IMG/VR virus record: IMGVR_UViG_3300021958_000031
Length of the DNA stretch: 55,744 bases
Strand: one strand, 5' to 3'
Source: an uncultured virus (IMG/VR IMGVR_UViG_3300021958_000031)
Lineage: Duplodnaviria > Heunggongvirae > Uroviricota > Caudoviricetes
Positions 1 to 55,744 of this stretch are shown in pieces; positions within the stretch are counted from its first letter, which is position 1; each line of letters begins with the position of its first letter. Under the pieces are notes generated by a model that had not been told where the DNA came from, made no database searches, and saw only the letters and a list, made by a program, of their open reading frames with translations. A program made the translations under genes and the position numbers.

Positions 1-532
1 TATTTACTTCTATACCCACTGAATGTGTATGCATATGCTGTGATCCGTTTTTACCTAAGTGCCAACCATAACCACCTTCTGGGAATGCTTGAACCATTAC
101 ACCGTCGTATGTATCATCATTACCTTTAATTGAAGGACCACCTAATACAAATTCTGTTGCAACTGCCCCTCTACTATCTCTGCCCCAATGATCTACAGTT
201 CGGTAAGGGTTATGCCATCCTGCAGTATGATGTAAGAAAACATATTCTTTTTTTGTTGGTCCTGATTTATATTCTCCTATTGGTAAAAAATGCTTATTGA
301 TAACTAATCCGTTTTCTGTTGTGTAAGCTTTTTCTGAATCATCAGTAGTAGCAAGGCCCATAGCGTCCCAAGTGGCAGGACCAACAATACCATCAGCAAT
401 AAGACCGTTAGCGGCTTGCCATTTTTTAACTGCAGCTTCAGTTCCTGACCCAAAAATACCGTCTGCTCCGATACCCAAGAATTCTTGTAATTCTTTAACT
501 TCATTTCCTTTTTTTCCTTTCTTTATTATCAT
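1..532 (-). CDS. Endolysin: N-terminal peptidoglycan-binding domain plus Amidase_2-type N-acetylmuramoyl-L-alanine amidase (3' end runs off the window)
   Basis: Not in the ORF track. Hand translation from ATG at 532: MIIKKGKKGNEVKELQEFLGIGADGIFGSGTEAAVKKWQAANGLIADGIVGPATW (PG_binding_1 DGIFG/DGIVG repeats), then VFLHHTAG...YGWHLG...SVGIEVN (Zn-amidase motifs). Confidence 0.9.
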   Translation of the reverse strand, partial: MIIKKGKKGNEVKELQEFLGIGADGIFGSGTEAAVKKWQAANGLIADGIVGPATWDAMGLATTDDSEKAYTTENGLVINKHFLPIGEYKSGPTKKEYVFLHHTAGWHNPYRTVDHWGRDSRGAVATEFVLGGPSIKGNDDTYDGVMVQAFPEGGYGWHLGKNGSQHMHTHSVGIEVN

Positions 533-533
533 G

Positions 534-1151
534 TTATTCTGTATTTTTATCAGATGCGTATTTCACACCCATAATTGTACCTACTATAGAGAATGCATTC
601 GTAAGAAGTATACCAAACATATTAGACCAAGTTGATCCGATAATTTGCGTATCATATCCAGAGACCATTGCAATAGCGTACATTATAGTGGTAAGAACCC
701 CTACTCCAATTATTACAAATAAAGCAACTCTTACAATAGTTCCAATAAGTTCAAATTGTGATTTCTTTTGCATAAGATCCAAATCAGTTAAAGCAGTCTC
801 CATTGCTTTTTCTGCATCGGATTTAGCAATAATGGCTTGCTGTTCTGCGTCTTTGGCATCTTGCATAGCCCTTTCAGTTTCATCTAAAGCTCTGGATAAT
901 TGTTTATTGACTCTCTCATTTTCTTTAGCAGCTAATTCAAGTTCTTTATTTTGGGCTTGCACCTTTTTTGTTACCTGTAATCTTTTTCTACGAGAGGTTG
1001 TATCTCTCTCCTTACAGTCTTCAATGTATTTTATTAATTGAACATCATCTTTATCCGGATCTATAATCTTTATAATGTTACCTTCAAGAAAAATTTTCTT
1101 TTCTTTAGCTAACTTTAGTAAAGTATCTCTTGTATCTTTATTAAGCTTCAT
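534..1151 (-). CDS. Membrane protein: soluble N-terminal domain, coiled coil, two C-terminal TM helices (holin/antiholin or signalling-output candidate)
   Basis: 205 aa. Heptad-rich middle, hydrophobic segments IVRVALFVIIGVGVLTTIMYAIAMV and MFGILLTNAFSIVGTIMGV. Abuts the endolysin gene. Confidence 0.6.
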   Translation of the reverse strand: MKLNKDTRDTLLKLAKEKKIFLEGNIIKIIDPDKDDVQLIKYIEDCKERDTTSRRKRLQVTKKVQAQNKELELAAKENERVNKQLSRALDETERAMQDAKDAEQQAIIAKSDAEKAMETALTDLDLMQKKSQFELIGTIVRVALFVIIGVGVLTTIMYAIAMVSGYDTQIIGSTWSNMFGILLTNAFSIVGTIMGVKYASDKNTE

Positions 1152-1159
1152 TGTTTTCT

Positions 1160-1666
1160 TTAATGTATATGGCCTTCTATTTTATTATGTAGTTTAATAT
1201 TTTCCATTCTTAAATCAAATAACTCCCTTTGTTGATCTTCTATTTTCTTTTCAAGATCTTCTCTATACATTTTACTAACATCTTTGGTTTTCTTATCGCT
1301 GTTTTTAGATTCTATTTTTTGAGTTATTCTTCTAATATTACTTAAACCGCTAATTGCTATCACAACCCATCCCCAATTCATAGGGTTTGTGCTAAGACCT
1401 TCGCTTAGAAAATGTATAATCACAAATAATATAGCTATACTACCATATAGATACGAAAACACTCTTCTCCGTTCTAAACTACTGTAAACAACCGAGTGTA
1501 ATGTACCTAATCCGATTAAAGAGCTGATTACAGCCACATACCATAAGTTTGGAAAGAACTCCGCGCTTAAAACAAATGGTGCAAATAAAAACCATATTAA
1601 TCCTTGCAAAACCTCAGTTGGTTCTGAATCATGATATGTTAATATATGTACTAATTTCTTTATCAT
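1160..1666 (-). CDS. Four-TM membrane protein with charged coiled-coil C-terminus (holin-like candidate)
   Basis: 168 aa, four hydrophobic stretches then a highly charged tail. Start overlaps the receiver gene stop. Confidence 0.55.
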   Translation of the reverse strand: MIKKLVHILTYHDSEPTEVLQGLIWFLFAPFVLSAEFFPNLWYVAVISSLIGLGTLHSVVYSSLERRRVFSYLYGSIAILFVIIHFLSEGLSTNPMNWGWVVIAISGLSNIRRITQKIESKNSDKKTKDVSKMYREDLEKKIEDQQRELFDLRMENIKLHNKIEGHIH

Positions 1667-2112
1667 TATTTATACACTTTAAATTTGGCAGTCTTGTTTT
1701 TGTAACCATCGTAATCTTTTCTGAATTCTTCTAGGCGAGGTTCAATGTCATCTGATTTAATAATCCAAAATTGAGCCCCAGCTGCCTTAGCTTTTTCAAT
1801 CTCTTGATTATCGTCTGATGATGAAATGATACCAATAACACAGCCGTTACCATATTCATGATTGATTTTATCTATCATCTCAATTCCATTAAAACTGGAT
1901 CCAATAATGTTAAGATCTACAAATACACATTCTGGCTTTTCGTGATTTTGGTCATCAGGAAACCATTCCTTAAACTTTTTATCTGCTTCATCACTAGAGT
2001 TTAATGCTTCAAGTGAAAGTGTAATATCTAAAATACTACATGCATCTTCAAAGACGAGGTGGAATAAATCTTCATCATCAATGAGCATAATTGAGTCAAT
2101 CATTTTATTCAT
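1666..2112 (-). CDS. Single-domain response regulator (CheY-like receiver)
   Basis: IMLIDDED acidic pocket, VFVDLNI phospho-acceptor Asp, IISSS, AKAAGAQFWIIKS with the conserved Lys. No output domain. Confidence 0.92.
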   Translation of the reverse strand: MNKMIDSIMLIDDEDLFHLVFEDACSILDITLSLEALNSSDEADKKFKEWFPDDQNHEKPECVFVDLNIIGSSFNGIEMIDKINHEYGNGCVIGIISSSDDNQEIEKAKAAGAQFWIIKSDDIEPRLEEFRKDYDGYKNKTAKFKVYK

Positions 2113-2113
2113 T

Positions 2114-3364
2114 TTATTTTATCTTTATTTTTAATTTTGTTCCTGGTTTTGCTTTTTCGGAAGTAATACTAAAACCATGTTCTCTTAATATCGCTATACA
2201 AATATTTAATCCTAATCCTGAGCCACTCTCGCTTTGCCCCCTCTTTCTTGTATAAGGTTTAGATAATTCCATAAACTCGGATTGACTCATCCCTCTACCG
2301 TTATCTTGTACACATAAAATAGAATCTCCTTCCATATAAATCATTACAGTTTTTGTTCCGCTATCGTTATATTTTAAACCATTCCTAATAAGATTATCTA
2401 TAGCTGTACAAAAAAGAGGTTCGTTAACTTCTATCTCTGGTAATGTATCTATCAATACTTGCTTACCGTATGATGTTGATGCTAAGTAATTTTTTAATAT
2501 ATCTTTTAGATTATGTGATTTTTTATCTAATTGTGTATCTTTTTTAACTAGGTTAGTAAATTCTTTAACGCCTGCATATACTTTTTGTGTATGACGTAAC
2601 CCTTCTTCTATCATTCTAATTGGTGCACTTATTTTTAATTCCTTTATTTGATCTTCGCTTAATCTTCGTTTCATAGAACTTAAACCACGAGGTATATAAG
2701 TATTAATTCCACTATGCATATCGTGTCTAAGTATTTTGGCTGCATGCTCTAGATAAGAATTCTTTTGATTAAGTATATCCTCGGCTTCATGCTGTGTAGT
2801 AACATCAGTTGCAACTTTTAGTATTTTAGTATATTTACCAGTTTTATTCTTAATAGGTGTATAGTTACCATATAACCATCTTTTAGAACCATCCTTAGCA
2901 ACTCGTTCAAATTTTCCTGTAATAGACTCACCTCTTCTTAATGTTTCCCAAAATTCCAAATACTCTTTACTTTTAGCATATTCAGGAGTTACCATTCTAC
3001 TGTGAGGCTTTGTTATTACGTTACTCTCGGCACATCCCATAATATCACAAAAATTGTCATTGGCTGATAAAATATAACCATCCATAGTTAATGTCACTAC
3101 TAAATTTGATTTACTGATACCTTCAAGCTGGGCATTTATGTTTTCTTCCTTTAAGTTAATACTACCAATAAACTCGGTAACAAACATAAAGAAAGGCGGC
3201 ATAAACCCAACCACGCAAGCATAACCAAATTGTGCTAATTCTATACTGTTTTCACATAAACCAAAAACAATACAAGATTGAACTAAAAAGAATGACAACA
3301 TAATCACACCAGCAATACCTAATGCTATCTTTGATTTTATCGATATGCCTTTAAGAGCTTTCAA
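2114..3364 (-). CDS. Membrane-bound PAS sensor histidine kinase
   Basis: Two N-terminal TMs, PAS/PAC (ILSANDNF...FWETL...KDGSKRW...ATDVT), H-box ILRHDMHS, N-box DNLIRNGLKY, G1 VQDNGRGM, G2 GSGLGLNI. TTG start directly after the upstream stop. Confidence 0.95.
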   Translation of the reverse strand: MKALKGISIKSKIALGIAGVIMLSFFLVQSCIVFGLCENSIELAQFGYACVVGFMPPFFMFVTEFIGSINLKEENINAQLEGISKSNLVVTLTMDGYILSANDNFCDIMGCAESNVITKPHSRMVTPEYAKSKEYLEFWETLRRGESITGKFERVAKDGSKRWLYGNYTPIKNKTGKYTKILKVATDVTTQHEAEDILNQKNSYLEHAAKILRHDMHSGINTYIPRGLSSMKRRLSEDQIKELKISAPIRMIEEGLRHTQKVYAGVKEFTNLVKKDTQLDKKSHNLKDILKNYLASTSYGKQVLIDTLPEIEVNEPLFCTAIDNLIRNGLKYNDSGTKTVMIYMEGDSILCVQDNGRGMSQSEFMELSKPYTRKRGQSESGSGLGLNICIAILREHGFSITSEKAKPGTKLKIKIK

Positions 3365-3553
3365 TTATAGTTCTGATTTTTTTAATCCTAGTTTTTCAAA
3401 CAACCATTTTGATGGACAGAATTTAGTCCATACACCTATGTTTAACATTGCGATTACAAAACCAACAATATACCAATTATCGAGAGCCAATCCTGTTGCT
3501 AATACAACTGACATAAGCAGGTAGACCGCTCTTACTGATGTCCACTTTTTCAT
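3365..3553 (-). CDS. DUF2892/YgaP-like small two-TM protein
   Basis: 62 aa, R followed by two TMs and the GxxxFCP...LG motif typical of DUF2892. Confidence 0.7.
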   Translation of the reverse strand: MKKWTSVRAVYLLMSVVLATGLALDNWYIVGFVIAMLNIGVWTKFCPSKWLFEKLGLKKSEL

Positions 3554-3566
3554 ATGATTACTTTTT

Positions 3567-3686
3567 TTAATACATTGAGATTGTAATAAAAAAAGCTACC
3601 TTTAAACGAATCCATACTCGTTTTAAAAAAGGTAGCTTTTTAAATTCCTCGAGCTCAAATATATCTTCCGGCTCTTTTATTTCCAT
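3567..3686 (-). CDS. Small 39-aa ORF (possible leader peptide) MEIKEPEDIFELEEFKKLPFLKRVWIRLKVAFFITISMY
   Basis: Hand translation. Lies between the late-promoter motif (3705-3713) and the DUF2892 gene. Confidence 0.55.
   Translation of the reverse strand: MEIKEPEDIFELEEFKKLPFLKRVWIRLKVAFFITISMY
3590..3641 (-). terminator. Long hairpin followed by a U-tract, inside the small ORF (terminator/attenuator candidate)
   Basis: Perfect 14-bp inverted repeat aaaaagctaccttt (3590-3603) / aaaggtagcttttt (3628-3641), plus inner aaacga/tcgttt stem. Confidence 0.5.
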
Positions 3687-3704
3687 TATGGCTACATATT
3701 TGAT

Positions 3705-3713
3705 TTATATATT
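3705..3713 (-). promoter_or_regulatory. Putative late promoter AATATATAA upstream of the signalling/lysis operon
   Basis: The same motif precedes tube, sheath, portal, protease and other virion genes. Confidence 0.7.
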
Positions 3714-3716
3714 AGA

Positions 3717-4418
3717 TTAACGGCCATTTCTTCTTGCGTCTTCTTCTTCATAATATTTGATTAGATCATCTACTACAGGATCTCTATGATTTTCAAATAA
3801 TGTAACAGAACAAACATTTTTAATCTTTTTACCGAGGTTGTATAAAAACTTAAATCCTGAATCTCTTCTGTTTTTTAAATCTACTTGGCCATCATCTCCA
3901 CATACAATCATTTTAGATCTTAAACCTATTCTTGTGGCTATCATTTCCATTTGAGTCATTGTAACATTTTGAGCTTCATCTACTATAACACAGCTATCTA
4001 AAAAGGTTCTACCTCTCATAAATGCAACAGGTACAATTTCTATCTTACCTTCTTTTATAAAAGGATCTACCTTTTCTTTACCATAAAGCAAATACATGTT
4101 TTGATAAATTGGTTGAACCCACGGATCCATTTTTTGATGAAGATCACCAGGTAAGAATCCAATTTCTTCCTTTGAAACTGTTGGTCTAGTGATTATAATT
4201 TTTTCATAGTGTCTTCTGAAAAGTCCATCTAACGCTACTTGGCAAGCTAATAGTGTTTTACCACTTCCGGCTTTACCTGCTAATACTGTTACTGTATTAT
4301 TTAAAATTTGCTCTTTAGCTAATTTCTGTTCTTCATTTAAAGAAATATTAAATTTAATTGGGTTTTTGACAATTCTTTTTTGACGGAATACATCGTCATC
4401 GTATGTTCTAGCTGGCAT
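3717..4418 (-). CDS. phoH: PhoH-like ATPase
   Basis: GKAGSGKT, IIITRP, EIGFLPG, FMRGRTF, DEAQN, GDDGQVD motifs. Confidence 0.95.
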   Translation of the reverse strand: MPARTYDDDVFRQKRIVKNPIKFNISLNEEQKLAKEQILNNTVTVLAGKAGSGKTLLACQVALDGLFRRHYEKIIITRPTVSKEEIGFLPGDLHQKMDPWVQPIYQNMYLLYGKEKVDPFIKEGKIEIVPVAFMRGRTFLDSCVIVDEAQNVTMTQMEMIATRIGLRSKMIVCGDDGQVDLKNRRDSGFKFLYNLGKKIKNVCSVTLFENHRDPVVDDLIKYYEEEDARRNGR

Positions 4419-4450
4419 TTGCGAATATTTTTTTAACCTAAAGAATATTC

Positions 4451-5203
4451 TTAAGGTTTTGGTTGGTAATGTTTTCGCTGTGTTTCGCTCGGCGGTGTTA
4501 CTGGAGAATCTAAGTTTTGTTTTAAAACTTTTTCAACATGATGGACATTAGTCTTACTTAATCTGCTTATGTCAGTTTTTTTTTCAAAATCCTCTACAGC
4601 AGTTGGAGGTAATACATCATCTTCAAAGTTTTCTATATTTAGTGATTCTTCAGCAACCTTTCCCAAAGGTTTAACTGGTTCATTAATTACTTCGGCAACA
4701 TTATCCGAAGGTTCTTTTATATCTGTATTTAATTCGGCAAATACCTCCTCGGTAACAGTTTCTTCAGGTCTTATATAATCAGTAAGAGATTTAATAAAAC
4801 CTAATGCAACTAGAGGTAATACTGCCCCACTTACAACAGATAAAATTCTTTTTTGGAAGATAGGCTCCTCTTCTTCTAATCCGAAAAGTTCTATCCACCC
4901 CATATAGTCTTCTAAATTAACAAATGCATGGTATGAATTTGCCATCATTTGAAATGCGGTAAGAAGTAAAAATAAACCCCATACCATTGTCTTGTTTGTT
5001 TTGTCTAAAATAATTATTGCAGCAAGAGAAGCAGCTGCACCTAATTCAAATCCTATAGCTAAAGACCATGACATTAAACCTGAGTGGCTAAGGTCAAAAA
5101 ATGCTACTGAATTAATCATTGATATTGTAGCTACTAAAAAATATAAACTAACAAATATTCCTATTATACTTAAATGTACTACTTTTTCTTTTAATGTTTT
5201 CAT
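4451..5203 (-). CDS. Hypothetical multi-pass membrane protein with acidic disordered tail
   Basis: About four hydrophobic helices in the N-terminal 140 aa. Confidence 0.6.
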   Translation of the reverse strand: MKTLKEKVVHLSIIGIFVSLYFLVATISMINSVAFFDLSHSGLMSWSLAIGFELGAAASLAAIIILDKTNKTMVWGLFLLLTAFQMMANSYHAFVNLEDYMGWIELFGLEEEEPIFQKRILSVVSGAVLPLVALGFIKSLTDYIRPEETVTEEVFAELNTDIKEPSDNVAEVINEPVKPLGKVAEESLNIENFEDDVLPPTAVEDFEKKTDISRLSKTNVHHVEKVLKQNLDSPVTPPSETQRKHYQPKP

Positions 5204-5212
5204 AATGTTATT

Positions 5213-5800
5213 TTATATTACACCAGTAACAAATCCACTACTGTTACCGCACCCTGAATCACCACCATTTTTAGCAATTTTAGATTCAAGTATTGTAGCT
5301 ACCCATAAACAAGGTATACCAAATACCTCTGCAGTTCCTGTTGGAAATGCACCTGTTGGGCCATACCCTGTTGGTTCTCCGGTATTTCCACCTGGGCATT
5401 CAGTTAATAATATTTCTGCTGAAATTCCCCCAGGACTAGTTGCCTTTGTACACGCAGCTGATAAACATATTCTAATTAAACCTTCATTATGTATAACTCC
5501 TGATGTATCTGTGAATTGTAAAATATCTATAAGGAATCCTTTTGAACCTGATGGAATATCAGGCCACCAAAAATTTGCAACTACACACTCCAGCTCATTT
5601 GTTAATTGTATTTGAATGTCACAAAAGTTATTCAGATTAAGAGGCAAATCATCAGCACCAAATAATTGAATATCAATACACGCAGTTGTACCTTGCATTA
5701 TGTATTTAATACAATCTACTTGAGCAATTATTCTACCACAATACGTTAATGCACATTGCGGATCACTTGGTGTAGGTACTCCTGGAATAATGTTAGACAT
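5213..5800 (-). CDS. Cys-rich hypothetical protein, possibly a virion beta-sandwich (BppU-N-like)
   Basis: Probable start MSNIIPG at 5800. 11 Cys, QG-T...I.L..D..P.NL pattern reminiscent of baseplate upper-protein Ig domains. Confidence 0.45.
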   Translation of the reverse strand: MSNIIPGVPTPSDPQCALTYCGRIIAQVDCIKYIMQGTTACIDIQLFGADDLPLNLNNFCDIQIQLTNELECVVANFWWPDIPSGSKGFLIDILQFTDTSGVIHNEGLIRICLSAACTKATSPGGISAEILLTECPGGNTGEPTGYGPTGAFPTGTAEVFGIPCLWVATILESKIAKNGGDSGCGNSSGFVTGVI

Positions 5801-6029
5801 TTTTAATTTTTCTTTTTTCTTGTAAGAGTTTTTCACATCTCACTTCTTTTAAGATGATGCAGTATTCATATAGTTCATCAATCTCAAAATTCTTAATAGT
5901 CCAATCCAAATCTTTTACTGTTCCAATCTCAGCCCATTCTCTAAATTCAGCGCTATCTTTGAACATCTTAATAAAGTTAGATGGTCTTATCAAGTTTGAA
6001 TAGTGTTTTTCTAATGCTTCTATACTCAT
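5793..6029 (-). CDS. Hypothetical protein
   Basis: 78-aa ORF, packed in the operon. Confidence 0.55.
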   Translation of the reverse strand: MSIEALEKHYSNLIRPSNFIKMFKDSAEFREWAEIGTVKDLDWTIKNFEIDELYEYCIILKEVRCEKLLQEKRKIKNV

Positions 6030-6066
6030 TATTTTGAAAATTTCTTTAAGAATCTTTTCAATCTTC

Positions 6067-6354
6067 TTAATTGTCTTTTTCTTCTAAGGCATTAATAGAA
6101 ATTCTTTCTTTATCAGAAATTTCTTCAATTCTTAGAGTTTTCCAAGCAGGAACTGTTTTGATAAGATATATCATTTCCTCCTCGTTTACTATTTGAGATG
6201 ATAATGTATCAATCTCTGTAGTTAAAATTCGTTGTTCTTTTTTGATTCTCTCTACTTCAGAATCAACACTACATGATTTAAAATAACTTAATAGTACTAA
6301 AACTACAACTATCTTAATTCCATGATCTGCAAAAAATTTGTTAAATTTACTCAT
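6067..6354 (-). CDS. Membrane-anchored coiled-coil protein (spanin-like/lipoprotein candidate)
   Basis: Likely start MSKFNK at 6354. One TM ending FKSCS, then a coiled coil. Confidence 0.5.
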   Translation of the reverse strand: MSKFNKFFADHGIKIVVVLVLLSYFKSCSVDSEVERIKKEQRILTTEIDTLSSQIVNEEEMIYLIKTVPAWKTLRIEEISDKERISINALEEKDN

Positions 6355-6358
6355 TGTT

Positions 6359-6646
6359 TTATTTTTTAAATTCTTGTTTTGGTTTTGCCTTTTCTTCTTC
6401 ACCTTTAGGAACTCTATGATAATTTTGAGTTGACCAAGGATCATCCTCTTCACATTGACAATCCTCTATATGCTCACCGCATCTAGGGCATTCTTCATCA
6501 ACATCTTGTAAATATTCTTCGGCAGCATCTTCAGCTTCCTTATTTTTTCCATCTTCTGGATTATGATCTTCAACATGCTTAACCTTTTTATGCCTAACAT
6601 GATCTAATTCTTCATTTACAAAATCAGTGAATGATTTAATTGCCAT
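6359..6646 (-). CDS. Small acidic protein with capsid-targeting-like N-terminus and a Cys cluster
   Basis: MAIKSFTDFVNEE N-terminus, CPRC-x5-CQC, late-promoter motif at 6665-6673. Confidence 0.6.
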   Translation of the reverse strand: MAIKSFTDFVNEELDHVRHKKVKHVEDHNPEDGKNKEAEDAAEEYLQDVDEECPRCGEHIEDCQCEEDDPWSTQNYHRVPKGEEEKAKPKQEFKK

Positions 6647-6664
6647 TTGATTTCTAATCTTTTT

Positions 6665-7414
6665 TTATATATTCTCCTTTAATGGATACTTTTCATGAAA
6701 AGCTTTTACTAACGATAAGAATTTCTTCCCATAGAATGATATATCATCAAATGTCATTTCAAAAACCTGTGGAAATGCGTCAGATTCATTACTTATCCAT
6801 ATTTCTCCGCCTTCAGGTTTTACACCATTCATTTCCCAATAAGCTAATGAATATGCAGCAATTTGCATTTTATAATTTTCAATCCAGTCTTCTCTTTTAG
6901 GTTTCTTTGAAGATTTAAAATCTAAGACGACTAGATGAGCTTTCTTATTCTCATAAATAATATCAACTCTACCTGCATAACCACCCATCTGAGGTGAATG
7001 TAATGTATCTTCTATAGACACCACCTTAGCTATCCTGTCAAAGCATTCATTATTATAAAAATTAAAAAAGAGTTTCCTACCTACATTAGTCTCATCTTCA
7101 GTAAAACCGTTTTCTTCAACGAAAGGCCCTATGAGAGTTTGTGCCTCCATTAATCTTTCTCTAACAGTTTCCTTTTCAGATCCTAAAAAGTATTCGCAAA
7201 ACTGATGCATAACAGTTCCTCGATTGGCAGAGAACTTAGAAATTCTATCTGCTTCTTCATCTCCTACTCTCTTTCTCCATTTATCAATTCCTGATTTATC
7301 AGTCATTGCCCCTAAGATAGTGGTTACTGATGGATATTTTTTACCCTCTCCTATATTATAGTATCTTTTACCATTTATAGTTTCTGTTGTTGCTAGTGAT
7401 TCTGCTGTTGCCAT
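6665..7414 (-). CDS. PD-(D/E)XK exonuclease (Cas4-like phage family)
   Basis: YPSVTTIL, RGTVMH, YAGRVD, LDFKSS, QIAAY motifs. Confidence 0.88.
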   Translation of the reverse strand: MATAESLATTETINGKRYYNIGEGKKYPSVTTILGAMTDKSGIDKWRKRVGDEEADRISKFSANRGTVMHQFCEYFLGSEKETVRERLMEAQTLIGPFVEENGFTEDETNVGRKLFFNFYNNECFDRIAKVVSIEDTLHSPQMGGYAGRVDIIYENKKAHLVVLDFKSSKKPKREDWIENYKMQIAAYSLAYWEMNGVKPEGGEIWISNESDAFPQVFEMTFDDISFYGKKFLSLVKAFHEKYPLKENI

Positions 7415-8005
7415 TTACTTATTTTTTTGTATAACTACTTGTATATGTTTATGTAAAACTTTATAAAAATCAGAATAATTTTCTAAGAATGAATCTATTC
7501 CTAATTTTGGTGAATTTGTAGGTGTTGGTAAGTCATGATTGATCCACATATAATCATCAAAAAGAATTATTCCACCCGGTTTTACTAGTGGGTGAACCAA
7601 AATAGCATCTTCAAGAGTTCCATAAGAAGTATGAGTTCCATCTACAAATACAAAATCAAATAAAGGTTCATTACTTATTTCTCTTAGAACAATATTAGAA
7701 TATCCTTCTAATACATTAATTTTTTTACTATGAGTAGAAGTATTGTGGTCAAACCGGGATCTAACGGTAGTAAGATCTTGTTGTCTCATACCAGGTTCTT
7801 CTTTACTACCTTCAAAAGTATCAATAACAGTTATCTGAGATGTAGGTTGAGTTAAAATATTATCAATTAGCCAATTTGTAGTCCTACCTTCCCAACAGCC
7901 AATTTCTAAAAAATGTAGATTTTTCTTGTCTTTAAAAATATGAAGTAAAGATTCCCACGTAAATCGGCTGGATGGGTTCCAATCTGTTGTATAATGATAT
8001 TCCAT
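7415..8005 (-). CDS. Class I SAM-dependent methyltransferase (Methyltransf_24-like)
   Basis: FLEIGCWEGRT, IDTF, FDFVFVDGTH, VKPGGIILFDDY. Confidence 0.88.
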   Translation of the reverse strand: MEYHYTTDWNPSSRFTWESLLHIFKDKKNLHFLEIGCWEGRTTNWLIDNILTQPTSQITVIDTFEGSKEEPGMRQQDLTTVRSRFDHNTSTHSKKINVLEGYSNIVLREISNEPLFDFVFVDGTHTSYGTLEDAILVHPLVKPGGIILFDDYMWINHDLPTPTNSPKLGIDSFLENYSDFYKVLHKHIQVVIQKNK

Positions 8006-8012
8006 AAAAATC

Positions 8013-8246
8013 TTATTTATTACCTAGAAATTTATTAGACTCTTCTTGTGTAGGATAACCTAGTTCCCTCTTACAGATAGAACAGTATTTTTTCATAGAG
8101 TTTGATTCATCAAATTGCACAAAGGTGTCTCCTTTATGTTTACAATCATTTTGTATTTCTTCCTTTTCCTTTTCAAGATTTTTTACCTCCTTCTCAATCC
8201 CTTCAACCTGTTTTCTTAAAATATTAGGGTCATCAGTTTGTTCCAT
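8013..8246 (-). CDS. Small coiled-coil/Zn-finger protein
   Basis: Coiled coil followed by CKH...CSIC. Confidence 0.55.
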   Translation of the reverse strand: MEQTDDPNILRKQVEGIEKEVKNLEKEKEEIQNDCKHKGDTFVQFDESNSMKKYCSICKRELGYPTQEESNKFLGNK

Positions 8247-8668
8247 AGTTCTACAATTTTTTCCTGGTAATGATTAAAGATAAGATAGACGATTCTTAAT
8301 ACTAAAATTAAACCTGCAGTTTTAAGCATAGATACTAAAAACGGCCAAAGTTTAAAATATTCTCTATCTGCTGATAAAACTAAAAGAAAAGAATCTGTGT
8401 CTTCTATTTTGTTAAACTCAGGAGAAACATAATCTGCAATTCCTAATTCTAATAAGAATTTATCGTGTTCTCTTAGTTTCATTAATACATAACCTTCTTG
8501 AGAAATAGGTGCTGTTGCTACTTCTTCCGGTAAATTGATAACAGTATAAATTCTACCAATCCAATCTACTCTAAAGCCTTTTTCATTTAAGGCTTTTTCC
8601 TCAGACTTGGCAACCTTTCGTATCTGTAGCCAAAGTTTGATCTCTTTATAAAGTTTACTTATATACAT
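8216..8668 (-). CDS. Hypothetical protein with C-terminal TM helix
   Basis: 150-aa ORF, hydrophobic C-terminal segment. Confidence 0.55.
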   Translation of the reverse strand: MYISKLYKEIKLWLQIRKVAKSEEKALNEKGFRVDWIGRIYTVINLPEEVATAPISQEGYVLMKLREHDKFLLELGIADYVSPEFNKIEDTDSFLLVLSADREYFKLWPFLVSMLKTAGLILVLRIVYLIFNHYQEKIVELWNKLMTLIF

Positions 8669-8691
8669 ATTTTTATTTGTTTATTATCTAT

Positions 8692-9333
8692 TTAGGCTTC
8701 AGCAAACAGTTTCATCCCTTCGAGCTGTTTTTTAACTATTTTCCTCCCTCTAAATATTCGGTTCTTTACTGTTTGTAAATTTATTCCCTTTTCGGACTCT
8801 TTCATTATATCTAATATATCAGAATAAGATTTATGATTTAAGAATCGTTCTACCATAAATCTTTTATACATTGGAGGTAACGCATTTATTGCCTCATGTG
8901 TTAATCTAACCTGTTCGTCTAATATTGTTTGTTCATCTTCCCAATCAGATTCAGTTTTAGGTAAATGTAAACCATCTTTCATAGAAGGCATTGAAGATTC
9001 CATTGGTGGCTCAACACCAGCATCAGTAAATACGTTCATACTCACTTTCTTATTTCTAAACCTGATCCAACCTATACATTCATTATATGCAATACGATAT
9101 GCCCACGTTGTAATTTGGTAATCCTCGTTGTATTGATCTATTTTTAAATACACAGTTGTTAAAGTCGTTGATACAATGTCATTAGCAATTGTAGGATCCT
9201 TTACAATATTATTTACATAAGACCATAATCCTGGTCTCATCTTATGATAAAGTTCATTGTAGGTACTTTCCTTTCGTGTCTTTTTAAATTCAATCGCTAA
9301 TTCCTTGTAGGTTTTCTTTTTTGTTTTACTCAT
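8692..9333 (-). CDS. ECF-like RNA polymerase sigma factor
   Basis: Region 2 (ANDIVS...IDQY...TTWAYRIAYNECI) and region 4 (AINALPPMYK...SYSDI...TVKNRIFRGRK). Confidence 0.88.
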   Translation of the reverse strand: MSKTKKKTYKELAIEFKKTRKESTYNELYHKMRPGLWSYVNNIVKDPTIANDIVSTTLTTVYLKIDQYNEDYQITTWAYRIAYNECIGWIRFRNKKVSMNVFTDAGVEPPMESSMPSMKDGLHLPKTESDWEDEQTILDEQVRLTHEAINALPPMYKRFMVERFLNHKSYSDILDIMKESEKGINLQTVKNRIFRGRKIVKKQLEGMKLFAEA

Positions 9334-9859
9334 TTATAAAATCTTTAATAGTTAAATAATTTACAGGTGTATAATTCCAGAAATCTGTACATACATTTAT
9401 TCTATGCATTTTAGAAAGATCTGTTTTATGGGAAAATACAGTATGGCCATGAAAATGAATAGTACCTGAATTTTTACCATTCCATACCTCTAATGGGTAA
9501 TGAGAAATTACAGAATCAAACTGAGGTAATTCTAGAATTTGATCTTCTAATATAGATATATTTTCAAATTCATGTTGAATATCTAAAAAAGCCTCATCGG
9601 AACTACCTATCATAAAATAGATTTGACCGTTGAGTTTCTTTAAAACTTGCCTTGCTGTTTGTGGATCCCATGCGAAATTACCTAAATGAAATACGATGTC
9701 ATTTTTCTTTACTGTCTTATTCCAATTTTTAATCAACGCAGAATTCATTTCATCTACATTATTAAATTTTCTATTAGCGATTTGAAGTATTTGTGGTCTT
9801 CCAAACCAAGTATCAGATGTTATATAAAAATCATCAGGAATTTCTAAATCTTTATGCAT
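9326..9859 (-). CDS. Calcineurin-like metallophosphoesterase fold with degenerate active site
   Basis: Family scaffold (MNSALIKNWNKTV...DIVFHLG, SHYPL, HGH), but DTW, GN, GSSD and GHTV replace the canonical metal ligands. Confidence 0.8.
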   Translation of the reverse strand: MHKDLEIPDDFYITSDTWFGRPQILQIANRKFNNVDEMNSALIKNWNKTVKKNDIVFHLGNFAWDPQTARQVLKKLNGQIYFMIGSSDEAFLDIQHEFENISILEDQILELPQFDSVISHYPLEVWNGKNSGTIHFHGHTVFSHKTDLSKMHRINVCTDFWNYTPVNYLTIKDFINE

Positions 9860-9891
9860 AAGTTTTTATTTACAGATTAACTGTTATAATA

Positions 9892-9922
9892 CAAATATAA
9901 TACAAATAATTGGGAACTGAAA
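9892..9922 (-). promoter_or_regulatory. Putative early (host sigma) promoter TTTCAG-N17-TATATTTG
   Basis: Matches the Bacteroidota -7 box TAnnTTTG. Related copies at 18510-18540, 18872-18902 and 37118-37148. Confidence 0.65.
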
Positions 9923-9940
9923 ATTATTGATGAACTTTTT

Positions 9941-11149
9941 TTATTTAATCGAAAATCTTTTACCTCCGTCTTTCTTAAGAGTTTTTTCAACCATAGTTTT
10001 TGCATATTCATCAAGTTTAATTAGACTATCTTTATCTAAAGGCTTTTTATAAAAATCTTCATATATATGTTTATAAGCCTCAATTGTAGAATCAAAAGGA
10101 ACTCCAGGTTGAGCATTTGATTCAATAACATATACCTTTCCATTTTTACCTTTCATTACATCAAAACACATAAAAGGAAGGTCCTCATAAATCTTACAAA
10201 ACTTTTCTAAGACCTTTCTATAATCTTTTGGTAAATCTTTAACATCTCTTTTAGCATAACCGAATTCCATTTCTTCTTTGGCACTACCTTTACCACTTTT
10301 AGCTTTTTCGTTTAAAGGAGTTCTCTCCATCCAAAAAATCGGTTTGCCTTTAAAATTAATAAATCTATGTTCTTCGGCTTTATCTATATACTCCGAAAAT
10401 GTATCAAAGATTTTTTCATCTACATCTTCCATAAGGTCTGGTTTATCAATAATTTGAATACCTATTCCACTATGACCTTTTGATGGTTTAGCAATTATAG
10501 GAAAGGTTAAATTTTCTAAAGCATCATTTTTAGAATAAACCGTCTTCGGTATATTTTCATCCTCCCCAACAAGTTTATGGAATTCTTCCTTTGATCCGGA
10601 TTTTGAAATATGGTCTGGGTGGTTATAAATATTTTCTTCTTTTATCTTACCAGCTTTTAATAATTTTTTAACCGGTTCCGAGTGGTAAGTTAAAACTGGG
10701 TAATCAGGATTAATGTCAATATCATCTATGTTGTTTTCATTTACTTGTACGAAAAACTTATCCCCTGCAAAACCTCTATAAGTCCACCATCTTTGTCCAC
10801 TATCTTCTCTAAAGGCTAAATAAACTTTACCTAAACCACTTTCATTATTTTTAGATTCTTTTAATAAATCGCCTCTACCTAATTGCTTATATACTTCCTT
10901 TCTAGTTTTCTCCATCTTTTCAGCATACTTAGGATCATCATTACGATTAAATACAATTTGCTGTGTAAGAGAACCGCTAATCTTTTTAAGATCTTTCTTT
11001 CTGGTTTTAATTAACCATGCCGCTAAATCTTTAATTGATAAATCTCTAAATCTTCCGTTTGCATCAGGTGCATCAGAGTGATGGAAGTCAGGAGCCCCTT
11101 TAGGCTTTTTCTCATTTAAGAATTGTTCAAATAATTTTAGATACTTCAA
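9941..11149 (-). CDS. ATP-grasp ligase (RimK-like) with capsid-targeting-like N-terminus
   Basis: IPKT, FPIIAKPSKGHSGIGI, EYID...EHR, FDVM, VIESNAQPG. N-terminus MKYLKLFEQFLNE. Late motif at 11167-11175. Confidence 0.8.
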   Translation of the reverse strand: MKYLKLFEQFLNEKKPKGAPDFHHSDAPDANGRFRDLSIKDLAAWLIKTRKKDLKKISGSLTQQIVFNRNDDPKYAEKMEKTRKEVYKQLGRGDLLKESKNNESGLGKVYLAFREDSGQRWWTYRGFAGDKFFVQVNENNIDDIDINPDYPVLTYHSEPVKKLLKAGKIKEENIYNHPDHISKSGSKEEFHKLVGEDENIPKTVYSKNDALENLTFPIIAKPSKGHSGIGIQIIDKPDLMEDVDEKIFDTFSEYIDKAEEHRFINFKGKPIFWMERTPLNEKAKSGKGSAKEEMEFGYAKRDVKDLPKDYRKVLEKFCKIYEDLPFMCFDVMKGKNGKVYVIESNAQPGVPFDSTIEAYKHIYEDFYKKPLDKDSLIKLDEYAKTMVEKTLKKDGGKRFSIK

Positions 11150-11166
11150 AACAAAATTTAATTTGT

Positions 11167-12075
11167 TTATATATTCCTAAAGATTGCATCAGATATCCAT
11201 TGGTGTAAAAGATCATCATGAGGCTGAGGTTCAAATTTAGAATCACCTTTAAATACAACATCATTACTTTGAAGCATTTCATCTTCTAATTGTTTTAAAC
11301 CGTCTAATGCTTTGCCGTTTGGATCAATTAAAAACTCTCTCATTTCTGGATATGACTGAGGATTAAATGATTTCATTAACATTTCACTCACAAGATCAAA
11401 GTGTCTTTCATATAAATGTAATGAATGTGCAATATGAGTATATGTACCTAATTCTAATTCAGGGTAATATTTACGGAGGTGTTCTAACATCTGCATTTGT
11501 AATAAACAAAAGAATGCAACATCAGTAGGTGTACCTAAGATAAGATCATTAGACCTCATATCTACAGTAAAGTTAAGTTTATTATCTCTTATTTGAAATA
11601 TGCCGTTAAGAGTACAAACAAAATCTTTATTACCATTCCATTGATGTGAAGGTTTATTAAAATGTAAAATGGCTTGTCTTGAGTCTTTATCTTGAATTAA
11701 AGAATCTAATGCCCATCGGTATTGATTTCTACCATCTTCTAATTGTTCGGTAAAGATAAGATTACCGTATGCAGAATTAACTGTACCGTCTTTATTTTTA
11801 ATTTGATCCCAGAATTTTGCATAAGGGGTAATAAAGTCAGCATCATTACGACCTGTGAAATACCAAACTAATTCTGCTGCAATATATTTAAATTGACTAC
11901 TCCTACGTGAATTTTCATAAAGACAAAAAGTAGGATCTTCTACAACAATAGCTGCATCGGTCATTTCAAATATTTTCATACCTCTTGGTGAAGATACATA
12001 ATTAGGGTTATGTATTGCACTACCTAGAGCATAATTATATGCCTCGGCAAATGTCTCTCCTTTAAATACTCTCAT
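11167..12075 (-). CDS. Thymidylate-synthase-family enzyme, dCMP hydroxymethylase (T4 gp42)-like
   Basis: DSRQA, KDFVCT catalytic Cys, MRSNDLILGTPTD (Asp at the ThyA Asn177 position), SLHLYERHF. Confidence 0.82.
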   Translation of the reverse strand: MRVFKGETFAEAYNYALGSAIHNPNYVSSPRGMKIFEMTDAAIVVEDPTFCLYENSRRSSQFKYIAAELVWYFTGRNDADFITPYAKFWDQIKNKDGTVNSAYGNLIFTEQLEDGRNQYRWALDSLIQDKDSRQAILHFNKPSHQWNGNKDFVCTLNGIFQIRDNKLNFTVDMRSNDLILGTPTDVAFFCLLQMQMLEHLRKYYPELELGTYTHIAHSLHLYERHFDLVSEMLMKSFNPQSYPEMREFLIDPNGKALDGLKQLEDEMLQSNDVVFKGDSKFEPQPHDDLLHQWISDAIFRNI

Positions 12076-12263
12076 TTTTTTAATTTACTTTGTAATTTTT
12101 TCTCTCTAACATTTCTTAACGCTATTTCTACCCTATCACCAAATTCCATGTGTTGGTATTTACTTTCAGCGTGATATAATCGACGGCTCTCAGTAAGAAC
12201 CTCATCTCTTATACCTTCGTGGTGGGCTTCATATAATAAATCTTCTGCTTTACACATTATCAA
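12072..12263 (-). CDS. Hypothetical protein
   Basis: 63-aa ORF overlapping both neighbours. Confidence 0.5.
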   Translation of the reverse strand: MIMCKAEDLLYEAHHEGIRDEVLTESRRLYHAESKYQHMEFGDRVEIALRNVREKKLQSKLKK

Positions 12264-12849
12264 ACATGTTTAGTTGTTTAGCAACACCAGTGATAGAATT
12301 ATCGTGCATTAAAAAATCTACAATAATATTAGAAACTTCCTCAGCACTCATAGTTCCAATATTAAGTAATAATTTATTTTTAATTTTACTTTTGCGGTGA
12401 GCTCTATTAAAACCATCAATCTCTGCGGTTACTTCCTCTTCGTTACCATAAAACGATAAACCGTCATCTCTCTTCAGAATAGTATGAGCATCATTTGATA
12501 GCGTGATTAAGTATAGTTCTTTTCTTAATTGATTAACATATTTCTTTTCAATATCAAAAACATAATCACCAGAATATTCTCGATAAAGAGGAGAATAAAC
12601 ACTTTCACCTAAATGAGAACGATTAAAAATAAGATTAATATCTTTATCTTTAGATAGGATCATAAGCTTAAACATATCATCATACATTTTTTGTGAATAT
12701 GATATATGTTTTTCTTTATCATCTTTAAAGGGTAAAGAAGAATAATGTAATTTATGAAATATTAAATTATTAATTTTTTTAATGATAAGATTCTGTTGTG
12801 TATCTTTACCTGTATTATCGGTACCTTCTATGATAATAAATTTACTCAT
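12250..12849 (-). CDS. dNMP/thymidylate-kinase-like P-loop kinase
   Basis: IIIEGTDNTGKDT P-loop, IFNRSHLGESVY. Confidence 0.82.
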   Translation of the reverse strand: MSKFIIIEGTDNTGKDTQQNLIIKKINNLIFHKLHYSSLPFKDDKEKHISYSQKMYDDMFKLMILSKDKDINLIFNRSHLGESVYSPLYREYSGDYVFDIEKKYVNQLRKELYLITLSNDAHTILKRDDGLSFYGNEEEVTAEIDGFNRAHRKSKIKNKLLLNIGTMSAEEVSNIIVDFLMHDNSITGVAKQLNMFDNV

Positions 12850-12859
12850 GTGTTTATTT

Positions 12860-12886
12860 TTATATGGTTAAAAGTTAGGATTGTTT
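12860..12886 (-). promoter_or_regulatory. Putative middle promoter AAAC-N16/17-ATATAA
   Basis: One of eight copies, all upstream of replication, nucleotide or regulatory genes. Confidence 0.6.
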
Positions 12887-13347
12887 ATTTCTAAATCAAA
12901 GTCTGTAAAATTTTCAAAGTCTTTTTCATCAGCCTCCATTCGTCTGTCAATAGAATCACCAGGCATTTCTCTAGCATCTAATCTTTCTCTTCGGATCTTT
13001 TCATCTACGTTTAAATATATGATAGTACATTCTTTTCTATCCACTGAATCTATATGGCTTATACCTTTAGGTGTCATAATAAAAAGATTACAGCTTATTG
13101 TAAACTGTCTTTGGCTGGTTCCATAATACCAACCATTAAATTCTATCCATTCATACCAATAACCTTGATTGATTTTTCTTTTAAACTCTTCCTCTGTTAA
13201 AAAGAAATAATCTTTACCATCAATTTCACCTTCTCTAGGCGGTCGAGTAGTATAGGAAATTCCATACTGAAAACCTCGACCGCTAAGGATCTTTCTCATG
13301 TGATCTTTTCCTGCGGCTGCCTTGCCTACTAAAATAACTTTATTCAT
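12868..13347 (-). CDS. gmk: Guanylate kinase
   Basis: GKAAAGKD, SYTTRPPREGEIDGKDYFF, YYGTS. Confidence 0.92.
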   Translation of the reverse strand: MNKVILVGKAAAGKDHMRKILSGRGFQYGISYTTRPPREGEIDGKDYFFLTEEEFKRKINQGYWYEWIEFNGWYYGTSQRQFTISCNLFIMTPKGISHIDSVDRKECTIIYLNVDEKIRRERLDAREMPGDSIDRRMEADEKDFENFTDFDLEINNPNF

Positions 13348-13463
13348 TTTTTATTTTTATAAATGTTAATATCAGGAATTATACCGCCTACTGCAGCTAT
13401 TAAAACTAAGACACCAAGAAAATGCCAGAATGAACTAAATGTAAATTCCAAAAATTCCATCAT
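13344..13463 (-). CDS. Small 39-aa single-TM protein
   Basis: Hand translation MMEFLEFTFSSFWHFLGVLVLIAAVGGIIPDINIYKNKK. Stop overlaps the gmk start (ATGA). Confidence 0.55.
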   Translation of the reverse strand: MMEFLEFTFSSFWHFLGVLVLIAAVGGIIPDINIYKNKK

Positions 13464-13465
13464 AG

Positions 13466-13699
13466 TTAATCCTTCTTTACTTCCTCTTTAACTTCAAATG
13501 TATCTTTTAGTCTTTCTAAACAATCTTCAGCTTCAGCTAATGATTTTGTTTGTTCAACCATTTCATCAATGATCTGTGGATGTTCTCCTATACCTACTGG
13601 GTTAGTTAAGTATACTGTGAGTGTTGCCAAAGCTTTTTGTTTTTGAGCTTCGAATTGAGCTTTAAGAGCTTCATAAAGTGCATTAGTATTTGTTGCCAT
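13466..13699 (-). CDS. Conserved small T4-like phage protein (helical hairpin)
   Basis: NPVGIGEHP motif between two helices. Confidence 0.65.
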   Translation of the reverse strand: MATNTNALYEALKAQFEAQKQKALATLTVYLTNPVGIGEHPQIIDEMVEQTKSLAEAEDCLERLKDTFEVKEEVKKD

Positions 13700-13702
13700 A
13701 AT

Positions 13703-13930
13703 TTAGTTTATTAAAAGTTGAGTGTGATCGTAATTATTTTTAATCTGTTCGTTAAAGAATTTTCCTTGAGATTCAGCTTTACATAAGTTATCATAAACTT
13801 CCGGTTCTACATTATTATATTCATAAAGAGCACCTGAATTAAATTCAATCTTAAGTGACTTGTTAGGAAAATTGTAAATGACTCTATTTATCATTGAAGA
13901 GTCTACTGTTGAGTTTGATTCAATCATCAT
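13703..13930 (-). CDS. KTSC domain protein
   Basis: VDSSMI...L.IEFNSG..YEY.NV...AESQGKFFNEQIK. Confidence 0.9.
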   Translation of the reverse strand: MMIESNSTVDSSMINRVIYNFPNKSLKIEFNSGALYEYNNVEPEVYDNLCKAESQGKFFNEQIKNNYDHTQLLIN

Positions 13931-14084
13931 TGTTATTTATTTTTGTAATATTATAAAGTTTTTTTGCCTGTTCTATAGACAAGTGTTTAGTCTGAGCAAT
14001 CCATTTCCATGCAAGATCTTCCGTGTCAGTTTGACACCCTGAAATATAACTCCCATTCTTAGCCTCAAATTTAAATTTAGCCAT
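13920..14084 (-). CDS. Small 54-aa hypothetical protein
   Basis: Hand translation MAKFKFEAKNGSYISGCQTDTEDLAWKWIAQTKHLSIEQAKKLYNITKINNNDD. Follows the middle-promoter motif at 14099-14124. Confidence 0.55.
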   Translation of the reverse strand: MAKFKFEAKNGSYISGCQTDTEDLAWKWIAQTKHLSIEQAKKLYNITKINNNDD

Positions 14085-14122
14085 AATATTGTTTATTTTT
14101 ATATTGCTTTTTTTTAAAAGGT

Positions 14123-15466
14123 TTACTTAATTGCCTTCTTTAATATTTCCAAATCAGAAAGGTACATATCTTTAGGATCAGTGCCTTCTATGATTTTCTT
14201 TTCAGCTTTCTTATCAGCTTCTTGTTTTAATAACTCATCAAATCTTTCTTTCGTTAAAGAATAGATAGGCATATTTAAAAGGTAATTATATGAACCGTCA
14301 ACCTTATCAAACTTATTTGCTTCTAGGTAAATTATAATAGATTTCTTAGGTGCATTGTTTACTGTAAGTTTTCCATCAATGATATCTTTTATAAATCTTG
14401 CCTTATTTGAAATGATAAGTAATTCTCTCTCAAGTTTTGCAATAAGATAAGCCTTTCTTTTATCATACCAGGTTAATCGGACTTCTACAAAATGTTTAAC
14501 AATTTCTTCTACTTTATTAAATATCTTAAGTTCACCGTTTTCATCAATCGTTGTAAGGTTTTCAGTTTCCTGTGTATTAATTTTTAATAAAGCTTCAAGT
14601 TTATTTCTGCTAATGTAATCCTTAAGTACAGCTCTTTGGAACTTAAGTACATACTCTACTTTGCCTGATGAATTATCCTCATAACCTGAAATAATTCTTT
14701 TTTCAGTTAGGTTATTCAAATGCTCTTCATATCTTTCGTAAGTAAACCCTGGTGGTATTTCAGTTACCTTAACGGTTGTTGTGTTTAGCACCTCATATAA
14801 CCCACTTATCTTCCATGTTTTAGGATTAACCGTATCTCTAGTAAAAGTGCCGGAAAACTCATTTAACCACGGTGCTAATACCGGCATCCTCTTCCCTTTA
14901 AGAACAGAGATACACGCATTAACAACATCTTTAGGATTTCTATTTAAAATATTTGTAGCAAACCCTACTGCAATACCGGAAGATCCATTTAAGATTACTG
15001 TAGGTATGATAGGTAAGAAAAACTCAGGTTCAATTTTTTCTCCTTCTTCTATTTTATTTTTAAGTAATTCAAAATCCTTATAAAGAAGTCTAAAGTTAGG
15101 ATGTAACTTTCCACTAATATAACGAGGGGCGCCAGCAGATGGGGATCTTAATGATCCAAATTGACCTATACCATCAAGAAGTGGTAATGAGTTCTTAAAT
15201 CCTTGCGCCATTCCAACCATCGCAGATTCCAAAGAAGTATTACCGTGATGATAATATGCCTCAGCTGCTACACGGCCTGCGAGTTGAAAAAGTTTCATTG
15301 GTTTTTCATTTCCACTTTTCCATATTTTATTAGCAATATATACTACCTTCCTTTGTGTAGGTTTTAATCCGTCTATGCAACTAGGTATAGCCCTATTCTC
15401 TACAACATACTTTGCATATTCAAGATATTCCTTATCAAAAAAATCTGTTACTGTTCTTCTACTCAT
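14123..15466 (-). CDS. DNA topoisomerase II medium subunit (T4 gp52-like)
   Basis: RAIPSCIDGLKPTQRK, YHHG, GQFGS, APRYI catalytic Tyr, GIAVGFAT. Confidence 0.95.
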   Translation of the reverse strand: MSRRTVTDFFDKEYLEYAKYVVENRAIPSCIDGLKPTQRKVVYIANKIWKSGNEKPMKLFQLAGRVAAEAYYHHGNTSLESAMVGMAQGFKNSLPLLDGIGQFGSLRSPSAGAPRYISGKLHPNFRLLYKDFELLKNKIEEGEKIEPEFFLPIIPTVILNGSSGIAVGFATNILNRNPKDVVNACISVLKGKRMPVLAPWLNEFSGTFTRDTVNPKTWKISGLYEVLNTTTVKVTEIPPGFTYERYEEHLNNLTEKRIISGYEDNSSGKVEYVLKFQRAVLKDYISRNKLEALLKINTQETENLTTIDENGELKIFNKVEEIVKHFVEVRLTWYDKRKAYLIAKLERELLIISNKARFIKDIIDGKLTVNNAPKKSIIIYLEANKFDKVDGSYNYLLNMPIYSLTKERFDELLKQEADKKAEKKIIEGTDPKDMYLSDLEILKKAIK

Positions 15467-15469
15467 GGT

Positions 15470-17347
15470 TTAAAATAATGATTTATCACTTACTTTGTAA
15501 ATAAGATCTTCTCCTAAAATCTTTTTCTTTCTTGGCTCTGAATCTTTAGAGAACCAAGTATCTAATGTATTATCAAAATCCTTGTCTTTAGTTAAAGTAA
15601 AGGTTCTAGGATTACTTATAATTTCCTGGTACTCTTCATTTTCCAATGCAGCAAGACCTTTCTTATATTCAATATTCCATGATGATAATGACCTCTGCTT
15701 AGATTCCCATTCCTTATAGTCTTCATCAGAATAAAAACTTAAAGTCTCTTTGCCTTTCTTGGCAACCATAAGAGGTGTTTCTACCTTAAGTACTCTCCCT
15801 TCTTCAAATAACTCTGGCCAATATTTACCTAAGAAATTAATTAACAACGCAGAAATAGAATTACCATCTACATCAGCATCGGTATATAATAATATTTTAC
15901 CGTACCTTAAATCTTTAGGCTCATGACCTATCTTTAAACCTAATGCAGCCATAAGAGATTGTACTTCTTTATTTTGTACAACCTTAGAAGGAATAGATTC
16001 TCTTACATTTACAAACTTACCTCTAAGTGGGAATGCACCTTGCATATTTGGATTTCTATATTGCCTAAATGCAGATGATGCAGAATCACCTTCAAAAATT
16101 GCAAGAGTACAGTTATTTCTATCACCTCTCTTTTTTGCATCAATTAGCTTTACAACCTTTTTCTTATCTAACCCTTTATTTAATTTTCTAAGTTTAGATC
16201 TCTCCTCGGCTGCTTTCTTTTGTTTAATCCAATCTAATACTGATTGAATTATTTCAGAATTTAAAACTTGTCTTAGTGTCTTATCAGAAAGTACGTGAAT
16301 ACTACCAAAGTCTTTAGGTTCTGTAATAAGCTTCTCTTTTGTTTGAGATGAGAATGCAGGATTAATAATTGTACTATTGATAAAAAGGTATAAGTGATTT
16401 TTTAATTCTGATGGCTTTACATCAACTCTATGCTTTCTTTTAATCTTATCCCTAAGGAATTGAGTAATCTGCCACGTAATATTGTCTACATGTTTACCAC
16501 CATCTTTTGTTTCAACAGAATTTACAAACGAGATAGCTTTAAAACCTGAGGTAGAATGGCCTATTCCTATTTGCCAATTTTCTGATTGCTCATAAAATAC
16601 TGGTGTGGTATATAATTCAGAGTATTCTTTAAAAGATTTAAAAGTAATAGGATCTCCGTTTAACCAGATTTTTAGTTTAGGATTACATGCAGCAATATCA
16701 TAAAGTCTTTTTTCAATCATTTGAATTGAAGCCTTATCAATCTTACTCATACCAAATCTTTTAAAATCTGCAATGTATGAAATTTCAGTAAATCCTTTCT
16801 TTTGTGGTTTTATGGCAGGTTTAGTTTTCTTTGCCATATTATTTGAAAAGGTTTGTGTAAATCTTTTCTTCTTATCACAAGTATCAATTATAAATTCTTT
16901 ACTAAAGATGTTTGTTAATGTACTACCAACTCCGTTGGTTCCAACAACGGTTCTTTCTTCAGTATCATCAAAATTACTACCTGTTTTTAAGTTACTAAAG
17001 ATCATTTCAGGTACCCATTCATTGTACTCTTTATGAATCTCTACAGGAATACCACCATTATCCCAGATTGATATTTTATTGGTTTTAATATCAATGTTAA
17101 CTTTTACTTGATTAAGTTTAGGATTTCTTTTATGTTCATCAACTGAATTAGAAACAATCTCATCAAAGAGTTTTAGGAACCCTGGGTTATAAGTAATCTC
17201 TTTAGGAACCAATTTCCAACTTCTTCTATCTAAGAGATAAACTTCTTCTGTGTGTGGCTTTACAGAACCGATGTACATACCTGGTCTAAGTAATACATGT
17301 TCTGTATCTGTAAGTTTCTGATATTTCTTTTCTATACTTACTGCCAT
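15470..17347 (-). CDS. DNA topoisomerase II large subunit (uninterrupted gp39+gp60-like)
   Basis: EHVLLRPGMYIGS, DEIVSNSVD, GTNGVG, EGDSA, PLRGK, DADVDG, KGL. Confidence 0.95.
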   Translation of the reverse strand: MAVSIEKKYQKLTDTEHVLLRPGMYIGSVKPHTEEVYLLDRRSWKLVPKEITYNPGFLKLFDEIVSNSVDEHKRNPKLNQVKVNIDIKTNKISIWDNGGIPVEIHKEYNEWVPEMIFSNLKTGSNFDDTEERTVVGTNGVGSTLTNIFSKEFIIDTCDKKKRFTQTFSNNMAKKTKPAIKPQKKGFTEISYIADFKRFGMSKIDKASIQMIEKRLYDIAACNPKLKIWLNGDPITFKSFKEYSELYTTPVFYEQSENWQIGIGHSTSGFKAISFVNSVETKDGGKHVDNITWQITQFLRDKIKRKHRVDVKPSELKNHLYLFINSTIINPAFSSQTKEKLITEPKDFGSIHVLSDKTLRQVLNSEIIQSVLDWIKQKKAAEERSKLRKLNKGLDKKKVVKLIDAKKRGDRNNCTLAIFEGDSASSAFRQYRNPNMQGAFPLRGKFVNVRESIPSKVVQNKEVQSLMAALGLKIGHEPKDLRYGKILLYTDADVDGNSISALLINFLGKYWPELFEEGRVLKVETPLMVAKKGKETLSFYSDEDYKEWESKQRSLSSWNIEYKKGLAALENEEYQEIISNPRTFTLTKDKDFDNTLDTWFSKDSEPRKKKILGEDLIYKVSDKSLF

Positions 17348-17390
17348 GCTTTAATTTTATTTTTATATTGATAATTTCATAAAGGTTTAA

Positions 17391-17636
17391 TTACCTACCA
17401 AATTCACTTCTTAAAATTGACTTAAGATAAAGACGATAAGTATTCATAACTGTAATATTATTTGAGTTTACCCATTTGTTATAGAAATTATTAATGAGCT
17501 GCTTAAGAGCAGGGTAATGTAAATTAGTATTATCTTTGTGAGACAAAACTTTTTCTACCCACATCATGTCTTCTCTTATAGAAGTTATAATATCCATGTT
17601 ATCCATCCAATTCCATTCTTTACCTTTATTGATCAT
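17391..17636 (-). CDS. Hypothetical protein
   Basis: 81-aa ORF in an early-gene cluster. Confidence 0.5.
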   Translation of the reverse strand: MINKGKEWNWMDNMDIITSIREDMMWVEKVLSHKDNTNLHYPALKQLINNFYNKWVNSNNITVMNTYRLYLKSILRSEFGR

Positions 17637-17772
17637 CTTTACCTTTATGTTTTTTCTTTCTCCTATATTTCTTTTTGTTTCTTATAGGAGTTGGAACACG
17701 AAGAGCATCATTCCATTCTTGTAAAGTTAATTTAACTTCCTTTAGTTTTTTGCCTTCGTTATCCTTTTCCAT
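17626..17772 (-). CDS. Small basic 48-aa protein with ArfA-like C-terminal motif
   Basis: Hand translation MEKDNEGKKLKEVKLTLQEWNDALRVPTPIRNKKKYRRKKKHKGKDDQ. Confidence 0.55.
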   Translation of the reverse strand: MEKDNEGKKLKEVKLTLQEWNDALRVPTPIRNKKKYRRKKKHKGKDDQ

Positions 17773-17775
17773 AAT

Positions 17776-17961
17776 TTATTTAATCCACTCTTCAAACCCA
17801 TGAGTATAGGCATCAATTGGATCCATCTCTGGTGATTCATCTAATAGGTTTTCTGCATACTGCTTTACCTCAGCTCTTAGGCCATAAGCACTAGCCTCAG
17901 TTAAGATTTCTTCAATATGTTCTTCTTCCGTTATCATACGGTATGGTGTCGGTTCTTTCAT
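17776..17961 (-). CDS. Hypothetical acidic protein
   Basis: 61-aa ORF, coupled to neighbours. Confidence 0.55.
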   Translation of the reverse strand: MKEPTPYRMITEEEHIEEILTEASAYGLRAEVKQYAENLLDESPEMDPIDAYTHGFEEWIK

Positions 17962-17962
17962 A

Positions 17963-18196
17963 TTATTTATGTAATGTTACAAATTCTCCAAAGTGTTTAT
18001 CGAAAACTTCTAACAGGTTATCGTAATCCCCACCCATCATTTCTGCTGTGAGCTCTCCTCTTTCATCAGGTTGATAGTGAAGTTGTTTTGCTAATTTTTG
18101 AGCCAGACCAATTAATGAAAATGCATTACCATCTGGGCCGCTTAAGTCAACATGGATCATTTCGGATCCAGGCATTGGTTTTGTTGTTATTGCCAT
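17963..18196 (-). CDS. Conserved small phage protein (DLSGPDGNAF motif)
   Basis: Motif DLxGPDGNAF...GDY..LL recurs in phage hypothetical proteins. Confidence 0.65.
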   Translation of the reverse strand: MAITTKPMPGSEMIHVDLSGPDGNAFSLIGLAQKLAKQLHYQPDERGELTAEMMGGDYDNLLEVFDKHFGEFVTLHK

Positions 18197-18492
18197 TATC
18201 TACTTTTTAAAGATTCAATTTTTTCTGTTCCGGTATTAATCATTCTAAATACTTGATTCCACTTACCTTCATCAGCGATCCATTCAATGTCATGAGGCTT
18301 ATGTTTCATTTGCCAATTAGATAAAGCAAATCCACCACCAGACATTTTAAAATCTCCTTCTGAATTTTTCTTAAATTTAAGGTAATGTACATTGTCACAC
18401 ATACAGCTTACCGTTTTAATGATTACCTCTCTTGCGCCTTTCTTTACTGTTAGCCTTGGAGGATTTTGCAGTAGTTCTTGATATTTACTCAT
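18196..18492 (-). CDS. Hypothetical protein
   Basis: 98 aa, CMC motif, directly after an early-promoter motif. Confidence 0.55.
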   Translation of the reverse strand: MSKYQELLQNPPRLTVKKGAREVIIKTVSCMCDNVHYLKFKKNSEGDFKMSGGGFALSNWQMKHKPHDIEWIADEGKWNQVFRMINTGTEKIESLKSR

Positions 18493-18542
18493 TGGTTCAT
18501 TATTTAAATTAAATATAATACATACTAGAGGAATCTGAAAGA

Positions 18543-18848
18543 TTACTTTTCAGTTCTTTCAGATCTCCACTTTTCCATTTGTTCTTTCCTTTTCTTTTGG
18601 ATCTGCTCCCACTCATATTTTTCATAAAGTGTATAAGAGTATTTCCATCCGCAGTCGTCATCATAAATGTCATCTTCGACAACTACAACAGAAGGGCCTA
18701 TAATTTCTTGGAGTCTTTCAAAACCTATAACCGGTTGCCAATAACCAAACCTAAGGTAGTTATGATTACCATTACCCCAGATTCTTCCGATTTCAAATTG
18801 ACCGAACTCATCCTCGATCTTCTTAAGTGTAGAGATATCTATCTTCAT
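18543..18848 (-). CDS. Hypothetical protein
   Basis: 101 aa, directly after an early-promoter motif. Confidence 0.55.
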   Translation of the reverse strand: MKIDISTLKKIEDEFGQFEIGRIWGNGNHNYLRFGYWQPVIGFERLQEIIGPSVVVVEDDIYDDDCGWKYSYTLYEKYEWEQIQKKRKEQMEKWRSERTEK

Positions 18849-18938
18849 ATTCCGTTTAAATTTGTATATTATAAATATAATACAAATTGTTGGGAAATAA
18901 AAATTTTTCCTAGACTTTTTTCAAAAAGTTATTAACAA

Positions 18939-19736
18939 TTATAACGTGATGTTTTCTGCTCTCATTTTTTCTAAGAGTTTTCTAGATATGATTTTTACTT
19001 CTTTAGAGAATTCACCTTTATCAATAATCCATTGAATGTACCTTGCATCCGTTTCATAAACTTCTTTAAACGGTTTACCTTTGTTTTTACCGAAGTTAAA
19101 TACGATTTCTCTCTTTCCGTTTATTTCAGCAAATTTATATTTACCACTAAGGTCTACTTGATCTTTTCTTGATTCATTTACAACATCATCAATTTCTTTT
19201 GCTGTTGTAGGCATATCATAAAGTTCTTTCTGCTTTTGGAATATTTCCATTGTTGCACGAATATCAACATCGGCTCTATGGGCGCCTTCTAAATCCTTTC
19301 CTGTATATTTTTTATATGCAGTACTTAAATCTCTTCTTTCATATTTTGAATAAATTAAAAAAGGATCTATTACAGCTCTTTGGCGATGTGAGAATGCAAT
19401 ACCACTTCTCATAAATTCCTCTACGAGCATTGGTACATCAAAGTAAAGTGCGTTATAACCACCAAGATCACTATCTCCGATAAAGTCTAAAACTTCCTTA
19501 GCTATTAAATCAAATTGAGGTGCATCTTTTAATTGTTCTGGTGTAATACCATGTTTATCTTGAGCCTCCTGTCTCATTACTGCATCAGGGCCAGGATTTA
19601 CTAGTGACTGAAAAGAATCGATTTCGTTACCGTCTACATCGGTCTTAATCATTGCAATTTCAATAATTCTATCATTACTTGGATTTACTCCTGTGGTTTC
19701 TAAGTCAAACCAAACTATGCTTTTTACATTTTCCAT
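18939..19736 (-). CDS. DEDDh 3'-5' exonuclease (DnaQ/Pol III epsilon-like)
   Basis: FDLETTG, GYNALYFD, AHRADVD, C-terminal FNFGKNKG domain. Confidence 0.92.
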   Translation of the reverse strand: MENVKSIVWFDLETTGVNPSNDRIIEIAMIKTDVDGNEIDSFQSLVNPGPDAVMRQEAQDKHGITPEQLKDAPQFDLIAKEVLDFIGDSDLGGYNALYFDVPMLVEEFMRSGIAFSHRQRAVIDPFLIYSKYERRDLSTAYKKYTGKDLEGAHRADVDIRATMEIFQKQKELYDMPTTAKEIDDVVNESRKDQVDLSGKYKFAEINGKREIVFNFGKNKGKPFKEVYETDARYIQWIIDKGEFSKEVKIISRKLLEKMRAENITL

Positions 19737-19826
19737 ATTATACTTTTAAACTATACTATTTCCAGATTCTCTCTGTTAATTTTATATAGTTAAAGTAAGA
19801 AAAGGTTTTAAGATTTAAGGAAATTA

Positions 19827-22800
19827 TTATCCATCTACAACTTCAATTGTAATATCTTGAATTAATCCAGGTAATCGGCTCATTGTAGAATTAAGTTTAC
19901 CAAGTGTGCTATTAAGTCTTACCATTGCACCAGAATCATTACTCTTACCTGTTGATCCACCTGCAGCAGGAGCTCCGCCTTCAGTAGTTGCAGCTTCACC
20001 ACCTCCACTACTTTCTGATAGCAAATCTCGAATATCTTCAACTGCTCTTGTTAAGTCCTTGTATGCTCTTCTGTTTTTGCTAAGTTCACTGGCACCATTA
20101 AATAATCCGGCCATTGCCTCAGCCTTGAAAGGATCAACAGAATTAATAGCCGCAGCAATTTTTTCTAAATCTGTACCTGCTTTAGCTAAACTACCATTGT
20201 CTGCAGCATCTGCTAAATCAGTAATCCAACCTGAGAAATGATTCATAGCAGGTCTCATCATTGCAACGTCTATATAATTCCTTGTAAACGCATCAGCAAT
20301 ACTGTTAAATAATGTACCTATACCTTTTGCTACCTTAGCTGGGTTCTTAACGCTGGCAAATGTAGCTACACCTTTAGCAATACCTGATAGTTCCTTACCT
20401 GCACCTTTTACTGCTTTAATACCTTTTTCTACATTGTTCTCATCCCAAGAAATTAAACCAAATAATGCGGAGTCGGTTGTTTCATTTGAACCGATTGCAG
20501 CAAACGCATCACCAACAAAGGTTAAAGTATTTTTAACTGCATTAGCTAATTTTCCTTTTGGTCTAAAATCAACTTTATCTGCTACCATCTTTTGAAAAGT
20601 TTCTAATCCATCAGCAATGCCTTTCAACTCTTTACCTACGCCCTGTACAGCCTGAACACCTTTTTCTACATTATTCTCATTCCATGTGATTAGACCAAAC
20701 AATGCACTATCTTCGGTTTCATGGCCTGCGACTGCAGCAAATGCATCGCTTATAAATGTTATTGAACCTACAACTGCTTTAGCTAAATCACCTTCTGGAC
20801 TAAAATCAATATTATCTTTTGTAAATCCAATAAATTTAAGTAAACCATCAGCAATTGAATCTAACTCTCTACCAACTCCTTTAACGGAATCAATACCCTC
20901 TGCTACTTTATTCTTTTTAACTCCAAACAGAGAATTCCAGAAACCGCCTGCCTGAACATTACCTTCTCCAGCAACCGCGGCAAATGCAGTACGAATAAAT
21001 CCTATAGTATTTACAATTGCATAACCTAAGGTACCATCTTCATAATTTCCATCACCATCAGGTTCACCAAACTCAATACCTTTGTCTATCATTGTTTGGA
21101 ATTTCATTAAACCATTAGCAATGTCATCTAAGTTTTTCCCAACTCCTCTAACCGAATCAATACCCTCTGCTACTTTATTCTTTTTAATTCCAAATAGAGA
21201 ATTAAAGAATCCACCTGCCTGAACATTACCTTCTCCGGCAACTGCAGCAAACGCCGTTCTAATAAATCCTACAGTATTTGTTATTGCATAACCTAAAGTA
21301 CCTTCTTCATAATTTCCATCACCATCAGGTTCACCAAACTGAGCACCTTTTTCTTGAAGCTTCATAAAGGAGTGAAGTCCTTTTGTAATTTCAGTAAGTG
21401 CATCACCAGACCTCATTACCGATTTAACTCCTCTTTCGGTTGCATTAGGACTAAACGTAGATCCAAACACAAGACCAAATAAACCGCCTGGGTTTGATGG
21501 CTCTCCACCAGCCTGAGCAAAAGCAGCACTAATGGAACCTAATGCAACAGCAAGATCTTCTGAATCTTCTTGCGTAAAGTCAACATCTTTAAACGCTTGT
21601 AAACCTTTTGATAATTCTTGTAATGCTGTTCCTGCTTGCTCATACATTAGAGCGGCACCACCACCTGCAACACTCTGTCCTATTCTACTAAATACATTAC
21701 CAACATTCTTTAAAAACCCTGCCTCAGGTTCTACACCAGAAAATGCTGCAGCAACAGCACCTAATGTAAAGGATAAGTTCTCGGCATCTGTTTTGTTAAA
21801 GTCTACCTTTTTCATTGCTGATAAACCTGGTGCCAATTCTTGTAATGCTAAACCAGCAGCACCATATAAAAGAGGCCCTAATAAAGCAGTACCTGCAGTG
21901 GCAGCAACCGCTATTCCGGCTAACGCCATAATTCCACCTATAGCTACAAGTGTTAATGCTTGAACTCCTACATCTTCTAAAGTGTTGCCCCTAGTCGCAT
22001 CAGCAAACGGAGTATAACCCATACTGAATACTAAAAGACCTAAACCATTTAATGCCATTGCCGCAGCACCAAATATAATGTTTTTCATTCCCATTTTTCC
22101 AACTAAGGCAGCAGCACCACCTATTGCCAATATTGTAGCACCTTGTATAAGAATGTCCCCAATAGAGTTTCCTCTTGTTACAGCTGATAGAGCCAATAGA
22201 CCTAAAGAAAAAGGTAATAATGCTAAACCTACTAATGCAAGACCGAGGGCACCCTTTCTAATTCTCCTAGACGTTTTCTTACCTCCGTAGATAGCAACTG
22301 CACCTGGTACTAATATTAAGGCACCAAGCATACCCCCGATAACAGCAGGTTGGGTTATAATAAATAATGTAGTAAGTGCAAAGGCAGCTAAACCTATACC
22401 AAAGGAAAGAACAGCATCTCCAACTTTATCTAAAGCTCTTGCTCCTCTATAAATCCTTTTAGAAGTTTTCTTACCTCCTATTAATGCCATGACACCACCC
22501 ATTATAGCTATTGAAGCTATTAAGAATGGCATAGCCAACATACCAGGTATAATTAAAAGTGCAGATAAAGCTAATGCTTTAGAGAATTGAAGAATAGCAC
22601 CGCCCATCAGATCTAAGACCTTTACACCTTCCATTGCCTTTTTTGAATCAACATTAGCTAAAGCCTCAAATGAATTAGTTACAAATTCGGTAAATTTAGA
22701 AATAGCCTTTTTTGGTACTAAAGCCCATAACAACATTCCAGTAGCAGTTTTCTTAGCACCTACTCCTAAAAGATTAAGAGTTTCACCAGCACCTGCAACT

Positions 22801-23048
22801 TCCTTTTTACTTTTACCACTTCGAGAAAATATACCTGCCATTGGATTCCTTGAAGTATTTGCTTCAATAGCAGTTAATAAATTAGTTTGTGCAGTTAGTT
22901 GAGCAACTATTTGTTGGTCCAAACCAGCACCACCGCCACCACCACCTGAAGCTGCAATAAGAATATCTAATTTTTCATTAGTCTCCTTTGCAGCAGCCTC
23001 TATTTTTGATAGAGGATCCATTAAATCTTTAAGAGTTACGGCAGCCAT
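19827..23048 (-). CDS. Tape measure protein
   Basis: 1073 aa, Ala/Gly-rich and helical, with a hydrophobic central block and internal repeats. Lies downstream of tube and hub genes. Confidence 0.8.
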   Translation of the reverse strand: MAAVTLKDLMDPLSKIEAAAKETNEKLDILIAASGGGGGGAGLDQQIVAQLTAQTNLLTAIEANTSRNPMAGIFSRSGKSKKEVAGAGETLNLLGVGAKKTATGMLLWALVPKKAISKFTEFVTNSFEALANVDSKKAMEGVKVLDLMGGAILQFSKALALSALLIIPGMLAMPFLIASIAIMGGVMALIGGKKTSKRIYRGARALDKVGDAVLSFGIGLAAFALTTLFIITQPAVIGGMLGALILVPGAVAIYGGKKTSRRIRKGALGLALVGLALLPFSLGLLALSAVTRGNSIGDILIQGATILAIGGAAALVGKMGMKNIIFGAAAMALNGLGLLVFSMGYTPFADATRGNTLEDVGVQALTLVAIGGIMALAGIAVAATAGTALLGPLLYGAAGLALQELAPGLSAMKKVDFNKTDAENLSFTLGAVAAAFSGVEPEAGFLKNVGNVFSRIGQSVAGGGAALMYEQAGTALQELSKGLQAFKDVDFTQEDSEDLAVALGSISAAFAQAGGEPSNPGGLFGLVFGSTFSPNATERGVKSVMRSGDALTEITKGLHSFMKLQEKGAQFGEPDGDGNYEEGTLGYAITNTVGFIRTAFAAVAGEGNVQAGGFFNSLFGIKKNKVAEGIDSVRGVGKNLDDIANGLMKFQTMIDKGIEFGEPDGDGNYEDGTLGYAIVNTIGFIRTAFAAVAGEGNVQAGGFWNSLFGVKKNKVAEGIDSVKGVGRELDSIADGLLKFIGFTKDNIDFSPEGDLAKAVVGSITFISDAFAAVAGHETEDSALFGLITWNENNVEKGVQAVQGVGKELKGIADGLETFQKMVADKVDFRPKGKLANAVKNTLTFVGDAFAAIGSNETTDSALFGLISWDENNVEKGIKAVKGAGKELSGIAKGVATFASVKNPAKVAKGIGTLFNSIADAFTRNYIDVAMMRPAMNHFSGWITDLADAADNGSLAKAGTDLEKIAAAINSVDPFKAEAMAGLFNGASELSKNRRAYKDLTRAVEDIRDLLSESSGGGEAATTEGGAPAAGGSTGKSNDSGAMVRLNSTLGKLNSTMSRLPGLIQDITIEVVDG
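20870..21345 (-). repeat. 267-bp (89-aa) near-identical tandem repeat within the tape measure gene
   Basis: cataatttccatcaccatcaggttcaccaaact at 21041 and 21308. FGEPDGDGNYE.GTLGYAI.NT.GFIRTAFAAVAGEGNVQAGGF occurs twice. Confidence 0.9.
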
Positions 23049-23061
23049 TCAATCTATTTAT

Positions 23062-23355
23062 TTAAAACTTCGGCATACTAATTTTTGGCATAGATGGAGT
23101 TTTATAAGAACTCAATGATTTACCAAACGATTTAGACATGCTGTCTGTATTATATTTATCCGAATAGGATTGAGTATTCTGTTTCTCTTCGTCATTACGA
23201 TCTTTTAATAGATCATTATAAATTTCTAAAGTATATTCATACTCATAGAAAGGTAGCAAATCCAGCTCTGTAGGCTGGAGATGCAACTTTTCTAATAATA
23301 AAACTCTTACTTTATAAAAGTTCAGAAGAGATATCTTGAATAATAAACAGAGCTT
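23062..23355 (-). CDS. Small tail/baseplate assembly protein, start uncertain (possible frameshift extension of the upstream gene)
   Basis: SLLNFYK...LQPTELDLLPFYEYEY resembles the small ORF that follows gp26-like genes. No ATG before the conserved part. Confidence 0.6.
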   Translation of the reverse strand, partial: KLCLLFKISLLNFYKVRVLLLEKLHLQPTELDLLPFYEYEYTLEIYNDLLKDRNDEEKQNTQSYSDKYNTDSMSKSFGKSLSSYKTPSMPKISMPKF

Positions 23356-24316
23356 TGATCCCTCCGGGAAACGTGAGCGGGACTGCGACCTCCTCACCAC
23401 AGCTTTCACACGGATAATTAAATTCCGGCTTTACACCTATTTTTGCTTTTTCAACTAATCTATAGACAATTGAGAATTTACTAGCATCCCATCCTTGGAA
23501 TGATGTAATTGCAGAAAAGATTTCTTTATCATTAAATCCTCTCCACTCTCTCTGTATATAAGGTAATATTGATAATGATGATCTATCCCAAGTCTTACCT
23601 TCCTGTTCTCTTTTTCGTATCCAATCTGTAATGGCTCGCATTACACCGATAGTAGGAGGTGCAATTGTAAGTTCACCATGATTTTTAGTAGGAACAGTAA
23701 AACATTTATTTTCAAAGTCATAATACTTTTCTATTAATTCATCCTGTTCATTAAATTGAAGATTGCCTGTTCTTAGTTCCATAGAATCTTGGGCTTTACA
23801 CGACCCTGTTTTACAATTCTTTTTACCAACCGGCATCATTAATTTATTTTCGCCTTCTTTAAAGGTTAACTCTCTAATAGAAAGGATTAGATATATTCTA
23901 TCCTCTTCTAAAACATCTCTATAAGATCCTCTTTGGTTACCATACATAATTTTTGTACAGCCTACTAGAAGTGAGTTTAGCTTTTCATCAACATCTAAAA
24001 TGTTTTCTTCGTCTAGTGTAGAGAACTCTCTAATTTCACCAACCCTTGCGGCTCTAATATGAATTTCAAAATCTTCTCTATAAAATTGACCACCTGATGG
24101 AAAATTTGCTAAATCTAATTTAACATACCCAGTTAATGATTGTATTCTTTGAATTTCTGGATCATCTACTGAAGTTATACCAGATCCTCTTGTGGTATCT
24201 ATTTTACCTAACTCGGTAATTTTACCTTCTTCGTTTGTTTTTACTTCAGCCTTAGTATCTACTATACCTTCAGCTGCCTCAAATTCTTTCTTAATGTTGT
24301 CTTCGTGACTACTCAT
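23312..24316 (-). CDS. Baseplate hub/tail assembly protein (T4 gp26-like)
   Basis: FPSGGQFY, IRAA..GE, DRIYLILSIR, Cys pairs incl. CESCG. Located between tube and tape measure. Confidence 0.7.
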   Translation of the reverse strand: MSSHEDNIKKEFEAAEGIVDTKAEVKTNEEGKITELGKIDTTRGSGITSVDDPEIQRIQSLTGYVKLDLANFPSGGQFYREDFEIHIRAARVGEIREFSTLDEENILDVDEKLNSLLVGCTKIMYGNQRGSYRDVLEEDRIYLILSIRELTFKEGENKLMMPVGKKNCKTGSCKAQDSMELRTGNLQFNEQDELIEKYYDFENKCFTVPTKNHGELTIAPPTIGVMRAITDWIRKREQEGKTWDRSSLSILPYIQREWRGFNDKEIFSAITSFQGWDASKFSIVYRLVEKAKIGVKPEFNYPCESCGEEVAVPLTFPGGIKALFIIQDISSELL

Positions 24317-24318
24317 AA

Positions 24319-24789
24319 TTATTTAGTTTTTATTAATTGTTTTTCAGGTGCTGTTTCCTCTACAATATGCTCAACTATTAATTGTCTTACATACCTGGAT
24401 ACCGGCAACGGTTTTGTTTTATTTTCCATTGATTTTTGAATGATAATTGCATTTAAATTATCTTCGTCTTCTGGTGTTAAGAGTACTTGTAATTTTTTAG
24501 TAAGTCTCTTTTTCTGTGGAATTAATTCTTGTACGCTTTCGTTATATCCATACTTAGGATTATCGGCTTTATAATTTTTTATCCAAAATTCTAGCCTTTC
24601 CATTATATGGCTTAATGATTCTTCAGATTCAAATTCTTCAAGAATAGTTTTTTGAAAAGATCTTGTTCCAAAATCTTTAACTGCTCTTTTAATATATTTC
24701 CCTGCTCCTAAATTGTTAGGATTATCATTAACTGAATAACCTACATAAACCTTTCCATCGGTTTCATTAACTACTTTAAAGATTGTCAT
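24319..24789 (-). CDS. Degenerate GIY-YIG (Seg-like) domain fused to a ribbon-helix-helix-like C-terminus
   Basis: TIFKVVNETDGKVYVG, GAGKYIKRAVKDFG, FWIK...GYN, then KKLQVLLTPED...VSRYVRQLI. Confidence 0.7.
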   Translation of the reverse strand: MTIFKVVNETDGKVYVGYSVNDNPNNLGAGKYIKRAVKDFGTRSFQKTILEEFESEESLSHIMERLEFWIKNYKADNPKYGYNESVQELIPQKKRLTKKLQVLLTPEDEDNLNAIIIQKSMENKTKPLPVSRYVRQLIVEHIVEETAPEKQLIKTK

Positions 24790-24832
24790 ATGTTTAGATT
24801 ATATAATTTATAATATATATTAGAGTGAAGAT

Positions 24833-24860
24833 AAAAAAACTGGCCCTAGAGCCAGTTTTT
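24833..24860 (-). terminator. Rho-independent terminator after the tail tube gene
   Basis: aaaaaaactggc-cctaga-gccagttttt inverted repeat with a U-tract on the minus strand. Confidence 0.85.
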
Positions 24861-24880
24861 ATAAAAATATTAAGAGTTTA

Positions 24881-25435
24881 TTATGCTCCTACGTTTTCTT
24901 CAACCCAGTGATCACAACGATAAGTCATTGTTAAATCAACTGCGTCTGGAGTTTCATAACTTAATTCATCTACAAAATCAGGTTGACCAGTAGGGAATAC
25001 ATCTTTACAAGTAATCTTTCTAAAGATATCACCTGCTCTGTTATATTGTACAATGATCATACTTCCTACATAGTCTTTCTTTAATCCCATTTCACCAGTC
25101 AATGGATCATAGATTAATTTGTACCAATTACGGAATGTATTGTAAATGTAGTTTTCGTTAGCTTCGTTTAAGTTAAGACTAAAGTTAACAGTCAGATCCA
25201 AAAATGTTTGACCTGGCATACTTGCAAATGAACGGTCAGCAAATTTGTATTTCTGTCCGATTGCATCTACAGCAGGGTTTAAGTTATTTAAACCTCCAAT
25301 AGTTTTAACTTGCTCTAAGATTAAACCCGTATCATCTCCTAGTGGTGAAAATACTGTCACCTCAAAAAGGTTAGGCTGAACTGGTTCGTACCTTTGGCTA
25401 CTGGCCCTTGATTGGGTATAATGTGGTAGTGGCAT
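24881..25435 (-). CDS. Tail tube protein (gp19-like)
   Basis: 184 aa after the sheath. NLFEV, FRNWY, KKDY...VQYNRAG, VFPT..., LSY..., TYRCDHW. Confidence 0.88.
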   Translation of the reverse strand: MPLPHYTQSRASSQRYEPVQPNLFEVTVFSPLGDDTGLILEQVKTIGGLNNLNPAVDAIGQKYKFADRSFASMPGQTFLDLTVNFSLNLNEANENYIYNTFRNWYKLIYDPLTGEMGLKKDYVGSMIIVQYNRAGDIFRKITCKDVFPTGQPDFVDELSYETPDAVDLTMTYRCDHWVEENVGA

Positions 25436-25475
25436 ATTATTTTATTTTTTTTATATATTCTCTTTTAGTTTCTTC

Positions 25476-28400
25476 TTATTGGAAGTTTCCTGAACTAATA
25501 GCACCTGTCTTAAGAATTGTAGTTCTCTGTACAAGAATTTCCATTCCTCTTACTGGTTCAATGTATGTATCTAAGATACCAACATTTTGATCAATAACTT
25601 CTGGTGTGTTATTAGTTTCATCCATTATATTTTTATAATCATAAACACCATCATCATTTTGAACCGTTGATAAGAAGTTATCAGCAAGCGTTTTAATTTC
25701 CAATCTAGTTTGAGCTGTATTAAATTCAAACAGATAGTTTTTCAGAATTGCTTCAATACCATCTTGGATGTAAATTACAACCTCTCTACAGTTAATAGAA
25801 CTTAACGCGGATTTTGTAGTCTGCTGTGCAGTTTTATTTGCAAAGATTGTTGGCCCAGTTCCACTTTGGAATACAATTGGATTCAATCCAAATGGTTCTA
25901 AGTATTCTCTGTCCTCTTTTCCAAGATTAATTTCTAATCCTACAACACCTGATCCACCTACAACACCTCTACGAACCCCTGCAACTAATGACCATGGTAA
26001 AGCATTTTCATATTTTGCAATAAAGTTATTTGAAACATATGCAGCTGGTACAACATTTATATTTCTACCTAAATCCCTAACCGTAATAAACGGATAATAG
26101 AATGCTCCCCAACTCGCACCTTGTGTTGGTGACGGTAATGAGTATCTTACTGTTGGATTCTTAGCAAGATCACCACCAGTAGAAATAAATCTAGATGATA
26201 AGCTTCCAGTTAGATCTTTAAATGATGGATCTGTATTGTTCTTAAAGTCTTTGGCCGATGGAGCATTTAATATAGCAAATGCGTTCTTTCTAGTAGAAGC
26301 CAATATTGTATAAATTGCCTTAGATCCACTTTCAATACCGTTTCCGAATGTATCTACAATATACCTAAAGTTAATTACATCTCTATCAGTTAATGCCTTA
26401 AATAAATTTGTTCCATTTAAAGTTCCATTTAATATAGCATTTTGCCTTTCGTTTGTTCCATTAGGTACATGTCTTGTGCTATCTAATTTAAAACCATCTA
26501 AAGTAAATACATTTAAGTAATCAACCCACTTATCAATAGGATAATATAATTCTACCTTAACTACACCAGCGGCTGTTGTGGTTGCGATTTCACTTTGGCA
26601 TGTCACTAATAATGCAGTTTTACCTGCAGGAATAGTACTAAATTCGGCATTAGTTAATCCACCTTGTACAACATTCATTCTTGTTAATCTTGAATGTGGT
26701 GTTGAAGCATCACCTTCAAAATGTACTAAATAATTTCCTACAACTACATCAGCAGCATCAGGGTTATCAGATGCAATTAATACTTGGTTAGGTTTTAACG
26801 CAGGCTCGGTAATAGAATCTGAAATAATATCAATAGAAACATTATTAGCACCTTTCAGTGTTTGGACTCCTAATGTACCTGCCGGGTAAGTAATACCTGT
26901 AGTTGAATATTCTGTGTCTATAAAGAAACCACCATTAGCAGGATCTAAAGTAAACTCAACATGAGGAGTTATATTATTAAATGCATCTTCTTCATAAGGG
27001 GTTACTTGAACCGATGGTAAATTATACTCTGCATCTGAAATAGCAATAGTCGTTAATGCAGTAGTTGGTGTTGCAGTATGAATAAAACCGTAGTTAACAG
27101 CATTAAATACTAAGTAACTTAAATACTCATTACCACCATTTAAATATACAGCTTCATCACCATCAGTAAGAGTACCATTTGAGAATTGGCTATATAATGT
27201 TGATCCGTAACCTCCTATAATATTAGAATTGGTTGGATCTGCTAACGGTGCTTCATCAGTAACAAAACCTAAATCCTGTTCATTGATGTATGTGTAAGTT
27301 GCTCCAACTGTTGGAAAACATGTTGAATCAATAGTCCCATTTGAACCAGATAAAATTAAAGTTACAGTATTACCTACAACCTGGTGTGAAGTTACTGGAA
27401 CAAATACAGTAGCACCACTTAAATTAATAGCTTCAATATAACTACCTACAATTACCTCAGTGTTAGCAGTCATACCTGAGAATGCGTCAAATAATGAATC
27501 ACCAACAGAACCTTGTACTTGAATCTGTACATCACCGCTAGTTAAATCTACAACTGAAAGAATATCACCAGTACTTTGATCAACAACATTTGGAGTAACA
27601 CCTGTACCTGCATAGCTTAAATCAGATACAATTGATCCACTGTATGATAAGAAATTAACATCATCTTGTAATGATGTAGCTTGAGTATATTCAAGGTTAT
27701 GGCCTATCATATCAATACCACCAGCAACACCATCAATTAATGTATCACCGTCAAATAAATCTTCATTTACCGCGACAAATACACCAGTGCTTGCTGTATC
27801 AGCATTAATAACTTTTTCAACAAAAAGGTTATTACCTAGTAAGTCTGTAAAGTTAGGAAGTAATGATGCAGTATAAGTTGCAATTAAATCAACTTCTGAT
27901 TCATTAAAGAATTCTGCTATTTTAGAATCTGTTGCATCAGCTTGGAATATTCTTCTCTTTAAACCTTGTACTTTATCAAAATACTGCTGGAATATTGGAT
28001 CTGCCGCAAACCTTTCATAAGGTGTTGCAGAACTAAAGTCTCCACCAAAGTTACCATTAATAATAAATACATCTACTAAGAAGTCAGATACTAAACTATC
28101 TTTATCTAAATAGCCTGGTACATTTGCAGCACCATACCATTCTTCTGCAGTTACATTAAATCCTGTAGAGTTTGCATCTGATGCCTTTCTTACAATAACT
28201 GAAACTGGATTTTGTCCTAAATTAGTAAAGTCCAATAAATCATTAGTAGTCGTAGAACTAAACGCTAATTTATTAGCGCCTACATTATCAAGGAAGTCTT
28301 CCGATGATGGATAAAAGAATTTATCTCTGTTGTACATTTTTTGATATTCTGCCATTGCCCCTCCATTAAGTTGTGCTTCAGGGGTTGCAGATGTACCAAA

Positions 28401-28718
28401 TTTAATATAGTCTACCTTATCGGCAGCTGTTAAATTTAATAGGTTAAGAGCAAGAATTGGTCCTCTTTCCAATGCTGCTAAACAGCTTCTGTGGAAAAAT
28501 GAATCCTTTCTTTCTAAGTTTCTGTCAATATCACCATATACTTGTTTAAAGAATGCGGTGTCAGGTACAAATACCGGAGTATTAAAAGGACCTGTTTTAG
28601 AGAAACCGACAATTAACCTTGTCTGATTAGCAGGAATACTAACTACTTGAGATTTGTCAAATTCAAATCTGTAAGTTCCTGCTGCTTTAATCGAAGCGAT
28701 TTTCGGATCTAGTGCCAT
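25476..28718 (-). CDS. Tail sheath protein (gp18-like) with large central insertion
   Basis: AGTYRFEFDKS, VGFSKTGPFNTP, PWSLVAGVRRG, LNPI, KT...SALSSINCRE, LFEFN, DETNNTPEVID, IEPVRGME. Confidence 0.93.
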   Translation of the reverse strand: MALDPKIASIKAAGTYRFEFDKSQVVSIPANQTRLIVGFSKTGPFNTPVFVPDTAFFKQVYGDIDRNLERKDSFFHRSCLAALERGPILALNLLNLTAADKVDYIKFGTSATPEAQLNGGAMAEYQKMYNRDKFFYPSSEDFLDNVGANKLAFSSTTTNDLLDFTNLGQNPVSVIVRKASDANSTGFNVTAEEWYGAANVPGYLDKDSLVSDFLVDVFIINGNFGGDFSSATPYERFAADPIFQQYFDKVQGLKRRIFQADATDSKIAEFFNESEVDLIATYTASLLPNFTDLLGNNLFVEKVINADTASTGVFVAVNEDLFDGDTLIDGVAGGIDMIGHNLEYTQATSLQDDVNFLSYSGSIVSDLSYAGTGVTPNVVDQSTGDILSVVDLTSGDVQIQVQGSVGDSLFDAFSGMTANTEVIVGSYIEAINLSGATVFVPVTSHQVVGNTVTLILSGSNGTIDSTCFPTVGATYTYINEQDLGFVTDEAPLADPTNSNIIGGYGSTLYSQFSNGTLTDGDEAVYLNGGNEYLSYLVFNAVNYGFIHTATPTTALTTIAISDAEYNLPSVQVTPYEEDAFNNITPHVEFTLDPANGGFFIDTEYSTTGITYPAGTLGVQTLKGANNVSIDIISDSITEPALKPNQVLIASDNPDAADVVVGNYLVHFEGDASTPHSRLTRMNVVQGGLTNAEFSTIPAGKTALLVTCQSEIATTTAAGVVKVELYYPIDKWVDYLNVFTLDGFKLDSTRHVPNGTNERQNAILNGTLNGTNLFKALTDRDVINFRYIVDTFGNGIESGSKAIYTILASTRKNAFAILNAPSAKDFKNNTDPSFKDLTGSLSSRFISTGGDLAKNPTVRYSLPSPTQGASWGAFYYPFITVRDLGRNINVVPAAYVSNNFIAKYENALPWSLVAGVRRGVVGGSGVVGLEINLGKEDREYLEPFGLNPIVFQSGTGPTIFANKTAQQTTKSALSSINCREVVIYIQDGIEAILKNYLFEFNTAQTRLEIKTLADNFLSTVQNDDGVYDYKNIMDETNNTPEVIDQNVGILDTYIEPVRGMEILVQRTTILKTGAISSGNFQ

Positions 28719-28772
28719 CTTATATTATTTTTTTTATTTGCTTTTTTTATATATCCAACAACCTGTAACTTT

Positions 28773-30590
28773 TTATACCAAGTCGTATATGTCGAAGTTA
28801 AGCTGTCCACCTTTTGCATCTTGCTCTAGGATAGCATCAATTTTATTTTGAATGCTCTGCTCTGCGACATCGTGTATTTCTTCAGCAAAATCGGAAAAGT
28901 CTAATGTAAAAAAGAATTCAGAACTATTTATACATGTCATTATTAAATCATCATGGCCTAATTGACCGGCATATGTACCATTTGGCAATTTACCGAATGT
29001 AGCTGCCTCATATACAGTTTGCTTATCTTTTATTATAATTTTATTTTGAGTAATATATTTTTTAAAGTTTTGGCAAAAAATAGGTTTGTTATCTTTTTTA
29101 ACCTTTAACCCAAATTGTTTAGTCCTTGCATCTATACGGTGTTTAAACTTAACAACAGATTCTTCATCAAAATCATTTCTCTGTGGAAAAACGGTTTCCA
29201 TTCTTTTAATTAGCTCACCACCAAATAAATTCCATTCTATAATTAATTTTACATTCTCCGAATAGAAAACATCATAAGTTAAAATATAAAGAGATTTTGC
29301 AAATTCTTCAATAGTATGTTCATTACTTCTAAATCTACCAACTTGTCTTATTCTATAAAAATCAATAAAGCTACCTGGTGAAGTTACCTTTTTCCAATCG
29401 GCTTCATCCATAAGTTCTATTTTGAAAATATTTATAATAGAATAGTCACCACCTGTACCTTCTGCTATATCAACAGAAAAACACCAATAATTTTCATCCT
29501 CTTCACAGTCATCTAAATTAAATTCAGGGTCCCATAATAAACCAGAGTATTCTACTTGTTCATCTTCAAATTCTACAATCTCACGATGTACAAATTCTAT
29601 TTCATTACCTTTTAATTTTTTAAGACTATCTGGCCCTAATAATAATGATGAACCTGCAATAAACTGATTTCCATATTGTCTGTTAAATGCTTCGTCGCTA
29701 CCTAAGTTAGCAACCTCTTGTCTCATCCAAGCCTCATCTCTACCAGGGACATCCCACCAATCAACTCGAAATGGTGTATATTCACTTAAACCTTTATCAG
29801 CAGCAGTATATATGTCATAAAATTTATTAAAACCGTTAGGTGTACTTGTTATAATAACTTTTGAGTTTGTTGATGCGGATACTGTTGGATACACATTTTC
29901 ATAAAAGGTATCAACAAAATTTGCAGGGATATGCGCAAACTCATCCATAAATAATAAATGAATAGTAAAACCGATTGCTGCTTTCTTTGTCGTGGTTTGC
30001 CCAATTATTCTACAGCCATTATCAAACTTGGAATTAAATACATCCCATTTAAGAGTACCTGGTTTTAAAAAGAAAGGCAAATGTTCTAATATAGTTTTAC
30101 CTTTATCAATAATCTCTCTTGTTGTTGCACCTTTATTTGAAAGTATTAGAGAATTTTTATCAAAGTTAAATAATGAATACCATGCTATAAAAATAGATGA
30201 GCATATAGTTTTACCAACTTGCCTAGATGCTAAACATACATTAAATCTTTCTGCTTGGAATTGCCTTAACATATTTTCTTGGTAAGGTCTTAAGTTAATT
30301 GTCTGTAAACCATGATCAGTCATTACAGTACAATAAGTATTAGCAAAGTATACGATATCCTTTGCACATTTTTTAATTTCCTTTATTTCATTTGAGGTAT
30401 AATTAAAAACAATATTACCTTTTCTTAAATTAGGATTACCTTCATAGAATGGTGTAGACGCTGGCTTATAACCTTCTTCTATTGCAAACATTAATTGTTC
30501 TACACTCTCACTAGACCATGAAAAGGCTTGTTGAGCTTTACCTACACTAAAATCAAATCCGGCACTAGGAGCTTGTGGTTTCTGTGGCAT
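28773..30590 (-). CDS. Terminase large subunit (gp17-like)
   Basis: LRPYQ, SRQVGKT, MDEFAH, ITSTPNG, VDIAEGTGGDYS, GHDDLIM. Confidence 0.96.
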   Translation of the reverse strand: MPQKPQAPSAGFDFSVGKAQQAFSWSSESVEQLMFAIEEGYKPASTPFYEGNPNLRKGNIVFNYTSNEIKEIKKCAKDIVYFANTYCTVMTDHGLQTINLRPYQENMLRQFQAERFNVCLASRQVGKTICSSIFIAWYSLFNFDKNSLILSNKGATTREIIDKGKTILEHLPFFLKPGTLKWDVFNSKFDNGCRIIGQTTTKKAAIGFTIHLLFMDEFAHIPANFVDTFYENVYPTVSASTNSKVIITSTPNGFNKFYDIYTAADKGLSEYTPFRVDWWDVPGRDEAWMRQEVANLGSDEAFNRQYGNQFIAGSSLLLGPDSLKKLKGNEIEFVHREIVEFEDEQVEYSGLLWDPEFNLDDCEEDENYWCFSVDIAEGTGGDYSIINIFKIELMDEADWKKVTSPGSFIDFYRIRQVGRFRSNEHTIEEFAKSLYILTYDVFYSENVKLIIEWNLFGGELIKRMETVFPQRNDFDEESVVKFKHRIDARTKQFGLKVKKDNKPIFCQNFKKYITQNKIIIKDKQTVYEAATFGKLPNGTYAGQLGHDDLIMTCINSSEFFFTLDFSDFAEEIHDVAEQSIQNKIDAILEQDAKGGQLNFDIYDLV

Positions 30591-30852
30591 CTTCTTCTAT
30601 TACAGCAAGAACATGATTTATATGAAGAATTTCAAACTTATCTCCATCAAATGTGTATTCAGTACCCTTGCCTATTGTTTTTACTATTTTATCGCCTTTC
30701 TTTACTTCAAGGTTATCGGATGCTTCTATTACTAAAGCAACTCTGTTATATTTTTCCTCAGGAATAATTAATCCACTATCGGTTCTTCGTTCACCTTGTT
30801 CTATTTCCTGTGTAAGAATGTAATCATTCTTCATTTTCATCGCTATCGACAT
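30565..30852 (-). CDS. groES: GroES-like co-chaperonin (start may be 30840 or 30834)
   Basis: DYIL...RTDSGLIIP...EVKKGDKIV...GTEYTFDG...ILH..HVLAVIE. Confidence 0.8.
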   Translation of the reverse strand: MSIAMKMKNDYILTQEIEQGERRTDSGLIIPEEKYNRVALVIEASDNLEVKKGDKIVKTIGKGTEYTFDGDKFEILHINHVLAVIEEDATETTSS

Positions 30853-31429
30853 CTTGTATATCTTCTTCGTTAATTGTTTCTTGTAATGCTCTCATTAGAT
30901 CTTTTGTACCTCTTGATTTAACACCACTTTGTTTTTTATTATTACTTTCTGAATTGCCATGATATACATCAATATCTCGTGAAGTCTTTTTAGCATTTTC
31001 TTCAATTGCTACCATGTACATTGTTTGGCTTTTTATAATATCTAAAAGAGTTCTCTGTAAATCACTAAGTACTTCAAACATTCTAGGAGATACATCACCT
31101 TCATTAATAATATCCATTAATTGAGAAATTGCAATTTCGCTATTCTCCATTTGTCTTATTAACATACCTAATGCATATTCATCTAAATTAGATTTTGCTT
31201 GAATATATTCATGCTCTGCAATAATCTCTTCACTTAAATAAAATTTAAGTAAACTTGACATTACTTTCTTTGCTTTAGTTTTTGCTTTAGTTAATGCAAC
31301 TGCTTGCGTGCTTTCTAATCTTACTTTAGGTAATTCTGGAGTATCATCTAAACCAGGTACTTCATCCGGTAACTCACTAAGTAAATCACCTATACTGTCC
31401 CTAAATTTATCCTTTGAGTTATCTTCCAT
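30824..31429 (-). CDS. Terminase small subunit (gp16-like)
   Basis: SPRMFEVL...LLD and GTKDLM motifs. Upstream of the large subunit. Confidence 0.7.
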   Translation of the reverse strand: MEDNSKDKFRDSIGDLLSELPDEVPGLDDTPELPKVRLESTQAVALTKAKTKAKKVMSSLLKFYLSEEIIAEHEYIQAKSNLDEYALGMLIRQMENSEIAISQLMDIINEGDVSPRMFEVLSDLQRTLLDIIKSQTMYMVAIEENAKKTSRDIDVYHGNSESNNKKQSGVKSRGTKDLMRALQETINEEDIQDVDSDENEE

Positions 31430-31459
31430 TAATGTTTGATTTATAATATATATTCCAGG

Positions 31460-33421
31460 TTATCTGGCGTCGGTTACATCCTGAAGCATTAATTCAGGAG
31501 AAGCATTATCTAGTAATAATGTTAAGTGTGTGTCTTTTACTACATATTGACTAAGCACCAAAGACTGTAATTCCTCTTCTATTGGTTTTTTCCAAATTCT
31601 TATATTTGTAAGATCTGTTTGGCACCCTAGTATTTTCCAAGAATCATTATCTACAACATCCACTGGCAAATATGTTTTTGTATCATTAAATATCAGATTT
31701 AACTTAGCGGTCAATTCAGGATTAACAGATCCTGATGTTTCAATTGTGTTATAAATAAATAAGCCTAATTGTCTCGCGGTCGCATTAAGGTTAATTACAA
31801 ATGCATACCAATTATCTTTAAGTAATGATTGAGTTATTTTCCACTTATAATAAGAATCATTAATTTTCATAATAAACCAATTGGTTGTATATGTAAATGA
31901 AACAGATTGTGTTGGTGGTAATAAATCATTTTCATAAATCATAAAGTTATTACTTTCTTCTTTATTAAAACTTGGGGAACCAGATGTAATAATATCATCT
32001 ACGTATTTTTCATCTAAAACAATAGAGTCACCAATTACTTCTATAACCTTTGCTATTCCATTATATGATTGTGTACCTCTTATTGATACCCAATCTCCTA
32101 CTGATATAGCATTACCAAATGTAGGTAGAGCACCAGTGTTAAATTGAACCTTCCCTCCTTTATTTACAATTGATAGGATTAAAACATTATTTCCTACAGG
32201 CTTATTATATTGAGGTCTTACCCAGAATGTAAATGCCCTATCTTCTTCTTTAGTCCACCCACCTTCATATTGATATTTTACCGAAAGGTCGCCATTTTTA
32301 ATAGTGTTTAATTTATAATGATATTTAGAAATAATAGTCCATGAATTATAAACATTCTCTTCTTTAATAGATAATCTTTTATTTAGAGATCTTCTAACAT
32401 AATCATTACATTGTGTACCTATTGTATTATATTGATTATCCTTTCGTACATCCCTAAATTCATTTTCCCTTTCAACTCTAAATTTATCCTCTACATTTGA
32501 AGTTAATTCATCGGTATCAAGTTGAGCCTGTATTCCGTCTGCTGTATTATCGTATCCGACTGCTGTTCTTTTTTGGTAAGGAACTAAACTAACTCGCCAA
32601 TATGATCCTGCATAAAGAAAATCATCAGCTTCTGCAATTGCATCTACTTCATACATTCTATTCATATAATCTTTAAAATATAAATAGTCCCTCATCTCTG
32701 GTTTTGATCCTAAACCAAACACTGCCTCAAATGCAGATTTAACAATATGTATTTCAAATTGAACAGGAAAATCCATCATCATTGGATTAAACTGTATTTC
32801 TCTAGTTGGTAATTCGTTATCAGGAATTAAAATTTTTACTTCTGCTTCTTTAATGACATCAAATAAAGAATACTCTTTTAAAATAACATCACGGCTTCTT
32901 TGGTCTGCTTTAGTTTTAAAATAGTCAACACAGAACCCAAACATATTAGAAGTAATAGCAGAAAGTTGATTATACATTGAAGATGCCCTAGATAAATCAT
33001 AGGGATTCCAAGTATCACCACAACAATCTACTACTAAATTAGGCATACCTACGCAACCTTCAGCACCACATTCTATTTGAGGTACTCTACAAATAACACC
33101 ACCATCAGTTACCAATTCAAGTGCTATTGATTCGAACTCCAAGAGGCCATCGCCTACTTGTTCATAGCGATATTGAACCCAAAAAGGTTTATTTGGATTT
33201 AATAATAAAGCTTCCAGATTCGCATTAGTAAGTGTTATATAATCAGAATATGTTACACCATCAGTTCCCCACCTAAATTGTTTATTATAATAGGTACCTG
33301 TATTTTCTCCTTTAGTCACATCTTCATATCCTACTACCTCAACTACATTTTTATAAGGTTCTTGTAAGGATATTAATATAGCATCCCCGTTAGCGTCTGT
33401 TGTTCTTCCATTAACTGCCAT
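31460..33421 (-). CDS. Virion structural protein, neck (gp14-like) core with C-terminal LamG-like beta domain
   Basis: MFGFCVDYF...DVILKEY, P..RDYLYF...MYEV, and FTFWVRP...WYAFVI...TNIRIWKKPI. Confidence 0.55.
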   Translation of the reverse strand: MAVNGRTTDANGDAILISLQEPYKNVVEVVGYEDVTKGENTGTYYNKQFRWGTDGVTYSDYITLTNANLEALLLNPNKPFWVQYRYEQVGDGLLEFESIALELVTDGGVICRVPQIECGAEGCVGMPNLVVDCCGDTWNPYDLSRASSMYNQLSAITSNMFGFCVDYFKTKADQRSRDVILKEYSLFDVIKEAEVKILIPDNELPTREIQFNPMMMDFPVQFEIHIVKSAFEAVFGLGSKPEMRDYLYFKDYMNRMYEVDAIAEADDFLYAGSYWRVSLVPYQKRTAVGYDNTADGIQAQLDTDELTSNVEDKFRVERENEFRDVRKDNQYNTIGTQCNDYVRRSLNKRLSIKEENVYNSWTIISKYHYKLNTIKNGDLSVKYQYEGGWTKEEDRAFTFWVRPQYNKPVGNNVLILSIVNKGGKVQFNTGALPTFGNAISVGDWVSIRGTQSYNGIAKVIEVIGDSIVLDEKYVDDIITSGSPSFNKEESNNFMIYENDLLPPTQSVSFTYTTNWFIMKINDSYYKWKITQSLLKDNWYAFVINLNATARQLGLFIYNTIETSGSVNPELTAKLNLIFNDTKTYLPVDVVDNDSWKILGCQTDLTNIRIWKKPIEEELQSLVLSQYVVKDTHLTLLLDNASPELMLQDVTDAR

Positions 33422-33424
33422 TGA

Positions 33425-33856
33425 TTAAGAATTTATTTGTTCGTATGAATCTTTTGAATCACCTTCTTTTTTAAAAGTTTCTCCAATTATATAAGAACCT
33501 ACGAAAGGTGTTAATGCGGCAAAATATGCAGCCGCACCCATAAGATCAGCATTTTTAACAATTACCCAAACTCCTATAATAGCCCAGAGCGCAATTGTAA
33601 TATACATAATATTTTCTCTCTTGCTATTTTTTCCTTTTCTAAAAATAGAACTATCTTTGCTAGGTCGCATACTCTCACCAAAAATATAAGAAGCTACAAA
33701 CCCTGTTAATGAAATAAAATATCCAGCTAACTGGGTAAAGTTAGTATCAAAATAAGTAGCAGTAACACCGACAGCCACCCACAAAAATACAACTAAGTAA
33801 GTAACACACTCACGTTTTGATTCACAACATCTTTTAAGGAATGATTTCATATACAA
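33425..33856 (-). CDS. Four-TM membrane protein made of two homologous halves (holin-like candidate)
   Basis: SKRE..Y....LW...G.....YF..LT.FV.SYI.GE occurs twice. Late motif at 33868-33876. Confidence 0.65.
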   Translation of the reverse strand: MYMKSFLKRCCESKRECVTYLVVFLWVAVGVTATYFDTNFTQLAGYFISLTGFVASYIFGESMRPSKDSSIFRKGKNSKRENIMYITIALWAIIGVWVIVKNADLMGAAAYFAALTPFVGSYIIGETFKKEGDSKDSYEQINS

Positions 33857-33879
33857 ACATTATTTGTTTATATATTCCA

Positions 33880-34548
33880 TCAATAAGGAGTATAGTCAGT
33901 TTTAACAATTAAGATAGGATCATCCTCTTCTAATTTCTGGTCAATATGATCTAACATGTGAAATGTAGATAATTTACCATTTATATCCATAGAAGTTAAA
34001 ATATCTATAATTGCCGTAGCCTTCATATAAAAATATGGCTTTCTTTCAAGATATTTATTTTTAAGTATTTCAAAATCTATCAGAGTCTTATTAAAAATAT
34101 CTAATTCTTTTCTATCTAATAATTTTGTTAAATCAAATATACCTTCAAGTATACTAAAATGAAAGCTTAATATACTTCGACCTGCTTCATTTTTTACTAA
34201 CCTAGAGTATTTCTTATCATCACTGATTTTAATAGTTAAGAATTCAAGATTAGGTAATCTATTAAATATAGAACATAAAAAATAAATAGAATTAGGCTTT
34301 ACTGCAGGATTAAGAATGTATCCAAAGTCCTCTGCCTTTTTAATTATACTATGTACTCTTTTGCTTGTCTTTATTGCAGTAAGGAAAGATTCCTTTTTAA
34401 CCAAATACTCACCATCAACTTTAGATAAGTTTTTACATTCTTTTTTTACTCTACTTATAAGTATGCTATCAAAATAATCATACTTAAATAATGTAAATGA
34501 AATGTGAGTCGGTATCCCTAATTCAAAAGTATTATCAATTAACATCAT
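33880..34548 (-). CDS. Hypothetical protein
   Basis: 222-aa ORF. Confidence 0.6.
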   Translation of the reverse strand: MMLIDNTFELGIPTHISFTLFKYDYFDSILISRVKKECKNLSKVDGEYLVKKESFLTAIKTSKRVHSIIKKAEDFGYILNPAVKPNSIYFLCSIFNRLPNLEFLTIKISDDKKYSRLVKNEAGRSILSFHFSILEGIFDLTKLLDRKELDIFNKTLIDFEILKNKYLERKPYFYMKATAIIDILTSMDINGKLSTFHMLDHIDQKLEEDDPILIVKTDYTPY

Positions 34549-34951
34549 TACCCATTTGTTTTTCTAGTATATCTATCGATGATTGGACTAGGGATGGGTT
34601 ATGTTTTAGTGCTTCTTTATATTCTCTTTCTCCGATTTCATTAAATTTCATATAAAGTTCTAAAGCCTTAGGATTAGGATTCCATTCCTTAGCCTTTTGC
34701 TTTGCAGATTTTTTTACTTTAGTATAAATAAAACCTGGTACTCTATTAAATTTAGATGAAACTAAACGCCATGCTTCTGCTTGGCCTACGGGATCTATTT
34801 TAAGAGTATTAAAAAGATTAGCCTGAATAGGAAATTTAATACTCATAAATCTATTAGTCATAAATGAATTTTTAGATTTATCATAATTAGATACCTTATC
34901 CCAGTTTGTATCCTTACCGAAAAGAACTTTTATATAATCAAATAATTTCAT
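34535..34951 (-). CDS. Clamp loader small subunit (gp62-like)
   Basis: LFDYI..., FMTNRFMS, basic linker and helical C-terminus. Near the gp44-like gene. Confidence 0.6.
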   Translation of the reverse strand: MKLFDYIKVLFGKDTNWDKVSNYDKSKNSFMTNRFMSIKFPIQANLFNTLKIDPVGQAEAWRLVSSKFNRVPGFIYTKVKKSAKQKAKEWNPNPKALELYMKFNEIGEREYKEALKHNPSLVQSSIDILEKQMGNDVN

Positions 34952-34993
34952 TGTGTTATTTTATATTTATTATATGAAGGAAATGTAAAAAGT

Positions 34994-35869
34994 TTAAAAA
35001 GTTTTTTTAATGAAAGTTTCTTTATCTGCTTGGTGTATCAATATATCATTATATATGATAGGCAACTCTTCTTGACTGGACCTTGGCTTATCAACATGTT
35101 TTAACATTTCAGTTTTCATATTTCTAATATGTTCATTAAAAGGGAATGTTTTTTGAATACTATCTGCTAAAGTACTGTCTTGAATATAAAGATCACTTGA
35201 CATTGTTAAAAAATATCTTAACTTTCTTTTTTGATGCAATCCTAATAACTGAATAGAGTATAAATGATCTTCTCCGTTTGCTATTTGTAAATGCATTTTT
35301 TGCATAGCACTTAATTTACTTTGTAAAATAATTCTATCAAAGCTATGTGGTATCTCTGCGTCAACCCAATGCCCTACCCCAGGCCCATGGGTTGGTCTCT
35401 TAACTAGTGATACTCCCCAAACATTACCATAATATTGATTATTATCACCACACTTAAATATATGACCACCCACTTTATTAGGAGATACTTTGTCTACTGG
35501 GATTAATCCTAATACATCAATATTAGGATATTGATAAATATGTTGAGCTATAGATTTTGCCCATGTAGGATATAACCAATCATCACCATCTACTTGTGAC
35601 ATAAAATCTGAATCACTCTTTAAAAATAAATCTCTACATGAGTTTTTACCTTTACCAGGTTTGCCGTTACTCTCAGTTCTTATAACATCAAAAGAAAACC
35701 CTGCATTTTTTACTTCATTATAATAATCATCGTTTAAGGTATTTACTACAATTAGAGGTTTTATTTCAATCGAATCATCTGGTATAATGCCTTCAACTGA
35801 TTTTACTAATCTGGTTAATTTATCTAACTTATGATGAGTTAACAACATTAATAATATTTTATGCTTCAT
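34994..35869 (-). CDS. Glycosyltransferase, GT-A fold (family 2-like)
   Basis: SNGKPGKGKNS, QVDGDDWL DxD motif, GEDH. Confidence 0.82.
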   Translation of the reverse strand: MKHKILLMLLTHHKLDKLTRLVKSVEGIIPDDSIEIKPLIVVNTLNDDYYNEVKNAGFSFDVIRTESNGKPGKGKNSCRDLFLKSDSDFMSQVDGDDWLYPTWAKSIAQHIYQYPNIDVLGLIPVDKVSPNKVGGHIFKCGDNNQYYGNVWGVSLVKRPTHGPGVGHWVDAEIPHSFDRIILQSKLSAMQKMHLQIANGEDHLYSIQLLGLHQKRKLRYFLTMSSDLYIQDSTLADSIQKTFPFNEHIRNMKTEMLKHVDKPRSSQEELPIIYNDILIHQADKETFIKKTF

Positions 35870-35872
35870 ACT

Positions 35873-37099
35873 TTAAAAAATCTTATCTTGTTTTTTACTA
35901 CCTTTTATAAAAGACATATCATTAGAATCATCAGAATCATCTTCTTTAAAAAACGAAGCCTTAAAAGAACTATCAGTTTCTTTTGAGTATTCAGTATTCT
36001 CTAAAATAGATTTCATTGTAGAAATTGTTTTTAATTGTAAACCTTTTACATTCATTTTTGATTCTACTGATTTAAACATTTCGTCTAGGATACCTTCTGG
36101 TATTGATTCGGCGGCAAGTACCATAAGATTAACATTAGATTTGAGATTAGAAATAATCTGCTCTCTGCTCATATGTTTTGCATTCATAACTCTTACAGTC
36201 ATATTTGCCAAGTCAGTAATATATTCATCATTATAAAGATACATATGAGATAAGTGGCCATGTTTTTCTTTAAACTCTGCTATGATAGCGGTTGCCTTTT
36301 TCTCGCTAATTCCATATCTTCTTTTACCTTTAGTGTAATAATAGGCAGGCGGTACATTATCACCGGCATCACCAGTAAGTACTTTACGGAAACGAAAGTC
36401 TTCAGGGTCAACTTCTATAATTGAAACTTTTTTCTTTGCGACTAATGCCTTAAGTAATTTTTTAGCCTGATTTTCTGGTGACACAGAAGTTTTTAGTACA
36501 TCAAATATATCATCAGACTGTTCTTCTTCAGTTTGAGAATCCATCCATTCAGAAAAACCTTGATAAGTATATAATTTTTTATGTGCTGGGGAAAATAGAA
36601 TTGTATGAGTATTATTATTTTTACTCTTATCTACTAATTGAACTAAGTCTCTATCACCAGTAAACATAATAACTGATTTGTCATTTGCGAGACATTCAGT
36701 ATTCCATGCATACATTAAATCATCACCTTCAGCACCGTCAATTTTTGAAATGATAACACCTTGTTTAGATAAGATAGAAATAAAGTCGGCTGTTGCCTTA
36801 GAGAAGTTTTCCCAGTTAAGGGCGTCATTTTGTTTACGATTACCTTTATATTCTGCCTCAGGGTAAAAGTCCTTTCTCCATGATCTTGAATCTACGGTCC
36901 AAACTACCTTATCAATAAGACCTTCAAATAATCTGATTTGATATGCAAAATCAGTTGCCAATTTTTTGACAAATGCTTGTACATCTTCTTCTGTTCCTAA
37001 TAGACCTGCCTTTTTTGATCTGCTAGGAATTACGTATAATGTTCTAAACAGAAAATAATTACCATCTATAACAAATGTATGTCTGCCGGTTTTTTTCAT
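35873..37099 (-). CDS. rnh: RNase H / 5'-3' flap exonuclease (T4 rnh-like)
   Basis: VIDGN, SWRKDFYPEAEYKGNR, AEGDD, TGDRDLVQL, LTGDAGDNVP. Confidence 0.92.
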   Translation of the reverse strand: MKKTGRHTFVIDGNYFLFRTLYVIPSRSKKAGLLGTEEDVQAFVKKLATDFAYQIRLFEGLIDKVVWTVDSRSWRKDFYPEAEYKGNRKQNDALNWENFSKATADFISILSKQGVIISKIDGAEGDDLMYAWNTECLANDKSVIMFTGDRDLVQLVDKSKNNNTHTILFSPAHKKLYTYQGFSEWMDSQTEEEQSDDIFDVLKTSVSPENQAKKLLKALVAKKKVSIIEVDPEDFRFRKVLTGDAGDNVPPAYYYTKGKRRYGISEKKATAIIAEFKEKHGHLSHMYLYNDEYITDLANMTVRVMNAKHMSREQIISNLKSNVNLMVLAAESIPEGILDEMFKSVESKMNVKGLQLKTISTMKSILENTEYSKETDSSFKASFFKEDDSDDSNDMSFIKGSKKQDKIF

Positions 37100-37132
37100 A
37101 TTATGTGTTATTTAATTTAAATATAACAAGTA

Positions 37133-37288
37133 TTAATTGAATCTGAAAAAAGAGTTTAAAACAATTTCTTCGCATTCTTCTTTGGTTAATTTTGATTGTC
37201 TTAAATCATAATATCTTGCAACTGCGCTACCTAACTCCATGTGATTAGGAAACTTCTTTATTAGGGTTTCTAAAAATTGTGATCTCAT
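37133..37288 (-). CDS. Small 51-aa hypothetical protein
   Basis: Hand translation MRSQFLETLIKKFPNHMELGSAVARYYDLRQSKLTKEECEEIVLNSFFRFN. ATGA overlap with the clamp loader stop. Confidence 0.55.
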   Translation of the reverse strand: MRSQFLETLIKKFPNHMELGSAVARYYDLRQSKLTKEECEEIVLNSFFRFN

Positions 37289-38247
37289 GCTCCATTTACT
37301 ATTGTTTGCAGTTCATAAATACAAGCGAGCATTGATACTGCAGGATCAATTACCAGTTGTCGTTGTGATTGATATTTTGCAACTGTTACAATTATTTGTG
37401 GAATGAATTGTGTATATGATTGCCTATCTTGTTTTATAAAATCTATAAACTCTGCACCTAGAGAGGATAAAACATCGTCGGTTCTATTTGCATAATTAGA
37501 TAACATATATTGATAGTTTTTTACAGGGTCTTCTCCATCAATTACAAGATCATAAATATCTTTATATACTGAACTGAATTGTTTAATGTTTTCAACTGTT
37601 ATAGTTTCTACACCTTGAGATTTAAATCCTTGTAACTGATTTAACATATTTCTTAAATCAGGAAATTTTCTTTTTACTAATTCTACAGCTGCATGTTTAT
37701 CAATACCTATACCTTCTTCTTTGCATATTTGAAAAATCCGCATAATGTAACTTTTCATTATTTCAGTTTCTTCTTCTTTAGAAAAATCAAAATCAATCAT
37801 TTCAAATCTTGACTGAATTGGATCTGGTACTTTATTAATATAATTACATGTTGCTATAAATCTTGCATTTACAGCAAACTGATCCATAGTAGCTCTTAAT
37901 GCTTTGAAAAATTGATCAGATACACCATCAATCTCATCAAGTATAATTACCTTCATTTTTCCTGGCTCATCCATTATTGAACGATTAGCACAAAAGTCAG
38001 TAATTCTATTTCTTACAACATCTACCGAGGTATCCGTTGACGCATTAATATAAAGGTATGGGTGTTTAAAATGTTTTACTAATGCTTTAGCAGCAGAAGT
38101 TTTACCTGTACCTGGACTACCGTGTAATAATAAATGTTGATATACGCCTTTACTTAATTTTTCACCAACTCTCTGTGGCGTAATTAAATCATCTAAAGAC
38201 TGTGGTCTATATTTCTCTGTTAATAAGACATTTTGGATATTCTTCAT
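37285..38247 (-). CDS. Clamp loader ATPase subunit (gp44/RFC-like)
   Basis: True start likely MKNIQ at 38247. EKYRP, GSPGTGKT, INAS, ILDEID, TCNY, SRF. Confidence 0.95.
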   Translation of the reverse strand: MKNIQNVLLTEKYRPQSLDDLITPQRVGEKLSKGVYQHLLLHGSPGTGKTSAAKALVKHFKHPYLYINASTDTSVDVVRNRITDFCANRSIMDEPGKMKVIILDEIDGVSDQFFKALRATMDQFAVNARFIATCNYINKVPDPIQSRFEMIDFDFSKEEETEIMKSYIMRIFQICKEEGIGIDKHAAVELVKRKFPDLRNMLNQLQGFKSQGVETITVENIKQFSSVYKDIYDLVIDGEDPVKNYQYMLSNYANRTDDVLSSLGAEFIDFIKQDRQSYTQFIPQIIVTVAKYQSQRQLVIDPAVSMLACIYELQTIVNGA

Positions 38248-38320
38248 ATATGAATTAGATTTATTTTTATATGGATAAAAAGACATTTGTTTTAATGAAA
38301 ATAAATAAAAAAATACATTA

Positions 38321-39115
38321 ATGAGAAGAGATAGAAAAATAAGAAAGGTTGTTAAAATTACTATACCTAAAGAAGTATCAGCAAACGGTGCCAGTAATAT
38401 AAGTAGAGGTAAGGTTGGTAAGAATACTATTAAAAGAGTGAAACCACCAACAGTGGTAAATAGAGACAATTCTAAGTACATACAAAACGGATCTAAAGTA
38501 AAGCATACATATACCAAAATAGAACCTATATGGCAAGGCCAAACAGTGTATTTAATTGGAGGAGGCCCTTCACTTAAAGGGTTTGAATGGAATAGACTTA
38601 AAGGTAAAAAAACTATAGCAATCAATAAAGCTTTAAAATTCTACCCTAATGCAGATGCTGTATATTGGACTGATGGTAGAGTGTATTCTTGGCTAGAAAA
38701 AGAAATTAATAATTTTAAAGGTTTAAAATATACTATTAGAGCTAAATCATATGCAACTAAAGTAAATCTTTTACGTAGAGGTAAGAAGTTTGGTTTAGAA
38801 AAAGCAACCAACTCCATAGCCCATGGTAATAACAGTGGATATGCTGCTATAAATTTAGCTATTCATTTAGGTGCTAAAAGAATTATATTATTAGGATATG
38901 ATATGGGGCAAACAAACCAAGGTAGTCACTTTCATGATGGATATCCTGTTAATGCTACTAGCGCTAAAATTTATAAAGAACAATTTATACCTGGCTTTGA
39001 CCTTCTTAAAAAAGAATTAGCAGGAAAGGATATACAAATTTTTAATGCATGCCCTACAAGTAATTTAAAAACCTTTCCTATAATAACAATAGAAGAAGCG
39101 TTAGGCTTTAGATGA
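38321..39115 (+). CDS. DUF115/MAF_flag10-like (Maf/sialyltransferase-type Rossmann fold) transferase with basic N-terminal extension
   Basis: VYLIGGGPSL, IAINKA, NSGYAAINLAIHLGAKRIILLGYDM, HFH, IFNAC. The only credible plus-strand gene. Confidence 0.78.
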   Translation: MRRDRKIRKVVKITIPKEVSANGASNISRGKVGKNTIKRVKPPTVVNRDNSKYIQNGSKVKHTYTKIEPIWQGQTVYLIGGGPSLKGFEWNRLKGKKTIAINKALKFYPNADAVYWTDGRVYSWLEKEINNFKGLKYTIRAKSYATKVNLLRRGKKFGLEKATNSIAHGNNSGYAAINLAIHLGAKRIILLGYDMGQTNQGSHFHDGYPVNATSAKIYKEQFIPGFDLLKKELAGKDIQIFNACPTSNLKTFPIITIEEALGFR

Positions 39116-39592
39116 TCTACGGACATAAGTCATAAACTCCCTCTGTTCACCTTTTAATAATGATTTACAGTGTTTTAAAAATCTAACAGATGAATCTATT
39201 ATTCTTTTATCAACTCTTTTATTCCGTGAGTTATGAGCCTCAGAACATTTTTTACAAACAAAGTTTTCAACCTTCTTAGAATCCATTCTTGATTTTATCT
39301 CAACTTTACATACGGCGCAATTCCAATCTACAATATCGGAATCTTTTTCTAACTCTTTAATATTTGTAAAGGTTTCTCTAAAAGGATTCCAAAGTATACG
39401 GTTAGGATTTTTTTCATGTTCATTCATGTCCTCAACCTTAAATATAATTTCAAAAGCATCTACATCAGAATCTAACCATTTCATATGATTATTTTCTAGT
39501 AAAAGTTTTCGCTTCAAAGGAGGCAGATTCTCCAATAGAATTCCATGCCTCCTTTTATACCATCCAAAATTAATTTTTCTTACTCGATACAT
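39101..39592 (-). CDS. Zn-finger-containing hypothetical protein
   Basis: CAVC...CKKC. Confidence 0.6.
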   Translation of the reverse strand: MYRVRKINFGWYKRRHGILLENLPPLKRKLLLENNHMKWLDSDVDAFEIIFKVEDMNEHEKNPNRILWNPFRETFTNIKELEKDSDIVDWNCAVCKVEIKSRMDSKKVENFVCKKCSEAHNSRNKRVDKRIIDSSVRFLKHCKSLLKGEQREFMTYVRRSSKA

Positions 39593-39601
39593 AGTGTTTA
39601 T

Positions 39602-39667
39602 TTAGCAGTTACAGCATTCACAGCTACATGATGTTCCACAGTTACATACTTTACAATCACATTTCAT
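39602..39667 (-). CDS. Metallothionein-like micropeptide MKCDCKVCNCGTSCSCECCNC
   Basis: Hand translation: 21 aa, 9 Cys in CxC/CC spacing. Fills the intergenic gap, with an A-rich leader like other genes. Confidence 0.72.
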   Translation of the reverse strand: MKCDCKVCNCGTSCSCECCNC

Positions 39668-39693
39668 ATTAATAATTATTTTTTAACTCCTTT

Positions 39694-40881
39694 TTATACA
39701 TTGTTCATTAACCTTCTAAACTTTTCAGAAACAGATTCTTCAAGTGGTTGGAATGATTCTTTAGTTTTTGATAAATTTGCTAACTGCTTTTTAGCATCAG
39801 CTTCCTTTTTCTTAAGTTCAGCAATATCTTCTTTACTATCTTCAATTGCTTTTTGTAGCTTTTGAACCTGCTCTTCTGAACCTCTACCAGTTTTTAGATC
39901 TCTTTTAGCCTGTTCTAAATCTTTAGTAGCTTTATTCATTGTAGTTCTTTCAGCTTCTATGTTATCATTATAAGCTTTAATATCAGCTTCTAATTTTGCA
40001 CCTGGATCATCTTTACCTGTCTCGGTCTTTGTTTCAGTTTCGGTCTCTGTTTCAGTTTCGGTCTCTGTTTCAGTATTAGCATCAGGATCAAGTGCACTTA
40101 TCTTTTTCATTATCTCACCAATGTCATTTCCTAAACCTTGAAACAATTCATCATTACCATCTAACTTAGCTTTTTTCTGTTGAGCTTGTTTAAATTTAAT
40201 TTCTGCTTGTAGTTTGGCCTTTTCATCTTCACCATCTTTTACGTTATCATATGCAGCTTTAGCCTTTTCAATCTCCCCTTCAACGGCTTTCTTTTCCTTT
40301 TCGGCTTTTTCTTTATCTAATTTTTCCTTTTCAGCTTTAGCAGCAGCTTCCTTTTCACCTGGTAATTCAACTTCTGTTTTCTCACCACCTTCAGATTCAT
40401 AATCCTTTAATGCTTGTTGCGCATCAGCAGCCTGACCTGCTAATTTTTTAATTCTAATCTTAAGCTGTTTTGATTCTTCACCATCCGCAGCTTTAAGAGC
40501 AGTTTCTGCTGCAGCCAAGTTAGCTTTAGTTGTTGCAATAGTTACAACCTTTTTAAGAGGATCTGTTGTAGCTAGATCTTTCATTCTTTGACTAACTGCA
40601 GATGCTTTATCCTTTAGAGCTTGATTCTTAGCAGCATTAGCAGCCTTTAAAGTTTCTTTTTGTTTAGGATCCATTTTACCTGAGGATGCCTGGGTCTTTT
40701 TAGCAGCATCAACATTATTTAAAGCTATCTGAACTTTAGTTTGTTGATACTTCTTAGCATTATTTTTAATCTTTTTCCATTTTATAGGATTAGATGCAAT
40801 ACCTTTAATATCGGTAATACCTTCGTCTACACCTTTATTAGATTCAGCTATAAATTGATTATATGATTTTACTCTTTTCAT
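39694..40881 (-). CDS. Coiled-coil Lys/Ala/Glu-rich protein with capsid-targeting-like N-terminus (internal head protein candidate)
   Basis: MKRVKSYNQFIAES N-terminus, (TE)n linker, late motif at 40900-40908, immediately downstream of the capsid gene. Confidence 0.65.
   Translation of the reverse strand: MKRVKSYNQFIAESNKGVDEGITDIKGIASNPIKWKKIKNNAKKYQQTKVQIALNNVDAAKKTQASSGKMDPKQKETLKAANAAKNQALKDKASAVSQRMKDLATTDPLKKVVTIATTKANLAAAETALKAADGEESKQLKIRIKKLAGQAADAQQALKDYESEGGEKTEVELPGEKEAAAKAEKEKLDKEKAEKEKKAVEGEIEKAKAAYDNVKDGEDEKAKLQAEIKFKQAQQKKAKLDGNDELFQGLGNDIGEIMKKISALDPDANTETETETETETETETKTETGKDDPGAKLEADIKAYNDNIEAERTTMNKATKDLEQAKRDLKTGRGSEEQVQKLQKAIEDSKEDIAELKKKEADAKKQLANLSKTKESFQPLEESVSEKFRRLMNNV
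40018..40074 (-). repeat. 18-bp-unit tandem repeat encoding TETETE
   Basis: tgtttcagtttcggtctc repeated about three times. Confidence 0.85.
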
Positions 40882-40924
40882 ATCTAGTTATTGATTTTTT
40901 TATATATTCAACTCATATAAGACA

Positions 40925-40955
40925 AAAAAAAGGTCCGCCGTTAAGCGAACCTTTT
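40925..40955 (-). terminator. Rho-independent terminator after the major capsid gene
   Basis: aaaaggt.cgc / gcg.acctttt hairpin with a U-tract on the minus strand. Confidence 0.8.
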
Positions 40956-40979
40956 AAAACTATATTAAAGTTTTTATTC

Positions 40980-42692
40980 TTAGATGATACTAGTACCAGC
41001 TTCGAATTCAAAACCTAATGTGTAATACATAGTTTCTGGGTGGAATCCAGCGTCTACTAAAGCGAATCTAGATTTAACCGCGATTTTAGGAGCCATAGTT
41101 CCTTCTGCGATTGTCTCAACAGATTCAGCCATTAAGTAAGGCATGAATACTAAACCAGGAGAATTACCATCACCTTTTCTACCTACAGCAACTCTATAGT
41201 CAGTCCAAGCCATGTTTGGATCAACATAAATAGTTACACCAGCCAAAGCACCGATTGGATATAAAGATCCACCAGCTTGGTTGATTGTATTTGATAGTGG
41301 GTAAGGTACGAATCCTGCAACATCCTGAAGTGCCGTAGCAATTTCTCCAGAAGTTACTGCGAAAGTAGCAGGTCCTCTTCTTCCTCTAGTTGCGATTAGG
41401 TTAGAAGCAGCAAGTACTTTAGTATACAACCTACGTTGTAAAGTTCCTTGTGTTTCACCACCTGCACCAACAATAGTTCTTGCAACAGTTGCATTAATGT
41501 TAGTGTTACTAGCATTTCCAGCACCTAGTGCAATTACAACAGCAGCATTTGGAGTTGTACCATAAGATGCTGATAATTGTAAACCGTCAACAGCATTTAC
41601 ATTCTGTGCGTTAGTAGCTCCATTTCTGAAGATTCTATCTAAGATGTATTTGTTGATAGATTGAGTTAACTCATTTACCAATACAGCTTCTACTTGAGCA
41701 ACAGCGTCAATTCCGAATTGTTTAAGATCCTGAACTTGTTCTCTTGTTACAGCAGCAGCAACTTGGTAAGTCTTAGCAGCAACTGATTTGTTGAATAAGC
41801 TAAGTCCCATGATGTTATCTGGAGTTGATTCTCCAACACCTCTTTGGTAAGGATCTACTGAATCGATAGCAGACATTGGTGGATTACCAGCTCTGTTATT
41901 TAATTCGAATGCATTACCTGAGAAACCAGTAATATGGTCTTCTAAAGCTTTAACATACTCAGCAGCACCGTCAAAAGCACCTAGAGCAGCCGAAACGGTT
42001 ACATCACTATAGAAATCTACAGTGTCAGCTACAACATCGTAAATTGGCTCATAACCTTCTTCACCTTGTGCAAAAGTAGTAGTAGCAGCATTGCCGTTAC
42101 CTCTTACACGGAAAATTGGATATCCGTCAATTCTTGAAACACCTACGTAAGTTAATTCATAAGATGCATTTGCACCTGTACCAACATAAACTACAGAGTC
42201 TATAGCTAAAGCAGTACCAGTAGTTTGAGTTAATGGAGCTTTAATTAATAATGGAGCAGAGTTTCCGTCAATTCCACCAGCTTCATTTGTTCTACCACCA
42301 CCATATACGAAGTCTAGGTAAGTTAATACTCCCATAGGACCTTGCATTGGTACAACTGGTACTAAGTCTAAACCAACAGTCTGAGCTGCTACTTGCATTG
42401 CAAGTGGTAACAAAGAAAATGGTCTGTCTCCAGAACCGTTTACATAAGTAGGATCATTGAAACCATTCATTGAGGTAGGATTTCCAGGTAATTCTGGAGC
42501 GCCCATACCTTGAACGTTCATGTTTGGATTTAAGTGTACAGTATTATATACACTCTCATTAAGATTGTGGTAGTGACAGTACTTAGACATCCAAGATAAC
42601 TTAGACTTTTCAGTAATACCAGTACTTTCCTCAATGATAGGGCCCCAAGTCTTTTGAACTTCGGCCTCGTTGATTAATTGATTTGCGTACAT
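40980..42692 (-). CDS. Major capsid protein (gp23-like)
   Basis: VVPMQGPMG..YLDFVY, VTREQVQDLK..GIDA...LVNE....IN, TRGRRGPATF, FMPY, PKIAVKSRFAL. Confidence 0.95.
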   Translation of the reverse strand: MYANQLINEAEVQKTWGPIIEESTGITEKSKLSWMSKYCHYHNLNESVYNTVHLNPNMNVQGMGAPELPGNPTSMNGFNDPTYVNGSGDRPFSLLPLAMQVAAQTVGLDLVPVVPMQGPMGVLTYLDFVYGGGRTNEAGGIDGNSAPLLIKAPLTQTTGTALAIDSVVYVGTGANASYELTYVGVSRIDGYPIFRVRGNGNAATTTFAQGEEGYEPIYDVVADTVDFYSDVTVSAALGAFDGAAEYVKALEDHITGFSGNAFELNNRAGNPPMSAIDSVDPYQRGVGESTPDNIMGLSLFNKSVAAKTYQVAAAVTREQVQDLKQFGIDAVAQVEAVLVNELTQSINKYILDRIFRNGATNAQNVNAVDGLQLSASYGTTPNAAVVIALGAGNASNTNINATVARTIVGAGGETQGTLQRRLYTKVLAASNLIATRGRRGPATFAVTSGEIATALQDVAGFVPYPLSNTINQAGGSLYPIGALAGVTIYVDPNMAWTDYRVAVGRKGDGNSPGLVFMPYLMAESVETIAEGTMAPKIAVKSRFALVDAGFHPETMYYTLGFEFEAGTSII

Positions 42693-42795
42693 TTTATTTG
42701 TATTTTTTTTCGCATTTTTGGAATTATAAATTCCGGTTTTTAATCGCCTCGGTCCTTTTCTTCTTGACCATTCGATTAATATCTTTTAGATTAGA

Positions 42796-44601
42796 TTATC
42801 TACCTAATCTGAATTTCATTTTTTCTACTAAGTCACTTCTAAAAGATTCATTTACTAATGGCTCTTTAGTAGTTGCGGCCTCAGCAGCAGTTTTACTTTC
42901 ATTAATAGATTCTGTAACCATTTGAGAACTTCTTAAGTCTCTTGTTGCCCAGAAATTATTAATTCCGTATTGATTATTTACAGGATGGAACCTAGATTCC
43001 GAAATAATTTGTTGTTGTCTTGCCTCAGAAAGGTTATTCCACTTTTCTTTGAATTTTTCTGGCATATCAGTAACAACATCTAATTCTCTTTTCTTTTCAA
43101 TAAAATTAGATTCCCAAACATTTTCAGCCTGTATAGTTGACATAATTGGTTTAGCATTCATTGATTCTACAATCATAGCTTGCTTCTCTGTAGATAAAGA
43201 ATTAAATTCATTCTTTTTAGATTCACCTAAGAAATTCATAAAGTGCATTTCAGATACATTCTTAACCTCAGCAGCTGCAATTAACTTTTCTAATTTTTCT
43301 TCAATAGAAGCTTCATATGAATTTCCTTCATGAGCTTTACTACATGATTCACACATTTCTTTTAATTTAGCTTTATCAGCATCAGGATACTTTTCACAAA
43401 CTTGTTCATAAGCCATTCCTTCATCCATACATTTCTGTACTTCTTCCATTGTTGGCATAGCACCTTCCATTTTACCGTATTCATTAACAGTACCTTCATT
43501 GATTGATTCAGCATTAGGAGTGTTTACATTTTCTGCAATATACTCGGAATATTTAATACTCTTTTCTAATCCTTCACCAAGATATTCAGAATAAGCAATA
43601 TTCTGATCAACCTTTTCAGCAACATATTCAGAATAGTCAATACTCTTTTCTAAGTTTTCAGCAACATAGTTAGAATACTCAATTCCTTTGTCGGCCATTT
43701 CAGCTACATGCTCAGCATATTGAATACTACCATCAAGTTCTTCAGCTAAATAAGACGCATAGTCTTTAATTGAATTTACATTCTCTGCTAAGTAGTCAGA
43801 GTATGAAATGTTTTTGTCTAAATTCTCAGATAAGTATTCAGCATAATCAGTAACCTGATTTACTTTCTCTGCAATATGCTCGGTGTACTTAATAAGTTTT
43901 TCCATAACCTCATCATTGTTAGAATTGGTTGATTCTTTAACATTACTTAAAACCCCAGATACATATTCAGTATACTTTTGAAAATCTTCAACAGTTACAA
44001 AATTATTATTTTCCATCGTTAGATCTTTTTTATTATCGTTGTTATTTTCTGTTTCTTCCATTTCGTATATTAATATACCATCATCATTACTTAATCCAAA
44101 AGATTCGTTTACTCTTGATAACTCAGCATTCTCAAAACCAGGATCTGCAACTAAGTCATAAGTAAAAAACTTTTTAATTTTAACCTTACCGTTTTCATCT
44201 ACTGTACCAGCAGCTCTACTTGAAATATGTAAAGGTATTCCATCTTTAATAAGAGCCTGTGCTTCTTTACCTTTTGAAGTATTTAATAATCTAATCTTAC
44301 CGATAACCTGCTTTTTCTCTCTGTCATAATCTAAAGATTCAACAACATGAGAGACGTTAGCCAAACTAACATCAAAATCTTTAGGGTGGTCTAATTCACC
44401 TAAAAGCTTATTAGTCTTAACTTTTTCTTGTAATTCATTAATGTGAGGCATTACTTCTTTTTCCTCATAGATTCGGTTATTCTTGTTCTTGACATCAAAT
44501 TCAGTAAATACACCTTCTAATACTACAGAGCCATCTTCTCCTGTGGATATATCTAAATTCGATTTCTGTCTTTCAAGAATTAATAGTTTTTTTCCTGACA
44601 T
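42796..44601 (-). CDS. Prohead protease (gp21-like) fused to a scaffold/core-like repeat region
   Basis: LEGVF...KNKNNRIY, LGELDHP, ISSRAAG, TYDLVADPGF, followed by 14-aa YxEYxAE repeats. Confidence 0.9.
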   Translation of the reverse strand: MSGKKLLILERQKSNLDISTGEDGSVVLEGVFTEFDVKNKNNRIYEEKEVMPHINELQEKVKTNKLLGELDHPKDFDVSLANVSHVVESLDYDREKKQVIGKIRLLNTSKGKEAQALIKDGIPLHISSRAAGTVDENGKVKIKKFFTYDLVADPGFENAELSRVNESFGLSNDDGILIYEMEETENNNDNKKDLTMENNNFVTVEDFQKYTEYVSGVLSNVKESTNSNNDEVMEKLIKYTEHIAEKVNQVTDYAEYLSENLDKNISYSDYLAENVNSIKDYASYLAEELDGSIQYAEHVAEMADKGIEYSNYVAENLEKSIDYSEYVAEKVDQNIAYSEYLGEGLEKSIKYSEYIAENVNTPNAESINEGTVNEYGKMEGAMPTMEEVQKCMDEGMAYEQVCEKYPDADKAKLKEMCESCSKAHEGNSYEASIEEKLEKLIAAAEVKNVSEMHFMNFLGESKKNEFNSLSTEKQAMIVESMNAKPIMSTIQAENVWESNFIEKKRELDVVTDMPEKFKEKWNNLSEARQQQIISESRFHPVNNQYGINNFWATRDLRSSQMVTESINESKTAAEAATTKEPLVNESFRSDLVEKMKFRLGR

Positions 44602-44647
44602 TTTCTACTAGTTATTTGATTTATATATTACAATCTTTGTGGAGTTT

Positions 44648-46297
44648 TTATTCCAAGCCTGCCAATGGATCTTCATCGGCAGCACCTTCTTTCTTTTCTG
44701 GTTTAAAATCGGCCTTATCTGCACCTAAAAGGATCTTTTCAATATCTTCTTCTTTATATCCTTCCTTCTCTAAATCAGCTCTTTCTTTGGCTCTTGCATT
44801 TGCCTTAAGGTCATCTCTCGTAAACCCACCATATCTCTTAACCAAGAATCCTAAATCGAAGTATGGAATTTCCTCCATTTCTGCTGTCATAGTACTTAAT
44901 TGAGTTTTTAGGTTACCGATAAAATCAACTCTTTTTGTTTGTAACTCCATTTCTTTCATTTCCTCAAAAACATTATCTTTAACAAAATCAAGTCCTAAAC
45001 CAGATTTAAATGATACATCATTTTTTAATTCAGGATGATTAAGACACATTTGAAGATACATTGGTTTTACTAATATTTCCTGGAATATGGATCTTAAGCG
45101 ATCAACAAATTTAGAAAATTTAATTTCATCTCTTAACATACCACTAGCGTCCATGTCATATGTATTACCACCTTCTTTATCAAATCTTGAGAAAGGAATT
45201 TTTGAAGCCATTTTTAATCTATCAGCAAAATACTTAAGAGATTCAGTATCTCCTAAATCAGGACCATCACCTCCAATTGTACTAATCTCTGGTGATTCCC
45301 CATCCTTTGAAGGCAACCAATATTCTTTATTGAATGGCATCATTGGTTTTCCGTTAGTTACAATTTCACCACTCTCTTGATTAAAATCAACTACTTCTCT
45401 ATATGAATTCATTAACTGTGCAAGTGATTGCTTTGCTCTAGTTTTAGATTTACCACCAACTGGTATAATAAATTGAGTTTTAAATGAAGCATTAGAAACA
45501 GCCCAGATAATTCTGGTAGTTTCCATAATTCTTAAAAGGTTAAATGATCTTATTAATCTCTCAACATAAGATATTCTCATTGGTGAATTCACTTGAGAAT
45601 ATGAAAGGTATATAATTTGAGAATCCCATAATTTTCTTTCCTTTGCACCTTGCCCTTTATATTGAACCCATTGCTTCTTTCCAGTGTCAGTATCAATACC
45701 AGGCATTAAGGAAATAGGGTCCAATTCTTTAAACCCAATAATCTCTGTCTGTTTATCATTATATACTATTTCGAACGCAAGAAAACCATCTACTAACCAT
45801 TTTCTAAAATAATTCCACGGCTGTACTGAATCATTAAATCCAAAGTAATTATAAATGTTATTATATACATCACCTATTTCATCTTCTATAGAAGCAGCAA
45901 TATGACCATTAAAATGAGAATACGCCATATAATTAGATTCGTCAAATACAATTGCCTCATCGGTAATTACATCTAAGATATCTTCTATTTCATCTTGCAC
46001 TGCATATTGCCTAAGCTCATCTCTCTTTCTTTCATAATCTCTATCAAAAATAGAAATATTTTTCTTAAGTGTAGTATCAGTTAATGAAAGTGCAGCAAAT
46101 GCGCCATACATATCATCACTATCAGAACCCATTGGATTAAAAGTATAACCCATTTGATTTTCAGTAAAACCTACTGCACGTGAATTACGAATGATCATAT
46201 CATCATATGCCATCCCTAGATTAGAAAGATCCTTTAAAATTTTTCTAACCGGATTACCTGTACTTAATGGTCCTCTTCTATCAGTAAAACCTGCCAT
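44648..46297 (-). CDS. Portal protein (gp20-like)
   Basis: FRKWLVDG, SYVERLIRSFNLLRIME, EYWLP..., EISTIGG, IPFSRF, RDEIKFSKFV.RLR. Confidence 0.95.
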   Translation of the reverse strand: MAGFTDRRGPLSTGNPVRKILKDLSNLGMAYDDMIIRNSRAVGFTENQMGYTFNPMGSDSDDMYGAFAALSLTDTTLKKNISIFDRDYERKRDELRQYAVQDEIEDILDVITDEAIVFDESNYMAYSHFNGHIAASIEDEIGDVYNNIYNYFGFNDSVQPWNYFRKWLVDGFLAFEIVYNDKQTEIIGFKELDPISLMPGIDTDTGKKQWVQYKGQGAKERKLWDSQIIYLSYSQVNSPMRISYVERLIRSFNLLRIMETTRIIWAVSNASFKTQFIIPVGGKSKTRAKQSLAQLMNSYREVVDFNQESGEIVTNGKPMMPFNKEYWLPSKDGESPEISTIGGDGPDLGDTESLKYFADRLKMASKIPFSRFDKEGGNTYDMDASGMLRDEIKFSKFVDRLRSIFQEILVKPMYLQMCLNHPELKNDVSFKSGLGLDFVKDNVFEEMKEMELQTKRVDFIGNLKTQLSTMTAEMEEIPYFDLGFLVKRYGGFTRDDLKANARAKERADLEKEGYKEEDIEKILLGADKADFKPEKKEGAADEDPLAGLE

Positions 46298-46317
46298 ATT
46301 GTTTTATCTTTTATTGT

Positions 46318-46893
46318 TTATATATTCTTGTAATATAATGCTTGTGCCTCATTTATATTTCCTCCAAAAAAATGATTTTGATTGTTAACGGCACCTATAT
46401 ACCAATCTTCATATCCTAACATTCTTTGTTTTCTTATTCTATCCATTCTATACTGTCTAATAGCATAGGTTATATTATACTTTCTTCCTAATGACTTTTT
46501 TAAATTTTCATAAGTAAATTCGCTTAATCTTGATTGGGCAGCAGGATTACCCGGTGCCTTATTTACTGAAGTAGTTATAACATTTTTAAATGATCTTACT
46601 ATATCAGAGAGAAAAGGTATTCTAGTTTCATAAGGAATATAATGTAAATTTAATCCTAGTTGATGATTATTATCACTCTGCCCTAAACCTAATACTATTG
46701 GAAAGGTATCATAAAAAGTTTCATCTGGTGTAAAATACTCAAAAGAATACATTTTCCCGTTATCTAATATTCCTTTTGCAGTACTACCTATATTGATTAA
46801 ATCTTTGTCTGATTGTTTAGATGCACCACTTCTACCTTTATAATCTGCAAGGTAAATATCTAAGTCTTCTTGAAATGATCCTACTATTGCCAT
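46318..46893 (-). CDS. DNA end protector protein (gp2-like)
   Basis: GKMYSFEY, YDTFP, GLNLHYIP. Adjacent to the gp4-like gene. Confidence 0.75.
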   Translation of the reverse strand: MAIVGSFQEDLDIYLADYKGRSGASKQSDKDLINIGSTAKGILDNGKMYSFEYFTPDETFYDTFPIVLGLGQSDNNHQLGLNLHYIPYETRIPFLSDIVRSFKNVITTSVNKAPGNPAAQSRLSEFTYENLKKSLGRKYNITYAIRQYRMDRIRKQRMLGYEDWYIGAVNNQNHFFGGNINEAQALYYKNI

Positions 46894-47369
46894 TAGAATA
46901 ATTTTGAATCTTCAGTTAAAAGCATTACTTTAAAATTTCTTAACTTTGCCATTTTATTTAATGCTTCAGTTTTACAAAGGTTTCTTACGTAGGTTTCATA
47001 TCCATGTTGAAAGTTTTTTAATGCCTTTGCCGTTTTTCTTTTTGGTGCTTTAGGTTTTTGTAATTGAGCCTTTGGTTTTATTTCAACTACATATTCTTCC
47101 ATAACACCATCTTTATCCATTTTCATATAAAAATCTGGGTAATAATTATGAAACTTTTTATCTAGCATATTAAAGTATTTTACAGAAAAAGGCTCAGATG
47201 CCCATTTTATTACTTCTTCATTATGATCACACCAGTGGCAAAACTTTCTTTCCCAGCTACTTCTGTATATGATAGGATGCTCTCCTATATACTTTTGTGG
47301 ATTAATTGGATTATAATATCCTTGCTTAAATCCAGATTTAGCTGTTGGTTTTACCTTCTTTATACCCAT
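46893..47369 (-). CDS. Head completion nuclease (gp4-like, TnsA fold)
   Basis: P.NPQKYIG...IYRSSWE, WASE, YYPDF, VEIKP, LLTE. Confidence 0.92.
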   Translation of the reverse strand: MGIKKVKPTAKSGFKQGYYNPINPQKYIGEHPIIYRSSWERKFCHWCDHNEEVIKWASEPFSVKYFNMLDKKFHNYYPDFYMKMDKDGVMEEYVVEIKPKAQLQKPKAPKRKTAKALKNFQHGYETYVRNLCKTEALNKMAKLRNFKVMLLTEDSKLF

Positions 47370-47372
47370 TTA

Positions 47373-47738
47373 TTATATCGTATATATACCATCGCTGTCA
47401 GCACTACCATTAATTGAAACAGTACCGGCATATTTTCTAGGGTGTAATTTATTCCATCCTTTTGCAAATCCTCTTTTTGCTATTTCAGTAAAATAAGCAA
47501 ACGCGTTAGTACTTTTTTCTGGATTAAAATTTCTCCAATATTTGAATAAGTCCATATAAGCAGATGCTATACAGTCTTGTCTATCGTCTGGGTTTGCATA
47601 TGATAATTTTCTGGAACATTTATCTGCTAATAACATTAAAAATTCTAATGCCTTTGGTGTAAGTTCGTCTTGTTCTTTAGATATGATAATCTGTTCAAGA
47701 AGATCTCTATTATTTAAGTAATTTCTTTTTCTTGCCAT
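47373..47738 (-). CDS. Late sigma factor (gp55-like)
   Basis: NYLNNRDL, NFNPEKSTNAFAYFTEIA. Confidence 0.9.
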   Translation of the reverse strand: MARKRNYLNNRDLLEQIIISKEQDELTPKALEFLMLLADKCSRKLSYANPDDRQDCIASAYMDLFKYWRNFNPEKSTNAFAYFTEIAKRGFAKGWNKLHPRKYAGTVSINGSADSDGIYTI

Positions 47739-47768
47739 TTAGTAAATGTTTTATTTATTATTATATAC

Positions 47769-47805
47769 AAAAAAAGCCGATAGTTTATTATTACTACCGG
47801 CTTTT
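47769..47805 (-). terminator. Rho-independent terminator overlapping the middle promoter of the gp55-like gene
   Basis: aaaagccg.tagt / acta.cggctttt inverted repeat. Confidence 0.75.
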
Positions 47806-47822
47806 ATAATGTGGGAGGGTTC

Positions 47823-49796
47823 TTAAATCTTAACGTTAAGTTGGCTTTTAGGACAGATTGTAGTTTTTCCACTTTTTGGATCAATACATTCTAATGAATC
47901 ACTATCACCAAGAGAAGTATAATCCTCAGCACTTACCATAACTTCCTGGCCTTTTCTAAGACCATTACCGTTTTTATTAATTTCAGCTTCAACAAAACCG
48001 TCGTTTAAATAATCGTTACGACTTTTTTTTTCTGTTACTGCTTCTTCCTTCTTTTCGTCTTCATCTTCATAATCTTCGCCGTCGTGTGTTTTAGACTTAT
48101 CGCCTTTATTACCACCTAATACAACTTTGTCATATGTTTCTTGTAAAGATTTTTCAAATTTAGAAATTTCTTCTTCTAATAAATTCATAGCTTCAGTAAG
48201 TTCTTCAGTTTCACCAAGCTTATTAATAGCTTCTTTTACTTTTGCTTTCTTTTCTTCTAAAAATGTTATCTTATTAGAAATATCAGATCTTTCTTTTTCA
48301 ATCTTAGCAGCTTCATTATTTTCAGCAATTAATTTTTCTGAGAGAATTGTGCTAGCATCATAATTAATAAATTCTTTAACTAAGTTAACAGTCTCAGTTG
48401 CAGATGATACGAATACCATTTCATTTAAGTGCATTGCAGAATTAACTTTATTTACATAAATTCCTTCCTGGACATTAATCATAGTTAAAAATAGATTTGT
48501 AAATTCAGTTGAAGTAATATTTGTAAAGTTATCCATTTCAGCAAGAAGATCAACAGATTCAAAGAATTGACATACTTTATCTATTTTCCATTGATTTCTA
48601 TAACCAAAAAAGTTAAGAGCCATTAAAGATTCTTTTAATTCAATTATACTAGCATTTGATAAATCAGTTTTACCTAATGTTAAAGTACCTTCAGCTAAGT
48701 TATATTCTAAAGTTCTATCATTACCTTCACCGAAAGTAACTAAAGTACCATTTATATTTTTAAACATTCCTAATCCTTCTAATACATCGAAGAATCTAGA
48801 ATCTTTAACTTCAGCTTCAGTAATTGTTTTACCATCAAAGTTATAATTTTTTCCATGTAAGTGGAATGTCAATCCATTTTCAGATTCTAAAACTGGTGAA
48901 AGAATAGTAGAAATAGTTCCACCACCGTTTGCAGTAGCTTTATTATCTTCTGCTTTCATTTCATTAAGAATTGCTTTACAATCTAATGACCATGGGTTTT
49001 TTGCAGCAACAGCAGAAAACTTAGATTTAATAGAATCAGAAGATTCTGTTAATAGGCTTTCTAAATCAGTTACTAAACCTTCAAACATTTTACCTTTTTG
49101 TGATTGTGTTCTTGCAACAGCTTCAGATATTCTGAACGACCATTTAGAATCAACATAAGCACCAGATATATAAGATCTTAATTCTTTGATTGGATTTAAC
49201 CAGTCAGAGGATGACAGGCTTTTATGAAGATTTTTAGCAATTTGAAATTTAAGCATTGGATTAACACTTTTTTCTATTTCTTCGCTAATAACTTCAGTTT
49301 CTTCGTTTTTAAATCTCATTGGGAATGCCTTTAGAGATTCTTCTAAAATGTTAAGGGCATTTTGCGCAGAATAAGAAACTCTAGAATTATCAGAGTTCAT
49401 TACATGTAAGGCGTCAATGCTCTTCATAACATTTTCATGCAGTTCGGCAAGTGTAAAGTTCATTTTGTTATGATTTTTTTGTTTATTGTTTTCTGTGATT
49501 TCTTTTTGATTTCCTTTGAAGGCATTGATTGCGCTCATTGCTAATTGCTGAGGTGTACCCATACCTACTAAAATAGTAAGAACCTGTTCATCCGTCATTG
49601 GTCCACTTTCAACAACTTTACCATTTTTACCATCTAGTTTTGTTTTACCACTTTGGCTAAACAAAACACCAACAATATCAATTAATTGTTGAGGTGGTGC
49701 ATTAAGGTAAGGTGCATCAGTTTGAACACCATATTGACGATCTATTGAACCATCTGCGTAAACCTGAGTTTGGCCTTCTTTAATAACTTTTTCCAT
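47823..49796 (-). CDS. Large late-expressed hypothetical protein (probable virion/head component)
   Basis: 657 aa, C-terminal coiled coil, many (L/I)xE sites, late motif at 49817-49825. Confidence 0.55.
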   Translation of the reverse strand: MEKVIKEGQTQVYADGSIDRQYGVQTDAPYLNAPPQQLIDIVGVLFSQSGKTKLDGKNGKVVESGPMTDEQVLTILVGMGTPQQLAMSAINAFKGNQKEITENNKQKNHNKMNFTLAELHENVMKSIDALHVMNSDNSRVSYSAQNALNILEESLKAFPMRFKNEETEVISEEIEKSVNPMLKFQIAKNLHKSLSSSDWLNPIKELRSYISGAYVDSKWSFRISEAVARTQSQKGKMFEGLVTDLESLLTESSDSIKSKFSAVAAKNPWSLDCKAILNEMKAEDNKATANGGGTISTILSPVLESENGLTFHLHGKNYNFDGKTITEAEVKDSRFFDVLEGLGMFKNINGTLVTFGEGNDRTLEYNLAEGTLTLGKTDLSNASIIELKESLMALNFFGYRNQWKIDKVCQFFESVDLLAEMDNFTNITSTEFTNLFLTMINVQEGIYVNKVNSAMHLNEMVFVSSATETVNLVKEFINYDASTILSEKLIAENNEAAKIEKERSDISNKITFLEEKKAKVKEAINKLGETEELTEAMNLLEEEISKFEKSLQETYDKVVLGGNKGDKSKTHDGEDYEDEDEKKEEAVTEKKSRNDYLNDGFVEAEINKNGNGLRKGQEVMVSAEDYTSLGDSDSLECIDPKSGKTTICPKSQLNVKI

Positions 49797-49843
49797 ATTA
49801 TAGAATTTGATTTGTTTTATATATTCTAAGATCTTAGAGTTAA

Positions 49844-50800
49844 TTATCCTTCATCATTATTAGCATTTCTATAGGTCTTACTGGCTTCATCTTCTATTGG
49901 TAGTGGTGATGAATCTATCTCCCGTTCATCAAAAGGACCACCTACTTCTTTATTTGTAGTAGTATTAAATCCTTGATTACTTAACAGCCCCTCGTAAGGA
50001 GCAACCTTTAAATCAGTATCAGTAAATTTAAAGGTTTGGAATACACCACCAAAATAAATTCCCATATTGCCATTATCATCACATCTTAATTGACCTACAC
50101 CAACAGCATCAGGGTTAAGCTTAATAGCTTCTTGTGTTATAAAATCTATTTCTGGTAAAAGAATGCCGCTTTCAAACACTGGCATAAATGATTTTAATTC
50201 CATATCAAAAGTAACTTGAAATTCCTTTTTATCATTTAGCCCCCATTCAAACAATCTATCTTGTGAATAATCTTCAGGTACTGACATTGATGCATTAACC
50301 CTAAACATTCCTAAATCAACATTAAATAAAGTACCTTTATATAATTTACTCATAATGGCTTCAGTAACCTTTAACATTTCTAAATTATTAGAACATATTA
50401 TAGTTACACCAAAACCTACAGTAACAGGTAAAAAGTTTGTCATTAAAGAAAACGTCTTTAGTACACCATCCCATTCTCTAACAAACTCGGCTCTTGTAAA
50501 TTTATTTGTTTGCTCATCTGAGTTAATAGACATTGAATTCATCTGAATAATACCGCGAGGTACTACTTCATAATCGCCTATTGCCTTACCTGCCTTTTCG
50601 GCATCAAACATAAAATTATCTAAAAGAAATCTTTCGTTACCGGATATGGAATAAAAGAAAGGTACTTCAATCTTTTTAAGAGTATCTTCATCTACTTGGT
50701 TATAATAATAAACCTTTTTACTTAACTCAGCAAGCATACCTACTACTAAGTATCGGAGAATAGTATTATCTTTATTAAATTCTTGATTATAAGCTGACAT
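49844..50800 (-). CDS. Tail terminator/sheath stabiliser (gp15-like)
   Basis: ILRYLVV, IEVPFFY, VPR, PVTVGF...EAI, F.MEL pattern. Confidence 0.7.
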   Translation of the reverse strand: MSAYNQEFNKDNTILRYLVVGMLAELSKKVYYYNQVDEDTLKKIEVPFFYSISGNERFLLDNFMFDAEKAGKAIGDYEVVPRGIIQMNSMSINSDEQTNKFTRAEFVREWDGVLKTFSLMTNFLPVTVGFGVTIICSNNLEMLKVTEAIMSKLYKGTLFNVDLGMFRVNASMSVPEDYSQDRLFEWGLNDKKEFQVTFDMELKSFMPVFESGILLPEIDFITQEAIKLNPDAVGVGQLRCDDNGNMGIYFGGVFQTFKFTDTDLKVAPYEGLLSNQGFNTTTNKEVGGPFDEREIDSSPLPIEDEASKTYRNANNDEG

Positions 50801-50825
50801 TCATTAGTCTTTATTTATATTCTAT

Positions 50826-52496
50826 TTATCCAATAGACTCAATGTTAAATTCACTAAAGCCCGCGTCTTTAGTTATTTCTATCTTTTTATCAAAATATTC
50901 ACTCGGTAAAACTGTATGGTTGATAACAAAGGTATTGAGGCCTATATCTTGAATAGTATTATGAAGTATATTGATTATATGATGGACACCATCAGAGTCA
51001 ATAGAAGAGAAGATTTCATCCAAGAATAAAATATTAAGAGAGGGGAACCTTACTTTAATCATTTTCATTAAAGCCATAATAATTACAAAATCAACCTTTT
51101 TCTTTTCCCCTGTGCTTAGCGTCTTAGGGCTGATCTCGGTTCCTAAATGATGAAGAGAACAATAAAACTTTTCATTAAACCTAATACCAAAAGGTATACC
51201 CATTTCTCTTCCCATTAAAAGAATATGATTATTAAAAGAAGGGAGTATAGATCTTACTGCCAAATTCTTAATACCGTTTTCTCCCATTATATTTTCTAGG
51301 ATAGTTAAATAATAATCCTCACCTTCACTTTTAAGCTTACCGGTAGTTTTATCATCTTTACGAACTTTAAAGTCTTTTACTAATTGCTTTAGGTGAGTTG
51401 ATGATTCGGACTCATCTTTGTCTGCCATTTCAATTAGCTTATCTTTAATGGCTTCCATCTGAGTTTCTAATTGACCAACCTTAACATGAATCTTTCTACC
51501 TTTTTGTCTTAAGTCTGTTAAATCGGCTTCAGCCTTTTCAGCATCTGCCTTTATTTGATTCCATTCAGTAAATAAAGAATCTAACTTTTCTTCTTTTTCC
51601 TTTTTAATATCTAAATGAAAATCAGAGTTAAGAGGAGCTGTACATGTAGGGCATGCATTGTTTTCATAAAGCTTAAGCTCCTTCTTAACTGTATTGATTT
51701 TATTATTTAATGATGATCTTTGATTATTCTTTTTTCTAGAATCCTCGTCTAATTTTTCAAGATTTATTTTTGTTGCAGCTGTTAAGTCTTTTAGTTTTTT
51801 TCTATTTTCATTTAACTCCACTAACTTTTCCTTAAGTAACTTAATCTTTTCTGCATCTTTAGATTTACTTACCTTTTCAAATTGTTGAATTTTTTCAATG
51901 ACCGATTCTATAGATTCATTAAGGGTACGGATTTCATCTTCATATGTTCTGATTTCCTCAATGATTGATCTCCTCTTTTCTTTAACACTTTCGGCCATTT
52001 CATTAATTATAGAGAAACCGAATATCTTATCAATAATTCTTTTCTTATCATACGGAGACATTGTTATAAAAGACTTAAAATCATTTACGGATAAAATAAT
52101 TACATTCTTAAATACATGGTATGGTATTTCGTAAATTTCAGTTTCCAAAAAATCCTGTAAATTAGCCTTACCTGCAACATCATATTCGGAGCCATTTATT
52201 TTTACGTTAAAAATACCTGGATTAATTCCTCTTTCTATTTCAACCGTATTATTTTTAGATTCCAATTCTATTCTACCCCAAAGAGCACTATTTACTCTGT
52301 TAGGTAAATCTTTTAATGTAGATCCTTCAACTTTACCATAACATAAATATGTAATTACTTTAGCAAGTGTACTTTTACCTGCACCATTTCCACCAAGAAC
52401 TAAATAAAGATCACTTTTATCTTTATCAAATTCTATTACCTGTGTTCGGTTTCCGTAACTTGCAAAGTTTTTAAATTCTACTTTTTTAATCTTCAT
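50826..52496 (-). CDS. Recombination ATPase subunit (gp46/Rad50/SbcC-like)
   Basis: FKNFASYGN, GGNGAGKST, CPTC hook, LSTGEK, LFLDEIFSSID. Confidence 0.95.
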   Translation of the reverse strand: MKIKKVEFKNFASYGNRTQVIEFDKDKSDLYLVLGGNGAGKSTLAKVITYLCYGKVEGSTLKDLPNRVNSALWGRIELESKNNTVEIERGINPGIFNVKINGSEYDVAGKANLQDFLETEIYEIPYHVFKNVIILSVNDFKSFITMSPYDKKRIIDKIFGFSIINEMAESVKEKRRSIIEEIRTYEDEIRTLNESIESVIEKIQQFEKVSKSKDAEKIKLLKEKLVELNENRKKLKDLTAATKINLEKLDEDSRKKNNQRSSLNNKINTVKKELKLYENNACPTCTAPLNSDFHLDIKKEKEEKLDSLFTEWNQIKADAEKAEADLTDLRQKGRKIHVKVGQLETQMEAIKDKLIEMADKDESESSTHLKQLVKDFKVRKDDKTTGKLKSEGEDYYLTILENIMGENGIKNLAVRSILPSFNNHILLMGREMGIPFGIRFNEKFYCSLHHLGTEISPKTLSTGEKKKVDFVIIMALMKMIKVRFPSLNILFLDEIFSSIDSDGVHHIINILHNTIQDIGLNTFVINHTVLPSEYFDKKIEITKDAGFSEFNIESIG

Positions 52497-53571
52497 AGTT
52501 AGGTGATAATGTTCTTTTATATAGTTCTTGCACAGATGTCTTTAATCTGTCCTTTAAGTCTTCTTCATACTCTAAAGAATTAATATATTCAGCAGCAATA
52601 TTCATTAGGTTAAGTTCGCCATTAAAATCAGACATTTCCCCGTCTTCTCTGTCATAAGGATTTTCCTCATCATAAATTCTCGGCTCTAATTTTCTAGCAA
52701 CACCGTCAAGATAATCCATAAACATGTTAATGTTATACTTTCCTAATACATTTGAAGGTATAAAAACATCCACAAAATTATCCTTAATTTCATTCTTTAT
52801 ATCCTCCATACGCATCTCTAAGATATCATTAATATAATACCTTATAAATTCTGGGCTCCTTTTATTCATAAAGAATTGATGCTTTCCAGTTTCTAAATCT
52901 AATAAGTATATACCTTTTTGATTACCTCTATCAGATCTGGTCATTTGATAAGGATTACCTACTAAAACAAAATTCTGTTTATCTTGCCTATAATGAATAT
53001 GACCAGAGTATACCCTTTTAAATCTTTTAAAGATACCTACTTCATTACCACCTTCATGTAAGTGTTTTGTACTCGGGCTAGTCTGAACTCCTCTGGTTTC
53101 AGTATGACAAAACATATAATCTATTTTTTCTTTTATTGAATCTAATGTTTCTTTTTCATGTTTATGATCTCTTCTCCAAGGCATCAATAAACATTTAGTT
53201 TCTCCGTACTGTAAAATCTTAGGCTCTTTATGAACGGTAACATTAGGAATATATTTTAAACAATCAACAGATGCAATTTCATTTGAGTTCTTTCTCATTA
53301 TATCATGATTACCTACAATAATATGTACATCCGGAAATACCTTTCCTAATTCTTCAAATACTCTGATTGCCAAATCTTGTGCAGCTAAATTAACACTTTG
53401 TCGATTGTCAAATACATCTCCTAAATGATAAAGAACATCACCTTCTTTGTATTCCTTTTTAACTAAAGGTATAAAAAAGTTAAAAAAGTAATCTTCAATA
53501 ATGTTAAGCCATAAAACAGAATTTGATCTACACCCTAGGTGTGAATCACTAACCATCCAAACTCTTGCCAT
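52486..53571 (-). CDS. Recombination nuclease subunit (gp47/Mre11/SbcD-like)
   Basis: SDSHLG, LGDVFDNR, VGNHD, SGHIH, GNPYQ. Confidence 0.95.
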   Translation of the reverse strand: MARVWMVSDSHLGCRSNSVLWLNIIEDYFFNFFIPLVKKEYKEGDVLYHLGDVFDNRQSVNLAAQDLAIRVFEELGKVFPDVHIIVGNHDIMRKNSNEIASVDCLKYIPNVTVHKEPKILQYGETKCLLMPWRRDHKHEKETLDSIKEKIDYMFCHTETRGVQTSPSTKHLHEGGNEVGIFKRFKRVYSGHIHYRQDKQNFVLVGNPYQMTRSDRGNQKGIYLLDLETGKHQFFMNKRSPEFIRYYINDILEMRMEDIKNEIKDNFVDVFIPSNVLGKYNINMFMDYLDGVARKLEPRIYDEENPYDREDGEMSDFNGELNLMNIAAEYINSLEYEEDLKDRLKTSVQELYKRTLSPNYED

Positions 53572-53572
53572 G

Positions 53573-54070
53573 TTAAAATAATTTTCTGATTTTTCTTTTC
53601 TCTAGGATATTATACTTATCATCTAATTCTTTAATAAGCTCATCCTTAAATTTGTTAGAAAGTGAATTATAAAATTTATTTGGAAATACATCAAAGTAAT
53701 CTGATATAACACTAAATAAATCAACTCTTGTATATCCGTCACCTATCTTTTCAATAATATGAGAATATACACGATTAATTTGTACCTTATTTAATTTCTT
53801 AATAACTCCTTCTGGTGTTGCTTCATTTAAATGTTCATATTCGCTACCCTTAATAATTTTATCAATCTTTTTAATCAGCAGTTCATAATGCATTTTATCA
53901 TCGGGGTCCATACTGTCGCCATAAGTAGCAGCAACGGTAAAATTAACTCGGTTTTCTGTAATGTCTTGGTCACCGTATGTATTATTAAAAATTTTATCTT
54001 TGTCTGCTAACTTAGGTGGAATAGGTTTTCCGTTTTCATCTAATTTAGGTTTTTTCTTTTTGCCCCACAT
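53573..54070 (-). CDS. Hypothetical protein, C-terminus weakly gp33 (late co-activator)-like
   Basis: VDLFSVISDYFDV...SLSNKFKDELIKEL..YNIL helical pattern. Weak resemblance only. Confidence 0.4.
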   Translation of the reverse strand: MWGKKKKPKLDENGKPIPPKLADKDKIFNNTYGDQDITENRVNFTVAATYGDSMDPDDKMHYELLIKKIDKIIKGSEYEHLNEATPEGVIKKLNKVQINRVYSHIIEKIGDGYTRVDLFSVISDYFDVFPNKFYNSLSNKFKDELIKELDDKYNILEKRKIRKLF

Positions 54071-54084
54071 ATATTTTTTTTATT

Positions 54085-55368
54085 TTAATTTATATCATCA
54101 GTTTCAGTTAACCTCATATGTTCATAATCAATATTGAACCTACACCTGGTACCTTTACCTTGCCCATCTCTAATCTTCAGTACCTTTAACCAATACTCAC
54201 GATTTGCATGCATCATAGAATCTTGAATAAGAGCATACATAACATCTGCTGTATGCGCAAGACCTGCAGATTCTGCAATGTTTTCCATTCTTACTTCAGT
54301 GGCATCCCATGCACCTCTATTAATTTGAGTTGCAGAAATAACCAACATATCTCTCTTAACTGCTAATGCACGAAGATCCTCAGCAATTTGTTTAATTTTC
54401 ATATAAGTATTTTCTGTATTAGGATTTCTATAATTTGCAAGAATGTTAATATAATCAACAACTAATACATTTACTTTATGATCTTGTGCTTCTTCTAAAT
54501 CTTTTAAGTAAGCTTCTATATCTAAGACAGTCCCTTGTGAAGTTGGCATTTCTTTTACAAAAAGCTTACCTGGTGGTAATAAACCTCGAGATATTTTTTC
54601 AAGGCGTCTTTTCATGTAATCCCTATTACCTGTTTTTTCATCATACTGAGGCATCGGTATACCTAATAAGTTTGATCCTATTCTCTTTAATACTTTTTGC
54701 GCCGACATCTCCGCAGATATAAAAACTACGTTATGGCCCATCCTAACAAAATTAGCAGCATCATTGGCTAACCATATAGATTTACCAATGTTCTGTTCAC
54801 CTGCATAAACTATTAAAGATTTTGTATCATACCCACCACCTGATACATTATCTACAAAAGTCCATCCTGTTTCTATTTTCTTTGATGTTCTCTGTACGTG
54901 ATCTTCTGGTTTAAAAAAGTCTAATCCAATATCAGTGTCAAAGTTTAATGATCCTTCAGTAGAGATCATACCTATTGCGCGAGTTACAACATCTTCAACA
55001 TTCTCTGGCGAAACATCTTGAGTTTTTACATATTCAATAGTTCTTACTAATTGTTTGTCAAAATGTTTCCATTTAACCCATGATTCACCGGTTCTTTTTA
55101 ACCAATCTTGGTCATATTCATTAATATTAATATCATAAATACTTGATACAATACTATCTGGTATTTCATTTGGGTCATCTTTAATGAGAGCCTTCATTTG
55201 TTCTCTTGAAGGACTTTCACCAAAATCAGTATAAAACTTTTTAGATAATTTTGCTATATGATCTAAATCATTATTAGAAAAGAAACCTGGTCCAGTACTT
55301 TTTAGATAATGTGGTTTTTTAAGAAAGTAATTAAAAAATATTTTTTCGTGATCTGTACTAGAATTCAT
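54085..55368 (-). CDS. Replicative DnaB-like helicase (gp41-like)
   Basis: GEQNIGKS, ISAEM, VVDYINI, IAEDLRALA, SATQINR, AESAGL..TAD, K.RDG. Confidence 0.95.
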   Translation of the reverse strand: MNSSTDHEKIFFNYFLKKPHYLKSTGPGFFSNNDLDHIAKLSKKFYTDFGESPSREQMKALIKDDPNEIPDSIVSSIYDININEYDQDWLKRTGESWVKWKHFDKQLVRTIEYVKTQDVSPENVEDVVTRAIGMISTEGSLNFDTDIGLDFFKPEDHVQRTSKKIETGWTFVDNVSGGGYDTKSLIVYAGEQNIGKSIWLANDAANFVRMGHNVVFISAEMSAQKVLKRIGSNLLGIPMPQYDEKTGNRDYMKRRLEKISRGLLPPGKLFVKEMPTSQGTVLDIEAYLKDLEEAQDHKVNVLVVDYINILANYRNPNTENTYMKIKQIAEDLRALAVKRDMLVISATQINRGAWDATEVRMENIAESAGLAHTADVMYALIQDSMMHANREYWLKVLKIRDGQGKGTRCRFNIDYEHMRLTETDDIN

Positions 55369-55405
55369 TCTTGTTTATTTTTATATAGCAAAAACTATAT
55401 TTAGT

Positions 55406-55705
55406 TTATTCATAAGGATTTACAATTACCTCATATGTAGTATAAGCAGAATTAGATAATGATACTTTAATAATTTTATCGTTTCTGAGTTGCATAAGTA
55501 TAGAATTTACCTTTTCATCAGAAAGGCTATACTTCTTTTGTAAAGAAACATTGGTGAATTTAATCTCCTTTGCTACTTTACCACAGTAATCGCGTATTAG
55601 TTCATAGGTAATATCCTCAGCGTCTGGATAGTTTGGTAATGTTGTATGATTTCCTAATACGTGCTTTACTTTAAGTTTTGCAGTATTAAGATTTTTCTTC
55701 AACAT
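55406..55705 (-). CDS. Hypothetical protein, possible winged helix
   Basis: 99-aa ORF with helix-turn-helix then beta-hairpin pattern. Confidence 0.5.
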   Translation of the reverse strand: MLKKNLNTAKLKVKHVLGNHTTLPNYPDAEDITYELIRDYCGKVAKEIKFTNVSLQKKYSLSDEKVNSILMQLRNDKIIKVSLSNSAYTTYEVIVNPYE

Positions 55706-55744
55706 CGGCTTCTAACATTTCGGTTAAGTCTTCAACATCTATTT
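55686..55744 (-). CDS. Acidic C-terminus of a gene entering from outside the window
   Basis: Reads ...IDVEDLTEMLEADVEEKS*. Confidence 0.45.
   Translation of the reverse strand, partial: IDVEDLTEMLEADVEEKS

Follow-up and report, generated by a model that had tools for sequence, protein, structure and literature searches.

An uncultured, T4-like aquatic phage encodes a histidine kinase, a stand-alone receiver and a small membrane protein, referred to here as the hairpin protein, in a closely spaced row of genes that ends in an endolysin. We consider it moderately probable that these genes constitute a late-expressed, phage-encoded phosphorelay that would act at the lysis step through a membrane protein, its output. 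The phage would then probably time host lysis by a signal that it senses. The DNA that was analysed, hereafter the window, is a stretch of 55,744 nucleotides, and the reading presented here draws on comparisons of its genes and predicted proteins with those of related loci.

Gene organization of the module

All features named in the original prediction were located on the minus strand of positions 1-3713. In reading order, the row begins with a late-promoter-like motif of putative function, AATATATAAA (3704-3713), which lies 18 nt upstream of the 39-aa ORF (3567-3686) that opens the unit. This ORF is followed by a 62-aa protein with two hydrophobic segments (3365-3553), the gene for which abuts the kinase start, a membrane-anchored PAS histidine kinase of 416 aa with a TTG start (2114-3364), a single-domain receiver of 148 aa without an output domain (1666-2112), a 168-aa protein with a C-terminal coiled coil (1160-1666), the 205-aa hairpin protein (534-1151) and an endolysin with PG_binding_1 and Amidase_2 domains (2-532), the 3' part of which lies past the window edge. 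Of the three to four TM segments of the 168-aa protein, previously described as a 4-TM protein, three are clear hydrophobic segments and the fourth is possible. From the coordinates and the sequence, the intergenic gaps from the 39-aa ORF through the endolysin amount to 13, 0, 1, -1, 8 and 1 nt, the last of these separating the hairpin gene stop from the endolysin start, and the close spacing that had been claimed from the DUF2892-like gene (i.e. the 62-aa ORF) to the endolysin is therefore correct. Moreover, the gene arrangement is not an assembly chimera, since contigs from public DNA runs cross both the hairpin/endolysin junction (X1 record 2, 366-1208; X2 record 9, 500-908) and the PhoH/39-aa junction (X1 record 8, X2 record 16 and X3 record 23) without differences. 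Run X1 possibly represents the sample from which the window derives.

The motif occurs nine times in the window, in all cases on the coding strand, as compared to 1.99 expected copies and a maximum of six upon shuffling (n = 100). Further copies immediately precede the genes for the portal, the prohead protease and the tail tube, and the identical extended word precedes the prohead-protease gene at 44620-44629. The window also contains a gene for a gp55-like late sigma factor (47373-47738). A late-promoter motif before the 39-aa ORF had been predicted, and its match to the motifs before the structural genes suggests late expression of the unit. The T4-type word TATAAAT was present upstream of the relatives' kinase genes in only 14 of 74 cases and is not conserved, which counts against the reading given here.

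The 39-aa, 62-aa and 1160-1666 proteins would be accessory in the mechanism proposed below. A tblastn search detected relatives of the 39-aa ORF (47-72% identity) in 67 of the 149 loci; Pfam and PHROG searches assigned it to no family, and holin, antiholin and spanin families gave no match to it. Of the 85 unique loci, 45 encode the 62-aa protein, and in 16 others its place is taken by a 53-aa protein with one TM segment. C46-P47 is invariant in the 62-aa family, and 8 of 18 members match YgaP-like_TM (PF11127, presumably the former DUF2892) with a best E of 2.3e-5. The window copy itself gave no Pfam match to YgaP-like_TM at E≤1, and its earlier description as DUF2892-like is therefore valid at the family level only. 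Its match to Phage_holin_2_2 was weak (E 0.019; 15.1 bits, below the cut-off of 25.4). The 1160-1666 protein is a lineage-specific insert between the receiver and hairpin genes, for which only weak family matches were obtained.

The histidine kinase

The predicted intact PAS histidine kinase was recovered with PAS_3 (49.0 bits) and HATPase_c (PF02518; 50.1 bits, cut-off 26.4) both above cut-off, and with two hydrophobic segments at its N-terminus. Among 79 kinase sequences, the PAS part is variable, while the H-box stretch HAAKILRHDMHSGINTYI is nearly invariant and NLIRNGLKYN, DNGRG and GSGLGLN, which we take to be the N, G1 and G2 boxes of HATPase_c, are conserved. Pfam gave no HisKA match in the kinase at E≤0.1. 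Solved kinases (e.g. 8f71, 9epn and 4kp4) align over residues 200-400, corresponding to DHp plus CA, and H213 is by analogy the putative phosphoacceptor histidine. The solved PAS domains nearest to that of the kinase are of the Aer/MmoS/NifL kind, from which we would guess that the signal is redox or energy state. Kinase/receiver pairs had been held to be rare in lytic phages. In uncultured phages, however, they are not rare, as 631 IMG/VR stretches encode a relative of the kinase.

The hairpin protein and its sensor fusions

The effector candidate, the hairpin protein, combines an N-terminal domain of 60 aa with a long helix and a C-terminal 2-TM hairpin, in agreement with its original description as a coiled-coil 2-TM protein. 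Its AlphaFold2 model (pLDDT 88.6) has helices at residues 37-164 and 169-203, and the predicted helix continues uninterrupted from the N-terminal domain into TM1. TM2 is nearly invariant (29 of 88 columns invariant). The family is narrow and viral: it has 108 representatives among 1.84 billion proteins, its Atlas clusters are 100% viral, and in the genomes of 185,579 species it was detected at four loci, every one of them in a metagenome bin, from four phyla.

The hairpin protein is also matched by 785 proteins of greater length. Among the 120 of these that were listed, 115 have the architecture PAS-PAS-coiled-coil-hairpin, four are GAF-coiled-coil-hairpin proteins and one is another fusion. 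Since hairpin residues 60-201 align to a GAF form at 55% identity, the sensor takes the place of the N-terminal domain only. In one fused form, both PAS domains share 41-42% identity with that of the window kinase (E 4e-27).

Linkage to lysis genes

The endolysin of the window matches PG_binding_1 with 56.3 bits (cut-off 23). Its Amidase_2 score of 18.5 bits (cut-off 26) is explained by the gene being cut by the window edge, and a full-length relative of 293 aa (L001:4409-5290) reaches 33.6 bits, as anticipated for a PG-binding amidase endolysin. The endolysin was the only protein of the module to match a PHROG lysis family. The order kinase-receiver-membrane protein-endolysin, of which conservation had been expected, is not conserved, since this amidase lies upstream of the module in the 18 unique loci that carry it, and other loci have enzymes of other families or none nearby. 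Altogether, lytic enzymes of five families (Amidase_2, Peptidase_M15_3, Phage_lysozyme (GH24), phrog_3000/33083 and DUF5675) were found on either side of the module, along with Phage_holin_4_1 and spanin-like genes of the lipobox-plus-TM type.

At 51 of 59 unique loci of fused forms, a holin or endolysin-type gene lay no more than 1.5 kb away. Among the 35 of these loci that were fully flanked (3 kb or more of sequence on each side), 33 had such a gene within 3 kb. Two-component forms showed lysis linkage in 52 of 85 unique loci of a first set (19 of 33 fully flanked), the other 33 having no recognised lysis gene within 3 kb, and in 30 of 44 loci of a second set (22 of 27 fully flanked). Among 14 loci classed as short or cut, just one of the eight that were fully flanked had a lysis gene within 3 kb. 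The anticipated link to lysis genes in related phages is thus frequent, but not universal, and these neighbourhoods support the view that the module is linked to lysis genes far above chance placement.

Nevertheless, the relay might govern a membrane function other than lysis timing, for example the exclusion of superinfecting phages, an adjustment of the ion or energy state of the infected cell, or the inhibition of a conserved host membrane protein via the invariant TM2. The lysis neighbourhood would then reflect a clustering of late membrane-directed accessory genes. This we consider unlikely, although several observations are in line with it. In two clades the module is located among baseplate or other virion genes, and when 79 ORFs neighbouring the module at six of these loci were compared to PHROG, a single endolysin was detected, 3.1 kb off. 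In a complete genome of 65 kb, the module is 23 kb away from the lysis cassette. The hairpin and 1160-1666 proteins matched no holin, antiholin or spanin family in Pfam, PHROG, NCBIfam or PADLOC, and TM2 is nearly invariant even though the neighbouring holin candidates vary by lineage, which a conserved host target would fit as well. On the other hand, the fused forms lie within lysis cassettes in 33 of the 35 fully flanked loci, interleaved with holin-like, spanin-like and endolysin genes, and the link is repeated for endolysins of five unrelated families, located to either side of the module. Furthermore, four loci have a fused hairpin protein that directly adjoins the endolysin, and no other 2-TM product is encoded on the same strand within 3.5 kb.

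A role of the module at the lysis step is therefore the reading that we prefer, and the hairpin protein fits a small 2-TM membrane protein encoded beside an endolysin. Since the relatives have canonical holin candidates of their own (Phage_holin_4_1 and an 80-aa 2-TM family), the hairpin protein may be a regulator rather than a holin, and its lysis role could be indirect. We put forward only tentatively the more specific possibility that the hairpin represents a new holin class or a dominant antiholin, which would be triggered by a cytoplasmic sensor either directly, as in the PAS and GAF fusions, or via the phage phosphorelay.

The receiver and its partner

The receiver scores 30.0 bits against Response_reg (cut-off 30.2), its family profile finds the solved response regulator 3ilh (E 4.7e-7), and in NCBIfam it matches NarL (E 4.9e-6) with a score far below the cut-off of that family. 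As predicted, it stands alone, without a DNA-binding or output domain. D12, D13, D66, S97-99 and K119 are invariant in 51 receiver sequences, with column identity averaging 82%, and presumably provide the acidic pocket, the phospho-acceptor Asp, the conserved Ser/Thr and the Lys. Between marine and freshwater phages, the receivers are 69-93% identical. These data support a kinase/receiver pair that is complete and strongly conserved.

The order kinase-receiver-hairpin was found at 146 of 149 loci, and this core is conserved in 79-85 of the 85 unique IMG/VR loci, although the counted loci are phylogenetically related and such counts overstate the number of independent events. A receiver is encoded just upstream of 127 of 130 hairpin proteins with the N-terminal domain; one of the other three loci is cut by a contig end, and the two receiver-less proteins are encoded on contigs that are 14% and 74% complete, in which no receiver was found. 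Within 5 kb of the fused forms, no receiver was found in any of 57 cases, two more fused loci being cut by contig ends. The original prediction had assigned one of the adjacent membrane proteins as the partner of the receiver. Of these, the hairpin protein is the conserved candidate partner, whereas the 1160-1666 product is present in only 21 of the 85 unique loci. The comparisons support an adjacent membrane protein as the most likely receiver target.

It is conceivable that the receiver in reality acts on proteins of the host, for instance its two-component partners or its motility or envelope machinery, and that the hairpin is no more than an anchor, phosphate sink or phosphatase scaffold. 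Indeed, no other gene of the module is as conserved as that of the receiver (mean top-residue frequencies: receiver 0.87, kinase 0.71, hairpin protein 0.67), which would fit several partners, and its C-terminal 25 residues are conserved as well. However, the receiver and the N-terminal domain of the hairpin protein are lost together upon sensor fusion, and the presence of the module in phages binned with four bacterial phyla argues against a single host target, which makes this explanation improbable. Lastly, a passenger cassette without a role in the phage cycle, the spacing and lysis neighbourhood of which would be insertion accidents in a plastic region, would fit with a position that differs between lineages and with the window's own gene order being seen in none of the 149 fetched loci, but it is very hard to reconcile with reading frames that stay intact and catalytic residues that do not vary in hundreds of contigs, obtained from many samples, and with translational coupling that is maintained throughout.

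Proposed mechanism

The existence of one-component fusions, the PAS domains of which are of the type found in the kinase, the loss of the receiver in these fused forms and their location in lysis cassettes suggest that the relay terminates at the hairpin and exerts its effect at lysis. In such a relay, the membrane-anchored kinase would read a cytoplasmic signal via its PAS domain, autophosphorylate on the conserved H-box histidine H213 and hand the phosphate to D66 of the receiver. The phosphorylated receiver would then dock on the 60-residue N-terminal domain of the hairpin protein, and the continuous helix 37-164 would carry the resulting change into the 2-TM hairpin. In the membrane, the hairpin would promote or delay hole formation, as a holin or an antiholin, and the timing of the hole would set when the adjacent endolysin reaches the wall. 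The comparisons show the genes, their intact motifs, conservation and context, and the fused forms, whereas we infer each of these biochemical steps, the late expression and the direction of the effect.

If the hairpin is itself a new kind of holin or the dominant antiholin, aquatic phages of a large group would derive the time of lysis from the internal state of the host, perhaps its redox or energy level. It would also be the first case of viral two-component signalling used for a post-translational decision in the virus's own cycle. The original prediction knew of no description of such a system, and our search of the literature likewise found no published description of such a module.

Comparison with known systems

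In the CheA-CheY-FliM system, a single-domain receiver acts by protein contact. Like CheY, the receiver of the window stands alone, has the full set of phospho-site residues and lacks a DNA-binding domain, and the proposed output, docking on a short N-terminal segment of the partner, would resemble the CheY-FliM contact. Unlike CheA, the window kinase appears to be a class-I PAS kinase, and the proposed partner is a 2-TM hairpin of a virus-only family. In Staphylococcus, LytSR exerts two-component control over the holin/antiholin-like cid/lrg genes, and thus similarly couples a two-component system to holin-like membrane proteins and cell lysis. However, LytSR is cellular and acts transcriptionally through a DNA-binding regulator, whereas the module is viral, probably late-expressed, and has a receiver without a DNA-binding domain.

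Like the window phage, other phages carry histidine kinases: the Clostridioides phage phiCDHM1 carries agr genes (PMC3901668), and kinases lie beside curli secretion genes in pelagiphages (PMC9599517). In the available text of both reports, these kinases are neither paired with a receiver and membrane hairpin nor located in lysis cassettes. Regulated lysis timing beyond the T-even phages is known from the lysis inhibition of the Vibrio cholerae phage ICP1, for which the available part of the report describes no signalling domains (PMC7182436). Its genes have no sequence relation to those of the window.

Lysis inhibition in T4 involves the holin T and the antiholins RI and RIII (PMC11413866, PMC8385771). 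Sensing in T4 is by direct protein contact in the periplasm, where RI binds T, with no kinase, receiver or phosphorylation, whereas the module of the window includes kinase and receiver genes. Its signal would be cytoplasmic, as judged from the PAS domain, and superinfection sensing, unlike in T4, is not indicated. The proposal of a phosphorelay counterpart of T4 lysis inhibition applies in logic only: in both systems, small, membrane-associated, phage-specific proteins are employed, and a phage-encoded sensor sets or delays holin triggering on a signal in T4 and would do so in the proposed module.

A kinase, a receiver and a hairpin protein form the core of the module

All genes named in the original prediction were found on the minus strand of positions 1-3713. 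In the direction of transcription, PhoH (3717-4418) is followed by the motif AATATATAAA (3704-3713), a 39-aa ORF (3567-3686), a 62-aa ORF with two TM segments (3365-3553), a PAS histidine kinase (2114-3364) whose N-terminus bears two TM segments, a single-domain receiver (1666-2112), a 168-aa protein (1160-1666) with 3-4 TM segments and, at its C-terminus, a coiled coil, a 205-aa coiled-coil protein with a terminal 2-TM hairpin (534-1151; the hairpin protein) and a PG_binding_1/Amidase_2 endolysin that is truncated by the window edge (2-532), all on the minus strand. From the 39-aa ORF to the endolysin, the intergenic gaps are 13, 0, 1, -1, 8 and 1 nt. DNA contigs from public sequencing runs span the hairpin/endolysin and PhoH/39-aa junctions with zero differences, and the predicted gene order is therefore real.

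Relatives of the kinase are encoded by 631 stretches in IMG/VR, of which the best 80 (56-79% identity) were kept, and relatives of the receiver by 120 stretches (79-93% identity). When the window proteins were searched by tblastn over 149 loci, the receiver was matched in all 149, the kinase in 148 and the hairpin protein in 146; matches were obtained for the 62-aa ORF in 76 loci, the 39-aa ORF in 67, the 168-aa protein in 33, the amidase in 29 and PhoH in 5. Removal of duplicates left 85 unique loci (the first set), and clustering of their ORFs placed the receiver in 85, the kinase in 83, the hairpin protein in 79, the 62-aa ORF in 45, the 168-aa protein in 21 and the amidase in 18. Because of these counts, we consider the kinase, the receiver and the hairpin protein to be the core of the module. 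The proposed order of kinase, receiver, membrane protein and endolysin is not the conserved one: the amidase lies upstream of the module in the 18 unique loci that have it. None of the fetched loci shows the order of the window, in which PhoH precedes the module and the amidase follows it. The 168-aa protein, which had been put forward as one possible target of the receiver, was rejected as its partner because the gene is missing from 64 of the 85 unique loci; an Atlas search with this protein gave no match of 0.9 or higher.

The receiver is the most conserved gene of the module, with D12, D13, the putative phospho-acceptor D66, S97-99 and K119 being invariant. In the kinase, the H-box and the ATP-binding boxes are conserved and the PAS part is variable. 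Only one locus of the first set, L070 on a 163-kb contig, has a separated kinase/receiver pair, the two genes being split by a 541-aa ORF of unknown family (L070:7245-8867). In a second set of IMG/VR relatives, six loci of freshwater type (L245, L268, L276, L277, L281 and L293) have two tandem kinase genes upstream of one receiver gene and one hairpin gene, and some kinases of the freshwater-type loci reach 540-712 aa, with additions at the N-terminus. From these sequences, the sensors in such loci seem to diversify against an unchanging receiver. The hairpin gene of many relatives overlaps the next gene, the product of which belongs either to cluster c5, soluble proteins of 177 aa without a known family that occur in 35 of the 85 unique loci (e.g. 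L076:7551-8084), or to cluster c46, coiled-coil proteins of 111 aa that have a single TM segment at the C-terminus (e.g. L075:3003-3338). Neither cluster is represented in the window, and both products may be further parts of the module.

The hairpin protein and its fused one-component forms

The hairpin protein is composed of a conserved N-terminal part of 60 residues, in which an LEGN motif and the basic stretch RKKRL-VTKQVQ occur, a variable middle part that forms a coiled coil, and a hairpin of which the second TM segment is nearly invariant. In an AlphaFold2 model (pLDDT 88.6), one unbroken helix of residues 37-164 joins the N-terminal domain to TM1, followed by a tight turn and TM2. A Foldseek search with this model against the PDB gave nothing at E≤0.001 (best E 4.7), and a PADLOC search gave only coiled-coil matches at chance level. 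The hairpin profile detected 108 representatives among 1.84 billion proteins, with the hairpin being C-terminal in every one. In the genomes of 185,579 species it detected four loci, all of them in metagenome bins, from four different phyla, and the Atlas clusters of the family are 100% viral. By our rating, the hairpin protein represents an undescribed family of putative effectors.

The hairpin was also matched by 785 longer proteins. Among the 120 of these that were listed, 115 are proteins of about 368 aa in which two PAS domains and a short coiled coil precede the hairpin, 4 have a GAF domain instead of PAS, and 1 is another fusion. Residues 60-201 of the hairpin protein align to a GAF form with 55% identity, and the sensor therefore takes exactly the place of the N-terminal domain. 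The PAS domains of one fused form are 41-42% identical to the PAS domain of the window kinase. For hairpin proteins with the N-terminal domain, a receiver gene was present immediately upstream in 127 of 130 cases; one of the others is cut by a contig end, and the two without an adjacent receiver have none elsewhere in their contigs, both of which are incomplete. For the fused forms, a receiver was found within 5 kb in 0 of 57 cases, two more being cut by contig ends. As judged from these alignments and neighbourhoods, the hairpin would be an output domain. The simplest reading would be one signal path with two wirings: PAS would act on the hairpin directly in the fused forms, and by way of the kinase, the receiver and the N-terminal domain in the two-component forms.

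Linkage of the module to lysis genes

Recurrent neighbours of the module include Phage_holin_4_1 (35.5 bits versus a cut-off of 22.2), an 80-aa 2-TM family, Peptidase_M15_3, Phage_lysozyme (147.9 bits), the phrog_3000/33083 endolysin-like family, DUF5675, and proteins with a lipobox plus a C-terminal TM segment, which, from their sequence and the known spanin architecture, look like unimolecular spanins. A multi-TM coiled-coil protein (cluster c9) is also a frequent neighbour in relatives. We counted a lysis link when an endolysin-type or Phage_holin_4_1 gene was located within 3 kb of the module, spanin-like genes being counted in the first set only, and we regarded a locus as fully flanked when 3 kb or more was available on each side. 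The two sets share a few contigs and their counts were kept apart. In the first set, 52 of the 85 unique two-component loci were linked (19 of 33 when fully flanked). In the second set, this was the case for 51 of 59 unique loci with fused forms (33 of 35 fully flanked), 30 of 44 with two-component forms (22 of 27 fully flanked), and 6 of 14 that a script had classed as short or cut (1 of 8 fully flanked). By our estimate, which is not a computed control, a random gene in a genome of 65-300 kb would have a lysis gene within 3 kb only a few times per hundred. The lysis cassette is located upstream of the module in some lineages and downstream in others, and in some the module is interleaved, with a DUF5675 gene on one side and a spanin-like gene on the other. 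Four loci have the fused hairpin protein directly next to the endolysin, with no other 2-TM product encoded by that strand within 3.5 kb.

A strict linkage is contradicted by two clades in which the module sits amid baseplate or other virion genes, and by the complete 65-kb genome G004, in which the module is located at 27.5-30.4 kb and a 2-TM/spanin-like/M15 cassette at 53.4-54.5 kb. When 79 ORFs that neighbour the module in six of the virion-gene loci were scanned against PHROG, one endolysin only was detected, at a distance of 3.1 kb. Such loci would fit a relay with a membrane function other than lysis, and the high counts of lysis-linked loci argue against it; we judge this alternative to be unlikely, if still to be reckoned with. 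Phage_holin_4_1 is missing from five contigs, three of which are at least 99% complete, and in the 55.7-kb window neither the holin candidates nor the alternative endolysins of the relatives had a homolog by tblastn.

The phage and its putative late promoters

From its PHROG matches, the window phage can be identified as a T4-like myovirus. These matches include a DnaB-like helicase, an SbcCD-like nuclease, a clamp loader, topoisomerase II, PhoH, a gp55-like late sigma factor (47373-47738, minus), portal, prohead protease, major head protein, sheath, tube and large terminase. A second sigma-factor-like protein (phrog_1740) is encoded at 8692-9333 (minus). Every long ORF is on the minus strand, and the G+C content is about 31%; the most G+C-rich stretch (0.39 versus about 0.31) contains a 1073-aa ORF without a PHROG match (19827-23048, minus). 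The 250-aa protein encoded between PhoH and the genes upstream of it (4451-5203, minus) has three hydrophobic segments and a long tail of acidic residues; it has no family match and is unlike the c9 protein.

The word AATATATAAA has 9 copies in the window versus 1.99 expected, all of them on the coding strand (3704-3713, 6664-6673, 11166-11175, 25450-25459, 33867-33876, 40899-40908, 44620-44629, 46317-46326 and 49816-49825, minus). Genes preceded by copies other than that at 3704-3713 include those for the portal, the protease and the tube, and looser variants (ATATAAAAA) precede other genes. Since the motif precedes structural genes and a gp55-like sigma factor is present, 3704-3713 would be a late promoter, and these words are likely to be a set of late promoters of this phage. 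The T4 word TATAAATA was not enriched in the window (9 found versus 14.3 expected), and scans for sigma-70 promoters and terminators remained at chance level.

Among GenBank phages, megablast revealed no near DNA match to positions 1-6000 and there was no match to the receiver; kinase matches were partial and weak, and limited to 9 records. For the major head protein, identity amounts to 60% with the counterpart in an uncultured 462-kb phage and to about 40% with those of Lak phages. An exact 34-mer of the window was absent from IMG/VR and from JGI metagenome contigs. Three runs labelled as soil metagenome (X3, X4 and X7) contain 41-65% of the sampled words of the phage, which otherwise occurs in runs from estuary, marine and sponge samples; this reflects either imprecise labels or a broad habitat range. 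The module family is frequent in marine, estuarine and freshwater viral contigs.

Proposed mechanism and relation to known systems

We somewhat favour a late phosphorelay that has the hairpin protein as its end point and modulates the formation of holes; in it, the hairpin protein would act as a holin or antiholin. The nearest solved PAS structures are those of the sensor protein 3ewk (E 5.8e-14) and of aerotaxis receptors (8dik, E 1.2e-9), and NifL is among the NCBIfam matches. These PAS domains bind flavin, and redox or energy state as the signal is therefore only a guess. That the receiver's targets are host proteins appears improbable to us: the receiver and the N-terminal domain of the hairpin protein are lost together in the fused forms. 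A co-fold of the receiver with hairpin-protein residues 1-125 scored 0.29 versus a mark of 0.32, which, being obtained without controls, is evidence neither way. The module of G004 (L307-L310) is 65-88% identical to that of the window and the virion genes differ, with a phrog_13704 structural protein and a long tail-fibre gene; this suggests, at the sequence level, that the module has passed between phage lineages that are unrelated. We consider a mere passenger cassette to be very improbable in view of the invariant receiver residues and the retained core.

Lysis timing sets burst size and is a main fitness trait in lytic phages. To our knowledge, the only well-understood cases of signal-dependent lysis timing involve direct holin-antiholin contacts. 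If the favoured phosphorelay is correct, a relay, or its one-component PAS/GAF form, acting on a virus-only hairpin would be a new regulatory principle in phage lysis, two-component signalling would be used by viruses without transcription, and a compact sensor-to-membrane switch would become available for study. Because the family is common in aquatic viral contigs, the module could also bear on how aquatic phages couple host mortality to host physiology.

In the literature covered, which lacks most subscription journals, lysis cassettes containing a phage kinase, a receiver and a membrane protein were not described. One article reports pelagiphage kinases that neighbour genes for curli secretion and thus form a set other than the present module (PMC9599517). 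We rate the module as a variant of regulated phage lysis and two-component signalling, both of which are known. The closest known logic is that of lysis inhibition in T4 and ICP1 and of bacterial LytSR-cid/lrg control, and the closest wiring is that of CheY-type receivers, which act by contact. None of these joins a viral kinase-receiver pair to a membrane hairpin.
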